A DNA stretch of 64,000 bases. Source: Candidatus Latescibacterota bacterium (GTDB lineage Bacteria; Latescibacterota; UBA2968). The stretch covers positions 2,720,001 to 2,784,000 of the forward strand of contig OZ240241.1 of the NCBI GenBank assembly GCA_965198115.1. Direction: 5' to 3'. Position 1 is the first letter of the stretch. Every line of letters begins with the position of its first letter. A program made the translations under genes and the position numbers. The notes beneath the pieces are model-generated. The model was not told the origin of the DNA and made no database searches. It saw only the letters and a program-made list of their open reading frames with translations. Positions 1 through 64,000 of the stretch are shown here, one piece after another.

Positions 1-630
1 TACGAATTCGAAAGAGAAGACAGCGGGCGCAAAGAAGAGAATCGGCAGAAACTCGCCGACTTCCTTGAACTCTGTGACAAATTCGACGCTACGGTCGTGG
101 AGCAGCGGGACTGGAACACGCGGGATCTGATTCACTACGTTGCCATTTCTACCACGATCGTCGTCACGATGACCGTGTCCGACAAATACCTCAACATCCA
201 GACCAGCCAGATCAGAGAGAAATTCAACACGTATCGCGCCGAGTACGTCTCCGTGCCGGATCGGCTCGCCGTGTCGGTCGAATCCCCACCGGTGGAAAAG
301 CTCGATCTCCACGAGATCGTGACCTGCAACAGCTGTGGTCGCAGCACCCCCTACGACGGATACTTCCAGCACTGCGTTCACTGCGGTGTGCAGATGGACA
401 CCCTCGTCAAAACCTGCCAACGATGCGACAAGGGTGTGCTCTATCATCCTTCGTTCTCATACTGCCCTGTCTGCGGGGGCGAACTCGCCCAGGACATCGT
501 CGGCGGTCCGCCCCTCAACGAGCTCGATCCAAACGGGCTCGTCTGGGGAATCCCATCGCGTGAGGAGGACGAGGATTCGTTGCCCCCACCGGGCCCCGAG
601 TCGGGGGCGAATCCAGGGCCTTCGCCGTAG
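1..630 (+). CDS. Double zinc-ribbon domain protein, 5' partial, with Pro-rich C-terminal tail
   Basis: Frame 1 is open from base 1. Four CxxC pairs (CNSC, CVHC, CQRC, CPVC). Confidence 0.75.
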   Translation, partial: YEFEREDSGRKEENRQKLADFLELCDKFDATVVEQRDWNTRDLIHYVAISTTIVVTMTVSDKYLNIQTSQIREKFNTYRAEYVSVPDRLAVSVESPPVEKLDLHEIVTCNSCGRSTPYDGYFQHCVHCGVQMDTLVKTCQRCDKGVLYHPSFSYCPVCGGELAQDIVGGPPLNELDPNGLVWGIPSREEDEDSLPPPGPESGANPGPSP

Positions 631-833
631 GGTAGCTCGTGTGTTCCCCGCTACGCGAGGAACGAGTGATGATTCGATATTCAGGAAGACTGAGACGATC
701 AATGGTTAGAGGACCTGCCAAAGAGTAAAACCCCTTCCAAATATCCCAACAGCCGGACGTATGGGCCGGCGATTCCTCTTTCTACTGGCGAACGTATGGG
801 TCGCCGTCAAACGTTTCATCAAAGGAGGAAAGC

Positions 834-1367
834 GTGGACGATCTCTTCACCATCACCCAACCGACGAGTACGGAAGCGCTCGCCGCTTTTACCGACCTGA
901 CCGGGTTCTATCGTGCCTCGCAAAGTTTGTCGGACGAGGATATGACTTCGATGCTCGACGCCTACTACGAACTCGTGGGGAGGATCGTCGAAGACGGGGG
1001 CGGCAAAGTCGTGAAGTTTATGGGCGATGCCGCTTTCATGCTCTTCTCGTCGACCCAGGTGAACGAGGGGGTTGCCGCCTTGCTCACCCTGAAAACAGAC
1101 GGCGATGCCTGGCTCAGCAGCCGCGACCTGTCCTCGCGTCAAATCATCAAGGCCCATTTCGGCCCCGTGTGCTGTGCGCCCGTCGGCACGTCGTCCGAAA
1201 AGCGGTTCGATGCATTCGGGCAGACGATTTGTATCGCGGCGACAATGCGGTCGGATGGGCTGGCCATTTCGGCGCAAGCATTTCGGAAGTTGACGGCTGA
1301 AACGCGGAAGGCGTTCAAGAAGCACACGCCACCGGTGACCTACATACCAGTGGGGCAGAGACACTAG
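834..1367 (+). CDS. Stand-alone class III adenylate/guanylate cyclase domain protein
   Basis: FTDLTGF and VVKFMGDAAF motifs. Strong SD AAGGAGG before GTG. Confidence 0.85.
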   Translation: MDDLFTITQPTSTEALAAFTDLTGFYRASQSLSDEDMTSMLDAYYELVGRIVEDGGGKVVKFMGDAAFMLFSSTQVNEGVAALLTLKTDGDAWLSSRDLSSRQIIKAHFGPVCCAPVGTSSEKRFDAFGQTICIAATMRSDGLAISAQAFRKLTAETRKAFKKHTPPVTYIPVGQRH

Positions 1368-1531
1368 CAGAGGAGCAGGGGAGGGAGCGGAGGGCGTAGA
1401 GCGGCGAACGGGCGACCGTGAGAGCGGGCGTGGCGATGGCGCTTTGCGAGGACCGTTGAGCGAACGGCAGGTATTACCCTACAGTTTTCCGGTTCGGCAA
1501 GGCTCTAACTCAACAGGCGTGTAGCAAACGG

Positions 1532-1559
1532 GTAGGGCACGGCATGCCGTGGGCCCTAC
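1532..1559. repeat. REP-like palindrome (GTAGGG...CCCTAC type)
   Basis: GTAGGGCACGGCATGCCGTGGGCCCTAC is an imperfect palindrome with a GTAG end, lying between convergent genes. Confidence 0.6.
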
Positions 1560-1642
1560 GATCGTGGAGATTTCTCACCCGATTATCGGCTTGTGTCTGC
1601 GAGACGTGTTCGAAATGACAGGCTGACAATGCCCTCAGAAAA

Positions 1643-2182
1643 TTAGTCGGGCAGATTCTCCTCACCAATCTCCGCGAGCGTCGGGTTGGCAGCGTCTCGG
1701 GCGGACAGCTCGGGCGAGGTCGCGCCCCAATCGATCCCGATGTCGGGGTCATTCCACGCAACGCCGTTCTCGTCGGTTCCGTCGTAGTAATTGTCGACGA
1801 GATAGGTCAGCACGACATCCGACTCCGCATAGAAGCCGTGGGCAACGCCGACGGGGATGAACAGCCCACGCCAATCGACTTCCCCCATTTCCAGCACTTC
1901 TGTTTTCTTGAAGCTGGCAGACGATCTCCGTAGATCGCAAAGTCCGACGCGAACGCGGCCGACGGGAACGAACCAATAGTCGACCTGATGATGGTGGTAG
2001 TGCAGCCCGCGCAACACCCCCGCCGACGAAAACGATGCGTTCGTCTGAATTCGTTCCCAGGGGCGCTGGGGAAACCACTCCGCCCGGAACGTCTCGATGA
2101 ACCGACCGCGGTCGTCGCCGTGAGCGGTCAGCGCAACCCTCTGGACACCTGCGATGACATCGGACGCTTCGATCTCGGGCAT
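1643..2182 (-). CDS. rmlC: dTDP-4-dehydrorhamnose 3,5-epimerase
   Basis: DDRGRFIE, GVLRGLHY and GVAHGF motifs. Start overlaps the rmlB stop (TGATG). Confidence 0.93.
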   Translation of the reverse strand: MPEIEASDVIAGVQRVALTAHGDDRGRFIETFRAEWFPQRPWERIQTNASFSSAGVLRGLHYHHHQVDYWFVPVGRVRVGLCDLRRSSASFKKTEVLEMGEVDWRGLFIPVGVAHGFYAESDVVLTYLVDNYYDGTDENGVAWNDPDIGIDWGATSPELSARDAANPTLAEIGEENLPD

Positions 2183-3198
2183 CACTTCTTCCAGTTCGAC
2201 TCGTCGATATCGATTCGCTTCAGCAGCGGCTCCCACCATTCCGGGTGATCGCGATACCATTGGATGGTCTGACGAAATCCTTCTTCGAAATCCACCTCGG
2301 GTGACCAGCCCAGTTCGGACCGCAGCTTACCCGAATCGAGAAGATAACGACGATCGTGGCTCGGACGGTCGGGCACGTAGGTCTTGAACGACAGATCGAG
2401 ACCCAGCGTGTCCAGAATCCGATCGGCGATGCCCTCCACGTCGATCTCCAGCCCGCTCCCCACGTTGTACGTCTCGCCTACGGCCCCCTTCTTCAGGATC
2501 AGATCGATTGCCGTGCAGTGATCGAAGGCGTGGAGCCATTCGCGTTTGTTCTGACTGCTCTTGTAGAGCGTCAGCTTCTCTCCTTGAAGCGCGAGCGTCG
2601 CGAACCGGGGGATCACCTTTTCCGGAAACTGGTAAGGGCCATAGTTGTTCGCGCAGTTCGAGATCGTCACAGGCAAGCCGAACGTCAGATGGAACGTGCG
2701 AACCGCCATATCGGCTGCCGCTTTCGACGCGTTGTAGGGTGTCTTGGGCTCGTAGGGTGATTCCTCTGTAAACACCTCATCCGTCTCCAGATCCAGATCG
2801 CCGTAAACCTCACACGTCGAAATGTGATGAAAGCGTGGGACCTCCGCATCGCGCGCAGCCTTCATCAATTGAACCGTGCCGACGACATTCGTCTGAAAGA
2901 AATCCTCCGGGTGCAGCACACCGCGGCTGTTGTGCGACTCGGCAGCGAAGTTCACGATGTAGTCGGGCTGGTGCTTCTTGAATAGCGCAAGTGTGCGACC
3001 GTAATCTCCGATGTCTCCCTGCTCGAAGACATAGTGCGAGCCGGCCGATTCGGCCACATCGTCCAGACTCTCTTCACAACCGGCGTAGGTCAGCAGATCG
3101 TAATTGATCGCAGTGTCATCCGGATACCGTTTCAGCCAGTAGCGAATGAAATTGGACCCGATGAAACCCGCACCGCCTGTTACGAATATCGTGGCCAA
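2182..3198 (-). CDS. rmlB: dTDP-glucose 4,6-dehydratase
   Basis: GGAGFIG, NFAAESH, YNASK, NNYGPYQFPEK and DRPSHDRRY motifs. Confidence 0.95.
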   Translation of the reverse strand: MATIFVTGGAGFIGSNFIRYWLKRYPDDTAINYDLLTYAGCEESLDDVAESAGSHYVFEQGDIGDYGRTLALFKKHQPDYIVNFAAESHNSRGVLHPEDFFQTNVVGTVQLMKAARDAEVPRFHHISTCEVYGDLDLETDEVFTEESPYEPKTPYNASKAAADMAVRTFHLTFGLPVTISNCANNYGPYQFPEKVIPRFATLALQGEKLTLYKSSQNKREWLHAFDHCTAIDLILKKGAVGETYNVGSGLEIDVEGIADRILDTLGLDLSFKTYVPDRPSHDRRYLLDSGKLRSELGWSPEVDFEEGFRQTIQWYRDHPEWWEPLLKRIDIDESNWKK

Positions 3199-3291
3199 TG
3201 GAAGCCTTTGGTAAGGTTGGATTCGATCTACAGCCTACCAACAGTTATGGGCGATTCTACTCTTTTGAGACCAAAAGACGTCCGCACTCTC

Positions 3292-4257
3292 TCAGAGCAG
3301 AAGTTTTGCCGCGAGCGGCAGGTAGACCGCGTAGAGCACGAGGAGGGCCACTCCCTCGGTCTTGGACAGCCGGTGGTTCGTACGCATCATCAACAACATA
3401 GCCACAACGACGATCAGCATCGTCGGGATCGAGAAGTGGATGAATTCGGACGTAACCACGAGGGGATTGACGACCGCTGACGCGCCGGCGATCCAGCACA
3501 CGTTCAGGACATCCGCACCAAGGATGTTCCCCACGACGATTTCGCCGTGTCCTTTGCGTGCGGCCGTCACGCCCGTCGCGATCTCGGGAAGGCTCGTCCC
3601 GATCGCGATGATCGTCAAACCGACCACGGCCTCGCTGATCCCAAAGGCCGTCGCGATCACCTTCGCTGACTCGACGATCCCGTGGCTGGCGAGCAACACG
3701 CCCACGAGACCGACCACGAACCACAGAATGAGACCCTTCAGAGTCTTCCCGGCGATCGCCTCTTCGATATCGGCCAGCTCTTCGAAGTCTGCATCGGCGC
3801 CCGCGAGCGATGCCGTCCTGTAGGTGTAGACGGTGTAGACGACGAAGAGGACCAGCAGGACGCCCCCTTCGAGCCGCCCCAGTGTTCCGTTCCAGGCCAT
3901 CGCGTAGAGCCCCAGATCGACGACAACGAGGAAGATACCCGTCGAAAGGAGCAAATGACGATCGACCAGAATCGGTGACGCTGCCACGAGCGCCGCAAGC
4001 CCAATCGCGACAGTATCGTCGACGATCACCGACCCGATCGCGTTACCGAGCGCGATCTCAGGAAACCCCTGGATCGCCGAGTTAATCGACACGGCCAGCT
4101 CGGGTGCGGTCGTCGACAGGCTGACGAGCACGATTCCGATCAACATCTTCGGCACGGCGAAGTGCTCGGCGATCCCGACCGCACCGTCGACGAACCAGTC
4201 AGCGCACTTCGTCAGAATCACGAAGCAGACGATGAGCAGCCCGAAGGCGGCCGGCAA
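3292..4257 (-). CDS. Ca2+/cation (K+-dependent Na+/Ca2+) antiporter, YrbG-like
   Basis: Two alpha repeats (STTAPE...GNAIGS and GTSLPE...GNILGA). About 10 TM helices. Confidence 0.9.
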   Translation of the reverse strand: MPAAFGLLIVCFVILTKCADWFVDGAVGIAEHFAVPKMLIGIVLVSLSTTAPELAVSINSAIQGFPEIALGNAIGSVIVDDTVAIGLAALVAASPILVDRHLLLSTGIFLVVVDLGLYAMAWNGTLGRLEGGVLLVLFVVYTVYTYRTASLAGADADFEELADIEEAIAGKTLKGLILWFVVGLVGVLLASHGIVESAKVIATAFGISEAVVGLTIIAIGTSLPEIATGVTAARKGHGEIVVGNILGADVLNVCWIAGASAVVNPLVVTSEFIHFSIPTMLIVVVAMLLMMRTNHRLSKTEGVALLVLYAVYLPLAAKLLL

Positions 4258-4329
4258 GCTGAGGGCTATTGCGCTATCCAGAAGGGGCTCGAAGAGAATC
4301 TGAGATTAAGTAACTGAACTGAAATTGGG

Positions 4330-5100
4330 CTAAACGACGAAGATCGGAGTGGGACGGTCGGGACGGGCGACGTCGATTTGAAAATGCCGACCCATCCCGT
4401 TGAGACCAGCCTCACACGTCGCACGCGCGATTTCGGGACGATTGTTCTCCTGGCTCAGGTGTGCCAGCACCGCGTGCCGCAACCCTTGTTCTGCCAATCG
4501 CCCGATCGCCTCCGCCGAATCGTCGTTGGCCAGGTGTCCGTGCGTGCTGCTGATGCGCCGCTTGAGGTGCCACGGGTAGGATCCGTTCATCAGCAGATCG
4601 CGATCGTAGTTCGACTCCATAATGACCATATCCGCGCCCTGCAGACGATCGAATACGAGCGGGGTCACCTTGCCCATATCCGTCGCGACGGCGACCCGCG
4701 TCTCTCCATCCTCGACCACGAAATTGACGGGGTCAGCAGCGTCGTGCGAAATCGAGAAGGCTCTTGCACGAAGATCGCCGACGGTAAACGTCTCGTCATT
4801 CTCGATCAGCCGGATGCGTTCACGCCCTCGGAACCGACGGCGGGCTGCGTCGAGCGTCCCCCGTGTCATCCAAACGGGGCAGCGAAGCTTCCGCGCCAGC
4901 ACACCGACGCCCGTCACGTGATCCTGGTGCTCGTGGCTGACGAGAATGCCGTGCAGCTTTTTGAGCTCGACGCCGATAGCGGCCAGGCGTTTTGTAATCT
5001 CCTTCGCGGACAGGCCCGCATCGATCAGCAGGCGCGTTGCACCCTTTTGGACGTAGATGGCGTTCCCCGTGCTGCCACTCGCGAGGACGGAAACCTGCAT
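4330..5100 (-). CDS. MBL-fold metallo-hydrolase, YycJ/WalJ-like
   Basis: ASGSTGN, SHEHQDH, SHDA, ESNYD and GHLAN motifs. Confidence 0.9.
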   Translation of the reverse strand: MQVSVLASGSTGNAIYVQKGATRLLIDAGLSAKEITKRLAAIGVELKKLHGILVSHEHQDHVTGVGVLARKLRCPVWMTRGTLDAARRRFRGRERIRLIENDETFTVGDLRARAFSISHDAADPVNFVVEDGETRVAVATDMGKVTPLVFDRLQGADMVIMESNYDRDLLMNGSYPWHLKRRISSTHGHLANDDSAEAIGRLAEQGLRHAVLAHLSQENNRPEIARATCEAGLNGMGRHFQIDVARPDRPTPIFVV

Positions 5101-5101
5101 C

Positions 5102-6331
5102 TCAGCCCCCACTCCGTTCAAAGGCCATACTCGCGAATGACACGAATGAGTTCCGTTCGTCGTCGATGGTGTAGTCGTACTTCAGTAACTGGCCATCCGA
5201 GCCGTCCAGGACCTTCAGCATTGTGTAAATCGACGACGTCCCGCACACGCGGTTGCGATCGCCCTCCCCTCGAATACACGCGAAGAACGCTTCTGGATCA
5301 CCCGTTTTCGCCACATCGATCAGGTTGCGATCGGCCTTCTCCACCCGCGACACGAAGTCATCGTCGAGCGGCTCCTCGTCGCCGAACTGTCGCCCCACGT
5401 GACTGAAGTCCACGCCCGAGATCATCGTGACGGCGCGGCCATCTTCTTCGATCGCGTCACGCAACGCCTCGACCATCTCACACACCCCGGGCAGATCGAC
5501 GGGCGACGCATCGGCCTCGACTGCCTCGTGGAACGACCCGCACAAGATGGGCACGAACGTGATCTCCTCATCCGGGAACAGATACTTGAGAAACACCGTC
5601 TGAAACTCGATCGAGTGCTCGGACTTGTGCGCGTATTCATCCTCGTATAAATCCGTCGACGTGCGTGCGGTGATCGCATCGATCAACCTCTCGTCGGCCG
5701 CCAACGGGCCGAATGGCGTCTCGAACGTCTTCCTGGTCGTCGAGTAGAGCGCCCTCGACTGGTGGCCCGTCCCGAACACGATATAGACGTCAGCCTTCGT
5801 AGCCTCAGCCAATTGTCGATAGGCCCAGGCGAAGGCCGGACCGCCACGACTGAAATCGACGTGGGGGGCGATCAGGCCGTTCAGGACGGTGCCGTTGCGA
5901 CTTCCTGGCCGCCCGGGGCCAGACGCGTCCGTGAAGAACCCGTCGATCAGTTGACGTAGTTCCGCGGGGTCCTTCGGGTAGGACGCACCAGCGTGTACGG
6001 CGGGCCTCACGATGGACTCTCTGTAGACCCGGACTCGTGCGTCGCGATGCTGCCTGAACCGATCGCTATCGAGCAACAGGGCGTCGTCCAGAGACCGGAT
6101 CAGATTCTCGACCTGGTTTTGGTGAATCGTGAGACTCGTTCTCGACTGATAGGCGTCACACAATTCCTGTGGTGACAGACTGCCGTCCATCAGAACCATC
6201 AGGTGGAATGTGTGAAGGGGCACACCGATCCCCTCCTTGCAGAACCCTTCGGGGTCGCGCAGATAGACCATACGCTCGCTCTCGACCTCTACGGGAAAGG
6301 GTTCAACGTATCGGAGTTTGGGATTGGTCAT
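5102..6331 (-). CDS. amrB: MEMO1-family (AmmeMemoRadiSam protein B) with N-terminal extension
   Basis: RPAVHAGASYP, IAPH, EHSIEFQ, DFSHVG and VCG motifs. Confidence 0.88.
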   Translation of the reverse strand: MTNPKLRYVEPFPVEVESERMVYLRDPEGFCKEGIGVPLHTFHLMVLMDGSLSPQELCDAYQSRTSLTIHQNQVENLIRSLDDALLLDSDRFRQHRDARVRVYRESIVRPAVHAGASYPKDPAELRQLIDGFFTDASGPGRPGSRNGTVLNGLIAPHVDFSRGGPAFAWAYRQLAEATKADVYIVFGTGHQSRALYSTTRKTFETPFGPLAADERLIDAITARTSTDLYEDEYAHKSEHSIEFQTVFLKYLFPDEEITFVPILCGSFHEAVEADASPVDLPGVCEMVEALRDAIEEDGRAVTMISGVDFSHVGRQFGDEEPLDDDFVSRVEKADRNLIDVAKTGDPEAFFACIRGEGDRNRVCGTSSIYTMLKVLDGSDGQLLKYDYTIDDERNSFVSFASMAFERSGG

Positions 6332-6483
6332 CTAGCATTGAGGATCGAGAATTGAAGGATAGGCGGTGTCTTCCCCGTCTACGGCATTTTCGGGGTGACA
6401 GATTTCCTCGCAACCGGAATTCCAAGGAGATTGAACAGGATCGCAGGGAAGATGTGCTAAGTATAGTCTGGCCCCCATCCAAG

Positions 6484-8793
6484 TCAAGAATCAGTCTCGG
6501 AAACCTCCGAGTCGGGCGTCGCGACCCTGGCGACCAGGATGCTTACCTCATAGAGGAGGATCAGCGGGAGGGCCATCATCAGCTGCGAAATCGGATCGGG
6601 AGGCGTCAGAAAGGCGGCGAGCACGAATCCTCCGACGAGGGCGAAACGTCTCCCCACCCTCATCGTATCTGCAGTGACCAGGCCGACCTTCGCCAGAAAA
6701 AATGTCGCGACCGGCAGCTCGAAGACGACCCCGAACGCGACGAGGAGCCTCAAGACGAACCCGATGTACATTCCGATGTCAAATTGGGCAACGACCTCCG
6801 TATTCGTCGTCAACCCTACGAGAAACCTGAGCGAAAGAGGGACGACGCCGTAATAGGCGATCGCTGCGCCCGACAGGAAGCAGATCGTGAACGAAATGAT
6901 GATGAAGGATACATACCGACGCTCCATCGGAAAGAGCCCCGGGGCGATGAACGTCCAAACCTGATACAGCAGCCACGGGAGAGACAGTATCACGCCACCC
7001 ACGAGGGCGATATTCAGCTTCACCATGAACATCCCCATCGGCTTCAACGTCACGAGCACGTGATCGGGGTTCATCGTGTGATAGGGCGTCGTCAACAACG
7101 ATAGAATCGCATCACCGAAAACACCGCACACGATTGCACCGACGACGATGCCCCCCAATCCCCGAAGCAAGTTCCACCGAAGCTCCTCGAGATGGTCCAG
7201 AAACGGCATCGGGCGATCATCCTCTGGACCGTCATAGGCTTCCAGCCTTTCCTCGCTTTCTCCTTCCTGTAGCGAGGTCGATGCCGTCGAGTTCTCCTCT
7301 CGAGTCGTCCAGGCCATCACAACGGCTAGGACCGTCACGACCAGACAAGCGAATCCAAAGACGTTTCCAAAACGCGTGTAGACAGTCGTCACGTCATTCA
7401 GCGAAATCGTGGAAGTCAACAAGGCCTCGTGAAAGATGCCTGTCGTTTCGGACATCCGGCCGTACGGATCCACGAACGCCGACACGCCCGTATTCGCGCT
7501 ACGCACGACCGAGCGCCGATTCTCGATCGCTCGAAACACAGCCAGTTGCGCGTGCTGGTAGGGCCCTGAGGTCACGCCGAAATAGCCGTCGTTCGTGATC
7601 ACCACCAGGAATTCAGCGCCTCCCCGAACAAGCTCGAAAGCCTGCTGTGGGAAGACCGAATCGAAGCAGATCATCGATCCGAACGACGTTTCTCCAACGT
7701 CGAACACTGTGAACTGTTCTCCTGAATCCCAGTTGGCAGCGATGAAACCTCCTCCGCTGAACTGGATCTCGCGCAGCCACGGCAATAAGTCCGGAAACGG
7801 CGTTCGCTCACCGAACGGCACCAGCCGCATCTTGTCGTAACGCGGCAGCTCTTGACTCCCGGGCCGGAGCAGGAAGGATGAGTTGAACGATCGCCGGCGA
7901 CCTTCGTGCTCGTCGAGGTGATTGGCCCCGGTGTAGATCGCCACATCGAGCGAATCGACCAGACGCTGAACGCGGTCGCGATAGTGCTGATTGGCTCGAA
8001 GCCCCAGATAGGCCGGCACCGCCGTCTCCGGCCAGACCACGAGATCGGCCCCTCTCGAAACGGCCTCGACCGTCTGCTTCGTCAGGATGGTGAAGTGATA
8101 GTCGAACGGCCGGTATTCTTTGGCCCGGGGCTCGAGATTCGGCTGGGCGATGCCCACGGTCAGAGTCCGATCGCCCGGTTTCGCGTTCGACAGCGTCAGC
8201 CACCCGTGCACAAGCGGGGTCACGACCACGATGGCGAGCGCGATCCACGTCCTCACGTCGCCCTGTCTCCATAGCTGAAACAGAACCAGGTTGATCAGCA
8301 CAATCCAAAATGACACACCGAAGACGCCGGTCACGTCCGCATACTGGATCGCCGGCAGATAGGTGCTCTGCGAGAGTGCCAGAAGGGCCCACGGAAAGCC
8401 CAGATCGCCCAGGCTGTTGAAATACTCGAATCCGACCCAGATGAAGGGCGCCGCCCACGCCGCCGTCGATCCGAATCGCCGAATGCAGGTCGCCGTCGTC
8501 CAGACGACAAGAGCGCGAAACACCGTCATATATAGAACGGCCGCGAGCACACCCGGGCCCGTGATCCAGCTGATCCAATAGAGGGTCGGGGCATAGAAAG
8601 CGATGCCGTGGACGGCACCGGTGATGAAAGCGGCACGTCCGTGGATCACGTGACAGCTCATCAGAAGGGGAATCAGACCGACGTAGGCCAGGAATCCTAG
8701 GGGAAGTGGCGGCAGGGACAATGCGAGGAGGAGACCGGAGATTGCCGGCAGGGCGATTTGGGTGATCGCGGTGGATGGGTTGGGTTGGTTCAT
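6484..8793 (-). CDS. lnt-tatC: Apolipoprotein N-acyltransferase fused to twin-arginine translocase subunit TatC
   Basis: Single 769-aa ORF. Lnt motifs GFPW, WPE, KMRLVPFGE, ICFD, TNDGYF and RSANTG, then an acidic linker, then TatC motifs MPFLDHLEELR, FIAPGL, FELP and TPPD. Confidence 0.92.
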   Translation of the reverse strand: MNQPNPSTAITQIALPAISGLLLALSLPPLPLGFLAYVGLIPLLMSCHVIHGRAAFITGAVHGIAFYAPTLYWISWITGPGVLAAVLYMTVFRALVVWTTATCIRRFGSTAAWAAPFIWVGFEYFNSLGDLGFPWALLALSQSTYLPAIQYADVTGVFGVSFWIVLINLVLFQLWRQGDVRTWIALAIVVVTPLVHGWLTLSNAKPGDRTLTVGIAQPNLEPRAKEYRPFDYHFTILTKQTVEAVSRGADLVVWPETAVPAYLGLRANQHYRDRVQRLVDSLDVAIYTGANHLDEHEGRRRSFNSSFLLRPGSQELPRYDKMRLVPFGERTPFPDLLPWLREIQFSGGGFIAANWDSGEQFTVFDVGETSFGSMICFDSVFPQQAFELVRGGAEFLVVITNDGYFGVTSGPYQHAQLAVFRAIENRRSVVRSANTGVSAFVDPYGRMSETTGIFHEALLTSTISLNDVTTVYTRFGNVFGFACLVVTVLAVVMAWTTREENSTASTSLQEGESEERLEAYDGPEDDRPMPFLDHLEELRWNLLRGLGGIVVGAIVCGVFGDAILSLLTTPYHTMNPDHVLVTLKPMGMFMVKLNIALVGGVILSLPWLLYQVWTFIAPGLFPMERRYVSFIIISFTICFLSGAAIAYYGVVPLSLRFLVGLTTNTEVVAQFDIGMYIGFVLRLLVAFGVVFELPVATFFLAKVGLVTADTMRVGRRFALVGGFVLAAFLTPPDPISQLMMALPLILLYEVSILVARVATPDSEVSETDS

Positions 8794-8840
8794 AGATGCT
8801 GGATGCGAAGGGTAAGAGGTGATTGCTGGGTTTCCGCGCG

Positions 8841-8869
8841 AATATAAACGAGGCCAAAACGGGAGTCAA
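8841..8869 (-). promoter_or_regulatory. Putative sigma-70 promoter for the lnt-tatC operon
   Basis: TTGACT-17 bp-TATATT on the minus strand. Confidence 0.6.
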
Positions 8870-8914
8870 TTTCCGACATTTTGCAAGTCAACGAATTACA
8901 ACGGGTTCCGTCCG

Positions 8915-8943
8915 TTGACAGCGCTGACGCCCGCTTGTATTAT
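8915..8943 (+). promoter_or_regulatory. Putative sigma-70 promoter for bioF
   Basis: TTGACA-17 bp-TATTAT, ending 8 nt before the ATG. Confidence 0.7.
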
Positions 8944-8951
8944 CGGCCACG

Positions 8952-10118
8952 ATGTTACCCGACCTGACCTCTGAACTCGCCGATCTCGAGCGGAACGATC
9001 TGCGTCGACGGCTGCGCACGGTCGAGCGAGCCGGTGACACGATCATCTCCGTCGACGGCCGCGAGTGCGTGTTGTTCTGCTCGAACAACTACCTCAGCCT
9101 CTCCACGCATCCCTCCCTGCGACGTGCCGCATCGATCGCGATCGACACCTACGGTGCGAGCTCGGTCGCATCCGCGCTCATCTGTGGCCACACGTCCGCA
9201 CACGATGAAGCACACGCTCGAATCGCATCCCTCATCGGCGCAGAGAGCGCCCTCTCGTTCCCCACCGGGTATGCGGCGAATCTCGGCGCCGTTACTACGC
9301 TCGTCGGGAAGGGCGACGCCGTTTACAGCGACGCGCTCAACCACCGCAGCCTCATAGACGCCTGCCGCCTCTCCCGCGCCAACGTTCACATCTACCGCCA
9401 CCGGGACGTCCACCATCTTGCAGAACTGGTTTCAGCCAACCCGGAAGCACGGCGACACCTGATCGCGACCGATGGTGTCTTCAGTATGGACGGTGACCTC
9501 GCGCCCTTACCCGAGCTCGTCGATCTCGCTGAACAAAAAGAGGCTATGCTCCTGGTCGACGACGCACACGCCACAGGCGTCTTCGGACAGCGTGGCGGCG
9601 GAACGGGAGACCACTTCGGCCTATCCGATCGAATCGATGTCCTCACCACCTCGGCCAGCAAAGGGCTCGGAAGCTTCGGGGGATACGTCGCCGGATCAGA
9701 GCAGTTAATCGAACTCATCATCAATCGGGCCGGGACCTACATCTTCACGTCCGCGCTCCCCCCGGAGCATTGTGCGGCAACCACGGCAGCCGTCGAACGC
9801 GTGCGAGATGAACCCCAACGACGCCAACGAGTCCTCTCTTTGGCTGCAGACGTCCGCGGCCGATTGTGCGAACTCGGTTTCGACACGCTCGATTCGTCCT
9901 CGCAGATCATCCCCATCGTCATCGGTGACGCCCAGCGGACGATCGAGGTTGCCAACCACCTGTTCGAGCGTGGGATCTACCTGTTGGGCATCCGCCCGCC
10001 GACCGTCCCCGAGGGGTCGAGTCGGTTGCGGCTTTCGCTAATGGCGGATCACACTGATGAACAGATCGATCAATTGCACGTGGGGCTTGTGGAGGTAAAG
10101 GAAAAGTTAGGGTTGTAA
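8952..10118 (+). CDS. bioF: 8-amino-7-oxononanoate synthase (class II aminotransferase)
   Basis: FCSNNYL, GYAAN, DGVFSMDG, DDAH, SKGLG (PLP Lys) and IRPPTVP motifs. Confidence 0.88.
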   Translation: MLPDLTSELADLERNDLRRRLRTVERAGDTIISVDGRECVLFCSNNYLSLSTHPSLRRAASIAIDTYGASSVASALICGHTSAHDEAHARIASLIGAESALSFPTGYAANLGAVTTLVGKGDAVYSDALNHRSLIDACRLSRANVHIYRHRDVHHLAELVSANPEARRHLIATDGVFSMDGDLAPLPELVDLAEQKEAMLLVDDAHATGVFGQRGGGTGDHFGLSDRIDVLTTSASKGLGSFGGYVAGSEQLIELIINRAGTYIFTSALPPEHCAATTAAVERVRDEPQRRQRVLSLAADVRGRLCELGFDTLDSSSQIIPIVIGDAQRTIEVANHLFERGIYLLGIRPPTVPEGSSRLRLSLMADHTDEQIDQLHVGLVEVKEKLGL

Positions 10119-10154
10119 CCAGACGCGTGGAACTGAAGTCCCACGCAACTGCAG

Positions 10155-10183
10155 CCCTTCGACTACGCTCAGGATAAACTCCG
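10155..10183 (+). repeat. Dispersed intergenic repeat, copy 1
   Basis: CCCTTCGACTACGCTCAGGATAAACTCCG, 25/29 identical to 28812-28840. Confidence 0.6.
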
Positions 10184-10366
10184 CCCGCTAGAGCGGGCCA
10201 GCTCAACCCATCATCGACAACGGAAACCCACCCGCCTCCCCGTGTCCGTGAAGTGGTTTCCCTCTGAGATGGTCTCCGCAGTGAAAAGTTTGATTTTCTC
10301 TCCCTCGCGGATAGATTCAAGATCATCGCTCTCCCATCGTCATTGACGTGTGATGAAGGAGGCCGA

Positions 10367-11227
10367 ATGGCCGCGAAGTTGCTCGAAGGCAAGCCTGTCG
10401 CAGACGCCGTGTTGGCGGACGTGAAGGAGCGTATCGAAAAGCTCGCCGAACGGGGTATCGTACCGGGCCTTGGCACCATCCTCGTGGGAGATGACGGGGC
10501 GAGCGCCAGCTATGTGCGGAAGAAGCACGAAACTTGCGAGGCCGTCGGAATGCGTTCGCACCACATCGGAGTCGGTGCGGGTGACTCGCAGGCTGATCTG
10601 ATCGCGGCCGTCGAAAATTTCAACACCGATCCCGACGTCGATGCCTACCTCATCCAATGGCCCGTGCCGGATGGGTTCGACTTCAACGCCGCTCTCGCGG
10701 CAATGGATCCGGACAAGGATGCCGATGGCCTGCATCCGACGAATCTGGGTAAGCTCGTTCTGCAAGAGCCCGGCCCCTTACCCTGCACACCAGCGGGCAT
10801 CCAGGCGATGTTCGTTCACTATAGGATCGACATTGCCGGCAAGGAAGTCGTCGTCGTCGGCCGCGGCCCCACGCTCGGCCGCCCCCTCTCGCTCCTGCTC
10901 ACACGAAAGATGGAGGGTGCGAACGCGGCTGTGACCGTCGTTCACACCGGGGTCTCAGACGTTTCAGCCTACACCCGTCGGGCTGACATCGTCGTCGCCG
11001 CAGCCGGTGTCTCCAACTTCGTCAAACCAGATATGATCAAACCCGGTGCCGTCGTCGTCAGTGGAGGCATTTCCTGGGAAGGCAAGAGGCTGCTGGCCGA
11101 CGTGGATGAATCGGTCGGCGACGTGGCGGGCTGGATCACCCCTAGACTCGGCGGCGTGGGGCCGACCACCGTGGCGATGCTGCTCCGAAATACGGTCGAG
11201 GCAGCGGAGAGAAGAGCCGAGCGGTAA
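10367..11227 (+). CDS. folD: Bifunctional methylene-THF dehydrogenase/cyclohydrolase
   Basis: YVRKK, KDADGLHP, PCTPAG and GGVGPTT motifs. SD AAGGAGG. Confidence 0.95.
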   Translation: MAAKLLEGKPVADAVLADVKERIEKLAERGIVPGLGTILVGDDGASASYVRKKHETCEAVGMRSHHIGVGAGDSQADLIAAVENFNTDPDVDAYLIQWPVPDGFDFNAALAAMDPDKDADGLHPTNLGKLVLQEPGPLPCTPAGIQAMFVHYRIDIAGKEVVVVGRGPTLGRPLSLLLTRKMEGANAAVTVVHTGVSDVSAYTRRADIVVAAAGVSNFVKPDMIKPGAVVVSGGISWEGKRLLADVDESVGDVAGWITPRLGGVGPTTVAMLLRNTVEAAERRAER

Positions 11228-11255
11228 AACCATAACCTTTATCGAGGATCGTCGA

Positions 11256-12371
11256 ATGACCATCAAAGAACTCGACCTGTTTCCAGTCGGAACGCGGCGC
11301 GAGAACGGGACGCTCTCGCCGCACATCATTGTCAGGCTCGTCTCCGATGACGGAATCGTCGGCGCGGGGGAGATGTCCGATCTTGGTCACTTGCCGGTCA
11401 AACCCGACGTCGATCATCTCGAGTATTTACTACGCAAAGCATTGATCGGGGTCGACCCGTCGGACCCTACCGCCATCGATCCGATCGTCGACGGCAACCA
11501 GCCTCGCCTCGGGACGGGCATCGACATTGCCATTCACGACCTGCGGGCAAAGCACCTCGGCATCCCCATCCACGACCTCTACGGCGGGGCCTACCGCGAT
11601 CGCTACAAGATCTGCTATCCCATCTTCCGCCAGTTAGACGAAGCCGCCATTCCCCGGGAAATCGACCGTGTCGGTCGGATGCTCGAACAGGGCTTCGACC
11701 TCTTTCGCTTCTACGTGGGCGGGAACATCGACATCGACGATCGGATCCTCAAGGGGTGTCGCGAACGATACGGCGACCGCTTCAGCGTGAAGTCCCTCGA
11801 CTTCAGCCGTCGTCTGGACTGGAAGTCCTGTGTCGCGGCCGTGGAAGCTCTCGAGTGGGTCGAGCCGATGCTCGTCGAGAGCCCGGCGCCCGACATCCCT
11901 GGAAAGAGAAAGGCCCGCGAACGAATTCGCTTCCCCATCAGCGAACACGTCACCGACGAAGCCCAGGCCATCGCCTTTGCCGACGGCGAAGCGGTCGACA
12001 TCTTCAACATCACCACCCATTGGCTGGGTATCAAACGATCGCGCCAGATCTTTGCCCTCGCCCAGGCAACCGGCTTGGCCACGCTCATCGGTACGACGCA
12101 GGAGCTCTCGATCGGCACCTCGGCGCAAGCTCACCTCGGCGCGTCCGTTCCCAATCTCGATTACCCCGGTGACGCAGCCGGCGCGCAGCTCTATCTGGAC
12201 GATGTCGTGAAGCATCGTGTCCAGTACGAAAACGGCCATCTCCTCGTTCCCGAGGGACCCGGACTCGGGATGGAGCTCGACGAGGATCAGCTCGAAAAAC
12301 TGGGTGATCGGCAGTGGGGATTCGTGCAGGAGTTGCCGCTACAGCGACAGGAAGACCGAGGCAAAAGTTAA
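11256..12371 (+). CDS. Enolase-superfamily dehydratase, galactarate dehydratase-II (D-threo-forming)-like
   Basis: R-x-Y motif (FRFYVG) plus GEMSD, CYPIFR, KSLDFS, ESPAP, ISEH and GTTQELS, as recalled for Oceanobacillus GalrD-II. Confidence 0.8.
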   Translation: MTIKELDLFPVGTRRENGTLSPHIIVRLVSDDGIVGAGEMSDLGHLPVKPDVDHLEYLLRKALIGVDPSDPTAIDPIVDGNQPRLGTGIDIAIHDLRAKHLGIPIHDLYGGAYRDRYKICYPIFRQLDEAAIPREIDRVGRMLEQGFDLFRFYVGGNIDIDDRILKGCRERYGDRFSVKSLDFSRRLDWKSCVAAVEALEWVEPMLVESPAPDIPGKRKARERIRFPISEHVTDEAQAIAFADGEAVDIFNITTHWLGIKRSRQIFALAQATGLATLIGTTQELSIGTSAQAHLGASVPNLDYPGDAAGAQLYLDDVVKHRVQYENGHLLVPEGPGLGMELDEDQLEKLGDRQWGFVQELPLQRQEDRGKS

Positions 12372-12412
12372 AATGCAAAAGATAAGTTTTGGTGTCGTGA
12401 ATAATTCGATTG

Positions 12413-12438
12413 AAAAAGTGGCCCCGGGGCCACTTTTT
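12413..12438. terminator. Putative bidirectional intrinsic terminator
   Basis: Perfect 26-bp palindrome AAAAAGTGGCCCCGGGGCCACTTTTT between convergent genes. Confidence 0.6.
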
Positions 12439-12530
12439 AAGTACCTATAAATACAACAGATATAAATTCGAGGTCGGACCATTTGGTGGCCTGCTTTACC
12501 CCAATTTCCATTCTCCATTTTACATTCTTA

Positions 12531-13310
12531 TTAGCCTGCCGCCATCGCCACCAGACTCCTGCCCGCAATCAGTTGTACTCCTGTAATGAGCAGGACCGTG
12601 TAGACGATCCGGTTGAACCACACCTCCGGAAAGCGCGTATTCAGAAAGATTCCGAGTCTAACGCCCGCATAGCACAAGGGCGCGAGGATCGCGATCGTCG
12701 ACAGGTGGTCGAACCTCAACAGACCCATCCCGACGTAAGGGATCAGCTTGCCCTGGTTGAGACACGCGAAGAAAATCACGGTCGTACCTACGTAGATGTG
12801 GCGGGGCAGCTTCTGGGGAAGCAGATAGATCGTCGCAGGCGGGCCCCCTGCGTGGGCCAGCGTCGACGTGAAAGCCGACACCGCTCCCATTATCACGCCC
12901 TCCGTAACACCCGGGTGCCGCTTCTCGATCAACCCGAGGAAGAGAACCCTGATCACCTGAAAAACGACGAACAGAACGGCCAGAATCCCCAGACCGATCT
13001 GAAGCATCCGTTCGTTCGTGGCGAAATAGCTGAAAAACGCCGCTCCCATCGCGATCCCGAAAATCGCTCCCGGCAGAAGGTGAGAAACACTGCGTCGGTC
13101 GAACGACCTTCGGTAGTGCAGAACCGCAAACACGTCGCACGTGATCAGAATCGGCAGCATCAAGGCTGCCGCATCGGTTACGGGAATGACAAGTGCCAAC
13201 AGCGGCGTCGCGATCACACCGACCCCACCGCCAAATCCGGCTTTCGCGATCCCTACTGATATCACAGAAACGACAGCGAGCACCCAGAAAACATCAGGAT
13301 AGTCCGGCAC
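12531..13310 (-). CDS. TauE/SafE-family sulfite exporter membrane protein
   Basis: KAGFGGG and STLAHAGGPP motifs. About 8 TM helices. Confidence 0.88.
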   Translation of the reverse strand: MPDYPDVFWVLAVVSVISVGIAKAGFGGGVGVIATPLLALVIPVTDAAALMLPILITCDVFAVLHYRRSFDRRSVSHLLPGAIFGIAMGAAFFSYFATNERMLQIGLGILAVLFVVFQVIRVLFLGLIEKRHPGVTEGVIMGAVSAFTSTLAHAGGPPATIYLLPQKLPRHIYVGTTVIFFACLNQGKLIPYVGMGLLRFDHLSTIAILAPLCYAGVRLGIFLNTRFPEVWFNRIVYTVLLITGVQLIAGRSLVAMAAG

Positions 13311-13388
13311 TTCCCCTCCGCTGGATCGTTAAAGACTTGCGATCAACATAGATCCTGCCACGATCTGAGGCAATCAGAAGCCGTAACA

Positions 13389-13417
13389 TTGACTCCCCCG
13401 GACGGACCGCCTATCAT
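13389..13417 (+). promoter_or_regulatory. Putative sigma-70 promoter
   Basis: TTGACT-17 bp-TATCAT upstream of the 13481 gene. Confidence 0.55.
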
Positions 13418-13480
13418 TGCCAACCGGCACTGATCAACACCTTACTTGACGGCCACTAGCCGGATAGGAGAAGCACGACG

Positions 13481-14812
13481 ATGCGCAAGATTCACCGGCT
13501 GTTTTGGGTGCTGGTTCCCATTTTCATATCTGCTTCCACCACGCACGCACAGACCGATGTCGAACGGGCCGACTTCGACGGCAACGGCATCGTGGACTTC
13601 GGTGACTTCCTGACGTTTGCCGCCGGCTTCGGTGCAGCCACTGGGGAAGAGGCATTCGATGCGACCCTCGATCTCAATGCATCGGGTCAGATCGACTTCG
13701 CCGATTTCCTCGTGTTCGCTGGCGCGTTCGGCGACTCGACTGCGCCACCTACGACCACATTCGTCTACATCGCCGACACGGCCGCGGGGGAAGTGAAGGC
13801 GTTCGATACATCGACGAATTTTCAGGATCCTGCTCGACGGCTCGTCGCCCATACACCTCAGGACGTCTTCTTTTCCGGCTTACAGCAGCGCTTTTTCGTT
13901 TCCTCGCTCGACACCTTTTATGCGTTCGACAATTCAGGCACTCTCACCTACGCAACGCCACTGACCGAAGTGTCGGACCTCGGGTTCGTCGTCTCGCGTG
14001 GCGGCTCGAAGATGGCCGTCAGCCCTGACCACTCGAAGGCCTACCTCTCCGAAGCGTTCGGACCGGTTGTCGAGATCATCAATCTCGTGGATGGCCAGAG
14101 CGAAGGTTTCATCGACGTGGCCGCAAACCCCCATGGAATCCAGATCAACGCGGCGGGCACCCGCCTGTTTATCGGTCACGGTGGCGCAAACGTGAGCCCG
14201 ACGATCGCCCCGATAACCGTCATTGACACGAATACCCGAACCGTCATCGACACCTTTTCTGTCGGCAACAACGGCGTGAATCGATTGGCCGTCAGCCCGA
14301 TCGATGGAACACTCTACACGAACAACGCCACCGGCGGAACGATCCTCGCGATCGATCCCTCATCCGGCGCCATCCTTCAAAGTGTAGATGTTGCAGGAGT
14401 CGATGACCTCTCTGTCCAGATTCTCGATGTCGGCGTGGCACCCGACGGCCAGCTCGTTTACTACACCGTGTCGCGAATCATCTCGGTCTTCGATCAGCAA
14501 GGCAACACCGACCTCGCGTTCATCGGAGGTCTCGGCATTGTCGAAGCTACCACGTTCGAACGCGTGGACGAGGTGCAGCTCGGTGAGGTAATGGCAAACG
14601 TCGGCATCACACCCGACGGATCCACGGCCTACGTCAGCGGGAGCGACAACCTCGAAGAAGTGCCCCCCAGCATCAAGATCTTCATCGTCGATCTCGACAC
14701 CCGCGAGGCGGCGGGAACCCTTCAGGGATTCGAGCTGCCCTCCGACATCTCCTTTGCTCCCGAAAAACCGGTCCTGAAGGCTGTCGCTTGGCCCGACGTC
14801 AGGATATTTTGA
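13481..14812 (+). CDS. Secreted protein with dockerin/EF-hand-like pair and YVTN-type beta-propeller
   Basis: Signal peptide ending THA-Q. DFDGNGIVDFGDF and DLNASGQIDFADF. Repeated 'VSPD..LY' blades. Confidence 0.8.
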   Translation: MRKIHRLFWVLVPIFISASTTHAQTDVERADFDGNGIVDFGDFLTFAAGFGAATGEEAFDATLDLNASGQIDFADFLVFAGAFGDSTAPPTTTFVYIADTAAGEVKAFDTSTNFQDPARRLVAHTPQDVFFSGLQQRFFVSSLDTFYAFDNSGTLTYATPLTEVSDLGFVVSRGGSKMAVSPDHSKAYLSEAFGPVVEIINLVDGQSEGFIDVAANPHGIQINAAGTRLFIGHGGANVSPTIAPITVIDTNTRTVIDTFSVGNNGVNRLAVSPIDGTLYTNNATGGTILAIDPSSGAILQSVDVAGVDDLSVQILDVGVAPDGQLVYYTVSRIISVFDQQGNTDLAFIGGLGIVEATTFERVDEVQLGEVMANVGITPDGSTAYVSGSDNLEEVPPSIKIFIVDLDTREAAGTLQGFELPSDISFAPEKPVLKAVAWPDVRIF

Positions 14813-14948
14813 CGGACCGGATCGCCATCGACCCAGCCTCGGTTCCCTGCAAATCGTTTGCGATGAACCGCCCGCTGCCGTAGATTTCAACAGACAAGCC
14901 CGAGCCTGCCTCCCCTAACGAGTTAACTTTCCGTAAATAGGGGTACTT

Positions 14949-16016
14949 ATGATCGCATCTCTGCTTCTCGAGCCGGGGCGTCTGGAGTTGCGAGACGTCG
15001 AGATACCCGAACCCGGGACCGGCGAAGTGGTCGTCAGGGTGCGAACCGCCCTCACCTGCGGCACCGACCTCAAGGCCTTCCGCCGCGGTCACCCGAAAAT
15101 GAAGATTCCCGGACCCTTCGGCCACGAGTTCGCCGGGGATGTCTACGCGGTCGGCAAGGGGGTGACCAAGTTCAAGCCTGGCGACAAGATCATGACTGCG
15201 CCCTCCGCGCCCTGCGGGGAGTGCGTCTACTGCACCAAGGGCCAGGAGAATCTCTGTAGGACCACGATGGACACGATGGTCTGGGGCGCATTCGCCGAAT
15301 ACGTCTGCATGCCTGCCCACATCGTGGACAACAATATGTACTTGAAGCCTGACCATCTGTCCTACGAGGAGGCCGCGATGTTGGAGCCTCTTTCCTGCGT
15401 GGTCTACGGAATGGATCAGGTCGACGTCCGGCCGGACGACACCATCCTCATCATCGGTGCAGGAGCGATCGGCTTGCTGCACGTGATGGTCGCCCGGGCG
15501 CTCGGCGCCGAACGGGTCATCGTCGCCGGGAAGCGCGAGAATCGTCTCAAGCTGGCCTGGGCCGTCGGCGCCGATGCCGTCATCGACGCAGAAACCGAAA
15601 ACACCTTCGAGCGGGTCAAGGAACTCACTCAGGGGCTGGGCGCCGATGTCGTCATCGAGTGCACCGGGCAACTCGCCGTCTGGGAAGAGACGCCCGATCT
15701 CGTCCGTCCGGGTGGCACGGCCATCCTCTTCGGCGGACTCCCGATCGGCACGCGCGCAACCTTCGACACCGCACGCCTCCACTACGACCAGATCACGCTC
15801 AAGGGCGTCTTCCACTACACGCGAAGCGCGGTGAAGAAAGCCTACAACCTGCTGGCGGACAAAAAGATCACGGTTAGCGGTCTCATCTCCGGCACCTATT
15901 CGCTCCGGGATCTGAAACACGTGTTCGACAACCTGCTCCAGAAGGGCGGTGGCATCAAATTCGCCATCCTTCCGAGCGAACCCGAAACCGAAACCGGAAA
16001 GGTCGCTCAGGCCTGA
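14949..16016 (+). CDS. Zn-dependent alcohol/polyol dehydrogenase (MDR family)
   Basis: CGTD, GHE, structural Zn CGECVYC...C and GAGAIG motifs. Confidence 0.9.
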   Translation: MIASLLLEPGRLELRDVEIPEPGTGEVVVRVRTALTCGTDLKAFRRGHPKMKIPGPFGHEFAGDVYAVGKGVTKFKPGDKIMTAPSAPCGECVYCTKGQENLCRTTMDTMVWGAFAEYVCMPAHIVDNNMYLKPDHLSYEEAAMLEPLSCVVYGMDQVDVRPDDTILIIGAGAIGLLHVMVARALGAERVIVAGKRENRLKLAWAVGADAVIDAETENTFERVKELTQGLGADVVIECTGQLAVWEETPDLVRPGGTAILFGGLPIGTRATFDTARLHYDQITLKGVFHYTRSAVKKAYNLLADKKITVSGLISGTYSLRDLKHVFDNLLQKGGGIKFAILPSEPETETGKVAQA

Positions 16017-16039
16017 TCGATCGCGACACAAAGCAACCT

Positions 16040-17089
16040 CTGATTCCGTCCCTCACGCGCGTCGCCCGGATCTACGATCTGGGCGACGTTCGCATTGAAG
16101 AGCAACCCACGCCCCGGCTCCAGCATGGAGACGCGCTCGTGCGAATGGCCGTGTGCGGCATCTGCACGAGCGACACGCTACCCTGGTACGTTCGGCGTAA
16201 AGCTCCGGCCGTCCTCGGCCACGAACCCACTGGCACGATCGTCCAGACCGACTCCGACCTCTTCTCCGTGGGCGATCGGATTTTCATCCACCACCACGCG
16301 CCCTGTCTATCCTGTCGTCACTGTGAACGCCAAGAGTATTCCTTGTGCGCTCAGTGGCGAGCATCCGCCATCGATCCCGGAGGATTAGCCGAGTACGTCC
16401 GCGTGCCTGCCCACAACCTCGCGAACGACTGCTTCCGTTTGCCGGAGGCGATGTCTTTCGAAGACGGCGCGCTCATCGAGCCCGTCGCCTGCGCCGTCCA
16501 GGCGCTCAAGCGAAAATCGCGGATGCGATCGGGCGATCGCGTCCTCATCCTCGGTGCGGGAATGATGGGCCAGATCCTGATACGCGTGGCTCGGCACTAC
16601 GGCGCATCCATCCTGATGACGGCCGACCGCGTGCCTTACCGGCTGGGCAAAGCCGTCGAGATGGGCGCCGACCTGGCCGTCGACGTATCCAAAGACGATC
16701 TGGCCAAGGCCGTCAGGAAAGCCACGGACGGCGACGGGGCCGATCTCGTCGTCGTCTGTCCCGGCTCGATCGCGGCGATGACCTCCGGAATCGATTGCGT
16801 CGGGGCCGGCGGAACCGTCTGTCTCTTCACGCCCTCAGAGTCTCACGAGTCGCTATCGATCAACCCCTACGAATTCTGGTTCAACCACGTCACGCTCACC
16901 ACCAGCTATTCGTGCGGACCACCCGACACAGGCGAAGCCGCCGATCTCATCTCCCAAGGCGCTGTCACCGCCGACCAGATCGTCACTCACCGGTATCCTC
17001 TCGACCAGGCCGCGGACGGGTTTAAAACCGTGTCAGCAGCGGGCGAAAGCATCAAGACCCTCATCATCATCGACCCCACCCGTGGGTGA
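16040..17089 (+). CDS. Zn-dependent alcohol/polyol dehydrogenase (MDR family), start uncertain
   Basis: GICTSD, GHE, CLSCRHC and GAGMMG motifs. Homology (ARIYDLGDVRIEE) extends upstream of the GTG at 16139. Confidence 0.85.
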   Translation: MIPSLTRVARIYDLGDVRIEEQPTPRLQHGDALVRMAVCGICTSDTLPWYVRRKAPAVLGHEPTGTIVQTDSDLFSVGDRIFIHHHAPCLSCRHCERQEYSLCAQWRASAIDPGGLAEYVRVPAHNLANDCFRLPEAMSFEDGALIEPVACAVQALKRKSRMRSGDRVLILGAGMMGQILIRVARHYGASILMTADRVPYRLGKAVEMGADLAVDVSKDDLAKAVRKATDGDGADLVVVCPGSIAAMTSGIDCVGAGGTVCLFTPSESHESLSINPYEFWFNHVTLTTSYSCGPPDTGEAADLISQGAVTADQIVTHRYPLDQAADGFKTVSAAGESIKTLIIIDPTRG

Positions 17090-17212
17090 AATCACCCTAC
17101 CGCATAATCGATTGCCCCTCCTTATCTACGTAACTATCTTCAGGCACTGAACTTGAGCGGCTTGTAGCCTTCCTGACAGCAACCCGACTCTGACAGCAGA
17201 AACCCGACCCCT

Positions 17213-18238
17213 GTGCCAGATTCCCCCGACCAGGCAGGATCGACAGTCCTTGGCCAGAGCGCCGCCATTCGGAGGGTGTTCGAACTGGTCGCCCGTGTCG
17301 CGGAAACCCCCGCCACCGTTCTGCTCACCGGAGAGAGCGGCACGGGCAAGGAACTGATCGCGCGGGAAATCCATCGGACGGGTGCCGAAACGGGCGCCCC
17401 GTTCGTGCTCGTGAACTGTGCGGCGATCCCCGGGGCCTTGCTGGAGGCCGAGCTTTTCGGCTACGAGCGTGGCGCATTTACGGACGCCAAGATCAGCAAA
17501 ATGGGCCTCCTGGAGCTGGGCGAAGGGGGAACCGTCCTGCTCGACGAAGTCGGCCTGATGCCCCTCGACCTCCAGGCCAAGCTACTCAGCGTCCTGGAAA
17601 GCAGGCGCTTCCGGAGAGTGGGCGGCACCGCGGAGATCGACCTCGGGACGCGGTTCATTGCCGCCAGCAACGCGGATCTCGACCTGGCCGTCCAGGAAAA
17701 CCGGTTTCGTCTGGACCTCCTCTACCGGCTCAACGTCTTTCCGATTCCGTTGCCACCTCTCCGCGACCGAGACGACGACGCCCTCCTCATCGCCCGACAC
17801 TTCCTCGACACCTACAGTGAGCGCTACGACCGCGGATCCCTCGAGCTGAGTCCGGGTGCAGAGCGGTGGCTCCTCGGCTACGACTGGCCCGGCAACGTAC
17901 GCGAACTCCGGAACGTCGTTGAACGGGCCGTGCTGCTTGCCCGATCACAGCTGATCCAGACCGAAGACCTCGCAGTCGGAAAAGAGGAAACCGACCTGGC
18001 GATGGATCAGCGAGGTGGCCTGTCGGTCACCGGGATCGGAGAAATTCATATCGAATTTCCGCCCTGGGGCATCGCCCTGGAAGACGTTGAAAAACGCTTG
18101 ATCGAAGCCGCCCTCGAGACGACCAGGGGTAAGGTTTCCAGAGCCGCCCAATTGCTCCGAGTATCCCGGGATACTCTGCGTTATAGAATTCGGAAGTACG
18201 GTATTACCTCGCCTCATCCTCCCGATCAATCAGCGTGA
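17213..18238 (+). CDS. Sigma-54-dependent activator (AAA+ plus Fis HTH), no N-terminal sensor domain
   Basis: GESGTGKE, ELFG.ERGAFTDA, LLDEV, FRLDLLYRL and WPGNVREL motifs, C-terminal HTH. The AAA+ domain starts about 12 aa from the N-terminus. Confidence 0.92.
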   Translation: MPDSPDQAGSTVLGQSAAIRRVFELVARVAETPATVLLTGESGTGKELIAREIHRTGAETGAPFVLVNCAAIPGALLEAELFGYERGAFTDAKISKMGLLELGEGGTVLLDEVGLMPLDLQAKLLSVLESRRFRRVGGTAEIDLGTRFIAASNADLDLAVQENRFRLDLLYRLNVFPIPLPPLRDRDDDALLIARHFLDTYSERYDRGSLELSPGAERWLLGYDWPGNVRELRNVVERAVLLARSQLIQTEDLAVGKEETDLAMDQRGGLSVTGIGEIHIEFPPWGIALEDVEKRLIEAALETTRGKVSRAAQLLRVSRDTLRYRIRKYGITSPHPPDQSA

Positions 18239-18340
18239 TATGCCCCAAATGGGTCAAATCGCCCGATCCTTCGGCATCCCGCTTGGCTTTGCGATTTTCT
18301 ATCTGACATAGATTCAATCCTTTATGGGCGCAACGTAGAT

Positions 18341-18355
18341 CGGCACGAGAGTTGC
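18341..18355 (+). promoter_or_regulatory. Sigma-54 (-24/-12) promoter
   Basis: CGGCACGAGAGTTGC, i.e. GG-N10-GC with CAC and TTGC consensus, directly downstream of a sigma-54 activator. Confidence 0.8.
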
Positions 18356-18726
18356 GTGAACAGACCATGCAGAGGTAATGCAAGCCCCAAACAGGAGGTC
18401 ACCGTGACACACCACGCTGCTCCCCACAGACCAGCGCCAAGTCGACCGCGCAGTCTACTTCTCCTATCTCTCTTCGCGGTCCTTCTTGGAGCATGTACTA
18501 CTCGCGACTCGGTGCTCGACAGTCGCTTCGAACTCGACACGGAAGATCCAGTCGAGGCGTTCGCACGTCTCCCCCAAGCGCCGGACCATCCGATCGGCAT
18601 CCCCAGCAACGGTGTCGTCACGCTCTCTCCCCTGTCTGCGCTGAAGAAGTGGGCAGGGCATCCAAGGGTCATCGAGAAGCACATCAGTGCCTCTCGCGGT
18701 GGCAATCTGTTTGCCTCGATAGGGTA

Positions 18727-18843
18727 CGATGGGGACGACGACGATGATGACGACGGGGACGACGACGAGGGAGACGACGAGGGAGACGACGAGGGAGACG
18801 ACGACGATGATGACGACGGGGACGACGATGGAGATAATGACGG
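18727..18843 (+). repeat. Coding low-complexity repeat (poly-Asp/Gly, includes GAGGGAGACGAC x3)
   Basis: Encodes DGDDDDDDDGDDDEGDDEGDDEGDDDDDDDGDDDGDND. Confidence 0.85.
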
Positions 18844-18923
18844 GGCGAGCGCGAGTGCGAATCGTGCTCGATGGTGGGAGAAGTTCGACCCGGAGGATGG
18901 CGACGAAACTTATGTCAACTTTT

Positions 18924-20343
18924 GGCTCTATCCGGGTTTCTCAACGGTGAAACTATAGAATGACAAGGTCATAGATCGTTCCCTACGCTTGGTTGTGTGT
19001 GTAGGACAATCAAAGCGAAGGGGGTGCGACCTATGACCGGGAGCAGATTACTATCGAAACTGCTGAGATTCAAGGGGTTCCGTGTTGTCAGCTGGTGGTT
19101 TGAGGGGAGAAGCTGTTTCGTCATCGCCGTAAAGCCACATAAGAATGGTTGTTGTTGTCCGGAGTGCGGCCGTCGAGGTAAAATCGTCCGCACAATGCCC
19201 CATCCGCGTCGGTGGCGTGACATTCCGGTGTGCGGGTGGAGGGTCTGGCTTCTCTACCATCCTCGGGAGATTCGGTGTCCTACCCACGGTCGTGTGGTCG
19301 AGGAGATTCCGTGGGCGGAGCGGTTCTCTCGGGTGACGTATCGCTTCGAGTATGCCATGCTGCGCTACTGCCAGACCATGACGCAGAAGGCGGCGTCCGA
19401 GTTACTGCGCATCTCTGCCTCGACGCTGTCGGATCTCCTTCACCGATCCATCACGCGGCTTCGTGAAGGTCATCGTATCCGAGGGCTCAAAACCATCGGG
19501 ATCGACGAGATCTCCTACGCCAAGCGTCACAGGTACGCCACGCTCGTTTACGATCTGGACCGCTCCTGCGTGGTGTGGGTTGGCCGCGGCAGGGCGCGTA
19601 AAACGATCGATCGGTTCTTCACAGAGGCTCTCAGTCCCTACCGGAGATCCAAGATCGAGTGGGCCTGCTGCGACATGAGCGAAGCTTACATCGGAGCCAT
19701 CCAGGAACACTGTCCGAATGCCAAGCTGGTCCTCGATCGCTTTCACATCGTCAAGGCTCTCAATGCCGCCGTTGACGAGGTCCGTAAGGACCAGTGGCGT
19801 AAAGCTGCCCCGGATGAGCGCAAAGCCATGAAGGGCCTCCGATGGCTCCTCTACCGGCACTCAGCGACACGCTCCAGAGGGGATACTCGGACACTCAAAG
19901 CACTGGAGAAGGCGAACTACCGAATCTATAGAGCCTGGAGACTCAAGGACGAGTTCGAGCAGTTCTGGGAATACAAAGCGCCCTGGGCTGCCGAACGCTT
20001 CCTGAAATGCTGGACGACGTCCGCACTCAGAAGTCGACTTGAACCCCTGCGAAAGTTCGTCAGGACCCTGCGACAGCACTTCTTCGGCGTCCTCGCATTC
20101 GTGAACACGCGTCTTACCAACGCCATCGCCGAAGGCCTCAACCGAATCGTCCAAATCGTCAAGAACCGAGCCAGCGGATTCCGCACACTCGACGCATTCA
20201 ACGATATGATCTTCCTTACCGTCGGAGACATAAACATCCCTGAGCAGATTCCGAAGAGGTTCCGCACACGCTAACCGCGCCCCCATGCCAGGAACCACGG
20301 CACCTTCACCCACTTCATCTCGTTGAGAGATCCGGATATAGCC
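18924..20343 (+). mobile_element. ISL3-family IS, copy 1 (1420 bp)
   Basis: 23-bp IRs (20/23 match; GGCTCT...ATAGCC) and 8-bp TSD CAACTTTT. Confidence 0.96.
18997..20274 (+). CDS. ISL3 transposase (probable true start ATG at 19033)
   Basis: Zinc finger CPECG, GIDEIS, CDMS, DRFH and EGLN motifs. Confidence 0.95.
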   Translation: MCRTIKAKGVRPMTGSRLLSKLLRFKGFRVVSWWFEGRSCFVIAVKPHKNGCCCPECGRRGKIVRTMPHPRRWRDIPVCGWRVWLLYHPREIRCPTHGRVVEEIPWAERFSRVTYRFEYAMLRYCQTMTQKAASELLRISASTLSDLLHRSITRLREGHRIRGLKTIGIDEISYAKRHRYATLVYDLDRSCVVWVGRGRARKTIDRFFTEALSPYRRSKIEWACCDMSEAYIGAIQEHCPNAKLVLDRFHIVKALNAAVDEVRKDQWRKAAPDERKAMKGLRWLLYRHSATRSRGDTRTLKALEKANYRIYRAWRLKDEFEQFWEYKAPWAAERFLKCWTTSALRSRLEPLRKFVRTLRQHFFGVLAFVNTRLTNAIAEGLNRIVQIVKNRASGFRTLDAFNDMIFLTVGDINIPEQIPKRFRTR

Positions 20344-20752
20344 CAACTTTTACGTCCCGAGGAATGCACTCGAGACGGACACGACGATCGAACTGACTGT
20401 CGTCGGGTCCGGGGTCGACGTCCAGGCCAGCTTCCAACCATCGGGTCTGCAGTTTCTCAAACCGGCCAGCCTATCGTTCGCTCTGCTGGGGGACGACATC
20501 GATCCCGACAATCTGGGCGGCTACCTCAGACTCGCCGACGGCACAACGATCGAGCAGCCGCACGAAATTCACCGATTCGGCAAGCTGCTCATCGTCCAGA
20601 TCTGGGTTTCTCACTTTTCCACCTACGAGCCGGATGACGGCGAGTGAGCGCCTACCCACTCACACGCCGATCGTTCGACCCTTCAGACCACACTGCCCCT
20701 TACTTGCGCACGTCTACATTCGCGGTTCGCGGACCCGCTTGAAGGCCCAAAC

Positions 20753-21943
20753 TTGAATACCTCCGAACTCAGCCGATTACTCGACAACGTGGAAGAGCTG
20801 GGTGGCGACAATGTCGTCGATCAGTTGCTCGATGTTGTACGTCGAGATCACATCCCGGCCGGTAAGGCAGTTCGTCAGATCGATCGAGCCATGAAGACCT
20901 TTCGGCGTCTCTGGGAAGGCCAGCCCGAAGGGATTTCAGCGAACATCCGTGTCGTCCTCAACCTCGCCGAGTCCTACGAAAACCTGGGTGGATTCGACCA
21001 GGCGAGGACCTCCTACGAGGAAGCACTCGGGGTCGCGAGAGCTGAGAATGATCAGATAGCTGAAGCGGACATCCTCAAGAAGATGGGTCGCGTCCTGAGA
21101 AAGCAGGGCAAATGGAAGGAAGCCCTTCGTCACATCGCTGACAGCCGCGTCATCCACGATACCCTTTCCAACGACCTCGGCGTCGCGACGTGTCGAGTGA
21201 GCGAAGGAATTGTACACTTCGAGCGCGGTGATTATCCGAGTGCGGGGGAAGCGTATCGGTTCGCACTCGAGATTGCCGAACAGCTTGGTAATCGACGCAT
21301 CGCCGCGTCTGCGAATCTCAACATCGGCATCCTCGAGAACATTGCGGGGAATTTCGAACAGGCGACGGCGAACTTCAGCGAGGCGCTGATGGCTGCACAG
21401 CAGCAGTCCTACACGGCCCTCGAGGGGCGCGCGTATCACAACCTCGGCATGTGTGGCATCTCCCGAGAGGATTGGGCCTCCGCGCTGGACGCCTTCGAGC
21501 AAGCACTCCAGATCTCCGAGGGAATAGGCGACCTGGCCCTGGCCGCGTCGTCCTATGTTCAGAAGGCACAGGTCTACCTGCGACTGAACGACCGCACACT
21601 ATCTGCCGCCTACTGCACGCGAGCGCTGGACATCTTCCAGGAAGTCGATCGCCCGCTCGGAAAGGCTGAAGCTCTCCGAATCCTGGGACGTTTGGTCGGA
21701 TCGGGCAGCGCCTACCGTACGGGTCGTGGACTGCTCGACGAGAGCCTCGATCTCTACGTTCGATTCGAAAACCCTCTCGGCGAGGCCGAGGTCCGTCGCG
21801 AAATCGGCATCCTCGAGTCGGAACAGGGAAACCCGGAAGAGGCGCGCACGCACCTGATACAGGCCGTTGAAATCTTCGATCGCCTCGGGGCCCGGGTCGA
21901 TGTCGAGCGAACGCAAGCTCTGATCGAGGGTCTATCCTCTTGA
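20753..21943 (+). CDS. Tetratricopeptide-repeat protein (40-aa TPRs)
   Basis: About 8 repeats of N[L/I]G...G.Y..A...Y..AL. Stop overlaps the next start (TTGA). Confidence 0.88.
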   Translation: MNTSELSRLLDNVEELGGDNVVDQLLDVVRRDHIPAGKAVRQIDRAMKTFRRLWEGQPEGISANIRVVLNLAESYENLGGFDQARTSYEEALGVARAENDQIAEADILKKMGRVLRKQGKWKEALRHIADSRVIHDTLSNDLGVATCRVSEGIVHFERGDYPSAGEAYRFALEIAEQLGNRRIAASANLNIGILENIAGNFEQATANFSEALMAAQQQSYTALEGRAYHNLGMCGISREDWASALDAFEQALQISEGIGDLALAASSYVQKAQVYLRLNDRTLSAAYCTRALDIFQEVDRPLGKAEALRILGRLVGSGSAYRTGRGLLDESLDLYVRFENPLGEAEVRREIGILESEQGNPEEARTHLIQAVEIFDRLGARVDVERTQALIEGLSS

Positions 21944-23813
21944 CCACCGCGCACACCTACTGCGAACTGACGGAATCCGAGCGATTGGCTCGCGCGCTTG
22001 CCGACGTGGACCTTTCGCTCGAACGTCGACTCGAAAAGCGGTTACTCTACGCGTGGCTGGACGCCATCCCCCATCGAAAGGAGTCCGTGCTCTTCCTGAC
22101 GGGCGCCAGCGACACGGGCAAATCGCAGCTCACCAGGAAGGTATCACGTCGCTCGGTCAGAAGAGGCTATGTGGTAGGCCAGAGCAGCGTCGTCGTTTCC
22201 AACGGGCCTTATGGCGTCATCGTCGATGCAATCAGGGAACTGATGGACAAGCTCTCGGAAGAACACGGCTGCCGAAACCTCGAAGCCTACATCGAGACGC
22301 GACCGGGACTGCAGGACCTCCTCGGTGTCGGCCCTGCCTGCACGCAAGATCTTCAGGAACATCCGCGACGCGGCAAAGAGGACATCACGCGGGGTGCGCT
22401 GTTTCGGGAACTCGGTCGTGTCATCAGGATGATCTCGAAAGGCGTCTCGACCTCTTCGCTGCGCAGACCGGTCCTGATGATCCTCGAAGACACTCACCTC
22501 GCGCAGGCCGAGACCATCGATCTTCTTCGCTTTCTCGCGGACTTCTGCTCCAACGATCCCATCGGGTTTCTTGTTGTCGCGACAGGGCGGGAGCGTATCG
22601 TAGAGGCAATCGGCGAGGCTCAGACAGAGCTCGGCCGCAGAGGCCTGGCGAAAACCGTTTTTCTGGACGGGTTCGACGACCATCAAACCGACAGCCTGAT
22701 CAGAAAGGTCTTTCGGCGAAATCGTTTTTCCTTCCCGCTCCGACGTCTTCTTCGTCAAAGCACAGAGGGCAACCCCACTTCGACGATCCAGACCCTATGG
22801 TTATTGAAACAAACGTGCAGTCGTCACGCCTGGACGCTTCGGGAAACGCTCTCCAATCGCGACCTGCCCGCATCGCCTCCAGAAGCTGCCGCAGAACGAA
22901 TCGTAGCCAAACGGAACCGAACCCAGGCACTCCTTTTCGCTACGGCTGTGCTGGGAAGGTCCGCGGACGAAAACGATGTGCTCGCCCTCCTCGATTGGGA
23001 TCATAAACGCCTCCTGTCGACGCTGTCCGACCTTCACACCGTCTATCCAGCGCTCCACCGAGAAGACGAAGGATGGTTGACTTTCTCCACCGAGTCCCTT
23101 CACGAAGCCATCTACGAGTCGATCCCCACGAACGAACGGAATGTGCTTCACAGACTCGCCGCAGACCGTCTCGAAAAGCGGGGAAACCAGGCCCTCGACG
23201 AACGCGTCGCCGGACACCTCGAAGCGGCCGGTTTCGCAGAAGAGGCCTTGCCGTTCAGGACGGCGGCAGGGGATCGTGCACTCCACTTCTGCAGCCCGGG
23301 CAGAGCGGCCACCAACTTCGGCCACGCCCTGCAGACGGCGGCAACCGACAAGGCCCGACGCGACGTTCGATTCGAGCTCTTGCTGAAAACTGCATCCGCG
23401 CTGGCCTCAACGAAGTGCTACGATGAAGCCGTCACCCATCTGGTTGAGGCCGTCGAACAGGCGAAGCAATCGTGTAACCTCGAATGGGAAGCGGATGCAA
23501 AGAAACGGCTCGGAAAGATCGCAGCGGGTCGGCGCGAACTGGGCGGAGCCCTGGCTTGCTATGATCAGAGCCTCGCACTCTACAGAGCCTGCGGCAACGA
23601 GTCGGGTCAGTGCGATGTTCTGCTGAAAACCAGTCGAGTCTACCTCGAGCTCGGCATGTGGGACCAGCTCGGGTGCGTCTACGAAGACGCTTTCCGGCTG
23701 GCCCAGGCCAACCAGAACAACGTGCAGGTTGCAGCCATCTCGATGAACGTGGCCATCATGCACAGCCTCCGGGTGTAAAGCCCGCGGTTGTCTGGACACT
23801 CGGGTGAGTGTAT

Positions 23814-24707
23814 TCAGGCGGCCTTTCGAGTTGCCGTGAGTGCGTTTCTAGCCTGTTCGGGCGTCTTGTAGCCGTGACGTTCGATGATCCACCTGTGGTT
23901 GTATCTGTCCCGAAACTCAAGGAGTGCGAGGCGCAGGTCTTCGATGGTACTGAAGTGTCTAACCCACAGGAGGTTTTCTTTGAGGGTACGGATGAACCGC
24001 TCGGCGCATCCGTTGCCTTCTGGCTCACGCACGAAACTCGGCGATGTTTGGACGCCGAGGAATGCGATCTCGTTCTGGAAGTCGTCAGAGACGTATTGTG
24101 ACCCGTGATCGTGTCGGAGCTCCAGTCCTTCGGCGATGTTTTCTTCGAAGCCCCCGAAGTGTTCACGGATGCCCTGTCGGATCGGCTCGAGAGCCTCAAA
24201 GCGGTTGGCCGTCTTGGAGGCGTGAATGCCCACACACTCGCACGTGCAGTGGTCGATCGCGATAAACACGGAGGCTCTGCCCTCGTCGACCGTGGGCGTC
24301 ACAGTCAGGTCGGTGCCCCACATCTGATCGGGCTTCTCGGTCGTAATCGTGCCATCGTGGGCTCGTCGTTCGCGACGCCGTCCTGGACGCGCCTGGAGCC
24401 CGTTTTCACGCATCAACCGGCGGACCCGATCCTTTGACGTCCGCATACCGTGAAAGCGAAGCCTGGCCCAGATCTTGCGGTATCCTTCGCCGTGGAAGGG
24501 TGACGCGTCGATCTCCTGCTGAATGAGGGAGACCAATTCCTCATCGGTACCCGCTCCGACCGGGCCTCGCTTCCGGGGTTGCCGAAGATCGGTTACGGAT
24601 GAACGACGAAGCTGGCTGTGCACCGTGGAACGGGGTATCTGCAACACTTTGCACACGCGTTTAATGCTGTAGCGTCTCCCCGTGGAGGGCGAAAGGACCT
24701 CACTCAT
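23814..24707 (-). CDS. IS3-type OrfB (HTH plus rve integrase/DDE)
   Basis: GYRKIWARL, WGTDLT, HDHGSQY and NGCAERF motifs. Confidence 0.92.
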   Translation of the reverse strand: MSEVLSPSTGRRYSIKRVCKVLQIPRSTVHSQLRRSSVTDLRQPRKRGPVGAGTDEELVSLIQQEIDASPFHGEGYRKIWARLRFHGMRTSKDRVRRLMRENGLQARPGRRRERRAHDGTITTEKPDQMWGTDLTVTPTVDEGRASVFIAIDHCTCECVGIHASKTANRFEALEPIRQGIREHFGGFEENIAEGLELRHDHGSQYVSDDFQNEIAFLGVQTSPSFVREPEGNGCAERFIRTLKENLLWVRHFSTIEDLRLALLEFRDRYNHRWIIERHGYKTPEQARNALTATRKAA

Positions 24708-25087
24708 TTCCGCGACCTCCGATGCGCCAAAGGGCGGCGGGCTTCCAGACGATCGATTCTTTGTTGCAGCAGCTCGTTGTCCATCGTGAGCTCGCCAATC
24801 TTCGCCTGGAGGTCCTTGACCCTCTCGTCACGCTCGTCGCTCGGACGAGAGCGTAGTGCGGCCTGGGCGCCAGAGTGGAACTGATCGCGCCACTCGCTCA
24901 ATTTAGCTGCCGTTACTCCCAGATCGCGAGAGACGCTGTCGAGGCTCTCGCCACGCATCACACGTAATACGGCTTCGGCCTTCTTCTTCACGGAGAAACG
25001 ACCCTGCGAAGTCGCGCTTGGATCGGCTGGGCCTCCGCTCGCTCTCGCTCGCTCCGCCCCAACCGATCCCCTGGTAGCCTTGTTCAT
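24704..25087 (-). CDS. IS3-type OrfA (HTH plus coiled coil)
   Basis: KKAEAVLRV...VSRDLGV..LSEW and KIGELTMDNELL. ATGA overlap with OrfB. Confidence 0.9.
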   Translation of the reverse strand: MNKATRGSVGAERARASGGPADPSATSQGRFSVKKKAEAVLRVMRGESLDSVSRDLGVTAAKLSEWRDQFHSGAQAALRSRPSDERDERVKDLQAKIGELTMDNELLQQRIDRLEARRPLAHRRSRK

Positions 25088-25931
25088 GGTGGACCCTCCT
25101 TTTCGACCTACTGTAGGTCAACGGAGTGTCCAAGAAAACCCCGGGGCGCTGGATGCACAGCCTCCGGGGAAACACTCAGAAAGCCATCGAATCCTTTCAT
25201 CGTTGTCTGAGGATCTACCGCGTGAACGGGCTCTGGGACAAGGTAATCTTGGCTCTGCTCAACATCGCGAAGGCATTGGCCGACAGGGGAGATACCGAGG
25301 AAGCCTTGAAATACAACCGCACCGCGTTGGAAACCGCCCGGAAGAGGTTTGACACCGCACGGGAAGCGGCCGCTCTCACGAACCTGGGCGAGATTCACCT
25401 GGCGAACGACGACCTCGACGCAGCCGAGGACGCGTGCGCAGAAGCACTGTCACTGTTCGAGGAAGCCTGCGACTACGTACGCGAGGCGGACACCTTGAGG
25501 GTACTCGCGTGCATTGCCGCAAGATCTCTCGACACAGAACGGGCCCGTTCACTCTACAGGAGCGCCATCGACAAGTCCCGCGAGGCGGGATTCCGTCTGG
25601 GTGAGGCTCAGAGCCTGCGCGACTATGGAGAGCTCCTGGATCAAATGGACCCGAACGGGGCCGCATCGGCCCGGAGAGAGGCGCGCGATCTCTTCGTGGG
25701 CCTGGGCATCCAGGACGAGGCAGATCGCCTCGACAGCACGCTTCGGAACCAGATCACAGCCCGATACAGCAGAGCGGGATGGTTCGCAGGGCTTTCTGAG
25801 CCGGCCCTACGGCAACCGCCTCCAAAATCCTTCCCTGACAAGCCCGGAGTGTCAGCGTCACAAACTTGACCCTTCGGTCATCTCGCATTATTCTTGGGCA
25901 CAATGACCCTCGTTCTTTAAGGCGAGGCGCG

Positions 25932-25960
25932 AGGTCGTCCTTTCGTGGACGGCCTTTTTT
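25932..25960 (+). terminator. Intrinsic terminator closing the TPR/STAND operon
   Basis: AGGTCGTCC-tttcgt-GGACGGCCT hairpin followed by a T tract. Confidence 0.7.
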
Positions 25961-25962
25961 AT

Positions 25963-27382
25963 GGCTCTATCCGGGTTTCTCAACGGTGAAACTATAGAAT
26001 GACAAGGTCATAGATCGTTCCCTACGCTTGGTTGTGTGTGTAGGACAATCAAAGCGAAGGGGGTGCGACCTATGACCGGGAGCAGATTACTATCGAAACT
26101 GCTGAGATTCAAGGGGTTCCGTGTTGTCAGCTGGTGGTTTGAGGGGAGAAGCTGCTTCGTCATCGCCGTAAAGCCACATAAGAATGGTTGTTGTTGTCCG
26201 GAGTGCGGCCGTCGAGGTAAAATCGTCCGCACAATGCCCCATCCGCGTCGGTGGCGTGACATTCCGGTGTGCGGGTGGAGGGTCTGGCTTCTCTACCATC
26301 CTCGGGAGATTCGGTGTCCTACCCACGGTCGTGTGGTCGAGGAGATTCCGTGGGCGGAGCGGTTCTCTCGGGTGACGTATCGCTTCGAGTATGCCATGCT
26401 GCGCTACTGCCAGACCATGACGCAGAAGGCGGCGTCCGAGTTACTGCGCATCTCTGCCTCGACGCTGTCGGATCTCCTTCACCGATCCATCACGCGGCTT
26501 CGTGAAGGTCATCGTATCCGAGGGCTCAAAACCATCGGGATCGACGAGATCTCCTACGCCAAGCGTCACAGGTACGCCACGCTCGTTTACGATCTGGACC
26601 GCTCCTGCGTGGTGTGGGTTGGCCGCGGCAGGGCGCGTAAAACGATCGATCGGTTCTTCACAGAGGCTCTCAGTCCCTACCAGAGATCCAAGATCGAGTG
26701 GGCCTGCTGCGACATGAGCGAAGCTTACATCGGAGCCATCCAGGAACACTGTCCGAATGCCAAGCTGGTCCTCGATCGCTTTCACATCGTCAAGGCTCTC
26801 AATGCCGCCGTTGACGAGGTCCGTAAGGACCAGTGGCGTAAAGCTGCCCCGGATGAGCGCAAAGCCATGAAGGGCCTCCGATGGCTCCTCTACCGGCACT
26901 CAGCGACACGCTCCAGAGGGGATACTCGGACACTCAAAGCACTGGAGAAGGCGAACTACCGAATCTATAGAGCCTGGAGACTCAAGGACGAGTTCGAGCA
27001 GTTCTGGGAATACAAAGCGCCCTGGGCTGCCGAACGCTTCCTGAAATGCTGGACGACGTCCGCACTCAGAAGTCGACTTGAACCCCTGCGAAAGTTCGTC
27101 AGGACCCTGCGACAGCACTTCTTCGGCGTCCTCGCATTCGTGAACACGCGTCTTACCAACGCCATCGCCGAAGGCCTCAACCGAATCGTCCAAATCGTCA
27201 AGAACCGAGCCAGCGGATTCCGCACACTCGACGCATTCAACGATATGATCTTCCTTACCGTCGGAGACATAAACATCCCTGAGCAGATTCCGAAGAGGTT
27301 CCGCACACGCTAACCGCGCCCCCATGCCAGGAACCACGGCACCTTCACCCACTTCATCTCGTTGAGAGATCCGGATATAGCC
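25963..27382 (+). mobile_element. ISL3 copy 2 (transposase 26036-27313), no TSD
   Basis: Near-identical to copy 1. Flanks TTTTTTAT and ATAAATTC do not match. Confidence 0.96.
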
Positions 27383-27597
27383 ATAAATTCCTCCACTATC
27401 CAGAGAACGTCTCAATTTCTAATACACAAGTCTGTGGGCTGCGCGACGACAGGTCAAGGCGCAATGATGCTGTCTATTGGCACCGAAACGTTGACAACGG
27501 ATGCTTCGGAAAAGCCGCACGAAACAGTTGACGCCTGATTTGGGCGTAGTACGTTTCACACCCGTCAAGTCACGTTCAGAATCCAACGGATGATTTT

Positions 27598-28782
27598 ATG
27601 AATATCGAATCCATCGAGTTTCAGATCCTGGAACACGAACCGGTCGAGCTCGAGTGGCGGCCCTATCGGACGATGATCGAATACCCCGGCTCGCACAAGG
27701 TTCGATTCGGCCACAAGCCGTTCGAAGGAGATGGGATTACGCTCGAGCCGAGGCCCTCCTACACGTGTGTACTTCGCATCCGGACCGACGAAAACCTCGA
27801 AACCTGCGGGGTCTTTGGATCAGGCTTTAGTCGGGAGCAAGTCGAGTGGGATGCGCGGACATTCAAGCTCCAGTGGGAGCCGGAACTCGTCGGGGTGAAC
27901 GCGCTCGACCGGGAGTATATGTGGCACAAGATGTGGATGGCCCGACGTTACTTTCACATGCCGTCGATGCTTCCACTCGCGTTGATCGATCAGCTCCTCT
28001 GGGATCTGGCCGGTCTCAAGGCCCAGCTTCCCGTGCACAAACTGCTCGGCGGATTCAGGGACCGCGTGCCGGCCTACCTGACTGAGGCAAGTCGCAACCA
28101 CGAGCAGACACTCGAGGCGGCACAGAAGGCGAAAGATCTGGGTTACAAAGGGTTCAAAGACCACTCGATGCTGGGTGTCGGGGCGAATCTGGCACTCGCC
28201 AGGGAGCTGAGAGATCTGGTGGGTGACGATATGGTGCTGATGCACGATCCTGTGCAACAGTATTCGGTCGAGGATGCGATCAAAGTGGGCCGCCGGCTTT
28301 GGGATCTCGACTATCTTTGGATCGAAGAGCCCCTGCAGGAAGTCGATATGATCGGCCTCAAGCGACTCTCCGACGCGATCGAACTCCCCGTGCTGGCGCT
28401 GGAATCGAACCTCGGGCATCCGTATGTGGCCGTGCCCTATCTTCAGAACGACGCGATCGACATGGTTCGAAACGTGGCGATGGGCATTACGGGTCAGATG
28501 AAGCTGGCCAATCTGGCAGAAATGTTCGGGAAAACGGCCCACGGTGGAAACGTGCACGTGATTGCAGCCGTCCGGAACGATGATTGGTACGAACACCACG
28601 CGAGGAACGCCTTCAAGCGCGGTGATAACGAGCCGCGTCGTCCGCTGTCGTTGGCTGAGGGTGGACTGATCCGAGAAACCTTCGAAGTGCGTGACGGCTA
28701 TATGTATGTCCCGCAGACTCCAGGTCTCGGGCGGGAGATCGATTGGGAGCAGATCGAGGCGAGAACTATCAACACATTATAA
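27598..28782 (+). CDS. Mandelate racemase/muconate lactonizing enzyme family protein, paralogue A
   Basis: LWDLAG, FKDH, MHDP, WIEEP and PGLG motifs. Confidence 0.88.
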   Translation: MNIESIEFQILEHEPVELEWRPYRTMIEYPGSHKVRFGHKPFEGDGITLEPRPSYTCVLRIRTDENLETCGVFGSGFSREQVEWDARTFKLQWEPELVGVNALDREYMWHKMWMARRYFHMPSMLPLALIDQLLWDLAGLKAQLPVHKLLGGFRDRVPAYLTEASRNHEQTLEAAQKAKDLGYKGFKDHSMLGVGANLALARELRDLVGDDMVLMHDPVQQYSVEDAIKVGRRLWDLDYLWIEEPLQEVDMIGLKRLSDAIELPVLALESNLGHPYVAVPYLQNDAIDMVRNVAMGITGQMKLANLAEMFGKTAHGGNVHVIAAVRNDDWYEHHARNAFKRGDNEPRRPLSLAEGGLIRETFEVRDGYMYVPQTPGLGREIDWEQIEARTINTL

Positions 28783-28811
28783 AATTAGGGAATCGGGGAA
28801 TCGCGTGTGGG

Positions 28812-28840
28812 CCCCTCGGCTCCGCTCGGGATAAACTCCG
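28812..28840 (+). repeat. Dispersed intergenic repeat, copy 2
   Basis: CCCCTCGGCTCCGCTCGGGATAAACTCCG, matches 10155-10183. Confidence 0.6.
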
Positions 28841-28896
28841 GGGCGGATGGCGTCCGCCCAATGTTAGAGCCCACGAAATCGCCAGGAAAGGCAACC

Positions 28897-30066
28897 ATGA
28901 AAATTGAATCGATCGACTTCCACATCTTAGAAGGGGATCCGGTTGAACCCGAATGGCGTCCGTTGCGGACGATGCGGGAGTATCCGGGGTCACATAAGGT
29001 ACGGTTCGGGCACCGGCTGTTCAGCGGAGAGGGGATTCGCCTGGAGGCGAGACCGGCTTACACGTGCCTTATGCGGATCCGGACAGACGCGAACCTCGAG
29101 ACGATCGGGTCCTTTTCCACGGGATGGGGGAAAGAAGATCTCGAGTGGGGGGCGCGCACGTTCAAGGTCCAATGGGAACCAGAACTGGTCGGGGCCGATG
29201 CACTCAATCGAGAGTATCTGTGGCACAAGATGTGGATGGCGCGTCGATACTTCCATATGCCGTCGACGGCGCCCCTCGTCCTGATCGACACGCTGCTGTG
29301 GGATCTCGCAGGACTGCACGCGAAGCTGCCCGTTCACAAACTGCTGGGAGGATTCCGGGACCGAATCCCCGCTTACCTGACGGAGACGGGCATCCCCTAT
29401 GAAGACACGTTGAAAACGGCTCAGCGCGCGATCGACGAAGGCTACCACGGCTTCAAGGACCACTCGATGCTGGGTGTCGAAACCAACCTGGCTCTGGCGA
29501 AGGATATTCGTGCCCTGGTCGGGGATGAGATGGTACTGATGCACGATCCGGTCCAGCAGTATTCGGTCGACGACGCGATCAAGGTATCACGCGGGCTGGA
29601 AGCGCTGGATTATTTGTGGATCGAGGAGCCGTTGCAGGAGTTCGACATCAACGGTCTGAAGCGTCTGTCGGATGCGGTCGACTTGCCCGTGATGGCGCTC
29701 GAATCGATCCACGGGAACCCTTACCTCGCGACGCCCTACCTGGCTGCGGGCGCGATCGACATCGTGAGGCAAACGGGATTGGGCATCACGGGTCAGATGA
29801 AACTCGCCAACCTGGCCGAGATGTTCGGGATGAACGCACACGGTGGAAACCCGCACGTCGCGGCTGCGATCCGGAACGACGACTGGTGGGAAGTGGGTGC
29901 GTGGCCGCCCACAAGCGCTGATCGATCCATGGGAGCCTCATTCCCCGGGCTGATCGGGGGTGTGATGGAGATCCGGGACGGCTACATGTATATCACTCAG
30001 GAGCCCGGGCTGGGACGGACGATCGATTGGGAGCAGATTGAAGCCAGGACCATTATGAAAATATGA
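28897..30066 (+). CDS. Mandelate racemase/muconate lactonizing enzyme family protein, paralogue B
   Basis: Long identical blocks with paralogue A, e.g. EYPGSHKVRFGH, WHKMWMARRYFHMPS and GITGQMKLANLAEMFG. Confidence 0.88.
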   Translation: MKIESIDFHILEGDPVEPEWRPLRTMREYPGSHKVRFGHRLFSGEGIRLEARPAYTCLMRIRTDANLETIGSFSTGWGKEDLEWGARTFKVQWEPELVGADALNREYLWHKMWMARRYFHMPSTAPLVLIDTLLWDLAGLHAKLPVHKLLGGFRDRIPAYLTETGIPYEDTLKTAQRAIDEGYHGFKDHSMLGVETNLALAKDIRALVGDEMVLMHDPVQQYSVDDAIKVSRGLEALDYLWIEEPLQEFDINGLKRLSDAVDLPVMALESIHGNPYLATPYLAAGAIDIVRQTGLGITGQMKLANLAEMFGMNAHGGNPHVAAAIRNDDWWEVGAWPPTSADRSMGASFPGLIGGVMEIRDGYMYITQEPGLGRTIDWEQIEARTIMKI

Positions 30067-30205
30067 AATTAGGAAATTGGCAGATCGATCGCGTCATCTA
30101 TTGAGCCACAATGACCAACGGCTTGGACGATCGCCAAGGCACCGTCACACTGAGCGCGAGTCGAAGTGTCGGTCATCGCAAGATGAGTTTCTCAGGAGAT
30201 CTGAG

Positions 30206-31432
30206 ATGAGCGATAGAGGCATCATCCGAAACCCCTTGCTCGAAGACATCGGCGATCCGATTCTCGCTAGGGCATTGGTCGGGACCACGGAAGAATTGGC
30301 CAGAGCGACCCGGCCGACCTTCTTGGCAAACCCCAATTCACCCGTGACGTGGGGACCGGATGAGTGGGAGGCGCTCGAGGTTTCGCGCGAAGATCTCTTC
30401 GATTGGTCCTCGGTTGAGGCGCAGTTCGATTATGACGCGTTTCTGCGAGACGGCTACGCGCTACTCAAAGGCGTCATGACGCCTGATGCCGTGGAGGCGT
30501 GGACAGAGGCCGTGCAGTTCGGACAGAGAATCAACGACGCGCTGCTTAGAGCCGATTGGAAAGAGATTGACTGGCTCGGCCTTGGGCGAAATCCGCCCGA
30601 TCAGTCCCTGTCGGCGGAGGAGATTGAGGGCGCTATCGGGGGAAGCCAGAAAGCGCCGCAATCGACCGATGAAGCGGGTGTGCTGACGCTGAGGATCAAC
30701 AGCGTGTTCGCGGAGTATTTTCCAGCAGGTCACGTTCCGTATTTCATGAATGTCTTAACACATCCGCAGATGCTCGCACTGGAGCGAATGTGTCTGGCGA
30801 GCGAAGAGGTTTACTTCGATCACAACCAGCTACTGACGCGCCCTCCGGGATATCCCGGAGGGAACTGGCATAGCCATCGTATCGGCGGTGGCCACGATGA
30901 TGGGGTCGCGAGTCTGGACACGTACCGTGCGCAGCCGAACGCGGTTCTGACACTTTGCTACCCCCAAGGGTTCGATAGTGGAGAGGATGGGGGGCTGAAA
31001 ATCATACGGGGAAGCCATCTGTTCCGCGATCCGAACGGCTGTCGGTCTCCGAATGACGAAGAGATGGAGAACGGCTGGTTGAAAGAGCGTGTCAATCCTG
31101 TGACGTCCGAGCCCTTGAGGATCGAGCACCTATCTTTGCCGCCCGGCTCGGTTGCCTGCTGCTTGTCCCACGCAGCCCACGCGGTGTCTCCCAAGTCGGC
31201 GGACAAGTCGACACGCTGGTGTTCCCTATACTGCTATAAGAAAGCGGACGACCAGACCGGACACGTCCAACCCCCGAGCGCGATTCCTCCCGTTTGGGCG
31301 ATGAAAGCGCAGCGTGGTGAATTGGCCCGACACACTCACAGATTTGCTGCGACACAGCTTCGACCGCGAGCTGACCGGAGACCGAAGACTGTGCGACGAC
31401 GAATAAGATGGAAACTCACGAGCGTGGACTAG
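30206..31432 (+). CDS. PhyH-like Fe(II)/2-oxoglutarate dioxygenase with probable frameshift near the C-terminus
   Basis: FLRDGYALLKGV, NWHSH, GGLKIIRGSHL and HAAHAV motifs. The alternative frame after ~31323 reads LPDTLTDLLRHSFDRELTG and stops at 31406, just before the next ATG. Confidence 0.7.
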   Translation: MSDRGIIRNPLLEDIGDPILARALVGTTEELARATRPTFLANPNSPVTWGPDEWEALEVSREDLFDWSSVEAQFDYDAFLRDGYALLKGVMTPDAVEAWTEAVQFGQRINDALLRADWKEIDWLGLGRNPPDQSLSAEEIEGAIGGSQKAPQSTDEAGVLTLRINSVFAEYFPAGHVPYFMNVLTHPQMLALERMCLASEEVYFDHNQLLTRPPGYPGGNWHSHRIGGGHDDGVASLDTYRAQPNAVLTLCYPQGFDSGEDGGLKIIRGSHLFRDPNGCRSPNDEEMENGWLKERVNPVTSEPLRIEHLSLPPGSVACCLSHAAHAVSPKSADKSTRWCSLYCYKKADDQTGHVQPPSAIPPVWAMKAQRGELARHTHRFAATQLRPRADRRPKTVRRRIRWKLTSVD

Positions 31433-32130
31433 GGGCGTTGATTGGCTTGCTGGCGGTTGCCAGCCTGTACATTGGGGCAGGCGAAGCCCACGCGCAGTCC
31501 GTCTTCTTTGTGCGCCTGGCTCCCGAGGTAGGCCGGATTACGGTCGAACACACCAAGGAAGTAACCATCCAGGGGGGATCGAGTTCAAGCACATCGTCCT
31601 CTTCGGGCCTCGCCCTCGCGGGCAACCTCTCGGTCGGGCTACTCTTGGAGCTCCCGGGGAGCTGGCTTGTGGGCGGCGAGATCGAAAGTGCCGTCTCCAG
31701 CCGACGCAAGCTTGAGGGCACGATTTCTCCGACCCCGAACGGGAACGTTCACGATGTCTGGCCCGGCCAGTGGGACTTCAGCGACCTGTACGGGGCGGGT
31801 GGCAACATCCTCTTCGGGCACTGGCTAGGGGACGGCCGCTCGCAGGTCTACGTCTTCGGTGGAATCCGTCGAATGTGGACCGAGTTCGCTTCCGGATCGA
31901 CGAATCCCGAGACCGGAACGGCCAGTGAAGACCGCGAGCGCCTCGCAAGATGGCCGTGGGCGATCGGCGCGGGTTCGACGTTGCACCTGAAGTGGCCGCT
32001 GGACTTCCGGGTCCGCTACTCGCGCTCTCTCACCGACTGGATAGTCGTCGATGAGGGGGCACGGCTCGACTACAGGTACGCGGCGGGCGGCGTTGTGTTC
32101 TTCTCTCTAGGGGTCCACGTCTTCGACTGA
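31408..32130 (+). CDS. Putative outer-membrane beta-barrel protein
   Basis: Signal peptide ending AHA-Q, alternating amphipathic strands and aromatic C-terminal strand. Confidence 0.6.
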   Translation: METHERGLGALIGLLAVASLYIGAGEAHAQSVFFVRLAPEVGRITVEHTKEVTIQGGSSSSTSSSSGLALAGNLSVGLLLELPGSWLVGGEIESAVSSRRKLEGTISPTPNGNVHDVWPGQWDFSDLYGAGGNILFGHWLGDGRSQVYVFGGIRRMWTEFASGSTNPETGTASEDRERLARWPWAIGAGSTLHLKWPLDFRVRYSRSLTDWIVVDEGARLDYRYAAGGVVFFSLGVHVFD

Positions 32131-32601
32131 CCACACCCCGATCCTGGGTAGGCACCCTCTAGTGGGCCCTGGAGCCCGAGCATCCGACCCGTCCGGCTCG
32201 TCCAACCAAGCGGTCCGCCGCGAGACCGCCCGGACCGGGCGGGCCATCCGTCAGGCGGGGCACCCGGGTGCTCGGGGAGTATGGCGACCGACAGGCCTGC
32301 CTCAAGCGGATCGTCGAGTTGAAGGACCTCCACCGATTCTCGAGCGCCGGAACGATGATCGACGGCCTCAACGGCACGGCGCACGAGACGGCTCCCTGGA
32401 GGCGGATCTTGAACGCGGATCGGCGAGGGTGGGTGCTGATCGGCGAGTGCACATCAGACATGTGGAATCCACCGTCGTTCAGGAGTTCCAGATAGGTTCA
32501 TAACATCCTGTAATTGCAACGCTTTAGGCCGTACATCCCGCGTCTCGACCCGCCAGCGCCGTCCCTTGTAATCCACTGCCATTCCCCGTTATGATTGGGG
32601 A

Positions 32602-32930
32602 ATGGATAATGTGATGACTCCGCCCGCCGTGCGCTGGAAAACCAAGCCGAAGGGCCGCCATCCCCACAAGGCGCTGTCGGCCGCCTTCGTGCGCACCGCC
32701 CCGGTCGGCCGACACTGCGACGGCAACGGCCTGTACCTCTACGTACAGCGCACCGGAACGCGAAGCTGGATTCAGCGGCTCGTGATCCGGGGCCGCAAGC
32801 GCGAGATCGGACTCGGCAGCGTCGCCCTAGTCTCGCTGGCCGAGGCCCGCGAGCAGGCGCTGGCCAACCGCAAGCTCGCACGCGCGGGCGGCGACCCGCT
32901 CGCCGAGAAGCGCCGTTCCGTGGGCATACC
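32602..32930 (+). pseudogene. P4-type tyrosine integrase N-terminal (arm-DNA-binding) fragment
   Basis: DGNGLYL, SW, GLG..LVSLAEARE and GGDPL motifs. The catalytic domain is missing. Confidence 0.85.
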
Positions 32931-33125
32931 CGGTCTGCCACTGCCTCCAGACCCAACGGGATCAACGCCTGGATCACCGACAAACGCGTCTCCAAATCGA
33001 TGACATCGCCCTCAACCTTGACTTCACCATCGCCTACAAATAGCTTCTCCATCTGGGCTCCTTTCTTACGGGTATACGCTCCTACACGTCTACCCAACGT
33101 AAGTTTGGAGCCCTCTAAGTTTCAC
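32931..33125 (-). mobile_element. IS256-family left-end fragment
   Basis: Encodes ...IQALIPLGLEAV, an IS256-type N-terminus. Cut at CTAG by IS1182. Confidence 0.55.
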
Positions 33126-33129
33126 CTAG

Positions 33130-34511
33130 GAGCCTGTCGGGTTACACACCCGGAAGCTCGTTGAGATTAAGTCCAGCTGAGTCTGTCAGCGACCGGTTAC
33201 CTTCGTTTTTTCCTTGAGCCGAGTTCCTCTTCGGGATCAGGTAGCCAATGAGAGTCGATAGAGTTTCAGAAGGTTGTGTGTGAGACAGATCAGGTTCCAT
33301 TCTCTGATGACTTTGTGGATTCGGCGGAATGAGAATCGGGTGAAGTTCCGAACGGATTTGATCTGTCCAAACACGGGTTCGATGATCTGTTTTCTTTTCC
33401 AGTAGGTGCAGCGACCTTTCTGTGTGAGAAGCTTTCTCGCCATTTTGTCTTTCGTCGTTGCGCCCTTGGGGATCCGTCCCCTGGGGCAGGTCGCGATGGG
33501 CGTTCCATGTTTCTGTTTTGTCGTCGCCACATAGAGGTCGACGCCATCTGATTGAACCTGATCGACCTGACTTTGGTTGAAGTATCCGGTGTCGGCAGTG
33601 AGGTGCTTGGGTGTCGTGCCGCCCATATTCGCTCTGATCTGGTTGACCATAGGTGTCATCTGGTTCTTGTCATCAGCTTCTTGGGTGACGTCGGCAGCAA
33701 CGACAATCTGGGCCTTGTCATCCACAGCAGCTTGGCAGTTGTAGGCTTGAAGGAATTGGCCCCCTGAGACCATGATCCGTGAGTCGGGATCGGTGAAGTT
33801 CAGTTGTTCCTTTCAGTCGGGCTCTTTCGATGGAGGCTTGGGCTTACGTCCACGACCGCCGCGGCGCTCCCGGGCCTTTACCTTCTCTTCATACGCTGCC
33901 TGCTTCTCAGGAAACTCAGCCTCCGCTTCGGCTTCGATCTCGGCTATTGCGTCGCGGATTACTTTGAGTCGAGTCTCCCGGTGCTGCAACTCCTCGGGCA
34001 ACTCGTCGCCGCGGTTGTCCTTTCCGTAGAGTTCGTCTTCGGCCGCGTCAGTGGCTTCGGCCTCGGTCAAGAGTCTGCGCACTTCGGCCTCGATCTCGGC
34101 TTCTTTCTTCTTCATCCGGCCGTAGCTCATCGCTTTGTGTTTTGAGGCATTTGCTTTGACTTTCGTGCCATCCAACGCCACGTGTCCCAGCTTCACCAGA
34201 CCTGCCTTCACGCAGAGACACAGCACTTGCCTGAACAGACCTGAGAGGGCATCCAGATGCCGTTGACGAAAGGTCGATATCGTGTCGTGATCAGGATGCT
34301 GATCCAGGCTGAGCACACGGAAAGCAACCGAGTCATAGGTCGCACGCTCGATCTTGCGGGAACTCCTGATGCCTTCACAGTAACCATACAGCAGTAGGCT
34401 CACCATCATCCGGGGATCATACGGTGGCTGGCCACCTTGAGACCCATCGTAGGTCTCGTAGATCGCGGACAAATCAAGTTGTCCGACGATATCCAGAATG
34501 AAGTAGGTCAC
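33130..34511 (-). mobile_element. IS1182-family element, 5'-truncated, transposase with in-frame TGA at 33813
   Basis: SSRKIERA, PDHDTI, DGTKVKANAS, TDPDSRIM, YNCQ, ADTGY and IEPVFG motifs. End GAGCCTGTCGG lies next to CTAG. Confidence 0.9.
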
Positions 34512-34999
34512 TCGGGACGCCGTCCCATCTCTCCGTCCATAAGAAACAGGCCGTCGCCGCTGTCCCCCAGGAGCTTAAGCTTTCCTACTGCTTCATTTGT
34601 CAGCGTCTCCTCTTTTACCTGCGCTTCCACAAACCACTGCAAAAAGACATGGCTAGCGTGATCCCGGTGCTGGATGCTGATCTCCACCAGCCTGTTGATT
34701 TGGGCGGAAGCCTTCATCTCGTGTAAGTGTGCGATCTCGAATGCCTCCAGCGGTTCGTCCCACTTCACATCAGGAGCGTCTAACTCGCTCAGCTCCACCG
34801 TGCCTTGCCGTTCGATAATAAAATCGAAGATCTTCATGGCGTGCACCTGCTCCTGCTTAGCCTGCACCCGCGCCCAGTGGGCAAACCCGCGCAACCCCAT
34901 CAGTCTGAACTTCGCAGACATGGCCAGGTAGTTGTATGTCGTGAAGAATTCTGCATTCAGCTGCCTGTTGAACTCGTTCTGAATAGTTTCGTTGATCAT
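34508..34999 (-). CDS. ftnA: Non-heme ferritin
   Basis: QLNAE...YLAM, E..HAMK and FLQWFV..Q motifs. 163 aa. Confidence 0.85.
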   Translation of the reverse strand: MINETIQNEFNRQLNAEFFTTYNYLAMSAKFRLMGLRGFAHWARVQAKQEQVHAMKIFDFIIERQGTVELSELDAPDVKWDEPLEAFEIAHLHEMKASAQINRLVEISIQHRDHASHVFLQWFVEAQVKEETLTNEAVGKLKLLGDSGDGLFLMDGEMGRRPE

Positions 35000-35770
35000 T
35001 TGAGAATCCTCAGCGAAGGAGGCACGAATGGATATACATCTCTCATTGAGAAAGGGAGCAAAACCGGGAATCGTGACGCTTCGGCCATAGTCCAGATCCA
35101 CTCCTTCAATTCGGGGCGGCCTCACCGGGCCCTCGCAAAATTAAAGGAGTGGGGGCACAATTGTTAGCTAAACAGCTGCTGCTTGCAGGGGCCACCAGCC
35201 TGCGTTTCAGCGAACATTCATTTGAGTGTATGAAGCGGTGTGCAACATTATCCAGCCTCACTTACACACACACCCCATAAACATTCAGTTATCTTACATA
35301 TTATATAATTATTGCTTGCCATTGACTTGACTGCTCGATAAATTTTGATCGAAATGAGGACAACCTCACGGCAAGCCGCCCAAGAGGTCTCTCGCATTGA
35401 AGTGTACTTCTTTCCGCGTCAACGGAAGATACACTCCGTGAAGGCAGCCAGGAATGAAGTGACTTCAACCGAGTTTAGATGGAATCCGTCAGACCGCGGG
35501 CGTGAGTTGCGGGCCGAACGCCAAATGAAAGGAGGGACCTTGCCACCTGGCTTTTTCTCAGTGCCAATCAAGGATGCGCCGAGACCCTCAAAGATTGGCG
35601 CTAAAGAATCCTCGCCTCAATTGGGCGAAGCAGTTTAAGGTTCGATCTCGGCATCGGCGCGAGTCCATCGTTCGGATCATCAGATGGAACGTGGGTTTGA
35701 TATCGAACGATGCAAGTAGGACAATCGGGTATGAGAAATCGGACCCGATCGGCTGTACGCAGGTTTATAG

Positions 35771-35986
35771 GACCGGTTCGTGTAGATCCCCCTTCGGCGG
35801 CTTCCTGATCGCTTTAACGTCAAACCCCAACGTTTCCCCTGGTCAGATGCCGCTGCACGATCTGGCAGCAAGATGGATTGGCTATGACCGGTTCGTGTAC
35901 ACCTTCGGCGGCATATCCGATCGCTTCAAACGTAAACCCCAACGTTTCCCCTGGTCGGATACCGCGGCACGATCTGGTAGCAAGAT
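35771..35986. repeat. Two diverged tandem ~100-bp units (35771-35874 and 35886-35986)
   Basis: Shared GACCGGTTCGTGTA, CCTTCGGCGGC, AAACCCCAACGTTTCCCCTGGTC and GCACGATCTGG.AGCAAGAT. Confidence 0.85.
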
Positions 35987-36211
35987 CAGATTGACTTCGA
36001 ACCATCATCAGGAGTGGCCTCATTACGCTACCTCGCGACGATTAGATTCTTGTCCAGTTGAGGACCAGCGATGGAAGAAAGTCGAAGCCGCATTCACAGG
36101 CACGTATTGGATGCGGCTTCATTTTGTTTGTCCACGGAACTTCCATACCCCGTGACGAAAACAACAGAAAGGGTTTGAATCGGGTATAACGAGAGCAGAG
36201 GGGTATGCAGA

Positions 36212-38475
36212 ATGAACGGTCGCGAATCATCTCCTTGGCAGGAAAAGGCGGTTCAAGCCTACATAGCCGATGTAGCCCGACACCCTCGCCTTTCTCGTAG
36301 CGAGGAAAGCCTTCTTAAAGACCGGCTGCAATCCGGAGATCCGGCAGCCCGCCGGCGTCTGATCGAAGCCAACCTGAGATTCGTCATTGCAGTGGCCCAG
36401 CAGTATGCCAACCGAGGGATGCAGTTCTCCGATCTCATTAGCGCGGGAAACCTGGGCTTGATAGCCGCGGCCGGAAGATTCGATCCAAAAAGAGGATTCC
36501 GGTTTATCTCGTACGCCGTCTGGTGGATCAGGCAGGCGATTCGCGAGGCCATTCGCAATGGGGGGCAAACGATCAGACTGCCGGCCAGCCGAATCGATCT
36601 GCTACATCACATTGCGAGGTGGAGTTCAGGTCAATAGGTGTGTAAAAGAAATCAGGCGGCCATCTTCCCGGCTTCGACCTGCGGTCCGGTTGAGTGTTTC
36701 TGATCGTAGACTTGTTGTAGCAAGTGTGGCGCGGTGAGTTTCCTGAATCGGCTCTCTGCGACCTTGAGCGTACGCCAGATGAGAGTCGTGGCGTTCCTGA
36801 CTTTCTTGAATCGCCTGGCGGCGTTTGTGCGAAGCCGAACGGAAGCAAAGGGGCTCTCGACGACGTTCGTGGTTCTCAGGTGTTTCCAGTGTTCCTTCGG
36901 GAAGTCGTAGAACGTGACCATCCGATCCCAGTCTCTTTCGAGCGTCTCCACGGCGGCAGGGAACTGTGAGCGATACCGTGCGGCAAAGCGTTTCCGGAGC
37001 TTCTCGGCCTCCTTTTTCGTGCCGGCATAGGGGATCTGGACGAGCAGTGCGCGGGCTTCAGCCTGTGCACGCTTGGCGACCTTGTCGAGCACGTTGAGGA
37101 TCTTGTGGTTCCAGCACCGTTGTTGCCGGCTCTCTGGCCAGACCTGATCAACGGCCGCCCAGATGCCCATATTCCCGTCCGCGGCGATCAGGACAGGATG
37201 TTCGAGCCCGCGATCCCGGAGATCCCGGAGCACCGTGAGCCAGGATTCTGTAGACTCTCGATAACCGGGTTCTATCGCCAGGATCTCCTTGCTGCCGTCG
37301 CTCATCGCGCCGATCACGACCAGCAGACACGCCTTCTCGCGCTCGAGCCCGGCTTTGACGTAGATGCCATCAGCCCAGGCGTAGACCAGTTCGCGATTAT
37401 CCAGACGCCTTTCTTTCCAGTCCTGGAAGTCGACCTCCCACTTCCCTCGAAGACGAGCGATCGAGGTCGGCGAAAGCGGCGCGCCATCACCGAGCAGCGC
37501 ACGCAAAGACAACTCGAAGTCGCCCTGGGAGAGACCGTGGAGATAAAGGTCGGGAAGCAGATCTCCAATGGCCCTGGTTCTCCGGGCGAACAGGGGGAGG
37601 ATGCGGCTTTCAAACCGCTCTTCCAGACCACGAACCCGGGGACGCCGGACCTTGATCGTTCCGCAGCTCGTCGAGAGACGCCGGGGCTTGCCGTAGCCGT
37701 TCCTGTAGCCCGTGGAGCTATCGACCTCGGCTCGGCGCTCATACCACGACCGGCCCAAGAACGCGGTCGCCTCCTCCTCCAGAATGGACTGGAACCGGCC
37801 CTGGATCTCTTCACGGATCCAATCGTCAACCGTCTCCCACGTCGGCATGGACTTCAATGGGGCTCTATGCGTATGTTCCTTCACGGCGATCCTCCTTCCC
37901 AACCGGGCCTCTCACCCGGTTTTGTGTGAATCAACTATCTCACGGGAAGGGTAGGGTCGCCCTTTCTCTTTTTCCACACCTTTTGATTATAGCTCGCGAG
38001 GTGTACTGAGGATCTTGTTCAGTTCTATCAAGGCGGGGGGCACGAAGGTTTTGCTCCGACCCACGAGGAGGTCGCAGATAAATGTGGAATAACCACGGAG
38101 CACTTTGAAGAGACGCTAGCCATGGGGCAAGGTGTATTCTCCTTGAATTACCGACCCGACGGTAGTGAAGGAAAGGAGTTGATAGACATTCTTGCCGATC
38201 CGAATCAAGACCTCCCTGATCAGGTCATGTCCGTCGAAGCCCGGAGGCAGGACATCGAAGAAGCACTGTGCGGTCTCGACGATCGGGAAGGTAAGGTCAT
38301 TAGGCTTCACTTCGGACTGGAGGATGGATCGTCCAGAACTTTGGCAGAGATCGGTTCGATTTTCGGTCTGTCTCGTGAGAGGATCCGCCAAATCAAAACC
38401 GAAGCGTTGAGAAAACTGCGAAACCCAAGTCGAGGCGCCAAGCTGTTTGTGCACTACGCCGAAGCGATAAATTGA
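36212..38475 (+). pseudogene. RpoD/RpoS-family (group 2-like) sigma-70 factor interrupted by IS256
   Basis: ANLRFV, DLISAGNLGL, RFISYAVWWIRQAI and SRERIRQI motifs. Removing the IS and one GCGAGGTG restores 293 aa in frame. Confidence 0.92.
36622..37995 (-). mobile_element. IS256-family element (transposase 36652-37902)
   Basis: IRs GAGTTCAGGTCAATAGGTGTG and GAGCTATAATCAAAAGGTGTG, 8-bp TSD GCGAGGTG, and YRNGY, DG, QRCWNH, RTTNVVES motifs. Confidence 0.95.
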
Positions 38476-38560
38476 ACCACGGTGTGACGTGCCCACAGGA
38501 TTCCCACAGAGCTTGGGCACCTTCTCCCTTTCTGATGGTCCGTAGCTAAGGAGGTACCAG

Positions 38561-39222
38561 ATGGGGGTCATAACGATCTCAAGGCAATATGGCAGTGGCG
38601 GACTCGCCATCGGCCGTATGGTCGCCGAAATCTTGAGCTACCGATATATCAACAAGGACCTGGTGATCGAAGTTGCCCGTGAAGCGGAAATACCACTGTC
38701 TGACATAGAGCGATTTGACGAGTGCCCTGAGTCCGCTGCCACGCGTCTAGTGAAGAAGCTCCTTCTTTCACCCTACCCTTCGAATTTTACAGGGGAATCG
38801 ATCGAGGAGCCGTTTCAGTACGCCTTTCGCGATGGCTTTGGATCGACGATCCTCGTGTATCCCTGGCTGACGAGGATGATTTCGTTCGGCTGACCCAGCA
38901 AGTAATGATCAGGATGGCAAATCAGAATAAGATTGTACTTATAGGGCGTGGGGGTCAGGCCCTGTTATCGGGTCGATCAGATACGTTACACGTAAGAATC
39001 TTTGCCCCATTTGAGCATCGCGTTGAAGCTGCCATGGCCGATGACGATATTTGCAAGGAAGATGCTGAGTGCCTCATACGAAAGCTTGACGGAAATAGAG
39101 AACGATATCTCAAGCGGCACTACGCAATCGATTGGAAGGACCCACGACACTACCACATGACCGTCAACACAGGCCTCGTAGATATAGCAAAGGCTGCGCA
39201 GATGATCGTTTGTGCGGCCTAG
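38561..39222 (+). pseudogene. Cytidylate kinase-like family protein, frameshifted near 38840
   Basis: ITISRQYGSGG in the first frame. VLIGRGG, HVRIFAP and Y..DW.DP.HYH in the second frame. Confidence 0.85.
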
Positions 39223-39649
39223 TCTCTGGCCGTCAAACCGAAAAACGACCATCGGACGAGATACCCCACTGCGAGTTCGGAGAAAAACACCAAGGGTTCC
39301 ATCCCAGTCGCCAGCTGGGTGGCGATCTTCGTTCCTGGGATGGGTCTGGAGAAGGTCGGTGCATCAGCCTGGTCATCTCCGATAGGAGAACCACGCGTCA
39401 GCGATCGCGTATGGCCTCTTCGAGCGGATGGTCGATGCTGGGGGTCGCTCGAAGCGCCCGACGTTCCGGCTCGGCCATTCCGTAGAACATCTGTACTTCA
39501 CACGCGTGAGATGGAAGCCCCATAGCTTCGACGAGCACGAGCGCGTGTGACAGCGAGCGCAGGCTATGACTGGTGAAGGCGGGTGAGAGCTGTTCAATGG
39601 GTAACTGAAGCGGTTCACTCGCTTGAGCTATTGGAATAGTAATTTAAAT

Positions 39650-41069
39650 GGCTCTATCCGGGTTTCTCAACGGTGAAACTATAGAATGACAAGGTCATAG
39701 ATCGTTCCCTACGCTTGGTTGTGTGTGTAGGACAATCAAAGCGAAGGGGGTGCGACCTATGACCGGGAGCAGATTACTATCGAAACTGCTGAGATTCAAG
39801 GGGTTCCGTGTTGTCAGCTGGTGGTTTGAGGGGAGAAGCTGTTTCGTCATCGCCGTAAAGCCACATAAGAATGGTTGTTGTTGTCCGGAGTGCGGCCGTC
39901 GAGGTAAAATCGTCCGCACAATGCCCCATCCGCGTCGGTGGCGTGACATTCCGGTGTGCGGGTGGAGGGTCTGGCTTCTCTACCATCCTCGGGAGATTCG
40001 GTGTCCTACCCACGGTCGTGTGGTCGAGGAGATTCCGTGGGCGGAGCGGTTCTCTCGGGTGACGTATCGCTTCGAGTATGCCATGCTGCGCTACTGCCAG
40101 ACCATGACGCAGAAGGCGGCGTCCGAGTTGCTGCGCATCTCTGCCTCGACGCTGTCGGATCTCCTTCACCGATCCATCACGCGGCTTCGTGAAGGTCATC
40201 GTATCCGAGGGCTCAAAACCATCGGGATCGACGAGATCTCCTACGCCAAGCGTCACAGGTACGCCACGCTCGTTTACGATCTGGACCGCTCCTGCGTGGT
40301 GTGGGTTGGCCGCGGCAGGGCGCGTAAAACGATCGATCGGTTCTTCACAGAGGCTCTCAGTCCCTACCGGAGATCCAAGATCGAGTGGGCCTGCTGCGAC
40401 ATGAGCGAAGCTTACATCGGAGCCATCCAGGAACACTGTCCGAATGCCAAGCTGGTCCTCGATCGCTTTCACATCGTCAAGGCTCTCAATGCCGCCGTTG
40501 ACGAGGTCTGTAAGGACCAGTGGCGTAAAGCTGCCCCGGATGAGCGCAAAGCCATGAAGGGCCTCCGATGGCTCCTCTACCGGCACTCAGCGACACGCTC
40601 CAGAGGGGATACTCGGACACTCAAAGCACTGGAGAAGGCGAACTACCGAATCTATAGAGCCTGGAGACTCAAGGACGAGTTCGAGCAGTTCTGGGAATAC
40701 AAAGCGCCCTGGGCTGCCGAACGCTTCCTGAAATGCTGGACGACGTCCGCACTCAGAAGTCGACTTGAACCCCTGCGAAAGTTCGTCAGGACCCTGCGAC
40801 AGCACTTCTTCGGCGTCCTCGCATTCGTGAACACGCGTCTTACCAACGCCATCGCCAAAGGCCTCAACCGAATCGTCCAAATCGTCAAGAACCGAGCCAG
40901 CGGATTCCGCACACTCGACGCATTCAACGATATGATCTTCCTTACCGTCGGAGACATAAACATCCCTGAGCAGATTCCGAAGAGGTTCCGCACACTCTAA
41001 CCGCGCCCCCATGCCAGGAACCACGGCACCTTCACCCACTTCATCTCGTTGAGAGATCCAGATATAGCC
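39650..41069 (+). mobile_element. ISL3 copy 3 (transposase 39723-41000)
   Basis: Near-identical to copy 1. Flanks ATTTAAAT and AATTAAAT (7/8). Private R>C and E>K substitutions and one IRR change. Confidence 0.96.
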
Positions 41070-41281
41070 AATTAAATACATGTGTGCCTGACGGCGAGGC
41101 GGAATTATGTCTCAAACACATCGTAAACGGGTGTAGAGTTTAAATTTGCGAAGCGAGCGGCTTCGCAAACTTCATCTTGTCACGACCCCTCGATCCAGTA
41201 CCTTAGGTACCAGGATAGATCGCTCTGCGAGGAGAGCGTAGACCTCGGATCGTAAGATTCTGACGTGAGAAAGGAGTTGCT

Positions 41282-42207
41282 ATGAAATCGAGAGCCAGGC
41301 CAGGGTTAGCGGTCGTGTTCCTCCTGACCACGTCCGTGTTCGCTTCGGAGGACGAAATCCGCCCTCCTCACGTGTTCGCCAAGGTGACGGACTGCCAGAA
41401 TCAGATCGAACAGATCCGACTGGAGATGGGAAAGCCTGAAAACCTCCCCCTCGGAGTCGAAGTGAATGACGCGGAACCGCGGGAGGTCTATTACCAAGCT
41501 CTCACGCTTTTCACCAAAGCCAACCGCCTCTCGTACGATCTGACACGTACCGACGCAACTGCTCCGGCTGTGCCCACGGGCCCGATCGAGCCGAAGCACG
41601 TCTTCACGTCGTCAACGCCGCACTCGAACGATTCCTCCACATTCAAGATGTGCTCGGAATCCGACCGAGTGAACTGGCCACGCCCCCCGAACCAGGGAGG
41701 GAGCCGACCGACGTGTTCAACGCACTCCTCGAGACCAATCGTCAGTTGAATGTGTTGCTCGACAGCCCCGTCGCCCCCGCCGACGTTTTCCAGCAAGTGA
41801 CCAATTCCGTAGGTTACGCGGCTTCGCTATTGTCAGCCTACACGGGCGCCCAGCAGATTCCGGATGTCCCCGAATTCGAAGGGCAGAAGCGTCCCTTGGA
41901 CGTCTACCGCAGGTTGCTGAATTGCGTGAGGCTGACCGAGCAGATCGTCCAGGCGTCGAACCAGAAAATGCTCTTCCTCGTGGATCGAAACATCGATTTC
42001 GATGAGGTGACGCCGAGCGATGTCTACGATCTGGCATCGTTGATTCTATCGGAGCTCTCCTACCTGCACTCCGTTTCACCCAGCCTATCTTCGCCTCAAA
42101 GGGCGTACAATCCAGGTCGAAAATTCCCGTCTCACGTCTATCAGCGAGCAGGAATCCTCGAAGCTCAACTCGAAAGCATTCTCGCCCAGCACCAAAGCGC
42201 CGAGTGA
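41282..42207 (+). pseudogene. Secreted helical-repeat protein (P-x-[D/H/E]-V-[F/Y] x8), frameshifted near 41607
   Basis: SD AAGGAG and signal peptide. The motif repeats continue across the two overlapping ORFs. Confidence 0.7.
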
Positions 42208-42229
42208 TCGACGCAAAGCAAGGGAAGGG

Positions 42230-42783
42230 ATGAATGTCTGGGGTAAGACCTTTTCGCGCCGGGCGCTAGTGAGCCTTATCGCGATCGTACTCAGTCTGGG
42301 AGCACTGGTCTACACGCGCTTCATCGCACAGCGAGTTTCGCGACTGCGTGGTCCAACGGTGGTCACATCGGCCAGCATGTTGAGTGGCATCCGTGGCTCC
42401 ACTACAAGCTTGAGAGGATGGATTCTTCTGGGCGATCCCATCTTTAGACAAGAACGAGAGCAGGCGTGGAAGGACGAAATCGATCCGGCGCTCAGGCGTC
42501 TACAATCGCTCAGCGAGAACTGGACCAATCCCGACAACGTCGTCAGACTGTCCGAGATTTCACAAATCCTCGAAGGATTCCGATTCATCCAGTGGTGGAT
42601 CGAAGACGTCGCCCACACACCAGGCAATCGCCCCGCGCTGCACGCTCTACGAGACGCGGGTCAGGCCGGCTGCTCGAGAAGCGATGACGACTATAACGAC
42701 GATGATCGATCTGGAAAAATGAACCAGGGTGGTCAGTTACCGACTCTGGCCGACTTCCGCGCGGCCCTCGCTCTCAGCGAGAT
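42230..42783 (+). pseudogene. Chemoreceptor/histidine-kinase-type periplasmic sensor fragment
   Basis: TM helix, then SLRGWILLGD...W..EI...NWTNP helical sensor domain. Frameshifted and truncated by the ISL3 remnant. Confidence 0.6.
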
Positions 42784-43011
42784 CAACCATTCTTATGTGG
42801 CTTTACGGCGATGACGAACCAGCTTCTCCCCTCAAACCACCAGCTGACAACACGGAACCCCTTGAATCTCAGCAGTTTCGATAGTAATCTGCTCCCGGTC
42901 ATAGGTCGCACCCCCTTCGCTTTGATTGTCCTACACACACAACCAAGCGTAGGGAACGATCTATGACCTTGTCATTCTATAGTTTCACCGTTGAGAAACC
43001 CGGATAGAGCC
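42784..43011 (-). mobile_element. ISL3 left-end remnant (228 bp, inverted)
   Basis: Reverse complement of the first 228 bp of the ISL3 copies. Confidence 0.93.
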
Positions 43012-44528
43012 AAAAAAGGTAGTCTCCTTGTACAAGTGTTTGTTTTTCCCTACATTAGGGCTGACACATCAAAACAACCACTTGGAAGGAACTACCGTGA
43101 TAGAACCTAGTCAGATCCGGTTACCATTCGCAAGCATTTCGGGCAAGGTAGTTGAGGCTGATTTTGCCGGTGGCGCCGTCAGGAGTGACGGTGGAGTTCT
43201 GTTGCTTCGCGCCCTTGAGTCTCAGATGGGATTGATCGCCAGAATGGTAGATGCTTTGCGAGATCGTCGTCACCCAAGCTATATCGATCACACGCTTTTG
43301 GATCTTGTGAAGCAGCGTGTTTTTCAGATCGCTTGCGGCTATGAAGATGCCGTCGATTGTGATGATGTGCGACGCTCGGATTTGTATCGGCTCGCACGGG
43401 CTTTTGTAGACGGGTTCATCGCATCGTATGACCAGGCACCCCCAAGCATCATTCTCGATATCGACGACACGGATGACCCAACGCACGGTGCGCAACAATT
43501 TTCACTCTTCAACGCGTATTACAATGAACACTGCTATATGCCGCTACATATCTATGAAGGCCAAAGCGGCAAGCTCATTACGACGATCTTGAGACCCGGG
43601 CATCCGACGAACGGTAAACAGGTCGTTTCTATTCTCAAGCGCTTGGTGGAACACCTACGCGGATCTTGGCCAAACGTGGAGATCATCGTTCGCGCAGACT
43701 CAAAGTTCAGCTCACCAGAGATGCACGATTTCTGCGAAGACAACGGTATCTACTACGTTCTGGGCCAGGGCGCCAACTCCAAGCTCAAAGCGGCTGGACA
43801 AAACCTGATGGACCAAGCGCTACGTCTGAGCGAGCATAAGGAGACGATTCGCTTGTTCTCATCCTTCTCATATCAGGCTGGCACCTACCGGCAGCCTCGC
43901 CGGATCATTCACAAGGCTGAAGTCACAAACGGCGAAGCAAATCCAAGATACCGCGTGACCAATTTACAGAGTAATCGAGACGGCTTTATCTATGATCGTA
44001 TCTACTGCGCAAGGGGACGCACGGAAGGCTTCATCAAGGACCACAAAACATTCCTTCACTCCGATCGAACATCGTGCCACAAGTTTGAAGCCAACCAGTT
44101 CCGACTCTTTCTACACAGTGCTGCATACGCCTTGCTTCACGCACTCCGATCACAGGGACTCAAGGGCACCGCGTGGACCAAACCTCAGGTCAACACGATA
44201 CAGAACCGTTTCCTCAAAATCGGCGCGAGAGTCATTGAAAGCGCACGAAGAATCCGATTCCATTTTCCAACATCGTATCCACTCAAAAACGTCTTGGTGT
44301 CAATCATCACCAGGCTCGAAACGAACACGCAGTAACAACGCCGATCTATACCGGGGACAGCTATGTACACGTCGCAAAACAACACCTGTTCCGGACGAAA
44401 ATCGTGACTCTTGCGACTCGTAGAGACCGCTTACGGGACCTTGGACATCCGAAGAAGCCGAGAACAAATCCTGTGCGTGATCACATCACTCCAAAACAAC
44501 CTAAACTCAAATTCATGCATGATTCAGG
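43012..44528 (+). mobile_element. IS1380-family element (transposase 43097-44335), left end lost
   Basis: SDGGVLLL, GYED, LDIDDTDD, RADS, YCARG..E..IK and ANQFRL motifs. Right end TTCATGCATGATTCAGG followed by CTAG. Confidence 0.9.
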
Positions 44529-44737
44529 CTAGTTTCCCCCATTCATCCCTCCAGAGCGAAAGCACAGAGCGTAATTAGGCTTTGGTTCGATCCTGTGTGA
44601 AATGTGACCGCCACAAGTTGATCTCGTCGTGTGATCGTCAGACGGACTGACACCCGCGTTGACCAGTGGTTGACGTTTCCCCGTCCGTCTCACATGTTAC
44701 AAGTAAGGACTTACTTGGACTCGTTCCCGTGGTGTCC

Positions 44738-45352
44738 ATGGAAGCCAGACGATCAGATCCGAACTTCGCCCCGGACAAAATCCGCATCGCACGGGACAGC
44801 GAAGGTATTTTCATCCAGGTCAATGGGACAAAGTCTCGTGTCGCCCGTGTCGCGTGCGCCTTTCCCCGCACAGACCCCGACCACTATGTCAGCTTCCTCG
44901 ACGAGATGGGTCACGAGTTGGGCGTGATCGAAGACCCGAGCAGGCTGGACGCCGAATCGAGAACATTTCTCAAGGCAGTGTTGAAGGAAATCTACTTTGT
45001 GCCCACGATATCGGAAGTGCAGTCTGTGACGACGCAGGGCATTGCACACAGGTTCGGTGTCGCGACCGATGACGGCGACCGCGAATTCACCGTCGAGAAC
45101 CTGGACGCTCTCGACGGCTCTCACCCTCCGGGTATTCTCATTCGCGGCGCAGATGGAAAGCGATACCAGATCGACGACTACTGGGAACTCGATGGTGACA
45201 GCCGTGAACGCATGTCACACATGGTCCCTAGAAGGGTGCTCCAGGCACGCTACGGACGGAGCATGATGGGCGGTAGCAGCAGGGGGAGAGGCCGTGGTAG
45301 TGGTAGAGGGGGTAGCAGCTCGAGCAGCGGCGGCATGATGCGTTTCGGATAA
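44738..45352 (+). CDS. DUF1854-like protein with Gly/Ser/Arg-rich tail (start uncertain)
   Basis: AFP..P..YVS.LD..G.ELG.I, YFVP.I and DG.RY.I.D...LD..S motifs. Confidence 0.7.
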   Translation: MEARRSDPNFAPDKIRIARDSEGIFIQVNGTKSRVARVACAFPRTDPDHYVSFLDEMGHELGVIEDPSRLDAESRTFLKAVLKEIYFVPTISEVQSVTTQGIAHRFGVATDDGDREFTVENLDALDGSHPPGILIRGADGKRYQIDDYWELDGDSRERMSHMVPRRVLQARYGRSMMGGSSRGRGRGSGRGGSSSSSGGMMRFG

Positions 45353-45428
45353 AAAGGAATATTCGGCTGCCGCTACATCTTGCTCTGCGCGGTGTTACGA
45401 TCGCTCGTTGTTTCTCAATTCTCGATTT

Positions 45429-46817
45429 TCACTCCTCGATTCCCAACGGTTCCAACTCGCCGAGCATCGTCGGTACCAACTCCGACACGGTTGGATGGAT
45501 ATGCATCGCCCGCTGGACAACGGTGTAGGGAGCCCTCGCATACATCACGTCCAGAAGGGCGTGCACAACCTCGTCCCCGCCGATGCCCAGAATCGCCGCT
45601 CCCAGGATTTCACCGGAATCGGCATCCACGAATACTTTCATGAATCCATCCGTCTCGCTCCGCTCTCTGGCGCGCCCGACATCCGCCATCAGCCGCTTCC
45701 CCACGAGTATGTTGCGTCCTGATTCGCGCACCTGTTGTTCCGTCATGCCGACGCGACCCAATGGCGGATCGATGAACAAGCCGTAACACGGAATCCGATC
45801 GCTCACGCGGCGAGGGTCGTTGTCGAACAGGTTTGCGGCGGCGATCTCGAAGTCGTTGTAAGACGTGTGCGTAAAGGCTCCACGCCCGTTGCAGTCTCCT
45901 AAAGCCCAGATTCCAGAAACGTTCGTGCGAAGCTCGTCATCGACGATGATGAATCCCCGTTCGTCGGTCTCGACTCCCACGCGATCCAGTCCCAGGTCGT
46001 CGGTGTTGGGCCGACGACCCGTGGCAACGAGCAAGTGGCTACCGGCAACTTCCTCTGCAACACCCCCCGCACGAACGTGAACGACCACCCCTTCGCCTTG
46101 TTTTTCGATCCGGTCCACGCCCGTGTCCAGACGAACGTCGACCCCCTCGTTGGCCAAAATCTCCAGGATGGCTGCTGACACGTCCGCATCCTCACGCGAG
46201 ATCAGAGCGGGGCCACGCTCGATGACCGTCACCTGGCTTCTGAACCGACGATACATCTGAGCAAACTCAAGGCTGATGTAACTCCCCCCGATGATGACCA
46301 GATGTTCCGGAAGGAAATCAACGTCCATCATGGTGGAATTCGTCAGGTAGTCCACTTCCTCCAACCCCGGAATCGGCGGGGCGAAGGCACGGCCCCCCAC
46401 GTTGATGAAAACCTTCTCGGCCTCGAGGAATTCCCCGTTGACGACCACTCGATGGGGCTCCTCGAAACGACCGTGGCCTTCGTAGGTCGTGACATTCTCC
46501 AGACCCTTCATCCACCCTTCGACGCCCGACGTCGACCGTTCCACGATAGCGTCTTTTCTGCGCTTCACCTGCGCCATGTCGACGTGGATCGGCCCGTTGA
46601 TCATCACACCGAAATCGCCACCGCGATGCGCGACGTGGGCGACCCTGGCACTCGCCACGAGCGTCTTGGTCGGGATGCATCCGACGTTGGCGCACGTGCC
46701 TCCGTAGAGATGACGCTCGATCACAGCCACCTTGAGACCCTCATCGTTCATACGGTCGGCCAGGGCTGGCCCAGCCTGTCCGGTCCCGATGATGACCGCA
46801 TCATACGTTGTCGACAC
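45429..46817 (-). CDS. FAD-dependent pyridine nucleotide-disulfide oxidoreductase (LpdA/MerA/RclA-like)
   Basis: GTGQAG, GGTCANVGCIPTK, GD and HIHPTVSE motifs. Confidence 0.9.
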   Translation of the reverse strand: MSTTYDAVIIGTGQAGPALADRMNDEGLKVAVIERHLYGGTCANVGCIPTKTLVASARVAHVAHRGGDFGVMINGPIHVDMAQVKRRKDAIVERSTSGVEGWMKGLENVTTYEGHGRFEEPHRVVVNGEFLEAEKVFINVGGRAFAPPIPGLEEVDYLTNSTMMDVDFLPEHLVIIGGSYISLEFAQMYRRFRSQVTVIERGPALISREDADVSAAILEILANEGVDVRLDTGVDRIEKQGEGVVVHVRAGGVAEEVAGSHLLVATGRRPNTDDLGLDRVGVETDERGFIIVDDELRTNVSGIWALGDCNGRGAFTHTSYNDFEIAAANLFDNDPRRVSDRIPCYGLFIDPPLGRVGMTEQQVRESGRNILVGKRLMADVGRARERSETDGFMKVFVDADSGEILGAAILGIGGDEVVHALLDVMYARAPYTVVQRAMHIHPTVSELVPTMLGELEPLGIEE

Positions 46818-47105
46818 TCGATTCCCCTTTGAAAGCGATTGAACTCCGTCTGCAGTCCGCTCAGTAGCGGGATTGGATGCCCCCCACTAAATGTCGGAGT
46901 CAGCGGTGTGTCAATACGGAAGGGCGAGCTGGAGAGCTGGCGTGGTCAGTGCTTCGAGCTCGAACCTTGTGCTAATTCAACACAACGCGCTCGCCAGCCT
47001 CTTCGCCTGCTCGCTCAGATTAGCCAGATCACGTGTTGCAAATTGCACCAGATGGGGTTTTATTTCACTCGTTGGGTCGGGATCACGCCATAGAGGAACG
47101 ACAGA

Positions 47106-48416
47106 ATGGACAAGCCAGAACAGATCAAGGGCAAAATCCTCATCGTGGATGACAACACCCAGAGCGTGGACCTGTTGGCAACGATGCTGACCCAGGAGGG
47201 TTACACGGTCAACAAAGCATACAATGGGGCCGAAGCCTACGCGCAAGTCGAAGCCGAATTGCCGGATCTGATCCTCCTCGACATCAAAATGCCCGGAGCC
47301 AGTGGATTCGAGGTCTGCAGATCATTGAAACAGAATCCAGAAACGAGCGACATCCCAGTCATCTTCCTCAGTGCGTTGGGAGATCTGGACAACAAGCTTC
47401 AGGCATTCGATGAAGGGGGCGTCGACTACGTGACCAAACCCTTCCATCACCAAGAGGTGAGTGCGCGTGTCCGCGCCCACGTCACGATTCGCAGACTTCA
47501 GGAGAAGCTGAAAACACGCTACGATGACCAGACGTCGGAATTATCCATGGTCAACGACGCCTACCGGCGCTTCGTCCCTCACGAATTTCTGAACTTCCTG
47601 AACAAGGAAAGCATCACACAGGTCAAGCTGGCCGATCACGAAGAACGTGAGATGACCATCATGTTCGCGGATATCCGAGATTTCACGCCTCTCTCGGAGA
47701 GCATGAACCCGCAGGAGAACTTCAGGTTTCTGAATTCGTATCTGAGCCGTGTCAGCCCGGTCATCGGCCAGCACAACGGCTTTATAGACAAGTACATCCG
47801 TGATGAAATCATGGCGCTGTTTCCGCGATCACCCGACGACGCGGTCCAAGCTGCGATCGCTTTGCAGATCGAGGTCGCCCTCTACAACCAACATCGCGGA
47901 AACTGCGGCTACGATCCGCTCCGCATCGGGATTAGCCTGCACACGGGAAGACTGATGCTCGGGATCATCGGTGAGGACAAACGGATGGAGGGAACCGTCA
48001 TCTCCGACGCCGTCAACCTGGCATCAAGGTTGGAAAGCTTCACCAAGCTCTACGGTGCCTCAATCATCGCCAGCGAAAACACGGTTAGCGGCCTCAGGGA
48101 CCAGGAGCGCTACCGGAATCGTTACCTGGACGAGGTCCGTGTCCGAGGTCGGAAGGGCAGCATCAAGCTCTACGAAATTTACGATGGCCTGCAGACAGCC
48201 GAAGTCGACAGCAGGGACGAAACGAGATTCCTTTTCACGCACGCCCTCGCGCTTTACCAGGCAGGACAACTGGTAAAAGCACGAGAGAGATTTGCCGAAG
48301 TGATCAAGCTCGACCCGAATGACAAGGCAGCGCACGTCTTCCTCGGGCGCATCGAGCGCTACGAACAAGAAGGACTGCCAAAAGGCTGGTCTGGCGTGCA
48401 AGAATTCGCGCACTGA
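47106..48416 (+). CDS. Response-regulator receiver plus class III adenylate/guanylate cyclase plus TPR-like tail
   Basis: IVDD, LLDIKMP and KPF in the receiver. FADIRDFT and DAVNLASRLE in the cyclase. Confidence 0.9.
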   Translation: MDKPEQIKGKILIVDDNTQSVDLLATMLTQEGYTVNKAYNGAEAYAQVEAELPDLILLDIKMPGASGFEVCRSLKQNPETSDIPVIFLSALGDLDNKLQAFDEGGVDYVTKPFHHQEVSARVRAHVTIRRLQEKLKTRYDDQTSELSMVNDAYRRFVPHEFLNFLNKESITQVKLADHEEREMTIMFADIRDFTPLSESMNPQENFRFLNSYLSRVSPVIGQHNGFIDKYIRDEIMALFPRSPDDAVQAAIALQIEVALYNQHRGNCGYDPLRIGISLHTGRLMLGIIGEDKRMEGTVISDAVNLASRLESFTKLYGASIIASENTVSGLRDQERYRNRYLDEVRVRGRKGSIKLYEIYDGLQTAEVDSRDETRFLFTHALALYQAGQLVKARERFAEVIKLDPNDKAAHVFLGRIERYEQEGLPKGWSGVQEFAH

Positions 48417-48439
48417 CGCAGCGGCCGATCGCGATCCCG

Positions 48440-50117
48440 TCACTCAGTCGGAATGATGGGAAGCAACAGATGCGACGCCTGGCCGTTTGAATGAAGCACC
48501 GTTTGACTCGCCCGACGCGGCTCTGTATCCGATCCCGCATCCCGTCCAGTGTTCAGGTTGCGGTCGAAGCGAGGAAAGTTCGACGACGAGATTTCGAGTC
48601 GAACGCGATGTCCTTTCCTGAACACGTTGCCAGTAACCCCCACGTCGATTTCGTATTCGTAGGTCTTTCCTGACTCCAGTAGCGTCGGGTCCGTGAAACC
48701 TTCCCTGCAACGTGCCCGAATGATCCCGTCACAAAGGTTCATCGCGTAGCCGGTTGGTGCCACATCCACGAGCTTGGCCGTCCAATCCGTGTCGACACCA
48801 TCTGTCGCCGCGAAGAGCACCGCACGGATCGGCCCCGTCACTTCCACATCCCTTTCCAGAGGCTCGCTCGTGTAGCAAAGCACGTCGCTCCTCATTTCGA
48901 CTGATCGCTGGTCGTAGGGGCCCCACGGCACGATGTGGGGTGAACAACAGGTATTCCCACCGGTCGTCGGAACCGGATAGAGCGGATCATAAACGAAGTG
49001 ATCCGCCGGCTCATCCCCCGGTGGATCGGTCGACAGGGCACCGTCGCCGATCAGCGTGTTGGCGCCTCCTCCCGAATGCAGATACCATTTCTGCCACTCT
49101 GTTCGGGCAAGCGGCCATTCGTATTCGTCGCGCCACACTCGGCTTCCCATGATGAACAACCGGATCGGCGGTTCGTCAACGATTCCGCTGTCAACGCCCT
49201 TGAGCCAATGGTCGAACCAGCGTAATTCCATCGCATCCAGGTCGACGACGGAATGCTCGCCGAAATCGATGTCGCCCGTTCGTGATGACTGACTCAACGC
49301 GTGAGGCCACGGCCCCACGATCAGCTTACTCTGCTTCGCCTCCGGCGTGCGACCGTGCTCAATCAACCCGTTGTAGTTCGTGAACGTTTGGGGCGCATAC
49401 AGATCGTACCACTCACCCATGTTGAAGGCGGGTACGGCGATCTCTCCGAAATGCTTCTCATCGTTGAAGGTTTCCCAATAGTCGTCGTTAGACCGGATGC
49501 TCGATCCAGTCTTTCCAGAAATCGAGATCACGACCGGCGAGTTTGTCCATCTGATCCAACGGAAGAGCGTGGAAGGCATTCGTCCAGTTGTGGAACTCGA
49601 TCGTCCGAGCCGTCCGGGCATTGGTGCGCATACCCCAAGTCATCAACACGCTGAGCTGGAGTGCTCCTCCTGGATAAACGAGCCCGCTGTAATAGTCTGT
49701 ACAGATCACGCGAGGCACGATGCACGTCAGGTAATTGCTCCGCTGCGGCGCGCTCCTCCACTGGACAGCGCCCACATAAGACCCCCCCGACATGCCGATC
49801 TTTCCGTCACTCCACGACTGCTGCCCGATCCACTCCTGCGTGTCATAACCGTCCGCGTCTTCGCGGAAGGGGTAGTATTCGCCGTCCGAATCCCAGCGCC
49901 CCCGACAGTCCTGCAGCACGCAGGCATAACCACCGTTTGCCAAACCTCGTGCCTTCTCGACCATCGGATCCCCGTTGTTGCTGTAGGGCGTGCGCATCAG
50001 AATGGTCGGAAACGGTCCGGACCCCTTGGGGAGATAGATGTCCGAAGAAAGCTCGACGCCATCTCGCATCGGCTGCTTGACGTTCAACCGCATTTCGACA
50101 TTGTAGTGTGGAGTCAC
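48440..50117 (-). pseudogene. CocE/NonD-family hydrolase, frameshifted near 49490
   Basis: RTPY and GGSYVG in the 5' ORF. GEWYD, GPWPH and SSSNFPRFDRN in the 3' ORF. A 1-bp offset lies at EHP|SNDDYW. Confidence 0.88.
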
Positions 50118-50134
50118 CCAAGGCTCCTTTCGGG

Positions 50135-51154
50135 TCAGAAACTAGTCGTCAGGTCAGTGTACGCCTCACGCCAGCGACGAGCGAGCGTCAATTCTGCCTT
50201 ACGCTGTTCGTAGCCGGCCGCGTCATCATCTGGGCGATGATCGCGATACCAGTCGACGGTCATCTCGATCCACGTTGCGAGGGGCGTGGTTCGGAATCCG
50301 AAGTCGCGTTCCGCCTTCGACAGATCGTGCACATACGGAATCGGCCGGCACAATGGAGGCGCATACGCCTCCAGCGAACGTAATATCACCGACTTGGGCA
50401 CGTAGGTTATATCGAGCTCGGACCCTGCCGCGTGCCAGATCAGACGCGCCCATCGATCGGGAGTCGCGATGTCCTGCATCGCGATGTGGTAAACCTGGTC
50501 TTGCGCGGCCGGCGCATCGATCGCCCGGATAAAGTTCTTAGCCGCATCCCCCGAGTAGAGCGTTCGAAACGACGCCTGCTCTTCCATCGGCAACACCACA
50601 CACTGGCCGTCCAGTGCCCGCTGTACCCACCACCACATCCGTGCCGTAGGGTCATCCCACCCCATAACAGCGGGAATCCTGACGATCGTGTAAGGCACGG
50701 CGCTGTTTTCCTGAAGCCATTTTTCGCAGTGTCGTTTACCCACACCGTAGGGATCCTCACCCTCTGGATAGGTATAGTCGAGGTTCGACCAGTTCACGTC
50801 AGATTCCCGAAAGGGACAATGGGTTGCGAAGTCGAGCTTGCCGTCGAGGTAGACGGACCCCGTGCTCACCACCAGATATCTCCCGACGCGGCCTTCGAAG
50901 ATCTCGGATGCCAACTCGACGTGTGACTTCTCGAACGCCTGTGTATCGATCACGGCGTCGAACGTCTGTCCACCAAGCCCTTCGCGAAAAGACACAGGAT
51001 CCGTTCGATCGCCGGCGATGTGGTTTACGCGATCCCACCACGTTGGTCGCGTTTTTCCCCGGGAGAACACGGTGACCTCGTCACCCCGGTCGAGAAGCTC
51101 CTCCACGACCAGCCGTCCCATGTACCGCGTCCCACCGATGACCAAGATCTTCAT
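50135..51154 (-). CDS. NAD-dependent epimerase/dehydratase (atypical SDR)
   Basis: GGTRYMG, STGSVY and YGVGK motifs. Confidence 0.85.
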   Translation of the reverse strand: MKILVIGGTRYMGRLVVEELLDRGDEVTVFSRGKTRPTWWDRVNHIAGDRTDPVSFREGLGGQTFDAVIDTQAFEKSHVELASEIFEGRVGRYLVVSTGSVYLDGKLDFATHCPFRESDVNWSNLDYTYPEGEDPYGVGKRHCEKWLQENSAVPYTIVRIPAVMGWDDPTARMWWWVQRALDGQCVVLPMEEQASFRTLYSGDAAKNFIRAIDAPAAQDQVYHIAMQDIATPDRWARLIWHAAGSELDITYVPKSVILRSLEAYAPPLCRPIPYVHDLSKAERDFGFRTTPLATWIEMTVDWYRDHRPDDDAAGYEQRKAELTLARRWREAYTDLTTSF

Positions 51155-51498
51155 CCTCAGTCCTCCACGTCCAAATTACTGTCTTATCCAGTTGCGAACG
51201 CTCAGCGCTGCAAGGCGCCACTGATACTCAGGTATCGCTTTCACCAGATGCGTGGGTACTCCCCTATCCCTTCTCCCCAACTAGGGGCTGGATCACGGGG
51301 TTTAGCACCCTCCGTGTGCTCCGTTTGCTCCGTGTGCTCCGGGGTTCCGGGTCTTTCCAATGCCTCAATACATTCTGAAGTGTGATCCAGATCGCTTGCC
51401 CGATTGCCCGGATGAATGCATACTTGATGCATGCCTTCCCCCGCCATACGGCGGCCGGCCTATCGACGCCCCCGCCGGAAGGACAAGGAGGTAGTTCC

Positions 51499-52017
51499 GT
51501 GTCTACGACTCTCATAGCCGTTCTCGGTCTCGTCTGCGTCTTCCTCGCGGTGCTCAATGTCTACCAGCACCTTGCCAGGAAGGGTGCCCAACGGCTCGCA
51601 GAAATCGTCTACATCATCAGCCGAAACGTAGCCGATCGAGCGCGAGAAGTTCGCCGCCACAAGAAAGACGTCGAAATCGTCGAAGCACAACTACAGGATG
51701 TCCTGACCACCGCCCGAACCTTGCTGCTCGCACTCGGTCGAAATGAGGAGACACTCGACCCCGATCCTACCGTCACCATCTTCAACGGGTCCGGTGACCT
51801 GTCCAAGGAAAGCCTCCTGAGAATGGCCGACCGAATCCTCTTCTCGGTTCGCGAGGAAGATCCAGAAGCCAACCAGAACGAAGTTGCATCTCGAACGCTG
51901 GAACGCTTCCTGGTCAAGGTTCCGAACATGGACGAGGACAAGGCGCAAAAGATCATTCGCGTCGTAGCCAACCAGGGTGAAGACGAAGTGGAGCGCGTCT
52001 CCAAGCGCATGAACTAG
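51499..52017 (+). CDS. Hypothetical single-TM-anchored helical protein
   Basis: SD AAGGAGG plus GTG. N-terminal hydrophobic helix. Confidence 0.7.
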   Translation: MSTTLIAVLGLVCVFLAVLNVYQHLARKGAQRLAEIVYIISRNVADRAREVRRHKKDVEIVEAQLQDVLTTARTLLLALGRNEETLDPDPTVTIFNGSGDLSKESLLRMADRILFSVREEDPEANQNEVASRTLERFLVKVPNMDEDKAQKIIRVVANQGEDEVERVSKRMN

Positions 52018-52739
52018 GGCGCCGCCTCCGTTCCCAACCGGCAATAGGCCTCGGCGCGTTCGCACGGCTTCATCCACGCCGTCATCTGAGCCTCCAGTCC
52101 ACGATATTTTGCGATAATCTCGTAGCGTTCCGGCAATTCAGGCTGCGAGGCCAGCTGGCGCAAAGCCTCCTTTTTCCTCTCGAACACAGCCGTCACATCC
52201 ACATACAGATTCGGCACGTAGCCCACGACGGGCGACGCCCCCGCGATCGGTTCGAAGCAGACGACCTCGGGCGCAGCACACGGCGGATGCTCGGTCTGGA
52301 TCCCCGGCCGGAAGCAATAACGGCAGGCCCAAACGACAGCTTGCACGGTTTCCACGTGGTCTGGGTGGAGAAAGTCGTCGATCCAGTGGCTTAGCACCAA
52401 ATCCGGTCGAAAACCTCGGATGATCTCAAGAATTCTGTGTCGACGTTCGGGTCCGACAAGGAGTGGACTGTCATCGAAGTCGAGACAGTCGATCGGTGCT
52501 CCGAGAACCTCTGCCGCTGCGTCGATTTCGTTCCGACGTAGAGTCTTTACTTCGTCGAGTGAAATATCCGGGTGGTCATTCCATACCGCGGGAGACTCAC
52601 ACTTCTCCCCATAGGTCAGGTCGTAGATGTGAACCTGGCATCCTGCGTCAACTAATCGGAGGATCGCCCCTCCGGCCCGTGAACAGAAGTCGGCAGCGTG
52701 GGCACTGAATACCAGAACACGTCTGTCAGGTCGAATCAT
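52014..52739 (-). CDS. PIG-L family enzyme, 4-oxalomesaconate hydratase (GalB)-like
   Basis: SAHAADF..RAGG, GEKCES, HPDH and FEP motifs. Confidence 0.75.
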   Translation of the reverse strand: MIRPDRRVLVFSAHAADFCSRAGGAILRLVDAGCQVHIYDLTYGEKCESPAVWNDHPDISLDEVKTLRRNEIDAAAEVLGAPIDCLDFDDSPLLVGPERRHRILEIIRGFRPDLVLSHWIDDFLHPDHVETVQAVVWACRYCFRPGIQTEHPPCAAPEVVCFEPIAGASPVVGYVPNLYVDVTAVFERKKEALRQLASQPELPERYEIIAKYRGLEAQMTAWMKPCERAEAYCRLGTEAAP

Positions 52740-52920
52740 CGCATCTTGCTCCTTTCTCCCTCAGGAAGGATCGAAAAACGGGCGGAAAGCCTCAAAGACT
52801 TTCAGAATCAGTGGTTGCAGTTCGCCACGATTGACTTATGGAATGAATTCCTGTAACTGCGCAGGTACCGAGATTTAGGACCGTACTTACCTCACGCGGG
52901 CTGACCAGAGGACAAGCCTT

Positions 52921-53241
52921 ATGATCTGGGCTCTTGGCGCCGTTGTCTGCTGCTCCCTGATCTATCTTTACATCATCATGATGAAGTACAGCCGCTTCAT
53001 CGAGGGGTCGCAGCCAAAAATCAAGCAGCTCGAAGAGCGAAACGGGAAGCTCTACGACGCCATATCGAACGAAACCAAGCTGTCCAGACAGGCTAAGGAG
53101 ATGTGCGAGGAAGCGCGTGTGTCCATCTCGAACATCAAAATGGACATCTCGAACATCGAACGCCAGATTACGAACGCAAAGAGTGTAGAAGAGCAGCTCG
53201 AAATGAAGAGCTACAAGAAACAATTCAACCGGGACAAGTAA
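52921..53241 (+). CDS. Small TM-anchored coiled-coil protein
   Basis: N-terminal TM helix, then heptad-rich charged region. Confidence 0.65.
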   Translation: MIWALGAVVCCSLIYLYIIMMKYSRFIEGSQPKIKQLEERNGKLYDAISNETKLSRQAKEMCEEARVSISNIKMDISNIERQITNAKSVEEQLEMKSYKKQFNRDK

Positions 53242-53248
53242 ACCCGCC

Positions 53249-53533
53249 ATGTTTCTCGAAGTTGCTACACTGATCCTGCTCGCCCTGGTCCTGCTCTCCA
53301 AGTGGTGGACTTCCAGACATACACAAAAGTTGAGTCTCGAGCTGACTGAGTTGGAAACCACGCATTCGAAGCTTCAATCCGACCATTCCGCCCTCTACTC
53401 ACAGCGCCAGTCTGCGGAAGCTCAGCTGAAAGATCTAGAAGTAGAAAAGACGAAAACCGAGGAGCAGCTCGAGGAACTGAAGGACGACCTGGACGATCAG
53501 CTCGACAGGAACGAGGACCTCGACGATAGATAA
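53249..53533 (+). CDS. Small TM-anchored coiled-coil protein
   Basis: N-terminal TM helix, then Leu heptads and an acidic end. Starts 7 bp after the previous gene. Confidence 0.65.
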   Translation: MFLEVATLILLALVLLSKWWTSRHTQKLSLELTELETTHSKLQSDHSALYSQRQSAEAQLKDLEVEKTKTEEQLEELKDDLDDQLDRNEDLDDR

Positions 53534-53562
53534 GCCTCCTACAATCAGAAGGTGCAGAAAGA

Positions 53563-53606
53563 AAGCCGGCCGATGCGTAAATCTACGCTCGGCCGGCTTC
53601 ACTTTT
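53563..53606. terminator. Hairpin/terminator between convergent genes
   Basis: AAGCCGGCCGA...TCGGCCGGCTT stem followed by CACTTTT. Confidence 0.6.
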
Positions 53607-53938
53607 TACCCAATCCTGTTTTCGCTCACCCTCGTAGATCGCTCCAGATGTCACCTGGATCGGTACATTCAACCGATTCGACGGAGCCGTCTCTCAGAAC
53701 ATCGAGATACGGCAGCTCTGCGTGGAAATTCGAGTAGGGCCCCCACATGACCGCCTTTTGGGTGTCCGTCATACCGTCGATCACTTCGTCCTCCCAGTAG
53801 GATTCCGGTGCCGCAAGGTTTTCAGCGATACCCGAACGCGTCGATGAGCGGGACGTGTATTTGTAGAGGACAGATCGACGCTGGTGCGCCGCCTGCCACG
53901 GAAACGTACCGTGCGTTTGGGCACCATCCATAAAAAAA

Positions 53939-55358
53939 GGCTCTATCCGGGTTTCTCAACGGTGAAACTATAGAATGACAAGGTCATAGATCGTTCCCTA
54001 CGCTTGGTTGTGTGTGTAGGACAATCAAAGCGAAGGGGGTGCGACCTATGACCGGGAGCAGATTACTATCGAAACTGCTGAGATTCAAGGGGTTCCGTGT
54101 TGTCAGCTGGTGGTTTGAGGGGAGAAGCTGCTTCGTCATCGCCGTAAAGCCACATAAGAATGGTTGTTGTTGTCCGGAGTGCGGCCGTCGAGGTAAAATC
54201 GTCCGCACAATGCCCCATCCGCGTCGGTGGCGTGACATTCCGGTGTGCGGGTGGAGGGTCTGGCTTCTCTACCATCCTCGGGAGATTCGGTGTCCTACCC
54301 ACGGTCGTGTGGTCGAGGAGATTCCGTGGGCGGAGCGGTTCTCTCGGGTGACGTATCGCTTCGAGTATGCCATGCTGCGCTACTGCCAGACCATGACGCA
54401 GAAGGCGGCGTCCGAGTTACTGCGCATCTCTGCCTCGACGCTGTCGGATCTCCTTCACCGATCCATCACGCGGCTTCGTGAAGGTCATCGTATCCGAGGG
54501 CTCAAAACCATCGGGATCGACGAGATCTCCTACGCCAAGCGTCACAGGTACGCCACGCTCGTTTACGATCTGGACCGCTCCTGCGTGGTGTGGGTTGGCC
54601 GCGGCAGGGCGCGTAAAACGATCGATCGGTTCTTCACAGAGGCTCTCAGTCCCTACCGGAGATCCAAGATCGAGTGGGCCTGCTGCGACATGAGCGAAGC
54701 TTACATCGGAGCCATCCAGGAACACTGTCCGAATGCCAAGCTGGTCCTCGATCGCTTTCACATCGTCAAGGCTCTCAATGCCGCCGTTGACGAGGTCCGT
54801 AAGGACCAGTGGCGTGAAGCTGCCCCGGATGAGCGCAAAGCCATGAAGGGCCTCCGATGGCTCCTCTACCGGCACTCAGCGACACGCTCCAGAGGGGATA
54901 CTCGGACACTCAAAGCACTGGAGAAGGCGAACTACCGAATCTATAGAGCCTGGAGACTCAAGGACGAGTTCGAGCAGTTCTGGGAATACAAAGCGCCCTG
55001 GGCTGCCGAACGCTTCCTGAAATGCTGGACGACGTCCGCACTCAGAAGTCGACTTGAACCCCTGCGAAAGTTCGTCAGGACCCTGCGACAGCACTTCTTC
55101 GGCGTCCTCGCATTCGTGAACACGCGTCTTACCAACGCCATCGCCGAAGGCCTCAACCGAATCGTCCAAATCGTCAAGAACCGAGCCAGCGGATTCCGCA
55201 CACTCGACGCATTCAACGATATGATCTTCCTTACCGTCGGAGACATAAACATCCCTGAGCAGATTCCGAAGAGGTTCCGCACACTCTAACCGCGCCCCCA
55301 TGCCAGGAACCACGGCACCTTCACCCACTTCAGCTCGTTGAGAGATCCGGATATAGCC
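53939..55358 (+). mobile_element. ISL3 copy 4 (transposase 54012-55289)
   Basis: Full IRs. First unit of a head-to-tail dimer. Confidence 0.96.
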
Positions 55359-55367
55359 TAAAAAAAA

Positions 55368-56787
55368 GGCTCTATCCGGGTTTCTCAACGGTGAAACTAT
55401 AGAATGACAAGGTCATAGATCGTTCCCTACGCTTGGTTGTGTGTGTAGGACAATCAAAGCGAAGGGGGTGCGACCTATGACCGGGAGCAGATTACTATCG
55501 AAACTGCTGAGATTCAAGGGGTTCCGTGTTGTCAGCTGGTGGTTTGAGGGGAGAAGCTGCTTCGTCATCGCCGTAAAGCCACATAAGAATGGTTGTTGTT
55601 GTCCGGAGTGCGGCCGTCGAGGTAAAATCGTCCGCACAATGCCCCATCCGCGTCGGTGGCGTGACATTCCGGTGTGCGGGTGGAGGGTCTGGCTTCTCTA
55701 CCATCCTCGGGAGATTCGGTGTCCTACCCACGGTCGTGTGGTCGAGGAGATTCCGTGGGCGGAGCGGTTCTCTCGGGTGACGTATCGCTTCGAGTATGCC
55801 ATGCTGCGCTACTGCCAGACCATGACGCAGAAGGCGGCGTCCGAGTTACTGCGCATCTCTGCCTCGACGCTGTCGGATCTCCTTCACCGATCCATCACGC
55901 GGCTTCGTGAAGGTCATCGTATCCGAGGGCTCAAAACCATCGGGATCGACGAGATCTCCTACGCCAAGCGTCACAGGTACGCCACGCTCGTTTACGATCT
56001 GGACCGCTCCTGCGTGGTGTGGGTTGGCCGCGGCAGGGCGCGTAAAACGATCGATCGGTTCTTCACAGAGGCTCTCAGTCCCTACCGGAGATCCAAGATC
56101 GAGTGGGCCTGCTGCGACATGAGCGAAGCTTACATCGGAGCCATCCAGGAACACTGTCCGAATGCCAAGCTGGTCCTCGATCGCTTTCACATCGTCAAGG
56201 CTCTCAATGCCGCCGTTGACGAGGTCCGTAAGGACCAGTGGCGTGAAGCTGCCCCGGATGAGCGCAAAGCCATGAAGGGCCTCCGATGGCTCCTCTACCG
56301 GCACTCAGCGACACGCTCCAGAGGGGATACTCGGACACTCAAAGCACTGGAGAAGGCGAACTACCGAATCTATAGAGCCTGGAGACTCAAGGACGAGTTC
56401 GAGCAGTTCTGGGAATACAAAGCGCCCTGGGCTGCCGAACGCTTCCTGAAATGCTGGACGACGTCCGCACTCAGAAGTCGACTTGAACCCCTGCGAAAGT
56501 TCGTCAGGACCCTGCGACAGCACTTCTTCGGCGTCCTCGCATTCGTGAACACGCGTCTTACCAACGCCATCGCCGAAGGCCTCAACCGAATCGTCCAAAT
56601 CGTCAAGAACCGAGCCAGCGGATTCCGCACACTCGACGCATTCAACGATATGATCTTCCTTACCGTCGGAGACATAAACATCCCTGAGCAGATTCCGAAG
56701 AGGTTCCGCACACTCTAACCGCGCCCCCATGCCAGGAACCACGGCACCTTCACCCACTTCATCTCGTTGAGAGATCCGGATATAGCC
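55368..56787 (+). mobile_element. ISL3 copy 5 (transposase 55441-56718)
   Basis: Full IRs. Separated from copy 4 by TAAAAAAAA. Confidence 0.96.
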
Positions 56788-57492
56788 ATAAAAAAGATCA
56801 CATCCCCGGCTTTCACCTCCGCTTGTCGCACTGCAAACTTATGGTCGCGGAAATATTTCAGGTCGTCGGGCATGTGATAATTGGACTTATGGCTGCCCGT
56901 TACATAAGCAAACCCGCCATCACCCAGCCTGGCGTCGGCGAACTGCCAGGACACGGTCACACCACCACAGAATGAGCGACTACTTTGATGATGATAGGCG
57001 ACATAGGGTTTATGCCGGTTTCCAGACCCGTGGAGCCGCAGCCCCTCGACACCGCGCGTGTGGGCGAGCAGTTCTGGCCCGTGATCCAGGCGGAACCCCC
57101 TCCCACACATCTCGATCAGCCTCGTCACGACCGCGGGATGGATGAGCATCTTTCTGAATGGTGTCGAAAGCGGCTCCGGAATCTGAAGGAAAAACGGATA
57201 CGCGTTGTCCGTCCTCACAACCTTTCCCTGGAATACCTTGCGTTTGCCACCATCCGAGTTGTCGAGCCCTTCCCGTAACAACTGCTTGGAATACGCCTCG
57301 ATCGCCTCGTTGGCTTCCCGCACCTCTTCCGTCGTAAGCACGTCCCGCACCACGAGGTAGCCTGTCAGGTCCCAGAAGTACCGCTCTTTCTTGTCCATCA
57401 CGACCATCCTTCAAACATTGTTCGAGTATTCATCACTCTCTGATTCTGGGATCTCTTGGTTCCCAGTCCTGATTCCCCCGAAACGGTAGTCC

Positions 57493-58359
57493 TCACCAGG
57501 ATTCTGCCCCCAACAGCTTCTTCCCGAGCTCTGTGAGCTCTGCGCGTTCCCCCCGCTTCTGCTCCCATCCCCGCGGGTCACCTGGCCAACGCGGCGTCGG
57601 GCGGCATTCTCGCCAGGCCGATACGCGTTCCTCACGTGCCGCCTCATTCTCGAAATTTGCCGGACTCATCGTAATGTACTGCGCAAGTCGCGGACGGTCG
57701 GTGCTGTTTCGACCGTTGCCGTGGGCCAGCAGTCGATGCCAGATCAGCAGGTCTCCAGCCTTGCCGGATATCGCTTCGACGGTCAGGCCGTTCAAATCGG
57801 GTTGACGCGTGTTGCGATCTTGGGGCTGGGACTTCACCCACTCATCGAACATGCGGTGGAACCCGGGCACGCACTGGAATCCGCCCTGATCTTCACTCGT
57901 GTCGGTCAGATAGAGAACCCCCTGAACACCGAATGGAATCTGATTCTGCGATGTGTCGACGTCCCAATGAATCATGCCCGGATGGTCCCACTCAGGCATA
58001 TCATCACGTGCGGGAGGCTTCATGTTCGCTCGATCCAGGCTGACCCAGAGCCTGTCCTCCCCGAGGATCTCCCGAAACGCCTCGTAGACACGGGGACACT
58101 GTCTGTTGTCCCACAGTGCCTGCTGTTGATACACCTCCACCATCCCCGCCAGTGAAATAGGGGAGGGCGGCTCACCGTCACGTCCACGGGGCGGATGGTG
58201 ATACCACTGCTCCGGATCCTCCCCATCCACCTGGAGGAAGTCCCAGATTGTTCGGACCATCGCCTCCAGATTTTCTTCTGGAACGGCACGCGGGACGATC
58301 ACATACCCGTTCTGTTCCCAGAATGCACGATCCCCATCACTCAGAACGGCCATGCGCAT
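57493..58359 (-). CDS. Phytanoyl-CoA dioxygenase family protein
   Basis: FWEQNGYV, IHWD, QGVLYL, GGFQCVPGFH and LAHGNG motifs. Confidence 0.88.
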   Translation of the reverse strand: MRMAVLSDGDRAFWEQNGYVIVPRAVPEENLEAMVRTIWDFLQVDGEDPEQWYHHPPRGRDGEPPSPISLAGMVEVYQQQALWDNRQCPRVYEAFREILGEDRLWVSLDRANMKPPARDDMPEWDHPGMIHWDVDTSQNQIPFGVQGVLYLTDTSEDQGGFQCVPGFHRMFDEWVKSQPQDRNTRQPDLNGLTVEAISGKAGDLLIWHRLLAHGNGRNSTDRPRLAQYITMSPANFENEAAREERVSAWRECRPTPRWPGDPRGWEQKRGERAELTELGKKLLGAESW

Positions 58360-58383
58360 CCTCGATCTTCGATTCTACAGGCT

Positions 58384-59370
58384 CTATGGCACGAAAACTT
58401 CGTTCACGTCGCTGGGCTCGAACCCTTCTCCGACCCCTCCCCCGATCACATAGATTCGATCTTCAAAACCGATAGCGGCCATCGCTTGTCGAGGCGTAGG
58501 CATCGGAGAAGGCAGGATATCCCACTCATCCCGCCCCGAGTTGTAGCGCCAAACCTCGGGGCGCACTTCCACCGCGGAGGGAAAGCCCACAGGGGATCCA
58601 CCGAACAGGTAAATACGAGAACCCAGGGACACCGCAGCCAGACCACTCAACGGCACTGGCATGGGGCCGGCCGAGTGCCACCGGTTCGTAGCGGGGTCGT
58701 AGACCTCAACAACATTCAGGGCAATGTCATCCCCGTTTCGTCCCCCAAACGTGTAGATCAAGCCTTCGTGCGCGGTCGCTGCCAGGCGGTCTCGTGCTGT
58801 TGGCATGGGAGCGAGGCTCGCCCACTCGCCGGCCACCGGGTCAAAGGCCTCGTTCAGGTTCGTTTTCCCAAGGGCCAGGTTTCCGCCCCCGATGGCGTAG
58901 ACCAAGCCCCCGAGCCCCACGACAGTGTGGGCCCCCCGAGCCGTGGGCATCCGACGTCCCGAGGACCAGGATTCCTCCAAAGCATTGTAGATGAAGACAC
59001 GCGAGCTGGCGTCGCCGCTCCCCGTGAATCCCCCCGTCACGTAGAGTCGATTGCCCACGACAGCGCCACCCGCGTGTTCACGGCCACGCGGGATGGGCGT
59101 TCCGGCCACCCAGACGTCGGTATTCGGATCGTAGATACTCACATCCCGGATCACCGCCCGGTCGCTGAAAGTCCGTCCCAGACCGCCGATCAGGAAGATG
59201 GAACCGCCCAGGGCAACGCCTAGCAAGTTTTGGCGGCTGGAAGACAGGCGGGAGGCCACCAACCAGACATTGCCTCCAGAACCAACAGGGTCTGGAACCG
59301 GACCACAGCCGGGCGACAAGAGCAAGGGAACCATCAGCGTGCAACAAGCAAGTACTCGGATCACCGTCAC
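58384..59370 (-). CDS. Kelch-repeat lipoprotein
   Basis: Signal peptide with SPG-C lipobox. Six LY..GG...YDP...W repeats. Confidence 0.85.
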   Translation of the reverse strand: MTVIRVLACCTLMVPLLLSPGCGPVPDPVGSGGNVWLVASRLSSSRQNLLGVALGGSIFLIGGLGRTFSDRAVIRDVSIYDPNTDVWVAGTPIPRGREHAGGAVVGNRLYVTGGFTGSGDASSRVFIYNALEESWSSGRRMPTARGAHTVVGLGGLVYAIGGGNLALGKTNLNEAFDPVAGEWASLAPMPTARDRLAATAHEGLIYTFGGRNGDDIALNVVEVYDPATNRWHSAGPMPVPLSGLAAVSLGSRIYLFGGSPVGFPSAVEVRPEVWRYNSGRDEWDILPSPMPTPRQAMAAIGFEDRIYVIGGGVGEGFEPSDVNEVFVP

Positions 59371-59647
59371 CCCTCTTCTACGCCTGTCCCCCACCACCAT
59401 CCCGGTCAACGAAAACGGGGGTGCGGCCTCGCCGTTGTGTCCCCCCCGGTGGTGATGCCAGCTGCTCCGGCAGCCACATCGAAAAGCGGGACCTACCGAT
59501 CGACGATTTTTCTGGCCCCGCAAGAGTTACGACCACCCCGAGCACGAGGCCCGGACCGCCGAGTCGATTCGCCAGACGATCGAACACATCCGCACAACCC
59601 AACCCGACGACGTCTGAGTGATGGCATCGATCTTCGATCCTCAATAT

Positions 59648-60639
59648 CTACGGTAGGTAGACCTCGTTCGCCCGGCTTGGATGAAACCCGACCTCGTCGC
59701 CCCCGCCGATCAGGAAGATACGATCCTCCAGCAGCACGGCCGCCATGCCGTGTCGCGGCGTTGGCATCGCAGAGGGCGAGAGTTCCCATTCGTCTCCCCC
59801 CGGATCGTATCGCCAGACCTCCGCACGCAATTCGGGCGTGAAGCCCGTCGTAGTTCCTCCGAACACGTAAATAAAGTGGCCGAGGGAAACCGCCGACGGC
59901 GCCCTGAGGGGCAGAGGCATGGGGCTGGCCGAACGCCAGTGGTCAGCGCGAACGTCGTAGATCTCGACCACGTCGACCGCGGTATCCTTACGGGCTCCGC
60001 CGAAAGCGTAAATGCTCCCCTCGTGCGCGGCCGCCGCCAAAAGGTTGCGTGGGGTTGGAAGCGGCGAAAGTACCGCCCATTGGCCCGTCGATGGGTCATA
60101 CCGCTCGTTGGCCGCCCTGTCGCCCGCCTCGGCATCCCAGCCGCCAATCGCGTAGATCGATCCCCCGTGCACGACCGCGGCCAGCGCGCCGCGCGGGGTC
60201 GGAAGGCTGGCCCCCTCGGTCCAGGAATCTTCGGTGGGATCGTAGACATACACCGTCGAACTCGTGCGACCCATCCTCGTGAAGCCGCCCAACGCATAGA
60301 GCCGATGGTCCACAACCACGCCGGCCAGGTGACGCCGGGCGCTCGGGATGGGCATGCCCGGACCCCAGACGTCCGTTCCAGGATCGTAGACGCTGACATC
60401 GCGGAGAGTGGACCTATCGCCGAGTGATCTCCGTAGCCACCGATCAGAAAGATGAGGTCGTTCAGGGTAGTCGCGGCAAGATTCTGACGTCGGAACGAAA
60501 TGGGAGACCGTAGGACCCACTCGCCGCCTGGATCCCCAGGCCCGGTCACTGCCCCTGAGCGCTTCGGTAACGGGCCGCACGCACCCATTGCCAAGGCTAA
60601 CGCGATCGGAGCTCGAAGCAGGTAAGGGGCACAGAACAC
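59648..60639 (-). pseudogene. Kelch-repeat lipoprotein paralogue, frameshifted near 60430
   Basis: Lipobox MGAC and the first blade are in one frame, the remaining blades in another. Colinear with the 58384 gene. Confidence 0.83.
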
Positions 60640-60642
60640 GGC

Positions 60643-61720
60643 TCAGTCCGTTCGCTTCAATCCGCCGACGAATCCCCTGTTGTGTGGCTTGAGGCTCGCA
60701 TCGGTCCCGAGCGAATAATGCTTGCTCATGTCCGGCGAAAAGCGTCGAGCCGGCGCGTCCTTGCCCATCACTTCGGCAATCGCCCGAACGTGATGCGGCG
60801 CCCCCCTACAGCAGACACCCTGATACCGAATGCCAGCGTCGAGCGCGATCTTTGCCACTTCCGCCACCTCGAATCTGTTACACGTGAACGGATCGAGCGC
60901 GATCGGGAATGGACGATCTTCCGGTATGACCGTGCAATCCGTATCGGCGAGGGCCTGGAAAACCGGCATGTCGGGTGACGTCCGATACGGTACGGGTAGC
61001 ATCGCGACTTCACACGACACAGCCTCGCGCACTCGGAGGGCAATCGGCAGCATCGTAACGGGACCTCGCGTGCAGTTCAGACCAACAACCGGCGGCCCCA
61101 TTGTCCTCGAGTCCCTTCGCCGCATCCACGATCGTCGTGTCGTCCCTCAGGATGTGCTCATCGTGACAGGCGAGCGTGACAACCGGCGTCAGATCGGCAC
61201 GTTTGATCGCCTCCAGTGCCGCCAGCGCCTCATCATAGTAGTAAAGCGTCTCTGCGATCATGAAATCCACACCGGCATCCGCCGCCCAGGCAATCTGCTC
61301 TTCGAACATGGGTACGACGACAGCCGCGGAGCCTTCAGGATCGGCAGGATCCCAAACGTTCGTATTGCAGATGTTGCCGGCCACCAGGGGACGCTCGCCG
61401 CCCAATTCAGCTGCCTCGGCCGCAGACTCCTTCGCCAGCGACAGAGTCTGTTGTTGCATCGGCTGGAGCAAATCCTCCTTGCCGATCAGCCTCAGCTTCT
61501 CCCGATGCGCGTAGTAGGTCAGCGCCTCGACGACATCGGAGCCTGCTCGGATAAACTCTCGGTGCAGCTGCTTGACCGCATCTGGAAACTCGATCACCAC
61601 CTCCGGAACGAACGCACCTGCCTGCATGTAGCCGCGCCGCTCCAGCTCGAAAAGGTAGCCCTCCGCACAGATGGCTCCACCATCCGCCAGTCGTGTCATC
61701 AGATCTCGACAGTCGCTCAA
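60643..61720 (-). pseudogene. Homocysteine S-methyltransferase (BHMT-like), frameshifted near 61090
   Basis: EGYLFELERRGY, EFIRAG and AET motifs, then VVGLNC and GVCC in the second frame. Confidence 0.87.
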
Positions 61721-61772
61721 CGAGTCACTCCTTCAATCCTACAGGAAACGAGTTTACGAAGTCGACGGCGCC

Positions 61773-63770
61773 TCAACCGTGGTCGCGTGGAATCGACCGA
61801 GTCCACGATCGTTCGAATAGAGTACGTGAATCCTCAGTCACACGCAGCTGATTTTCAACGTGGAAGTTGTGCGCATCTGCCGTCATGCGACTCCATACGC
61901 GGACCGCCACATCCCACCTCTCGCGTCCTATATCGATATCCCGCGTGCTGATGGTCTCGGCCGAGAACGGATCGTGAGGTGCGATTCGATAGACATCCTC
62001 CGCACGTTCGGCATACTCCAGGCCGTTCATCAGGCGGAAGGTTCCGATGTCGGTGGTAGATCGCGTTTCGGTCTTTTCTCCACGGCTCACCACGCGTCCA
62101 CGGGAGCTCTCCTGCAACGTGATGCGTTCGATGGGCGCCGAAACCTCCGCTTCCGGAAACGTGCGTGGCAATAGAGTCTGGCCCGTCGGCAACTGGAGCG
62201 AGCTGGCCGACAGATCGATTTCGAGCCTGGGCGTTCCGGGTGGGGGCCAGGCGAACGGCCAGCAGGTCGAAGAAATCGACAAGCGCCATCGGTGGCTCGG
62301 CAGAATCCGATACGCGATCGCCATGAGCTGCATCTGAATGTCAAACGGTTCTCCGGGCACGATCGGCGAAGGATGCTCGTGAGAGTCCCGGTGTGTCAGG
62401 TTGAGGAAGCCCCACGACACGAGTGAAGACGTGCCGTCCGGCCCTACATCGCACAAGCGGGCACAGACGAGAGCGGTCGGTGAGTCCGACACGAGCCGGA
62501 GACGCAGGACGGGAAACCCGAGCACGACCATCGGGTCGGCCTGGGGCGAAGCGTCGTAGGAGAGGGTACGAGCGTCATCAAAAGCCTGGTCTTCCGCGAA
62601 ATCCTCGATCGCCCCGTAGGAACACCAGTTTCCCATGAGGGAACCCACATCCTGGTCCGTTTGGACGACCTCGGAGCCGGTAGAGACCCTCGATCCGAGA
62701 GTGCGCTCTCCGTCGCTACGGGTGGGATAAAGCACGGCTGCCTCGTGATCGGACGGCCAGTCGACGTCGTACCAGCCTCCGGGAAAAGTCTTTCCGTGTT
62801 TGTGGAACGGCTCTCCATCCTGAACCCAGACCGACAGAGCTGGGCCCTCCGTGATGCCTGTCTCTTCGCCCTTCAGGCACCAATCCCACCATCTCAGGCT
62901 CTCCTGCAGAAACCCAATCGCAGGCCCTGGCAACCCTTCCTCGGGAAAGTTGTGTGCCCACGATCCGATCATCCCCTTGCGGGGGCACGTCAAACGCTCG
63001 AGCAGACGGAAGACGGCGTCCGTGTAGGCGTCCGCCCAACCTCCGACCGCGTAGACCGGGCACGTGATGGAGGCATAGTCCTCGCAAACGGACCCCTGCT
63101 GCCAATAGGCGTCGCGACGCTGGTGTGAAAGCCACCGCTCGACCGACGGTTCCATGGACTCCAAACGCTCGAGCCACTGATCGCGCCAGCCTTCCCCGAC
63201 GACTTCCGGATCGGGGGGACGCGCGTCGTAGGCCAACATCGTCGAGCTCCAGTAAAGCATCTTCTCCGCCAGGGCGCACCCACCCCTGTAATGAACGTCG
63301 TCGGAGTACCGATCATCGGTCGAACAGAGTGTGATGATACCTCCCAATTCGGGCGGCCTGTGGGAGGCGACCTGGAGAGAGTTGAACCCGCCCCACGACT
63401 TACCGAACATGCCCACACGCCCCGTTGACCACGGCTGTGCGGCGATCCAGCTCAGCACCTCCAGGCAATCGGACTGCTCTTGTGGAAGATACTCGTCAGC
63501 CAGAAAGCCGTCCGAGTCCCCGCATCCTCGCATGTCCACCCGAATAGAGACGTATCCGTGACCCGCAAACCACGGATGTCGAAGCGCGTCGCGCACGACC
63601 GTCCCGTCGTTCTTGCGATACGGCAGGTATTCCAGCAGTGCGGGTACCGGATTCTGTTCGGCATCCTGCGGCAACCAGATCCGAGCGGCCAACCGGGTCC
63701 CATCCTCCAGGGGAATCCAGATGTGCTCGATCGTGCGGATCGTTCGGGGAAAGTCGTGACGTATGTTCAT
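61773..63770 (-). CDS. CocE/NonD-family hydrolase with PepX-type C-terminal domain
   Basis: YLPYRK, GKSWGG, GGWAD and GSWAH motifs. Confidence 0.9.
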   Translation of the reverse strand: MNIRHDFPRTIRTIEHIWIPLEDGTRLAARIWLPQDAEQNPVPALLEYLPYRKNDGTVVRDALRHPWFAGHGYVSIRVDMRGCGDSDGFLADEYLPQEQSDCLEVLSWIAAQPWSTGRVGMFGKSWGGFNSLQVASHRPPELGGIITLCSTDDRYSDDVHYRGGCALAEKMLYWSSTMLAYDARPPDPEVVGEGWRDQWLERLESMEPSVERWLSHQRRDAYWQQGSVCEDYASITCPVYAVGGWADAYTDAVFRLLERLTCPRKGMIGSWAHNFPEEGLPGPAIGFLQESLRWWDWCLKGEETGITEGPALSVWVQDGEPFHKHGKTFPGGWYDVDWPSDHEAAVLYPTRSDGERTLGSRVSTGSEVVQTDQDVGSLMGNWCSYGAIEDFAEDQAFDDARTLSYDASPQADPMVVLGFPVLRLRLVSDSPTALVCARLCDVGPDGTSSLVSWGFLNLTHRDSHEHPSPIVPGEPFDIQMQLMAIAYRILPSHRWRLSISSTCWPFAWPPPGTPRLEIDLSASSLQLPTGQTLLPRTFPEAEVSAPIERITLQESSRGRVVSRGEKTETRSTTDIGTFRLMNGLEYAERAEDVYRIAPHDPFSAETISTRDIDIGRERWDVAVRVWSRMTADAHNFHVENQLRVTEDSRTLFERSWTRSIPRDHG

Positions 63771-63772
63771 CG

Positions 63773-64000
63773 TCAGGCGTAGACCGTCAGGCGAACGGGA
63801 TTATCGGGATTGACGGCCCAAAGCTCACCCTGATCGCAGACGCGATGGGGTTGGACCGGTGTCTCGGGCACCTTCCAGTCGGGTCTGTACTTCTGAATCA
63901 GCGGAACGATGTTCCGATGCGCGATCCGGTCCTTGAGATCGTCCTCGATGTTAGCCTCTTCGATCGTCTTCTGCAGCAAACGATAGTCGTAATATGGCAG
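63773..64000 (-). CDS. C-terminus of a probable amidohydrolase-family protein (partial)
   Basis: Frame open to the window edge: LPYYD...KDRIAHRN. Confidence 0.5.
   Translation of the reverse strand: MPYYDYRLLQKTIEEANIEDDLKDRIAHRNIVPLIQKYRPDWKVPETPVQPHRVCDQGELWAVNPDNPVRLTVYA

Follow-up and report, generated by a model that had tools for sequence, protein, structure and literature searches.

Peptide signalling to cytoplasmic TPR proteins is known from Firmicutes, in which maturation of the peptide depends on outside proteases. In these RRNPP systems (Rap-Phr, NprR-NprX, AimR-AimP), the gene of an exported precursor adjoins that of a cytoplasmic TPR receptor of 250-500 residues, and the propeptide measures 10-100 residues (PMC10075063). 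Self-cutting domains of the ZU5/GAIN superfamily form a second group. MAIN (microbial GAIN) domains have a GAIN/ZU5 fold, are exported and are cut at His-Phe|Ser within large proteins (mean 158 kDa) that carry a signal peptide, cargo domains before the domain and an anchor after it (Brogan and Rudner, 10.64898/2026.05.12.724683). The cut products of GAIN and MAIN domains stay bound to each other and, as the same preprint states, the C-terminal fragment has no known signalling role. In the ZU5/FIIND domains of NLRP1, CARD8 and PIDD and in the adhesion-GPCR Stachel, the cut falls before the last strand; the histidine either adjoins the site or lies further upstream (27 residues in CARD8) and in adhesion GPCRs it is the strand following the cut that serves as the signal (PMC3210808).

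Here, a locus combining features of both groups is described in a 64,000-nucleotide stretch of a Candidatus Latescibacterota genome (contig OZ240241.1; hereafter the window). Four co-oriented genes lie on the + strand at positions 17213..25960 and encode a sigma-54 activator, a precursor lipoprotein, a 396-residue TPR protein and a STAND-TPR protein. The activator and TPR genes are intact, and the other two are each split by one insertion element. The precursor gene is interrupted by an ISL3 element (18924..20343, + strand, transposase 18997-20274) flanked by an 8-bp duplication (18916-18923 / 20344-20351), and the STAND-TPR gene by an IS3-like element with two ORFs (23774..25153, - strand) flanked by a 15-bp duplication (23759-23773 / 25154-25168). 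Full-length copies of these elements number 221 and 15 in the genome, respectively. As the original prediction had it, four genes emerge once both elements are taken out: scripted excision of each element together with one duplication restored open frames. No joint skipping either element was seen in contigs from two runs of one study, which does not imply that such joints are absent. The locus had also been called dead in this genome. Two genes are indeed broken; the term is nevertheless overstated because neither the activator nor the TPR gene is damaged and the genome also has an intact paralogue of the precursor. The single terminator said to close the locus corresponds to a hairpin with a T-run on the + strand (25931..25962, hairpin 25931-25956), which by itself is not above chance, since the scan gave 4 such sites against 8.0 expected; its T-run holds an additional ISL3 copy, outside the cassette (25963..27382, + strand). 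Rfam gave no match over positions 15000-29000.

These four genes represent one form of a cassette that is conserved across two phyla of double-membrane bacteria. Its core is a small ZU5/GAIN-fold lipoprotein, with its C-terminus 7-40 residues behind an x-Phe|Ser cut site, adjoining a TPR sensor. The lipoprotein family occurs in 23 of the 168 host-phylum genomes and in 98 of 201 Gemmatimonadota. The precursor has a TPR gene within 5 kb at 23/26 host-phylum loci found by the precursor alone and at 33/35 Gemmatimonadota loci, the latter being top-scoring matches and not a random draw; the TPR gene starts at most 1.5 kb downstream of the precursor in 30/37 and 31/35 loci, respectively, and no TPR gene is near the precursor in 4 of the 37 host-phylum loci. 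An activator is found within 5 kb in only 18/37 and 8/35 loci. Partners are variable and comprise an activator (mostly with a receiver domain), a kinase-STAND-TPR protein, a histidine kinase or a TPR-HD-GYP protein. It had been asked whether the genes co-occur elsewhere; they do, the same four-gene order being found in G002 and G079, and also in G081, where it is cut by the contig end. The precursor profile had no match in three genomes of the phylum of G170 and matched none of five and one of five entries in two further sets. Pattern scans of genomes and metagenomes with the TPR protein reached distant loci only, with a precursor at 2 of 24 (L007, L106). When 78 loci were scanned for very small genes encoding only the peptide, 15 candidates were retained among 25,990 short frames, five of them internal starts of ZU5 genes.

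The 5' part of the precursor gene (18404..18923, + strand) encodes a putative signal peptide with the lipobox Cys at 18494 and, inside the start of the ZU5 domain, an Asp-rich insert (about 18726-18845, + strand). The 3' part (20352..20647, + strand) encodes the rest of the ZU5/GAIN-type domain, the His-Phe|Ser site and an acidic tail of nine residues (20618-20644, + strand). The rejoined frame has 287 codons from 18356, or 271 from a GTG at 18404 with a ribosome-binding site; the latter is the likelier start because 18356 overlaps the -12 box. Full-length relatives measure about 170-290 residues, and a lipobox-like pattern occurs in 107 of 134 full-length representatives as well as in the window precursor. 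The protein is likely exported. The intact paralogue of the same genome (G000:C1:2968858-2969493) has its own sigma-54 site and differs in one tail residue.

Pfam ZU5 matches 3 of 15 members; searches of the precursor profile against PDB sequences and NCBIfam gave no useful match and no family, respectively, and word-index searches found few relatives. The AlphaFold model of the paralogue's domain (pLDDT 90.7) has the beta-sandwich fold of the ZU5/GAIN superfamily. Its best structural match is the ankyrin ZU5 domain (Z 10.0, rmsd 2.8, 110 aligned), followed by GAIN, NLRP1/CARD8 and Nup98; Foldseek gave a TM score of 0.61 (E 0.003). A His-x|Ser/Thr site is present at the conserved turn in both the window precursor and the paralogue and, in the superposition, Phe115 of the paralogue aligns with NLRP1 residue 1212 and Nup98 residue 863, which precede the cuts in those proteins (PMC3210808). 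By analogy with MAIN domains, NLRP1/CARD8 and Nup98, the precursor likely self-cleaves before the Ser. The fold and cut site support the earlier suggestion that a peptide may be cut from the HFS lipoprotein.

The site lies at the extreme C-terminus. Among the top 150 of 1132 representatives, it is near the C-terminal end in 148, with Ser at the site in 147, Tyr at +3 in 140, and tails of 7-40 residues. A histidine occupies either of two places: in the 149 homologues scored, it is at -2 in 15 and about 31 residues upstream in 134, never at both or neither. Similarly, 88 of 92 locus precursors have His at exactly one of the two, the exceptions being three Gemmatimonadota members with neither and one with both. 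This swap is explained by just 5-6 changes on the tree; in three independent pairs on supported branches, two went the same way and one showed no difference (p 0.5). Two precursors of the window's genome (L002 and L105, the latter apparently shortened internally) share 13 identical terminal residues, encoded by codons of which 8 of 13 differ, while the remainder cannot be aligned. In addition, tandem copies of the peptide occur in the tails of L159, L166, L102, P0133 and P0147. The restriction of His to one of two sites, the identical tail of unalignable precursors and the peptide repeats all suggest that a peptide is cut off. However, conservation at the start of the tail may merely reflect its role as the last strand of the domain.

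It can be proposed, with a probability of about 0.5, that the cassette is a peptide-signalling circuit leading from the self-cut lipoprotein through its tail and the TPR protein to an output. After export and self-cleavage before the Ser, the short tail would be released from the domain, imported by an Opp/Dpp-type system and bound by the neighbouring cytoplasmic TPR protein, which would control the output. Nine matches to family-5 binding proteins are found in the genome. As the cut products of GAIN and MAIN domains stay bound, a free peptide would need a release step. Alternatively, the TPR protein could read the tail within one cell as a sign of envelope or export stress, for example when an unexported precursor adopts its fold in the cytoplasm, or when the precursor is unfolded by force or by damage to the envelope. 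The system would then be homeostatic and not a form of quorum sensing. The anatomy of the cassette fits this equally well, no dedicated importer was noted in the cassette gene maps, and the nearly invariant seven-mers that form the Gemmatimonadota tails suit housekeeping more than strain-specific pheromones. Nevertheless, tails of the host phylum are diverse, with several precursors and receptors per genome that fall into tail types, and tandem copies of the peptide are in keeping with a product made in large amounts; sensing confined to one cell is regarded as possible but doubtful.

The TPR protein (20753..21943, + strand) is intact, starts 105 bp after the precursor and has neither signal nor membrane segment. 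It matches TPR_12 with 137 bits, whereas its Pfam RNPP_C score of 19.4 bits is below the cut-off of 26.5. Its model resembles a phage Rap with bound peptide (Z 28.4, rmsd 4.1, 324 aligned), NprR (Z 23.6) and AimR (Z 22.6), in favour of a likely role as peptide receptor. Another structural match is APPBP2 (Z 28.5), which reads C-terminal degrons, a resemblance that would also suit the sensing of envelope stress. The best match, ahead of Rap, is the sensor domain (domain III) of MalT (Z 30.1, rmsd 3.0). MalT is a sugar sensor, and it could be argued that the TPR protein stems from the sensor domain of a STAND protein and has a small molecule as its ligand, the lipoprotein being the output, a surface protein under the sigma-54 activator. 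The position of the precursor directly behind a sigma-54 promoter is in line with this. So is the distribution of the domain in the phylum of G171, where 9 of 201 genomes gave 11 profile matches, each of them a ZU5 domain of a large protein (open frames of 546-4112 residues), pointing to ordinary surface roles. Such a scheme leaves unexplained why a cut with a tail of a mere 7-40 residues is kept, why unalignable precursors have one tail in common, and why a TPR protein so regularly accompanies the precursor when an activator is within 5 kb at just 18/37 host-phylum and 8/35 Gemmatimonadota loci. We consider it unlikely.

The activator gene (17213..18238, + strand) is intact and encodes 341 residues. 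As originally predicted, the protein has AAA+ and HTH domains only (Sigma54_activat, lid and HTH_8), with merely 39 residues ahead of Walker A. A truncated receiver upstream was considered and rejected, the 123 bp upstream being devoid of a receiver remnant. Walker A, a GAFTGA-type loop and the HTH, together with rpoN in the genome, identify a sigma-54 enhancer-binding protein; the loop reads GAFTDA, listed as an active variant (PMC4641369). The protein resembles PspF in its AAA+ and HTH composition and differs from it in scoring 254.4 bits against the TIGR02974 cut-off of 443.55; no PspA-like gene was found among the neighbours scanned. HrpR/S are also sensor-less sigma-54 activators. In the activator tree, most cassette activators have a receiver domain, and the sensor-less clade (the window, G025 and G026, 59-62% identical to the window protein; support 98) is nested among them, the window activator having lost its receiver inside a GAFTDA clade that is tied to the cassette.

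Upstream of the precursor, a consensus -24/-12 promoter (18341..18355, + strand, GGCAC-N5-TTGC) was confirmed as the sole match of its pattern in the window. The same site is upstream of 22 of 46 precursor genes, versus 1 of 46 on the reverse strand. A palindrome (18251..18264), likely an upstream activating sequence, lies 90 bp before the -24 box, and a 14-bp palindrome GGG-N2-A-W-W-T-N2-CCC (17084..17097), likely an activator-binding site, lies upstream of the activator gene. These are the two matches of the pattern in the window, versus 0.07 expected for a pattern that was chosen post hoc; an upstream palindrome is found in 12 of 22 cases versus 1.1% in shuffles. Judging from these sites, the activator likely binds the palindrome. 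Conservation of the promoter and palindromic enhancer upstream of precursors suggests feedback and supports the autoregulation initially proposed: in driving the precursor-TPR operon, the activator would produce positive feedback. In the window's genome, a further likely target is the gene of a cytoplasmic histidine kinase located next to the second precursor.

The TPR stop and STAND start overlap by 4 bases, in agreement with the translational coupling noted earlier. The STAND-TPR gene (21940..23773 and 25169..25869, + strand, with profile matches to TPR repeats in the 3' part) has a rejoined frame of 844 codons and encodes no kinase. Its assignment as a STAND ATPase agrees with the profile match (AAA_16, 43.1 bits versus 32.6). 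Walker A and B are degenerate: Lys-Ser and Asp are kept, an Asp replaces a Gly of Walker A, and the stretch following Walker B departs from the conserved His-Trp-Ala-Asp. The protein is a kinase-less derivative, on a long branch, of Ser/Thr kinase-STAND-TPR proteins. It is likely a decaying accessory.

In the original prediction, the TPR and STAND-TPR pair gates the sensor-less activator and the four-gene unit is the system. The recurrence of the gene order in three other genomes, and of sensor-less activators beside the cassette (G025, G026, G059, L106, L182), speaks for it. However, at the other loci with this order, activators carry a receiver and STAND proteins include a kinase; sensor-less sister loci lack STAND, G025 and G026 having a REC/HATPase kinase instead 3' of the TPR gene. 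The combination of a sensor-less activator with a kinase-less STAND protein was seen only in the window's genome (G000), and no intact close relative of this long-branched, Walker-degenerate protein was present among 7993 scored candidates. Because both features are derived here, such gating is not the core of the cassette and, as an account of the whole, is rather improbable. ZU5 autopeptidases and STAND NTPases are also shared with conflict systems (PMC8195603, PMC3482391), which would suit an immune or anti-phage system of PIDD/NLR type, built of ZU5, STAND and kinase. Yet there is no effector domain, PADLOC (2023 library) returned only generic hits, to TPR and kinase profiles, with the STAND part and the precursor left unmatched, and the genes around the cassette encode response regulators, histidine kinases, FHA and HD-GYP proteins. 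This idea is most improbable.

Returning to the peptide-signalling circuit, its output would be modular: an HD-GYP phosphodiesterase in Gemmatimonadota and, in the host phylum, a Ser/Thr kinase-STAND-TPR protein, a kinase-less STAND-TPR protein or two-component proteins. In the window clade, whose activator lacks a receiver, the likeliest direct regulator of the activator would be the stand-alone TPR protein, in the manner of Rap proteins; this is the weakest step of the scheme.

Compared with RRNPP systems, the window pair agrees in receptor size (396 residues), TPRs and direct adjacency and, as there, several pairs occur per genome. It departs from the 10-100 residue propeptide (PMC10075063), the precursor being a lipoprotein of about 170-290 residues with its own cleavage domain. 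Moreover, the hosts are not Firmicutes, and the outputs are sigma-54 activators, HD-GYP proteins, kinase-STAND proteins and histidine kinases. Unlike MAIN proteins, the precursor has an N-terminal lipid anchor, no cargo and a short free peptide after the cut; the preprint's table of 15,000 proteins may include members of the family. Unlike in ZU5/FIIND proteins and the Stachel, the strand is part of neither a receptor nor an effector and would be read by a separate cytoplasmic protein. No description of the precursor-TPR pairing was found in the literature searched, which lay mostly outside subscription journals, and the circuit would be a previously undescribed form of peptide signalling. Tentatively, and with the odds somewhat against it, the cassette could embody a counterpart of the adhesion-GPCR Stachel that is free to diffuse and acts as a pheromone in at least two phyla: the self-cleaving ZU5/GAIN lipoprotein would store the peptide and release it on force, unfolding or turnover, TPR receptors would have been repeatedly wired to sigma-54 activators, c-di-GMP phosphodiesterases and kinase-STAND proteins, and the catalytic His would have moved several times between the two sites.

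Whether the post-cut fragment ever signals is a question left by the 2026 MAIN preprint, and the cassette makes both this and peptide-to-TPR signalling beyond Firmicutes testable with small soluble proteins and a synthetic peptide of 7-9 residues. To this, the window contributes the STAND/kinase-output branch, the histidine swap, the case of the shared tail, and a candidate operator and regulon. If the proposal is true, the cassette would be a bacterial parallel of tethered-agonist signalling, and about half of the sampled Gemmatimonadota, as well as many members of the host phylum, would gain a route of communication or envelope sensing tied to c-di-GMP and sigma-54.

The activator, lipoprotein, TPR and STAND-TPR genes all stand where the original prediction placed them, and the two insertion sequences said to interrupt the cassette are confirmed, each with a target duplication. 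The lipoprotein gene is broken by an ISL3 element at 18924-20343 (duplication of 8 bp), and this insertion may have a polar effect on the TPR gene (20753-21943). Inside the STAND-TPR gene lies an IS3-like element at 23774-25153 (duplication of 15 bp); the activator and TPR genes are uninterrupted. Scripted removal of the elements gives a lipoprotein frame of 287 aa, or 271 aa if translation begins at 18404, the likelier start, and a STAND-TPR frame of 844 aa. The cassette had been called dead in this genome. This is not clearly so: the activator, the TPR protein, rpoN, possible importers and an intact precursor are still present. The ISL3 element, with another window copy at 25963-27382, has expanded to 221 near-identical full copies in the genome (about 0.3 Mb); 8-bp duplications flank 137 of these, at A/T-rich targets such as terminator T-runs. 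The IS3-like element (two ORFs) is present in 15 full copies, nine with target duplications of 13-15 bp, much longer than the 3-4 bp of IS3 elements. An unrelated neighbour (13481-14812) encodes an exported 443-aa protein in which weak Pfam matches indicate an EF-hand/dockerin-like motif, together with an apparent beta-propeller.

The profile of the lipoprotein, hereafter the precursor, matches 23 of 168 genomes of the phylum. Nine of these belong to the order and include all eight genomes, out of 53, in which the TPR protein was matched (E 1e-20). The distribution is patchy, since G031, of the same genus as the genome holding the window (G000), has neither protein. A TPR homologue from Candidatus Handelsmanbacteria is 33% identical; as a background scale, the TPR profile gives scores of 50 bits for 13 frames in the 8.4 Mb of G000. 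The four genes had been expected to co-occur elsewhere. Of 37 Latescibacterota precursor loci, 10 of them retrieved via the TPR, 33 have a TPR gene within 5 kb, 18 an activator and 15 a STAND; histidine kinase, Ser/Thr kinase and HD-GYP genes were found at 21, 16 and 1. Among loci retrieved via the precursor alone, leaving out L101, which ends at a contig edge, 23 of 26 have a TPR gene. In Gemmatimonadota (phylum of G168), a wider precursor profile matches 98 of 201 genomes, a tally that takes in two unpublished genomes (G229 and G354) on which no other claim depends. There, 35 loci (the 36 top-scoring, minus two with a non-C-terminal domain, plus L007) have a TPR within 5 kb in 33 cases and HD-GYP in 27, in most of them as a fusion with the TPR. 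Matches occur in 6/201 genomes of the phylum of G172 (Solibacteraceae), with a kinase-TPR gene divergent from the precursor in three of the four loci retrieved; in the phylum of G171 they occur in 9/201, all within large proteins. The cassette is real and conserved, and on these counts its constant core is the pair of precursor and TPR.

Several variants surround this core. The acidobacterial form (L189, L190, L191) has an 11-residue tail and a divergent kinase-TPR gene of 1230-1330 aa. At L159, L163, L165 and L184, a Ser/Thr kinase gene (520-550 aa) is divergent from the pair formed by precursor and TPR-HD-GYP genes. Kinase-bearing cassettes repeatedly include small genes of the zinc-ribbon-FHA and zinc-ribbon-TPR types (L042:1135-1817, L086:9941-10321, L089:11157-11441, L092:7898-8275, L104:9488-10146), pointing to phospho-threonine readout. 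At L036:3791-7217 (G002), a TPR closely related to that of the window has no adjacent precursor. It follows a GAFTDA activator with a frameshift and another activator, and is possibly a decaying or rewired copy.

The four-gene unit proposed as the system is instead one derived state. Most cassette activators have a receiver domain, and the three sensor-less activators of the window, G025 and G026 form a group (support 98) nested among receiver-bearing GAFTDA relatives; further sensor-less activators fall elsewhere on the tree. The window STAND-TPR has altered Walker motifs, and in G025 and G026 its position is taken by a REC/HATPase protein. On the tree, the TPR part of the window protein clusters with kinase-STAND-TPR proteins from G002, G003 and G027 (96/95) and apart from the conserved kinase-less clade (family f4), a placement made unsure by long branches (3.04 and 1.78).

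A -24/-12 site (at least 6 of 7) precedes 22 of 46 precursor genes, versus 1/46 on the reverse strand; random windows gave 38/1800. A 14-bp GGG...CCC palindrome is found 90-156 bp upstream in 12 of these 22 genes; since five of them (four matching) defined the pattern, the independent figure is 8/17, and the rate in shuffles is 1.1%. In the window, one palindrome precedes the promoter and another the activator gene. Across G000, 18 strict palindromes were counted, with a sigma-54 site behind three: in the window, at C1:462007 (weak) and at C1:2968771. The last precedes a cytoplasmic histidine kinase gene directly downstream of L001, the second, intact precursor locus (C1:2968858-2969493), and would tie that locus to the same activator. 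This orphan arrangement, a precursor and then a kinase with a palindrome and sigma-54 site to itself, spans L001:7695-9494 (C1:2967694-2969493); a similar kinase (314-333 aa) occurs in cassettes of G002, G003, G097 and G150.

The precursor is a member of the ZU5/GAIN superfamily. Pfam ZU5 matches 3 of 15 members. The domain of the intact paralogue, as predicted (pLDDT 90.7), is closest to ankyrin ZU5 (Z 10.0), followed by GAIN domains, NLRP1, CARD8 and Nup98. Model Phe115 is aligned to NLRP1 1212 and Nup98 863, the residues preceding the cut (PMC3210808), an alignment favoured by the fact that both chains terminate there. A search of 1.84 billion representatives yielded 1132 matches. In the best 150 of these, the cut site is near the C-terminus in 148, with Ser in 147 and, two positions further on, Tyr in 140. 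Tail length is 7-40 residues (median 16); for at least one row (P0088) the pattern picked an incorrect site further upstream. Position -2 is mostly Gly, not His, in the same best 150. A distal His about 31 residues upstream is present in 134/134 rows without the -2 His and in 0/15 with it (one row skipped). Among 92 locus precursors (L105 not parsed), 61 have the -2 His only, 27 the distal His only, three neither and one both. The swap occurs inside one genus (L093 versus L098), with 5-6 changes on the tree; an independent-pairs test, underpowered, gave p 0.5. CARD8 requires a His that precedes its Ser by 27 residues (PMC3210808). The pattern suggests selection keeping the predicted cleavage. 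In one Gemmatimonadota subgroup (L171:4961-5557, L173:7789-8427, L181:786-1460), position -2 is Gly and the distal position Arg; its members either do not cleave or use a different base. Low-complexity Asp-rich inserts lie inside or just ahead of the ZU5 domain in the window (18726-18845), L002, L035 and L104.

Bacterial ZU5 has been placed in toxins and large surface proteins (PMC3482391, PMC8195603). The precursor layout is that of microbial GAIN domains (MAIN) inverted; 'lipoprotein', 'TPR', 'ZU5' and 'Gemmatimonad' do not occur in the main text of the MAIN preprint, which leaves signalling by the C-terminal fragment as an open question (10.64898/2026.05.12.724683). No description of the precursor and TPR pairing was found in the literature searched. 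In known ZU5/GAIN domains, the last strand is built from the residues that directly follow the cut, and the cut products remain bound (10.64898/2026.05.12.724683), which counts against the tail as a product. The main rival reading, envelope sensing inside one cell, appears rather unlikely.

As regards a tail peptide, G000 has four precursors with tails of two types and two stand-alone putative receptors; a single residue distinguishes the tail of the window precursor from that of L001. The final 13 residues are identical in L002 and L105 with 8/13 codons different, and no protein or DNA similarity was found between the two beyond this tail; L105 seems internally shortened. A Ser-x-Tyr unit occurs two or three times in tails of L159, L166, L102, P0133 and P0147. 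No hydrophobic segment was found in the window TPR protein. Matches to its predicted model (pLDDT 89.1) are the sensor domain of MalT (Z 30.1), APPBP2 (28.5) and phage Rap with peptide (28.4), and also LGN, NprR and AimR. These matches fit a ligand-binding superhelix, and do not name the ligand. HD-GYP-fused and stand-alone TPR forms interleave on the tree; the TPR therefore behaves as an input module. The cassette would work in like manner to RRNPP systems, but the precursor falls outside the propeptide size described for them (PMC10075063). The best reading of this conserved cassette is a putative peptide-signalling circuit, which is about as likely as not.
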